Below, piece after piece: positions 1-16,250 of a stretch of DNA of 16,250 bases (its first letter is position 1; each line of letters opens with the position of its first letter). The stretch lies in assembly GCA_048941285.1 (NCBI GenBank), contig JBHLNS010000064.1:1-16250 (forward strand), written 5' to 3'. This DNA is from Promethearchaeota archaeon (GTDB lineage: Archaea > Asgardarchaeota > Lokiarchaeia > Sigyniarchaeales > SOKP01). The position numbers and the translations under genes were made by a program. The notes under the pieces are model-generated. The model ran no database searches and was not told where the DNA came from. It saw nothing but the letters and a program-made list of their open reading frames with translations.

Positions 1-2
1 AA

Positions 3-71
3 TATCAACAAATGGGAAAGGATTATATTTTTGGAGGAGTTGAGGTAAATAAAGAAGAGGAGGCGGCATAA
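3..71 (+). CDS. 3' end of an upstream CDS (partial, ...YQQMGKDYIFGGVEVNKEEEAA*); product unidentified, possibly another Hdr subunit
   Basis: Frame 3 is open from the window edge to TAA at 69-71, 1 nt before the hdrA TTG. The other two + frames stop earlier. The fragment is too short to assign a family. Confidence 0.6.
   Translation, partial: YQQMGKDYIFGGVEVNKEEEAA
57..66 (+). promoter_or_regulatory. Shine-Dalgarno-like motif (GAGGAGGCGG) for hdrA
   Basis: GGAGG core about 9 nt upstream of TTG 73. Similar motifs precede mvhD (GGAGGTG ~2083), mvhG (GAGGAGG ~2525), ORF 3782 (GAGGG ~3771) and tusA (AGGAG 6271). Confidence 0.6.
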
Positions 72-72
72 T

Positions 73-2109
73 TTGACTGTAAAAGAAGAAAAGTTAGAAA
101 ATGTCAAAAGTTTAGGGGAAAAGGTTGTTAGTGCTGAGGATGATGAACCACGAATTGGAGTATTTGTATGTCATTGTGGACACAATATTGCAGGAACTGT
201 AGATGTAGCTAAAGTTGCTGAATATGCTTCAACATTACCTAATGTTGTTAAAGCAGAACATTATATGTTTATGTGTTCAAAACCTGGAGTTCAAATGGTT
301 AAAGATTCTATTAAAGAATTAGGTGTTAACAGAACCGTTGTAGCATCATGCTCCAAAAACCAACATGGAAGAACTTTTGCTAATGCAATTGAAGAGATGG
401 GTCTTAATAAGCATAGACATCAGCAAGTAAATGTACGAGAATATTGTAGTTGGGTTCATCAAAAAGAGAAAGAAAAAGCAACAGATAAAGCAATGAAGCT
501 TGTTGAAGCAGGAGTCAATAGAGCAAGAAAGTTAGAAGATGTTGAGACTAGGAAGATTCCCACAACTAAAGCAGCATTAGTAATAGGTGCTGGCATAGCC
601 GGGCTTAGATCTGCGCACGATATGGCTGAGTTGGGTATCCCAGTTTATTTAGTTGAAAGAAATTCAACAATTGGAGGTCACATGACACAATTAAATAAAA
701 CTTTTCCAACGTTAGAATGTCCACAATGCTCAATCTCTCCATTAACAAATGGAGTTGCAAACCATCCCTTAATAGAATTATACACGAATGCTCAAATTAA
801 AAATGTTGAAGGTTCAATGGGCAATTTCGAGGTAGAGATTGAAATTAAGCCTCGATATGTGAATGATAATTGTACTTCTTGCGGAGAGTGTGCCCTTCAT
901 TGTCCAGTTGAAGTCCCTAGTGAATGGGATAGTGGAATGTCGATGAGAAATGCAATATATAAAGCATATCCACAGGCGATACCTGCAACTTACGTACGAG
1001 ATAAGAAAGCATGTATTGAGTGCAATACTTGTATAAATGTTTGTCCTGTTCAAGCAGTCGACTTTTCAATGCAACCAGAAACAAAAACATTTAAAGTTGG
1101 TTCGATAATAGTTGCAGCGGGTTATGATGAATATGATCCTACTGAAATTGAACCGTATCATTATGGGCAAGAAGGTTATGAAGATGTTATTACACAGTTA
1201 AAATTAGAGCGAATGCTTTCACCAACATCGCTTACAAACAGTCAGGTTTTACGTCCCTCAGACGGTAAAATCCCTAAAAATATAGTGATGATCCAATGTG
1301 TGGGGAGTAGAAATGATCAAGTTGGGAATCAATATTGTACTGGAGTGTGTTGTAAGTTTGCGATTAAAAATGCAAGAATAGTTAAAGAAATGTATCCTAA
1401 TGCAGATGTAACTATCTGTTATATCGATGTGAGAACTCCTGGATTGAATTTTGAAGAGTTATATAAATCTGCTCAAGAAGTTGGAGTGAGATTTATTAGA
1501 GGTCGTCCTTCAGAGGTTTTAAAAGATCCGATTTCAGGAGAATTAAAAGTTATTGTCGAAGATACATTGAGTCAAACACCTTTAAAGCTTAAAGCAGACT
1601 TAATTGTACTTTCCGCTGCAATGGTACCCCCTGAAGGTATTGGTCCTTTAGGATCGAAATTACATGTACTTCGGTCTAAGGAGGGTTTCTTAAAAGAATT
1701 TCACATCAAAATGAACCCTACACTAAGTAGTAAGGGAGGAATTTTTCTAGCTGGCACTATTCAAGGTCCTAAAGACATTTCAGAGACTGTTGCTCATGCG
1801 GGAAATGCTGCTGCATTAGCTGCAGCTCCATTGGTCAAAGGATATGTTGAGAAAGAGATGTTAATCCCTTCAATAGATTATGATTTATGTGTTAATTGCG
1901 GATTGTGTAAAACTGTCTGTGCTCCAGCTGCAATTGAAATTAGTACTGATGGAAGCCCAATTGTTAATGAAATTGCATGTAAGTCATGTGGTATGTGCAT
2001 GCCAGCATGTCCAACAGGAGCAATTCAATTATTAAATTTCACAGATAATCAATTACTAGATGAAATAATTGCCGTATCAGGCGGAGGTGCTGTCTGCGAA
2101 AATGAGTGA
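73..2109 (+). CDS. hdrA: Heterodisulfide reductase subunit A (FAD, multiple [4Fe-4S]); TTG start
   Basis: RIGVFVCHCGHNIA, NVREYCSWVH, GAGIAG FAD motif, GGHMTQLNKTFPTLECPQC, inserted ferredoxin (CTSCGEC...CP, CIECNTC...CP), QCVGSR...YCTGVCC, GPKDI, C-terminal 2x[4Fe-4S] domain. Confidence 0.97.
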   Translation: MTVKEEKLENVKSLGEKVVSAEDDEPRIGVFVCHCGHNIAGTVDVAKVAEYASTLPNVVKAEHYMFMCSKPGVQMVKDSIKELGVNRTVVASCSKNQHGRTFANAIEEMGLNKHRHQQVNVREYCSWVHQKEKEKATDKAMKLVEAGVNRARKLEDVETRKIPTTKAALVIGAGIAGLRSAHDMAELGIPVYLVERNSTIGGHMTQLNKTFPTLECPQCSISPLTNGVANHPLIELYTNAQIKNVEGSMGNFEVEIEIKPRYVNDNCTSCGECALHCPVEVPSEWDSGMSMRNAIYKAYPQAIPATYVRDKKACIECNTCINVCPVQAVDFSMQPETKTFKVGSIIVAAGYDEYDPTEIEPYHYGQEGYEDVITQLKLERMLSPTSLTNSQVLRPSDGKIPKNIVMIQCVGSRNDQVGNQYCTGVCCKFAIKNARIVKEMYPNADVTICYIDVRTPGLNFEELYKSAQEVGVRFIRGRPSEVLKDPISGELKVIVEDTLSQTPLKLKADLIVLSAAMVPPEGIGPLGSKLHVLRSKEGFLKEFHIKMNPTLSSKGGIFLAGTIQGPKDISETVAHAGNAAALAAAPLVKGYVEKEMLIPSIDYDLCVNCGLCKTVCAPAAIEISTDGSPIVNEIACKSCGMCMPACPTGAIQLLNFTDNQLLDEIIAVSGGGAVCENE

Positions 2110-2554
2110 ATGTGAATATATAGAACCAGAAGTTCTTGAGAAAATTAAAGATGTTGTAGTATTTATGTGTAATGAGTGTGGTCAAGGATCTGCAAATACA
2201 GCAGGAGTCGCTCGAATGGCTTATGAACCATCCATTAGAATTATTAGAGTACAATGTACTGGCCAAGTTGGTCCAATCCAAATCATGGATGCATTGAACA
2301 ATGGAGCTGATGCAGTAGCCTGTGTAGGATGCTGTTTAGGGGCATGTCATTTCTTTAATGGTAATATTCTTTCTATGCATAGAATCAAACTCATGAAAAA
2401 ATTGTTCAAAGAATTAGGTTATAGTGATCAGTTTATTAATCAATATACCTCACGAGCAGCGGAAGGTGAAACTGCAGTTGGAGATTTTGAAGATATGATT
2501 GAAAGATTAGCAAATGCAATAAGAGAGGAGGGTACGATAAAAGATGGATGTTAA
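2102..2554 (+). CDS. mvhD: MvhD/FlpD-family [2Fe-2S] adaptor subunit, about 150 aa (start re-called at ATG 2102)
   Basis: VFMCNEC..SANTAG, IRIIRVQCTGQV, GADAV..VGCCLGACHF.NGN match MvhD motifs. ATG 2102 overlaps the hdrA stop by 8 nt (ATGAGTGA) and has GGAGGTG upstream, which fits better than the 2069 start in the ORF track. Confidence 0.92.
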   Translation: MSECEYIEPEVLEKIKDVVVFMCNECGQGSANTAGVARMAYEPSIRIIRVQCTGQVGPIQIMDALNNGADAVACVGCCLGACHFFNGNILSMHRIKLMKKLFKELGYSDQFINQYTSRAAEGETAVGDFEDMIERLANAIREEGTIKDGC

Positions 2555-3779
2555 GATATTTCAATTTAATGGATGCAATAAGTGTTTTAATGAAACAATA
2601 CTCCTAAAAGAGAATTCAAAGTATTCAACACAATTTATTTCAAATCCGGGAAATTGGAAGGAAGAAAAAGTAGATGTTGCTGTAATTACCGGTTATTTAT
2701 TACCAGAGGATAAGGAGATCTTAAAGAAGATTAAAGCAAATTCAAAACAAGTTATTGCTTATGGAAATTGCACCACGACTGGTGGAGTTTTTGCTCTTGC
2801 TAATCAAAGGGGACATAGTGTGATTCCAATAAAAAAATTAATTGACCCTTCAATTGAAGTAAACGGTTGTCTTGGAGAAGTCGAAGAATTAAAGCTAGCT
2901 ATTGACGGATCAGAAAAACCAAAATTGAAAAATTTATGTGATGTATGCGAGAGAAAAAGAACTTGTGATTATTTAGATGAAGTACATCGTCAAATCGAAT
3001 TAATCGATGATAAAACTTGTTTTAATGATTTAGGTTTTCTTTGTAATGGATTTGTAGCAAAAGAATGTAAAGAAAGATGTATCAATTTTAATACACCATG
3101 TAGAGGATGCAAACCTTCTGTTGAGCGTTCTGGTATTAGAATGTTAGGCATGTTTGGTACTTTAATGGGTAATATTGAGGTGGCTACTGAGCATTCTGAA
3201 AAAGGAGCAACAGATAAACTTGCTGATAATGAAGACGATGTGATCCGAAGTTTACCCGATATTGTTGGGAATTTCTTTAGGTTTACATTATCAACATCTG
3301 GTTTACCTAAAGGGCGAATTCCATCTACAGGTAGTTTACTTGAGGATGTGTTTGCAGGAAGATTAATAGAAGAATTACCTTTAATTTCAGGATTATTAGG
3401 GGGAGACAAATGGATTTCATTAACACTCAAAATAATTGAAAGTTATGAAAATGCAAATAAAATAGAAATCAGCGCAGAAACTCAGAAAAATCGTAAAAAA
3501 TTACTTAAGTTAGAAAACGACCTACAAAGTGCCATAAAGGAAGAAGATCCAAAGCAATATCGGAAAATTACTGATGAAATAAGGAAAATTGCGGGAAATA
3601 TGAACCTTTCAAATGTATTTTTTGGTGGTTTTAAATCTCAAATCAAAGATGATGATAATTTTGAGGAATATAAAAGCCGAGTTTTTGATGTGGTTGAGGG
3701 TACTTATAAGAATGGTTCAGTTGAATTCACAATTGATCCAATTGGAATTGTAAAAGAAATTAAAGTTAAAGAGGGATAA
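2544..3779 (+). CDS. MvhG/FrhG-like [NiFe]-hydrogenase small-subunit homologue with about 150-aa C-terminal extension
   Basis: Proximal-type ligands GCNKC, VDVAVITG, IAYGNCTTTGGV and NGC. Medial/distal ligands LCDVC, CF..LGFLCNG and CKERC...PCRGC. MvhG-like tail LPDIVGNFFRFTL. Overlaps mvhD by 11 nt. Confidence 0.85.
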   Translation: MDVKIFQFNGCNKCFNETILLKENSKYSTQFISNPGNWKEEKVDVAVITGYLLPEDKEILKKIKANSKQVIAYGNCTTTGGVFALANQRGHSVIPIKKLIDPSIEVNGCLGEVEELKLAIDGSEKPKLKNLCDVCERKRTCDYLDEVHRQIELIDDKTCFNDLGFLCNGFVAKECKERCINFNTPCRGCKPSVERSGIRMLGMFGTLMGNIEVATEHSEKGATDKLADNEDDVIRSLPDIVGNFFRFTLSTSGLPKGRIPSTGSLLEDVFAGRLIEELPLISGLLGGDKWISLTLKIIESYENANKIEISAETQKNRKKLLKLENDLQSAIKEEDPKQYRKITDEIRKIAGNMNLSNVFFGGFKSQIKDDDNFEEYKSRVFDVVEGTYKNGSVEFTIDPIGIVKEIKVKEG

Positions 3780-3781
3780 AT

Positions 3782-6250
3782 ATGAGTTTTGAATTATTAA
3801 GAGAAGAAATAGTAGATGCGGGTTTATGCCAAGGATGTGGATTATGTGCTGGCTCTTGTAAACATATTGAAATGGAAGTTAAACGTCCAACACTGAAAGA
3901 TTACTGTATTTTAGAAAGAGATGGGCAAGATTGCGGAAAATGTTACCAAAACTGTCCTCAAGTAATCCAAAAGAAATTTGAAGAGAAACAACCACTAGCA
4001 GTTTACTCCTTAAGGAGTAAAGATCCTGAAATTTTAGCAAAAGCTTCAAGTGGAGGTTTTGTAACCACACTCGCTAAAGAATTGCTAGAAAACGAAACTC
4101 TTAAAGAAATCATAATGGTTCAAGAGGAAGATGAAAAACCGACTGCTGATATTGTTTCAGATCCAGATGAGGTAATTCAGAAAGCTGGCGTTATTTATGG
4201 TAGATCTGGAGTTTTACAAAGATTAGTAGAGCTTACTGGTAAAAATTTCGATCCAATTGGAATTGTTGGTGTACCATGTGAAATGCGTGGAGCAGCTGAA
4301 CTTGAAGAAGAAATGAATAGAAAAATTCTAAAAATTGGTTTATTCTGTAGTTCTCAAATGAGAACTGAACAAACAGATAAGGGTTTAGTATGTTCCCCAT
4401 GTTGTAATGGTTGTCCTTCGGGAGTTAATGCTCAAGGATATATTTCATTGATACGTCAAGGAAAATATCAAGATGCTGTAGACTTAATTAGAGAAAAAAA
4501 TCCACTCCCATCTATTTGTGGAAGAATTTGTACAAATGAATGTGAACATGGATGTACTTTAATTGGAGATGACCATCCCGTCGCAATTCGTGAACTAAAG
4601 AAGTTTGTTACAGAATGGGAAATTGAAAGGGCTAAAAATACTTCAAAAACGAAAGCTAAATTAATTAAAAATGCCAAAAAAGTAGCAATTATTGGATCCG
4701 GTCCAGCTGGATTAACCGCTGCTTATTTTTTAAGAAGAATGGGTTATGCCCCGACTATATTCGAGAAGACGGATCAAACAGGAGGGATGCTAAGATTTGG
4801 TGTACCACAATTTAGATTACCTAATTATGTATTAGATTATGATGTGGGTAGAATCATAGATTCTGGGGTTGAAGTTGTACTCAATAAACCTTTAGGTCCT
4901 GAGATGACTATTGACGATCTAAAAAATAATGGTTTTGAAGCTATTTTTATTGCCACTGGCCAATATAAACCCCGTACTTTACACTTAGAGGGGGAAACTT
5001 TACCAAATGTGCATGTAGCGATTAGTTTTCTAATGGATAGAAAGTATCGATATTGGGAAAACAAAGAAGAATTTAAAGGTAAAACTTTAGGTATAATTGG
5101 AGGCGGAGCAGTTGCTGTTGATGTTGCTCAAACAGCACTTAGATTAGGTGCTGAGAAGGTTCACCTTGTTGATATCATGTCAGAAGAACAACTTGAACTG
5201 GTGTTAAGGGATATCCCTGAAAATGAAATGGATTTTATGGAATATCACTTTAAGACTTCAACTTTAAAAATTACTCAGAATAAAGAGAAAAAATTAGTTT
5301 TAAATTGTTATCACATTGAGTGGGGTAATCCTGATAAAAACAGAAAAAGAGCATTAAATAAAATTGAGGATTCAGATTACGAGATACCTGTTGATTCTAT
5401 TGTAATCGCAGTTGGTCAAGCAGTAGATTTCGAACAGATAGATGCGGCAACAGATAATAAATTGGAAAAGGAACGAAACAAAATAAAAGTAAATGAAGTT
5501 ACTTTTGAAACAAATATCCCAGGAGTTTTTGCGGGTGGAGATATTATTAACAACTCTAAAGCTGTAGCGATTGCTGCAATTTCTCATGGAAAGGAAGCAG
5601 CATTTTCAATTGACCGATATTTAAAGGGAGAAAACTTAATGGAAGGAAGATTTAAAATAGAAAATTCATTTTTTACTGGACCTAAGAAACCACCGAAGGA
5701 TTACTCATTAAAACCAGAAACTCTAGGAGATGCAACTGAAGAAATTAGCTGGAGTTTTGAAGAGATTGATAAAATGTTCAATGAAGATATGGCATTACAA
5801 GAAGCACGAAGATGTCTAAGTTGTAATCATTTCTGTTCTCATTGCCAAGACTTTCCAGCAATATATTCCGATATCACTGCGGGAGAAGTAGGATCAAAGG
5901 ATGGCTATACAACAGTTGTAATATGGACTGAACATGGTAAAGAGCTTATTGAACAAGCAGTTGAAAAAGGATTATTCGAACAGGGAGAAGTTGATGAGGA
6001 AGAATTGAAAAACGCAATTAACCTTAAATCGAAACGTGAATTATTGAACTTTGAAAAAACGCCTAGACAGCAAGTATTAGATTATATTACACTCCAAGGA
6101 TCAAGTACTATTTCGGATATCTCAAAAAATGTCAGACTTGAGCCTAAGAAAGTTAGATATGAAGCTTTACGCTTAGTTCAATTAATGGAATTAGAAATGA
6201 AAGCTGATCCTGATATGGATGAACCTATATTTTCAATTATATGTGATTAA
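3782..6250 (+). CDS. Multidomain Fe-S flavoprotein: ferredoxin + FrhB/FdhB fold interrupted by a GltD/NfnB-like NAD(P)H oxidoreductase + C-terminal winged-helix-like domain
   Basis: Ferredoxin: CQGCGLCAGSC and CGKCYQNCP. FrhB first part: SSGGFVTTL, VGVPCEM, IGLFC. GltD part: PCCNGCP, NPLPSICGRIC..ECE.GC, GSGPAG, GGMLRFGVPQFRLP, GGGAVAVD, GVFAGGD, EARRCLSC. FrhB resumes: CSHCQD...SDITAGEVGS.DGYTTVVIWTEHG. HTH-like tail: RQQVLDYI...STISDIS...KVRYEALRL. Confidence 0.9.
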   Translation: MSFELLREEIVDAGLCQGCGLCAGSCKHIEMEVKRPTLKDYCILERDGQDCGKCYQNCPQVIQKKFEEKQPLAVYSLRSKDPEILAKASSGGFVTTLAKELLENETLKEIIMVQEEDEKPTADIVSDPDEVIQKAGVIYGRSGVLQRLVELTGKNFDPIGIVGVPCEMRGAAELEEEMNRKILKIGLFCSSQMRTEQTDKGLVCSPCCNGCPSGVNAQGYISLIRQGKYQDAVDLIREKNPLPSICGRICTNECEHGCTLIGDDHPVAIRELKKFVTEWEIERAKNTSKTKAKLIKNAKKVAIIGSGPAGLTAAYFLRRMGYAPTIFEKTDQTGGMLRFGVPQFRLPNYVLDYDVGRIIDSGVEVVLNKPLGPEMTIDDLKNNGFEAIFIATGQYKPRTLHLEGETLPNVHVAISFLMDRKYRYWENKEEFKGKTLGIIGGGAVAVDVAQTALRLGAEKVHLVDIMSEEQLELVLRDIPENEMDFMEYHFKTSTLKITQNKEKKLVLNCYHIEWGNPDKNRKRALNKIEDSDYEIPVDSIVIAVGQAVDFEQIDAATDNKLEKERNKIKVNEVTFETNIPGVFAGGDIINNSKAVAIAAISHGKEAAFSIDRYLKGENLMEGRFKIENSFFTGPKKPPKDYSLKPETLGDATEEISWSFEEIDKMFNEDMALQEARRCLSCNHFCSHCQDFPAIYSDITAGEVGSKDGYTTVVIWTEHGKELIEQAVEKGLFEQGEVDEEELKNAINLKSKRELLNFEKTPRQQVLDYITLQGSSTISDISKNVRLEPKKVRYEALRLVQLMELEMKADPDMDEPIFSIICD

Positions 6251-6283
6251 ATAAAAAATTAAAATAATTAAGGAGAGAAAAAA

Positions 6284-6520
6284 ATGAAATTTGATATGGA
6301 ATTAAATGTCTGCGGATTAGTATGCCCTGTTCCAGCCTTAAAAACCAAGAAACAACTAATGAAGATGAGACCTGGAACTGTTTTAAAAGTTATAACAGAC
6401 TACAAACCCGCAAGTGAATCTGTTCCACGTGATTTAGCAAAAACTAAACATAAGCATTTAGGAACAGACTTCATAGAAGACGATGAGCAATGGTACATGT
6501 ATTTTGAAGCTGTAAAGTAA
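6284..6520 (+). CDS. tusA: TusA/SirA-family sulfur carrier protein
   Basis: 78 aa with LNVCGLVCPVPALKT (CPxP persulfide motif) and G.VLKVITD. AGGAG ribosome-binding site at 6271. Confidence 0.92.
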   Translation: MKFDMELNVCGLVCPVPALKTKKQLMKMRPGTVLKVITDYKPASESVPRDLAKTKHKHLGTDFIEDDEQWYMYFEAVK

Positions 6521-6563
6521 CTTTTTATACTTTAAAATTTAATTTTTTTATTCTTTCTTTTTT
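6521..6563 (+). terminator. Oligo-T archaeal-type intrinsic terminator region after tusA
   Basis: Several T-runs (TTTTT, TTTTTTT, TTTCTTTTTT) immediately after the last gene of the operon. The AT-rich background lowers specificity. Confidence 0.5.
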
Positions 6564-6683
6564 GAGATATTTAATACTATTTTTTATAATATTCTCTAGG
6601 ATTTTTAACCATCTTATTTGTATATTTTTAAAATTTAAAAATAGATAATTTTCAAATTATATGAATTTCTCTTTCTTTTAATA

Positions 6684-7310
6684 ATGCTCAGTTCAACAGT
6701 AGTGAGAATCTTCATAATTATTAGTTTTTTCTTATTTGGTTATAATCTCACATATATTATATTGTTTAAAAAACGACATAAAATTCAAAATAATAATGAA
6801 ATTAATAATAAATTGAAAGAAACGAGAACATTTGCTAAGATTGGGATACATATAATTAACATCTTTATTTTCCTGTGTTGTTTGAATATTTTTATTTATA
6901 ATTATTGGGCACTAATCTTTCCAAAAATTGATTTACCAATTATAAGTGATGTTCTCCAAATAGTAGGTTTTACTTTAATAATAGGTGGAAATATTGTACT
7001 TTTATTAGCATACAGAAAGTTAGGCGTTCACTGGTCTTATCCTATCGATGGAAAAAAAAAGCAGAAAGAACTCGTCACCACTGGCATTTACGGGAGAATA
7101 AGACACCCCATTTATTTATCTTTTAATATTTTTTGTATTGGTTTCAATTTATTACTTTTAGATTGGTTTTTGATATCTTTATATATCATTGGGGCGATTG
7201 GTTTATATTTTCAAGCAATTGATGAAGAAAAAATATTAATCGAATATTTTGGAGATGAATACATAGAATATATGAAAAAAACAGGAAGATTTTTTCTCAA
7301 GATCCATTAA
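6684..7310 (+). CDS. Isoprenylcysteine carboxyl methyltransferase / PEMT-family integral membrane methyltransferase
   Basis: Several hydrophobic segments plus signature motifs ELVTTGIYGRIRHPIYL and EEKIL..YFGDEY.EYMKKTGRF. Confidence 0.9.
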   Translation: MLSSTVVRIFIIISFFLFGYNLTYIILFKKRHKIQNNNEINNKLKETRTFAKIGIHIINIFIFLCCLNIFIYNYWALIFPKIDLPIISDVLQIVGFTLIIGGNIVLLLAYRKLGVHWSYPIDGKKKQKELVTTGIYGRIRHPIYLSFNIFCIGFNLLLLDWFLISLYIIGAIGLYFQAIDEEKILIEYFGDEYIEYMKKTGRFFLKIH

Positions 7311-7374
7311 TAATTAAAGTAAAAACATACTATTTTTAATTTATAAGAAATTTAGCCCAAGATGGGTTTTTATA

Positions 7375-8106
7375 ATGTCCATTGAAAAAAATTTCATTGA
7401 TGTTAAATCATCAAAAAGCCCTGAGGAGATAAACAATTTTTTAGTTGAATTGAGTAAAAAACCTTCTATAGAATATCTTAAATTCCTCGACTATTTTATC
7501 ACTAATCTAAAACCTCAGGTTTTTGAAAAAATTAAATTAAATTTGGTTTACTTGATTGGTGAGCTTGGTAATTTGATTCCTATAGAAAATAAATATTTAA
7601 AATTATTGATGGAAATATATTACGGTTCAGATAGATGGATTAGAAACGAAATAATACAGGCAATTAACAAAGTAGCGTTAAATACTAAAGTAGGAGATGA
7701 GATCGTTAAGTTAATAGGATATGCTATAAATGATGAGTATCATCCAATTAAAGTTAATGCTCTTAAAGCTTTATTAAATTTTGATGAGAATCCCATTTTG
7801 ATAAGAAGGAATCTGTTTTTTACATTAAATAAAAAAGATTTAGAATTAGAAGAATTATGTGTGAGAATTTTTGAAAAATTTCTTCCAGATTTTTATGAAT
7901 TATTTAGTTCACTTTCATATTCAGATAATTATAAAATTTTGAAACCAAGAGCTATCAGGACTTTATTACTAGTATATTTTAAATCTCCATTTAATTTAGA
8001 ATCCTTTCGGGAAAAGGTTTCCTTATCGAATTGGGAAATTGAATATAAAGAAAGATATATTAGAGAAATTGATATGTATGAAAATATTTTATTAAAAAAT
8101 ATATAA
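7375..8106 (+). CDS. Hypothetical alpha-helical protein with HEAT/ARM-like repeats
   Basis: 243-aa ORF with repeated HEAT-like units about 38 aa apart (IKLNLVYLIGEL; DRWIRNEIIQAINKV; DEYHPIKVNALKAL). Confidence 0.65.
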   Translation: MSIEKNFIDVKSSKSPEEINNFLVELSKKPSIEYLKFLDYFITNLKPQVFEKIKLNLVYLIGELGNLIPIENKYLKLLMEIYYGSDRWIRNEIIQAINKVALNTKVGDEIVKLIGYAINDEYHPIKVNALKALLNFDENPILIRRNLFFTLNKKDLELEELCVRIFEKFLPDFYELFSSLSYSDNYKILKPRAIRTLLLVYFKSPFNLESFREKVSLSNWEIEYKERYIREIDMYENILLKNI

Positions 8107-8116
8107 AGAATAATGT

Positions 8117-9337
8117 TTATTGATATTTTATAAGAATCTTTTCCAAATCTTCGTTAGATAATAGGATTTCATTAAAAATTTTGTTTAACATCTTTATAAT
8201 TTTTCTGGGATTACCTTTTGAATAATTATAAATATATTCTAATACTGAATCGTTAAGTGGATAAAAGGAATCTGAGAAATCTCTGAAATAATCAAAATAA
8301 TTAATATTACCAAAAAAAAATTCCATATTTTTCTTATAAAATATTAAGAGGTCCTTTTCTATAAAGTCAGATAAAATAATAGGTTCTTTCAATAAATCTA
8401 TAAGATGGTTATTTTTATCTTCGAATTTATCTTTTATTTCCTTGTAATAATCGAGTGATTTCAGAGTTATAATTATTCTTAAACCCTTAATTTTATTCAA
8501 ATTGACTATTTTATCTAATAATTTCTCTGCTGTTCGCTTATCCGGAGATTCTTTGCTCCCATAGAGCCAACTTCGATCAAAGAATTCTTCTTCTTCTTCC
8601 TCAATTGATATTGGTTTTGTCATAGAAATAATTTTTTCGAAATCATCAATAAATAAAACACTATTTACCATTGAATTTTCTACTAATACTCTCAACATTG
8701 TGTATGAGTGATTTCTCCCTCTCAAGTCATGGCTTAAACCTAACCTTGAAAGTTCTCTTATATCAATAACCTCACCTAAGAACCATCTCTCAACTTCTAA
8801 CTTTTTATATGGATCAATTTGATGAGCTGTGAATGCATTTATTATATCTTTTATTGAAGTTTGATGCTCAAAATTAGGTGCCCAATTTTCAAAAGCTACT
8901 TTCCTGACTTTTTCAATATCGGCTAAATGGAAAAAACCAAACCTTCTTTTCAAGGCACCCCAATTATTACATAATCTCCTCGCAATGCTTCTTAAAACGT
9001 CAATGCCCATATTTTCAATAAATTCGGAATAAATATAATAATAAAATTTCTGAACAACTTCCTCTAAAGAAATATAGATAATATTATAGTAATATAATTC
9101 ATGCTTTAAAGCCCAATATAAATGAGTTTTTCCAGTACCAACATCTCCTATTATCGGTAAAATAAAATTTTCATCTTTTTCAATTATATTAATGATAGAG
9201 TAAAATAAATCTTGTCTTGATGGTACTAATCCAATATCTTCTTCAATTTCACCAGTAGATACGAATTTTTTAAAAGGAGACCCCGTAAATTTCAATAGAT
9301 TAAGCAGTTTTTGTTGTTTGTTTTCATATAGAAGCAT
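8117..9337 (-). CDS. P-loop NTPase, AAA+-like, of uncertain subfamily
   Basis: Walker A IIGDVGTGKT, Walker B VLFIDDFE, lid/sensor-2-like YPL...GNPRKII, and a helical insertion between Walker A and B. Confidence 0.85.
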   Translation of the reverse strand: MLLYENKQQKLLNLLKFTGSPFKKFVSTGEIEEDIGLVPSRQDLFYSIINIIEKDENFILPIIGDVGTGKTHLYWALKHELYYYNIIYISLEEVVQKFYYYIYSEFIENMGIDVLRSIARRLCNNWGALKRRFGFFHLADIEKVRKVAFENWAPNFEHQTSIKDIINAFTAHQIDPYKKLEVERWFLGEVIDIRELSRLGLSHDLRGRNHSYTMLRVLVENSMVNSVLFIDDFEKIISMTKPISIEEEEEEFFDRSWLYGSKESPDKRTAEKLLDKIVNLNKIKGLRIIITLKSLDYYKEIKDKFEDKNNHLIDLLKEPIILSDFIEKDLLIFYKKNMEFFFGNINYFDYFRDFSDSFYPLNDSVLEYIYNYSKGNPRKIIKMLNKIFNEILLSNEDLEKILIKYQ

Positions 9338-9353
9338 TTTAAATCTATTCCAT

Positions 9354-9977
9354 TTATATTTTTAATTCCTCTATTCCTAATATTATAATATATTCAACTA
9401 CTTTATCATCCACGCTTACAATTGGTTCATAACTTATATTAAGTTCATCATTTTTATCTCTTCCAACAATTAAGCAATCATAAAAAACTGGATCTCCATT
9501 ATCATCAATTACTACCCTATCAGCAACGATAATTCCATTTCTAATCATAGAGATAGGGTTTTTTAAGATTTCTCCTTTAAAAAAATCTAAGTGATTTACA
9601 CCATATTTTAAATCATTAATAAATAAACCAGCAGTGTGTAATAGATTAATAGTGAATGGAAAATCATTTGAAAACTGACCTTGATCATATTGTTCCATCG
9701 TGTTTTCTGGTATCAAGACAACATATTCTAGTGGATTATCTTCTGCATTCCACTTGAAATCAGTATTTCTTGAAAAGGGGTTAAAATTATTATCTATTTT
9801 TTCAAAACCTACAACTAATCCTTCAGATATACTAATTCCTTCTAATTCTGATACAGTTATATTATCAGAAAATATTATCTTATCTTGCCATTTTGATATA
9901 ATTGAACCCGTAAATATTCCATTACTCTGTATCCCTTTTAAAGAATCAAATAAAATAAAATTAGGCGAATTTGGCAT
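9354..9977 (-). CDS. Hypothetical protein, acidic and beta-rich
   Basis: 207-aa ORF with ATG start, ending 16 nt upstream of the ATPase start and probably co-transcribed. No motif recognised. Confidence 0.7.
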   Translation of the reverse strand: MPNSPNFILFDSLKGIQSNGIFTGSIISKWQDKIIFSDNITVSELEGISISEGLVVGFEKIDNNFNPFSRNTDFKWNAEDNPLEYVVLIPENTMEQYDQGQFSNDFPFTINLLHTAGLFINDLKYGVNHLDFFKGEILKNPISMIRNGIIVADRVVIDDNGDPVFYDCLIVGRDKNDELNISYEPIVSVDDKVVEYIIILGIEELKI

Positions 9978-10112
9978 AATAACTATTTTTTCTTTAGTAT
10001 TAGATACTATTCTTAACCAATTATTTCAAGTTTATATCATTAATCTTATATATAAATCCTTTCCATATATTTTTTGGTAGAATATACAATAGATATTAAT
10101 AGATAATAAAAA
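9978..10112. promoter_or_regulatory. Divergent promoter region with a palindromic TATA-like element (TTATATATAA, 10046-10055)
   Basis: Intergenic gap between divergent genes. The palindromic TATA candidate lies roughly midway, but AT-richness makes the exact element uncertain. Confidence 0.4.
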
Positions 10113-11360
10113 ATGGATTCCTCAATCCTTACTCAAAAAATATCCGATTTATCAAAGGTTGAATTGTTAGATAGAGCAAGTCAGTTTATATTTTCCACTG
10201 GCTTGAATGATGGAACATCTAAGTTATGCAAAGCTAACATGAAGTATGGGCTAGCAATGTTCCATATAATTCAAGAAAAATATGGTTTTGAACCTATTGC
10301 AACTTTTATTTCTTCACCAGATGAAACTATCTCAAGAAATAAATTTAGATGGAATTCAGGTTTAGGCTATGGTGGGAAATTGAATTGGGGAAATGGTAAT
10401 GATAAATTAATTTTTCTCAATATAAAACCAAATTGTTGCGGAATTTTGGTTGGTGGATTAGAAGAATTACCAGATCCTTACAATTTAATTAAAAAGATTG
10501 ATGCTGTAAAATCAGAAGAGCTTTATTATAATAAAGTCCGAATTGATTGGGATTATGGAATCTCAAATCATTTCATTAATTGTTTTGAGACTAAAAACTT
10601 ATCTGATTTGAATCTCCCTCCTTATGTATTTCTGATCCATGGGTCAGCACCTGAATTCAGAGACGATAGAGATGATAATTTCGGACTTTATATAGATAAA
10701 TCAAAGAAACTAAAAGATGTTGCGATTGAAGAAAAAACTAAATTTGGTCCCCAATACATATTAATGGATTCCGAAGCTAAGGAATATCTTGAATTAAACA
10801 AAAGGGCATTAGAATTTTCGAATTCAAAAAGAGAAGTAATCGCTAATAACCTTTTTGATTATGGGTATAGCATTATTTGTAATCAACCGCACCAATTTCT
10901 AAAAGACTATAATAATATGTATTTAGGGAGTAATTGTACAGATATAAATTGTGACCTGATAAAATCAGATATATATCCAACTACACTTAGAGCAGATATC
11001 GCTGCTTATTTATTTAAAGGAAAAAAAAATTTATCTGAGAGAACCCTTAAGAATCAAAACCTCTTAGAAAAAGGGGAGAAATTGGAAGTATTAGATTTAT
11101 TATTGAATGCTAATATACTTCCACATGGTGGAGGGTATACTTTTCCCGATACTGAGGATGTATTAGACATATTAGAATATAAAGATCAAAGATACTTTGT
11201 TACCTCTTTAAAATCACGTATTAGCAGATTAAAAATAATAAGAAATGTTAGTGAATTACAATTTGAATATAGAGGAAGAGATATTATTCTTAAAACTCTC
11301 CAACTAGATCTCGGTGAAATTATAGCCAGATTAAATCCATTGTTCTCTTTAAAATTGTAA
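10113..11360 (+). CDS. Divergent RtcB-like protein (RNA 3'-phosphate/5'-OH ligase fold)
   Basis: RtcB-like motifs in the correct order: SPD, GYGG, NCCG (cf. DINCG), GISNHF (cf. GSGNHF), IHGS (cf. IHSGS), PHQ (cf. HN), PHGGG (cf. HGAG), EYRG (cf. AYKD), and terminal ARLNPLFSLK (cf. ARLRPLxxxKG). Confidence 0.72.
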   Translation: MDSSILTQKISDLSKVELLDRASQFIFSTGLNDGTSKLCKANMKYGLAMFHIIQEKYGFEPIATFISSPDETISRNKFRWNSGLGYGGKLNWGNGNDKLIFLNIKPNCCGILVGGLEELPDPYNLIKKIDAVKSEELYYNKVRIDWDYGISNHFINCFETKNLSDLNLPPYVFLIHGSAPEFRDDRDDNFGLYIDKSKKLKDVAIEEKTKFGPQYILMDSEAKEYLELNKRALEFSNSKREVIANNLFDYGYSIICNQPHQFLKDYNNMYLGSNCTDINCDLIKSDIYPTTLRADIAAYLFKGKKNLSERTLKNQNLLEKGEKLEVLDLLLNANILPHGGGYTFPDTEDVLDILEYKDQRYFVTSLKSRISRLKIIRNVSELQFEYRGRDIILKTLQLDLGEIIARLNPLFSLKL

Positions 11361-11361
11361 T

Positions 11362-13425
11362 TTATTCGATTCTTGCTCCTGGTGGGATATCCTTATCTGG
11401 TACCAAAATTGACACGTTTCCACCTTCAACAGCAGCTAAGAGCATTCCTTGACTTAATATTCCTTTTAGCTTTCGTGGTTCTAAATTTGTTAGAACAATG
11501 ATCTTTTTTCCCATTAAGTTATCAGCTTTATAATGCTCAGCTAACCCCGCGACTAAAGTTCTTTTTTCAGTTCCTAAATCAATAGAAAGTTTATAAAGTT
11601 TATCTGCTTTTGGAACTTTTTCAATTTTTTCTACCAAAGCAACTCTGATATCTAATTTCTTAAAATCATCATAGGAAATCAGTTCTTTCTCACCTTCTTC
11701 TGGTTTTTTTTCCTTTAATTTTTTATATTCTTCTTTAAGTTCTTCAATCTCTAATTTCTGAAAAAGAGGTTTAGGTTTCTTAATATTTTGCCCTGTTTTT
11801 ATAGAATTTTCATTAATGCTATCCCAATTTACCTCTGTTAATTTTGGAGCGTTTAAATACGATAAAATCTTTTCTGAAGTTTTTGGGATAAATGGACCTA
11901 ATAAAACTGCTAAACCATATACTGCTTGAGAACAAACATTAAATACATGTCCCGCAGCTTTTTTGTCTTTTTTAATCAAATGCCATGGGGCTTTTTCATT
12001 TAAATATATATTTCCTTCTTTTCCAAAATTGACTATATCCCTTATGGCTTTCCTAATTTTAAAATTATACAGACTTTCTCCTACTTCGATACTAATATTA
12101 TTTATTTTTTCTATAAATTTTTCATCAATTTCATCAGATTTTACTTTTTCGGGGATTTTACCTCCAAATTGCTTTTCTATAAAGGTTAAAGTCCGATGAA
12201 TAAAATTACCAATGTTATCGTTAAGAATTTTTACACTATTTTCAAATTCAGACCATAAAAAGGAAGTGTCACTTGTTTCGGGCCTATTATATAATAAATT
12301 GAAACGCCAATAATCAAGTGGAGCAAGTTCTAAGGCTTCATTAATCCAAATCCCAATCTTTCTTGATTTTGAAAATTTTTGATTTTCATACATTAACCAT
12401 TCTGTTGATGAGACATTATATGGTAATACTAATTTTTCACTTTCTTTTTTATCTTCATTATAAGCCAACAGCAAGGCAGGAAAAACAATTAAATGAAAAA
12501 TAATATTATCTTTTCCAATAAAATAAACAGTCTTAGTGTCTTTATCCTTCCAAAAATAATCGAATTTGGCTGGATCATTAATTAGATTGTCAGCCCATTC
12601 TAAAACTGCAGTTATATAGCCCAATACTGCCTCAAACCATACATAAATAGTCTTTCCTTTTGCTCCTTCGAATGGTGCTGGAATACCCCATTCCAAATCT
12701 CGAGTAATTGCACGTTCAGGTAAACCCTCAACTATGCTATTTAAACACATTTGTCGCGCATTACTGGGTATAATTTCATTTCCCTCTATAAGGTTTTTTA
12801 ACCTCTTCTGTAATTTGGGTTGATCCAAATACCAGTGTTTAGTTTTTTTAATTATTGGAGGTGTACCACACACAGCACATCTTGGCTTAATAAGTTCCAA
12901 TGGAGTTAATAGCTTTTGGCAGTTATCACATTGATCTCCTCTCGCATCTTCAAAACCACAATGAGGACAAATCCCTTCTACGAATCTGTCAGGCAAAAAC
13001 AAATCATCTTGTTTACAATACAGTGATTCTATCTCTTTCTCTAATATATATCCATTTTTTTGTATATCTAAATACATTTTTTTAACAAATTCAATATGGG
13101 TAGGATTATGAGTTATCGTGTAATTATCAAATGAAATTTGCCATTTTTCATGTAATCCTTTAATGATTTTATGATATTTAAATGCGAGTTCTTTAGCAGG
13201 GACATTTAATTTTTTTGCCTCTACAGAAATAGGTGTTCCATGGGAATCAGATCCAGAAACAAACACTACCTCTTCTCCTTTTAATCTCAAGAATCTTGCA
13301 AATACATCTGCAGACAGCGTGCTTCCAATAAGGTTACCCAAATGAGGAATGGCATTCACATAAGGCCACGCTGATGTTACAACCCATTTACCTTTCTTTT
13401 TAATAGCTAATTTACTCGACCTCAC
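11362..13425 (-). CDS. metG: Methionyl-tRNA synthetase with C-terminal Trbp111/EMAPII-like tRNA-binding domain; GTG start, exact start uncertain
   Basis: VTSAWPYVNAIPHLGN, SDSHGTPI, Zn knuckles (CPHC, CDNC, CAVC), ITRDLEWGIP, IYVWFEA, FIGKDNIIFH, KFSKS, and DDFKKLDIRV...NLEPRKLKGILSQGMLLAA. Confidence 0.98.
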   Translation of the reverse strand: MRSSKLAIKKKGKWVVTSAWPYVNAIPHLGNLIGSTLSADVFARFLRLKGEEVVFVSGSDSHGTPISVEAKKLNVPAKELAFKYHKIIKGLHEKWQISFDNYTITHNPTHIEFVKKMYLDIQKNGYILEKEIESLYCKQDDLFLPDRFVEGICPHCGFEDARGDQCDNCQKLLTPLELIKPRCAVCGTPPIIKKTKHWYLDQPKLQKRLKNLIEGNEIIPSNARQMCLNSIVEGLPERAITRDLEWGIPAPFEGAKGKTIYVWFEAVLGYITAVLEWADNLINDPAKFDYFWKDKDTKTVYFIGKDNIIFHLIVFPALLLAYNEDKKESEKLVLPYNVSSTEWLMYENQKFSKSRKIGIWINEALELAPLDYWRFNLLYNRPETSDTSFLWSEFENSVKILNDNIGNFIHRTLTFIEKQFGGKIPEKVKSDEIDEKFIEKINNISIEVGESLYNFKIRKAIRDIVNFGKEGNIYLNEKAPWHLIKKDKKAAGHVFNVCSQAVYGLAVLLGPFIPKTSEKILSYLNAPKLTEVNWDSINENSIKTGQNIKKPKPLFQKLEIEELKEEYKKLKEKKPEEGEKELISYDDFKKLDIRVALVEKIEKVPKADKLYKLSIDLGTEKRTLVAGLAEHYKADNLMGKKIIVLTNLEPRKLKGILSQGMLLAAVEGGNVSILVPDKDIPPGARIE

Positions 13426-13494
13426 TACTTAAATTTATTAATAAAAAGAATCCTATGCTTAAATAATTTTAACAAAGTTTGTAAAAATAAGTGG

Positions 13495-14676
13495 TTATTT
13501 TAAGATTATTTTTGCTCCACAATACCGACAAGCTTTAAGTTCTTTGTATATCTTCTGAAAACAAGGTTCATGATAATAAGCTTCACAGTTTTCACATTTA
13601 TAAACTTTGAAATCACCTAAGAAAATACTATGACAATAAGAACAAGAGACATTAATTTGATCGATTTTATCATCAGGTACTAGTAACATTTTTGTCTCTA
13701 CAATTTGATCCTCTTCTTCAATCTTTATTTCTGGAAATTTCTCTGTTTTTTCTTTTACTAATTTTAATGCTGCTCTCGGTAATTCTAATAAAAAGAAACA
13801 AAATGGACAACGAAATATATTTTCCTCATATTCAGTTTTTTTAGCCCACATAGCAGCACAAGATAAGTGCATTGCTCGGTCACAACTTGGACAATATCGT
13901 CCCTCGCCAAGAAAATCAGATCCTGTCACTACAGCTTTTATAGAGTGACAAATTTGACATTTCTCTTGATCTTTGCCACCCCCCTTCATCATTAGCTTAA
14001 TATCTAGTAAAGAGGGTCTTCTTAATGGAAGTGCGATCTCACTAATTAAGGGCGCTATTTTATTATTTTTATTAGGTGAAAAATAATCTATAGTTTCTCT
14101 AACTTCTTTCTTGGAAGCAAACGCACTTACAGCATTGATAATTGCCTTAGAATTATTAAAGTACTCAAAATCTCCTCCAGTTGATTGAGTTATTCTTCTT
14201 AATGAGTCTTCACCATCATCTTCTATACCACCTAATTGACAAGCATCAATAAACACGCCTAAACCCTTGGCAATTTTAACGATTTTTCTTAATTTATTAT
14301 TATCATTATTCAGTTTATTATCTGTTATAATAAATATTCTACCGGTTTTTCCACCTACTTTACGCATCTCTTCAACAAGAATTTGAAGTGAAAATGCAAT
14401 TCCTTCGTGTAGAAATCCTTGACCTGAAATTTGAACCTTTTTTAAGGATTTAATTAACTTTTCTTCTTCATACCCAAAATCAATTAATTTTTTTGATACA
14501 TCTCCAAATGTAATTATTGATATTCGATCTTTCATATCAATCGAGAGTTTTGATTGAATGAAATTTTTTGTTGCTTCTAATTCAACATATAATCTACTTG
14601 GTTTAAAATCTTTTCTTAACATCGATCTCGATGTATCTAAAAGAATAACCGTATCTTCAATTTTCTTTATAGGCAA
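13495..14676 (-). CDS. vWA-domain protein with two C-terminal C4HC3 RING/PHD-like zinc fingers; TTG start
   Basis: MIDAS-type LLDTSRSM..KDFKPSRL, IFIITD and TGG. Finger 1: CQIC...CPSC....HLSCAAMW...CPFC (13959-13798). Finger 2: CSYC...CENC....HEPC...CRYC (13644-13519). Confidence 0.9.
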   Translation of the reverse strand: MPIKKIEDTVILLDTSRSMLRKDFKPSRLYVELEATKNFIQSKLSIDMKDRISIITFGDVSKKLIDFGYEEEKLIKSLKKVQISGQGFLHEGIAFSLQILVEEMRKVGGKTGRIFIITDNKLNNDNNKLRKIVKIAKGLGVFIDACQLGGIEDDGEDSLRRITQSTGGDFEYFNNSKAIINAVSAFASKKEVRETIDYFSPNKNNKIAPLISEIALPLRRPSLLDIKLMMKGGGKDQEKCQICHSIKAVVTGSDFLGEGRYCPSCDRAMHLSCAAMWAKKTEYEENIFRCPFCFFLLELPRAALKLVKEKTEKFPEIKIEEEDQIVETKMLLVPDDKIDQINVSCSYCHSIFLGDFKVYKCENCEAYYHEPCFQKIYKELKACRYCGAKIILK

Positions 14677-14767
14677 TATATCGCAAGAATTATCCTAGTT
14701 ATAAGATATTAATAAAATAATAAGAGTGGAATCATTTAAATTTCTATACTTCTTTTTATTTTTTTCA

Positions 14768-16120
14768 TTATTTTAAGAATTCATAAGCAAATAGAGTATA
14801 GATTTTAATCGCATTAATGTAATCCTGTATTTCTATATTTTCATCAGTGGAATGAGCTCTAGCTCCACTTCCAGGACCAAACATTATAGTTTCAGGGCAA
14901 TACCCTTCATTACGAAAATGTGATGCATCTGCACTTGCAGGATATAATAGATAAAATGGTTTTTTTGAGTGTACTTTTTCAACAATTTTATAGAATTTTT
15001 TTAAGGTTGAGGATTTACTCCAATCTTTCCAATAAGAAGGTTCAGAGTATTGAATATTTTCTATATATACGAAAACTTCTTCTGGATCTCCAATAGGTTT
15101 ACTTTTTACGGAATAACCTAGATCTTCCTCAATTAACTTTCTTAATGCCTTCAAAATTGGTTCTATCTCTTGTCCCGGTAATAATCTAAAATCTATAATC
15201 GCTTCACATTCATCAGGTACAACATTATCTTTTATTCCACCTTTAATAATTGTCAAACTCTTAGTGAATTGGGTAAGAGCCTTCAGAACACTGCTTAGCA
15301 TTGGTTGTTCAATGAGTATTCTCTCTAAAATTTCTAAACTTGGAAAAGCCGCACTCATTAAATTTTTCAATTCTTCTAATGACAAGGGAGGCTTGATTTT
15401 TGGGATATAGTCATCTATTTTATCTAAGTCATTAATTATTTCACTCATCATATAGATAGCATTTTTTCCCATAAAGGGCCAAGAAGAATGAGTAGAAACT
15501 CCATTAGTTATTATTTTAACTACCAGACGACCTCTTTCACCTATACTTATAACATGAGGCATCGGTTTCAGTCTACTAGGTTCTGAAATAATAGCAAAAT
15601 CAGGTTTAATTGAATTTAATGGATTTTTAATACACCATTTTGTACCATACTCTCCTCCAGTTTCCTCATCTGCAACAGCATTCACTATCAAGTTTCCAGA
15701 GAGTTTAATTCCTAATTTCTTTAAAATTTTTAAAGCAACGACGATTGCTGCTAAGCCTCCTTTCATATCGGTAGTACCTCTTCCATAAATAAACTTTTTT
15801 CTTTTTATTGTGCCAGATAACGGCGGAAATTTCCATTCATCTTCATTTCCTGGTGGTACTACATCCATATGTCCATTATATAAAAGAGTTTTTCCTTTAA
15901 AATTATCATTTAGGGTTGCAACTAAATTAGCTCGATTATCGCCAAATGAGAAGATTTCACATTTAATATCAGTATTTTTCAAGTATTTTTCAATTTCTAA
16001 AGCTACACTTTTTTCATTTCCTGGAGGATTATACGAATCTGTTTGAATCAATCTCCTAAGAAATTCAATATATTCTTCTCTATTATTCTCAATTTCATTA
16101 AGAATTAATGCTTCACTCAA
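14768..16120 (-). CDS. M20-family metallopeptidase/deacylase (ArgE/DapE-like); TTG start
   Basis: S.NPPGNE, NGHMDVVP, GRGTTDMKGG, ADEETGG, SEP, NVVPD.C....DFR and GPG....AHSTDE. Confidence 0.95.
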   Translation of the reverse strand: MSEALILNEIENNREEYIEFLRRLIQTDSYNPPGNEKSVALEIEKYLKNTDIKCEIFSFGDNRANLVATLNDNFKGKTLLYNGHMDVVPPGNEDEWKFPPLSGTIKRKKFIYGRGTTDMKGGLAAIVVALKILKKLGIKLSGNLIVNAVADEETGGEYGTKWCIKNPLNSIKPDFAIISEPSRLKPMPHVISIGERGRLVVKIITNGVSTHSSWPFMGKNAIYMMSEIINDLDKIDDYIPKIKPPLSLEELKNLMSAAFPSLEILERILIEQPMLSSVLKALTQFTKSLTIIKGGIKDNVVPDECEAIIDFRLLPGQEIEPILKALRKLIEEDLGYSVKSKPIGDPEEVFVYIENIQYSEPSYWKDWSKSSTLKKFYKIVEKVHSKKPFYLLYPASADASHFRNEGYCPETIMFGPGSGARAHSTDENIEIQDYINAIKIYTLFAYEFLK

Positions 16121-16250
16121 ACTTATTACCTTTTTAAAAAATAATGCAAACTCTATTTAAAATAAATTTGAGACTTTATAATATTTTGTTATATTGAAAA
16201 TCTAACCAACAAATATTAAAAATTAGGAAATTTTAATACTTTTAAATTAT

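Follow-up and report, generated by a model that had tools for sequence, protein, structure and literature searches.

The gene at positions 3782-6250 of this stretch raises the question whether one polypeptide can hold an FrhB-type protein with a complete GltD/NfnB-like flavoprotein nested inside it, and what such a protein would do. The window, by which we mean the whole stretch of 16,250 nucleotides analysed here, carries this gene (the target) and its parts as follows.

3782-6250, plus strand: nested FrhB::GltD/NfnB-like target gene, 822 amino acids and stop (ORF, Pfam, NCBIfam and homologue searches)
3782-3991, plus strand: N-terminal ferredoxin domain, residues 1-70, with 8 cysteines, which gives room for two [4Fe-4S] clusters
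3992-4369, plus strand: FrhB N half, residues 71-196, with ligands Cys166 (PC) and Cys189 (GLFC); Pfam FrhB_FdhB_N and FrhB_FdhB_C
4370-4651, plus strand: iron-sulfur domain of the insert, residues 197-290; Fer4_20; entry linker 191-203 of low model confidence
4652-5641, plus strand: FAD and NAD(P)H dinucleotide-binding domains of the insert, residues 291-620; Pyr_redox_2; conserved GxGxxG and GxGxxA loops
5642-5833, plus strand: return linker of the insert (residues 621-662, low confidence) and its C-terminal tail ending in RC-x2-C (Cys678, Cys681)
5834-6061, plus strand: FrhB C half, residues 685-760, with Cys685 and Cys688 (CxxCxD) and the DI..G.VGS..G.TTV motif
6062-6247, plus strand: winged-helix-like C-terminal tail, residues 761-822 (62 residues), conserved

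The preliminary description had given the span as 3782-6050. Its start was right, but its end was too short, as the ORF runs to 6250 and includes the conserved tail at 6062-6247. The codon positions were borne out (Cys189 of GLFC at 4346-4348, Cys204 at 4391, Cys681 of RCLSC at 5822-5824, and Cys685 three residues on). The tail had no Pfam match. In the AlphaFold2 model it comprised three helices and a hairpin (H761-772, H777-784, H788-800, E804-807, E816-819), and it was common to the long (inserted), scar (internally deleted) and empty forms described below, being aligned in 12/12 rows.

Using Pfam profiles, we detected FrhB_FdhB_N at residues 74-145 (54.7 bits, cut-off 22), a match to FrhB_FdhB_C that falls into two stretches (71.5 bits against a cut-off of 23.3), Fer4_20 at residues 190-283 (82 bits) and Pyr_redox_2 at residues 299-603 (100.5 bits), the last two also above cut-off. 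This was the set of matches, with a split FrhB_FdhB_C, that the preliminary description had expected from such a scan. In a profile search of the genome FrhB_FdhB_C matched the target twice, at nt 4256-4381 (profile positions 4-49) and at nt 5780-5998 (profile positions 79-149); profile positions 50-78 were missing and approximately 466 residues lay in between. The FrhB_FdhB_C profile is thus split around Fer4_20 and Pyr_redox_2, and the protein is a nested insertion, as had been proposed, and not a tandem fusion. NCBIfam matches and sequence alignments with the PDB agreed: the N-terminal part aligned to FrhB residues about 9-139, the C-terminal part to FrhB 192-261 and FwdI 272-340, and the middle to NfnA, StnC and NfnB. 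The GltD/NfnB-like module comprises 488 residues (197-684). The RCLSC motif is part of it, and the stand-alone relatives P0147, P0255, P0237 and P0194 terminate on the same tail motif. In the literature we found no published description of an FrhB with a nested GltD/NfnB-like flavoprotein, and nothing relevant on entries 9R51/9R52.

A chimera of the assembly, a doubt raised at the outset, was ruled out by more than 120 full-length homologues (identity 72-94%) from many assemblies and by the full-length form in 65 of 400 Asgard genomes, 64 of which belong to one order. The stretch was contained in 20 DNA sequencing runs from 9 studies and in no RNA sequencing run among those listed. Read coverage across both junctions had also been called for: Logan contigs of X1, X2, X5 and X10, in short pieces, covered 26-30 of 30 bins and had no joint at either junction (5' junction: X10 record 10, 4351-4453, and X5 record 26, 4190-4389; 3' junction: X2 record 23, 5389-5828, and X1 record 8, 5815-6175). 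These contigs add little to the independent assemblies. One Logan contig of X1 skipped 5340-5492.

The FrhB-type cluster motif was given in the Fsr structure paper as PC-X40-C-X54-C-X2-C (PMC10229431). In the target the spacing is PC-X22-C-X495-C-X2-C, so that the ligands Cys166 and Cys189 stand before the insert and Cys685 and Cys688 after it, which agrees with the split claimed earlier. All four were retained in 45/45 full-length forms, as were each of the ferredoxin-domain cysteines (16, 19, 22, 26, 42, 51, 54, 58), six cysteines of the insert (207, 211, 246, 250, 254, 258) and Cys678 and Cys681 of the insert tail; Cys204 and Cys208 were present in 42/45. Identity to P0001 was similar throughout the protein (0.74-0.90 by region, n = 42 close forms). 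The ferredoxin domain aligned to those of Fsr and FwdI (described in PMC10229431 and PMC11493965). The motif sets of both flavin modules were conserved, and the two flavin sites suggested earlier for one chain are predicted here as well.

We observed that the two FrhB halves are predicted to rejoin, as had been anticipated. Residues 1-196 against 676-822 gave an ipSAE of 0.74 (runs 0.76, 0.74, 0.74), and the best control gave 0.00; the mark set for this score of the prediction tool was passed by 58 of 80 solved complexes and 2 of 110 mismatched pairs. Partner pLDDT was at least 77 and the runs shared at least 79% of contacts. Strands were paired across the halves (72-78 with 709-715; 183-186 with 697-699), and the predicted interface included residues 163-166, 183-191 and 683-688. 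The N- and C-terminal parts would form one contiguous fold, although resemblance to FrhB folds already solved may account for part of this result. The AlphaFold2 model of the whole target had a mean pLDDT of 84.7, with low confidence confined to the two linkers (pLDDT below 50 at 191-203, 634-640 and 645-655). Foldseek searches of this model against the PDB returned NfnB/GltD/DPD-type chains only.

Judged by its sequence, the target is a member of the FrhB/FdhB/FpoF family, yet no orthologue of FrhB or FpoF. It remained under every NCBIfam equivalog cut-off, among them those for frhB (TIGR03289, 80.8 vs 331.5) and FpoF (NF040616, 83.6 vs 475), and fell short of PRK09325 (112.2 vs 269) and PRK12771 (387.7 vs 516). 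As for the nucleotide bound by the insert, a Tyr-Arg-Arg after strand beta-2 is a specificity determinant for the 2'-phosphate of NADPH. This YRR motif was kept by P0125 and most relatives and was missing from the P0001 clade, where strand beta-2 ends in Val-Asp-Ile (P0001 and four close forms) or Val-Glu-Ile (P0124). On this single motif, the insert would use NADH and not NADPH in the P0001 clade.

The target follows three genes of an Hdr operon.

73-2109, plus strand: hdrA, 678 amino acids, TTG start; NCBIfam HdrA2 740 bits (cut-off 1100), residues 27-668
2069-2554, plus strand: mvhD (FlpD family), 161 amino acids as listed, true start may be later; Pfam FlpD 112 bits
2544-3779, plus strand: mvhG-like hydrogenase small-subunit homologue, 411 amino acids; Pfam Oxidored_q6

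In relatives the operon has 11 genes, in the order sulfur carriers (TusA/DsrE/DsrH), hdrCBA, mvhD, mvhG-like gene and target-type gene, so that an FrhB/FdhB homologue, an MvhD homologue and HdrABC stand together. We counted 37 loci with a match from the protein N terminus, and used as denominators the loci with enough upstream DNA: MvhG' was found in 35/35, MvhD in 35/35, HdrA in 32/32, HdrB in 31/31, HdrC in 29/29, DsrE2 in 25/25 and TusA in 22/22. The target-type gene was the last gene of the operon in 35/35 loci with flank. The operon contained no hydrogenase large-subunit gene. The contig begins just upstream of hdrA, and the tusA-to-hdrB half is absent from the assembly of this genome; by analogy with relatives it would be present in the organism. 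The best HdrB elsewhere in the genome was 42% identical. The MvhG-like protein aligned to MvhG chains 9sw2_E and 5odc_E up to residue 255 and had a cysteine-free C-terminal extension (approximately 256-411), conserved in 16 aligned orthologues; its AlphaFold2 model was poor (mean pLDDT 52.8). When this C-terminal part was compared with [NiFe] large subunits (atlas), the score was 0.78-0.79, under the 0.9 mark, and we regard it as a lead only. A role in glutamate synthesis, as GltD partner of GltB or as an F420-dependent enzyme, was rejected, there being no glutamate-synthase large-subunit gene in the operon.

We think it, on balance, probable that the target serves an HdrABC-MvhD-MvhG' complex without hydrogenase, tied genetically to TusA/DsrE/DsrH, as the subunit that donates (or accepts) electrons. 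In the reading that we favour, it is a donor arm of this complex with two cofactors, fed by F420H2 and NAD(P)H (probably NADH). The cofactor content, the use of F420 and NADH, the electron path, the substrate and the direction that we infer are as follows. [quoted passage not shown] The insert, placed in the loop between cysteines 2 and 3 of the FrhB cluster, would contribute two [4Fe-4S] clusters along with FAD and a site for NAD(P)H. Both its ends lie within its own iron-sulfur domain, and the consecutive pairs Cys678/681 (insert) and Cys685/688 (FrhB) would ligate adjacent clusters. The FrhB cluster would thereby be a three-way node, with one branch to the FrhB flavin (F420), a second to the clusters and flavin of the insert (NAD(P)H; for the P0001 clade probably NADH), and a third that runs by way of the N-terminal ferredoxin domain and reaches MvhG', MvhD and the flavin at which HdrA bifurcates. 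F420H2, NAD(P)H or both would supply the electrons for reducing ferredoxin together with a substrate of disulfide or persulfide type that the sulfur carriers deliver, or the flow would be reversed.

Parts of this path have been described for other enzymes. ElpB/FdhB-type subunits oxidise F420H2 and pass electrons via MvhD/ElpC to HdrA, with the cofactor-less relic ElpA adjoining, as described in PMC12350162. HdrA2B2C2 was reported to bifurcate with F420H2 (PMC5296606). [quoted passage not shown] As a free-standing F420H2:NAD(P)+ oxidoreductase, a flavin/Fe-S enzyme would equilibrate both hydride pools alone. Two hydride-type flavin modules in one chain, with a common Fe-S path, are consistent with this, as is the lack of a canonical Fno at cut-off in the 94%-complete genome (TIGR01915, 93.7 bits vs 149.8). 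However, the operon is strictly conserved with this gene as its last member, and therefore a free enzyme is less likely than an Hdr donor arm. Moreover, the target keeps the two-cluster ferredoxin domain, the counterpart of the docking and wiring domain in solved relatives (PMC11493965), and scar forms remain in the operon after losing the NAD(P)H module. We consider the free enzyme quite improbable.

From the forms of this gene in relatives the order of evolutionary events was read. Distant Asgard relatives had an empty site, with 17 residues between the second and third cluster cysteine. In Fsr and outgroup FrhB-like proteins this spacer was 54-56 residues long, and this canonical segment was missing from the whole Asgard clade. 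The earlier suggestion that the insert replaces the beta-rich segment is thus not demonstrable, since the nearest insert-free relatives have only 17 residues vs 54-56. The long form had a single origin, and the scar form came from a later loss of the flavoprotein core within a nested clade, in which four cysteines were kept. In five genomes the scar form was found in G260 only, and not in G183, G204, G209 or G264 with that query. With the queries used, the long and the scar form were both missing from at least four near-complete genomes that belong to the same family, and therefore the system is dispensable. A scan of metagenome contigs, for which the empty form P0335 was the query, yielded four loci, all of them weak and unrelated.

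The scar form (G260) and the empty form (G312, of another family) sit in the same operon slot, keep the FrhB motifs and have no NAD(P)H module. The donor conserved in this slot would therefore be the FrhB-like subunit, with the NAD(P)H module as an add-on. This bears on a rival in which only NAD(P)H donates: the FrhB part would have no F420 reactivity and act as an Fe-S/flavin scaffold, with the nested module as sole hydride entry. The missing X54-56 segment and the FrhB and FpoF equivalog cut-offs not reached both speak for it. Yet in the empty and scar lineages the operon encodes no hydride site other than the FrhB flavin. In the long form the FrhB halves match the insert in their degree of conservation, and the genome has F420 biosynthesis genes (CofH, CofE and CofD, above cut-offs). 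We judge this rival unlikely.

For the nested FAD, we also weighed bifurcation as in NfnB/NfnL, which would give the complex a second bifurcating flavin, placed in series with the first or parallel to it. The insert is homologous to NfnB/NfnL (4ylf_B 1.2e-67, 5jca_L 1.8e-58), and two sites were suggested for ANME-1 HdrA::NfnB fusions (PMC9012536). However, the closest solved relatives were the NfnA and StnC modules (9n5u_A 2.3e-87, 9bov_A, 8oh5_C), and in the NfnL-like domain of NfnA the FAD at which NADPH is oxidised, feeding a cluster chain, was described as non-bifurcating (PMC12018979). In addition, a cluster ligand other than cysteine, which has been discussed for bifurcating enzymes, was not assignable in the insert, and the 11-gene operon of relatives has no NfnS/NfnA-type partner (with [2Fe-2S] cluster and second FAD). 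A second bifurcation site is thus very improbable.

Returning to the two-cofactor donor arm, a bolder and rather doubtful extension is that the FrhB cluster acts as a three-way redox switch. One Asgard Hdr complex would then draw on the pools of F420 and NAD(H), or interconvert them, and at the same time bifurcate electrons to ferredoxin and carrier-bound persulfides. It would be a built-in transhydrogenase coupled to sulfur reduction, in which the nested flavin might be a second gating or bifurcating site. If this were true, the long, scar and empty variants would be an evolutionary series of gain and loss of a donor module in a bifurcating enzyme.

Known donors of Hdr-type bifurcation are H2, formate, F420H2 and NADH, each of which enters via a module of its own. 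In the target a single polypeptide combines two modules for hydride cofactors, one nested in the other at a cluster-binding loop, and offers a clean case of a domain inserted between metal-cluster ligands. The empty, inserted and internally deleted states of one operon slot offer a natural comparison set for biochemistry, and the conserved TusA/DsrE/DsrH link provides a testable candidate for the HdrBC substrate in these organisms. To our knowledge, Asgard archaea do not produce methane; their energy metabolism bears on models of eukaryote origin.

The closest characterised analogue is Elp-Hdr. In ElpABC-HdrABC of Methanothermobacter marburgensis (PDB 8RVU family; PMC12350162) and in FdhAB-MvhD-HdrABC (7BKB), hydride also enters through an FrhB/FdhB-family subunit, MvhD/ElpC connects to HdrA, a catalytically empty relic subunit adjoins and no active hydrogenase is needed. 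Unlike the target, ElpB has no nested NAD(P)H module, and the sequence match to 8rvu_E was weak (3.2e-06). The neighbouring subunit is an MvhG-like small subunit here and an FdhA relic in Elp-Hdr; the operon here has sulfur-carrier genes, and the organism is without known CoM-S-S-CoB metabolism.

For both FrhB halves the best solved matches were FwdI and ACDS zeta of Ca. Ethanoperedens (8RJA_E, 8RIU_B; PMC11493965) and the N-terminal half of Fsr (7NP8; PMC10229431). As these sources describe them, they share with the target a two-cluster ferredoxin domain followed by an FrhB fold with the PC...C...CxxC cluster. Their Cys2-Cys3 spacer is described as approximately 54 residues with no domain, in contrast to the 488-residue flavoprotein in the target, and the partner enzymes differ. 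In both sequence and fold, the insert was matched best by the NfnL-like NADPH module of NfnA (Bfu-type NfnABC, 9N5U, 9BOV) and of StnC (8OH5). Like the insert, this module is an entry point for NAD(P)H, carries FAD and two [4Fe-4S] clusters and feeds a cluster chain; it is, however, an un-nested N-terminal domain of a NuoG/Fdh-like subunit, and its YRR NADPH motif is replaced in the target.

The preliminary description had also drawn an analogy to HdrL, which we take to be the name for HdrA with an inserted NfnB-like domain. The analogy is apt, as ANME-1 HdrA9-11 were described with an NfnB-like cassette of approximately 500 residues nested in a loop of an Hdr-system protein (PMC9012536). In those proteins a ferredoxin domain inserted in HdrA hosts the cassettes, which are only 34-39% identical to the insert; here the host is FrhB and HdrA is a separate gene (73-2109), so that the target is not of the HdrA::NfnB (HdrL) type. 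With no NfnS/NfnA partner in the 11-gene operon of relatives, it does not look like a bifurcating NfnSL (NfnAB) either. The nearest relative of the insert (56% identity) lies in the same genome, in a 920-aa HdrC-NfnB-HdrB-type paralogue (G000:C49; L043 421-3183, minus strand). In the module tree the two cassettes group in a single starred clade (98), and they share the Val-Asp-Ile change at the nicotinamide site, but the host of the paralogue is a ferredoxin and CCG-domain (HdrC/HdrB-like) protein and not FrhB.

The 822-residue target protein carried a GltD/NfnB-like module within its FrhB domain. Its gene lies at the start of contig C6, whose first 16,250 bases make up the window; the source bin (3.55 Mb, Asgard Promethearchaeota/Lokiarchaeia-type) is 94% complete. 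The features were as follows:

73-6250, plus strand, four abutting genes in one direction: hdrA, mvhD, the mvhG-like gene and the target (3782..6250)
Target residues 74-145, FrhB_FdhB_N (Pfam)
Target residues 190-283, Fer4_20 (Pfam)
Target residues 299-603, Pyr_redox_2 (Pfam)

The Pfam match of FrhB_FdhB_C to the target fell into two pieces, and a DNA-level profile search placed profile positions 4-49 at nt 4256-4381 and positions 79-149 at nt 5780-5998. All the domains that the preliminary description had expected from a profile scan (FrhB_FdhB_N, a split FrhB_FdhB_C, Fer4_20 and Pyr_redox_2) were thus matched. In a PDB sequence search, target residues 3-190 aligned to Fsr, FwdI (8rja_E), ACDS zeta (8riu_B) and FrhB, and residues 201-688 aligned to NfnA (9n5u_A, 2.3e-87), 9bov_A, StnC (8oh5_C) and NfnB (4ylf_B); the alignment to FwdI and FrhB returned at residues 683-762. 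The split profile and the resumed FrhB homology show that the insertion is nested and not tandem. The coordinates reported for it were all correct except the end point, 6050, which leaves out a 62-residue tail. We observed that this tail (6062-6247), which had no Pfam match, was winged-helix-like, with three helices and a hairpin at pLDDT about 90, and that it was conserved across the long forms (full insert), the scar forms (insert without the flavoprotein core) and the empty forms (no insert). Its role may lie in docking or dimerisation and not in DNA binding.

The FrhB-type cluster motif is given as PC-X40-C-X54-C-X2-C in the Fsr structure paper (PMC10229431). The equivalent target cysteines are 166, 189, 685 and 688, with spacings of X22 and X495, and they were kept in 45/45 full-length forms. 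The cluster ligands are therefore split around the insert, as had been proposed, with Cys166 and Cys189 before it and Cys685 and Cys688 after it. The closing motif of the insert, RC-x2-C (Cys678, Cys681), was likewise kept in 45/45. Since stand-alone relatives (e.g. P0147, P0255, P0237, P0194) have this motif as their C-terminal end, we assigned it to the insert and placed the return of FrhB at Cys685. The Fer4_20 domain of the insert has six invariant cysteines, and we infer that its second cluster is completed by Cys678 and Cys681. If so, the N and C ends of the insert meet in its iron-sulfur domain, and cysteines just four positions apart would bind the neighbouring insert and FrhB clusters.

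The AlphaFold2 model of the target had a mean pLDDT of 84.7 and a pTM of 0.68, and low confidence was limited to residues 191-203 and 634-655, the two linkers. The matches listed by a Foldseek search with the whole model were all NfnB-type chains. Further, we folded residues 1-196 and 676-822 as two chains, together with three controls. The ipSAE was 0.74 (runs 0.76, 0.74, 0.74), compared with 0.00 for the best control; 58 of 80 solved complexes score at or above the tool's mark, against 2 of 110 mismatched pairs. Partner pLDDT did not fall below 77, and contact agreement between runs was at least 79%. Strands 72-78 and 183-186 were predicted to pair with 709-715 and 697-699, respectively, and all four cluster cysteines lay within the predicted interface of the FrhB halves. 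Since solved FrhB folds exist, part of this result may reflect likeness to them. By this prediction the two pieces retain the look of a single FrhB domain, in line with the rejoining anticipated in the preliminary description.

Full-length homologues numbered more than 120 across many assemblies, at 72-94% identity, and are named only 'FAD-dependent oxidoreductase' or the like. Clustering at 50% left just two more full-length representatives, P0124 (56%) and P0125 (45%), the remaining matches covering the cassette (the GltD/NfnB-like module) alone. The full-length target was present in 65 of 400 Asgard genomes, and 10 more had pieces cut by contig ends. By count of listed rows, 64 of the 65 carriers belong to the window's own order (families f1, f3, f4) and one to f16. 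Public-run contigs from four studies, although short, covered both junctions without a joint. An assembly chimera, which had been raised as a concern, was rejected on the strength of the many independent assemblies, to which these contigs add little. Genome G140 carried two tandem copies (G140:C357:1665-3665 and 4443-6890), of which the second begins at residue 147 and contains a single in-frame TGA; a single in-frame TAA occurs in the copy at G281:C175:23394-25838. Pseudogenes, sequencing errors or recoding could explain these cases.

Empty forms were 343-355 aa long and 36-39% identical, with 17 residues in the loop between the second and third cluster cysteines (Cys2-Cys3). Scar forms (P0283, P0286, P0128, P0294, P0297, P0310, P0312) were 366-399 aa long and 69-79% identical over the first 200 residues, with 52-71 residues in this loop. 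They lack the flavoprotein core and keep four insert cysteines, the last two of Fer4_20 (RC-GC) and those of the RC-x-SC tail, which possibly bind one extra [4Fe-4S] cluster. One of them is encoded in genome G260:

about 3890-5029 of L053 (G260:C4:55000-72000), (-), scar-form gene

In a quick-search tree restricted to FrhB columns (336 columns, 68 rows), empty forms were sister to long plus scar forms (support 95), and the seven scar forms made one clade (99) nested within the long forms. This order implies one gain followed by one internal deletion. The loop has 56 residues in outgroup FrhB-like proteins and 54 in Fsr, and judging from these sequences it was probably already short in the immediate ancestor. 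That the insert replaces a beta-rich segment, as had been suggested, is therefore not demonstrated; the nearest insert-free forms have 17 residues there.

At 56% identity, the insert was closest to a cassette encoded in the same genome within a 920-aa protein, which is composed of an HdrC-like ferredoxin part, the cassette and two CCG (HdrB-like) domains:

ORF 421..3183 of L043, (-), 920-aa paralogue; cassette at G000:C49:2492-3952

A module tree of 64 rows placed the seven FrhB inserts and two 920-aa-type cassettes, interleaved, in one clade (98). The nicotinamide site reads Val-Asp-Ile in both proteins of the window's lineage and Tyr-Arg-Arg in relatives; in a deeper lineage (P0125, P0130) both proteins keep YRR. 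As a lead from only two sampled 920-aa-type cassettes, this pattern suggests either that the paralogues exchanged sequence (gene conversion) or that the cofactor switched throughout the lineage.

The operon at a related locus (L004, Pfam) reads tusA, dsrE, dsrE, dsrH, dsrE2-like, hdrC, hdrB, hdrA, mvhD, mvhG-like, target. We counted neighbours at 37 loci matched from the protein N terminus, taking loci with enough flank as denominators. The mvhG-like gene (MvhG') and MvhD were present in 35/35 each, HdrA in 32/32, HdrB in 31/31, HdrC in 29/29, DsrE2 in 25/25 and TusA in 22/22, four of the last at 55-58% identity. Contig C6 begins at hdrA, so the assembly lacks the tusA-dsrE-dsrE-dsrH-dsrE2-hdrC-hdrB half, which every relative with flank possesses; its orthologue was not assembled elsewhere in the same genome. 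The scar form of G260 lies in an identical 11-gene operon. In G312, which belongs to another family of the phylum, the empty form is preceded by hdrC-hdrB-hdrA-mvhD-mvhG', with dsrE, dsrE, dsrH and tusA downstream. MvhG' aligns to MvhG through residue 255, with the small-subunit cysteines kept, and continues into a C-terminal extension of about 155 residues (about 256-411) that is conserved and free of cysteines; the AlphaFold2 model of MvhG' had a pLDDT of 52.8. The extension gave a weak atlas lead to [NiFe] large subunits (0.78-0.79). No large-subunit gene was found in the operon, and the genome's two [NiFe] large subunits are on other contigs. Genes 3' of the target are unrelated. GC drops from about 0.34 across the operon to 0.23-0.27 beyond it (window about 6000-9500); genes of this region include one for a PEMT/ICMT-type methyltransferase (6684-7310) and several ORFs for which Pfam gave no match.

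The genome encodes cofH, cofE and cofD above cut-offs and about eleven FrhB-family genes (FrhB_FdhB_C matches). HdrA-like matches were seen on ten of its contigs, several as tandem or double-HdrA genes and some adjoining FrhB-like genes; contigs with FrhB/HdrA paralogues were C3, C4, C31, C43, C47, C54, C67, C78, C80 and C85. Canonical Fno (F420:NADP oxidoreductase) was not found above cut-off in the genome (94% complete), whose single Fno-like (npdG) match was G000:C20:27161-27748 (93.7 bits, cut-off 149.8). This leaves room for a side role of the target in F420:NAD(P) exchange. Our main doubt is that its FrhB part may be an F420-dead scaffold, as the Cys2-Cys3 segment that spans 54-56 residues in canonical FrhB-type proteins is absent throughout the Asgard clade. 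Against this, the FrhB motifs and the operon slot are retained in scar and empty forms, for which the FrhB part is the only hydride site.

We found no published description of a GltD/NfnB module inside FrhB in the literature searched, which covered passages of Chadwick et al. For ANME, that work (PMC9012536) describes the cassette within HdrA as well as numerous FrhB paralogues. The building blocks and the nesting habit of the cassette are already known. Within the literature searched, the novel elements appear to be FrhB as host, insertion between cluster ligands, and the natural series of empty, inserted and deleted forms.

The Fd+FrhB modules of FwdI and ACDS zeta reduce F420, and dock and wire via their N-terminal ferredoxin domain (PMC11493965). 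In the NfnL-like domain of NfnA, NADPH is oxidised at the non-bifurcating FAD, feeding a cluster chain (PMC12018979). Bifurcation with F420H2 is described for HdrA2B2C2 (PMC5296606), and HdrA2 was the best model for the window's HdrA plus MvhD. By analogy with these precedents and with Elp-Hdr, we read the target as a probable two-cofactor donor arm. The F420 flavin, the NAD(H) flavin and the route to HdrA would form three branches meeting at the FrhB cluster as their node. Judging from the sulfur carriers, a carrier-bound persulfide or a similar species is the putative HdrBC substrate. Direction, substrate and cofactor use of the complex are what we infer. The persulfide idea was already voiced, in a preprint, for another Asgard archaeon with hydrogenase-linked Hdr (bioRxiv 10.1101/2025.07.22.663070), and a frhB-hdrA-mvhD complex was proposed for Korarchaeia (PMC10667645). 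The closest characterised design to the target operon is Elp-Hdr, in which ElpA is a cofactor-less relic (PMC12350162).
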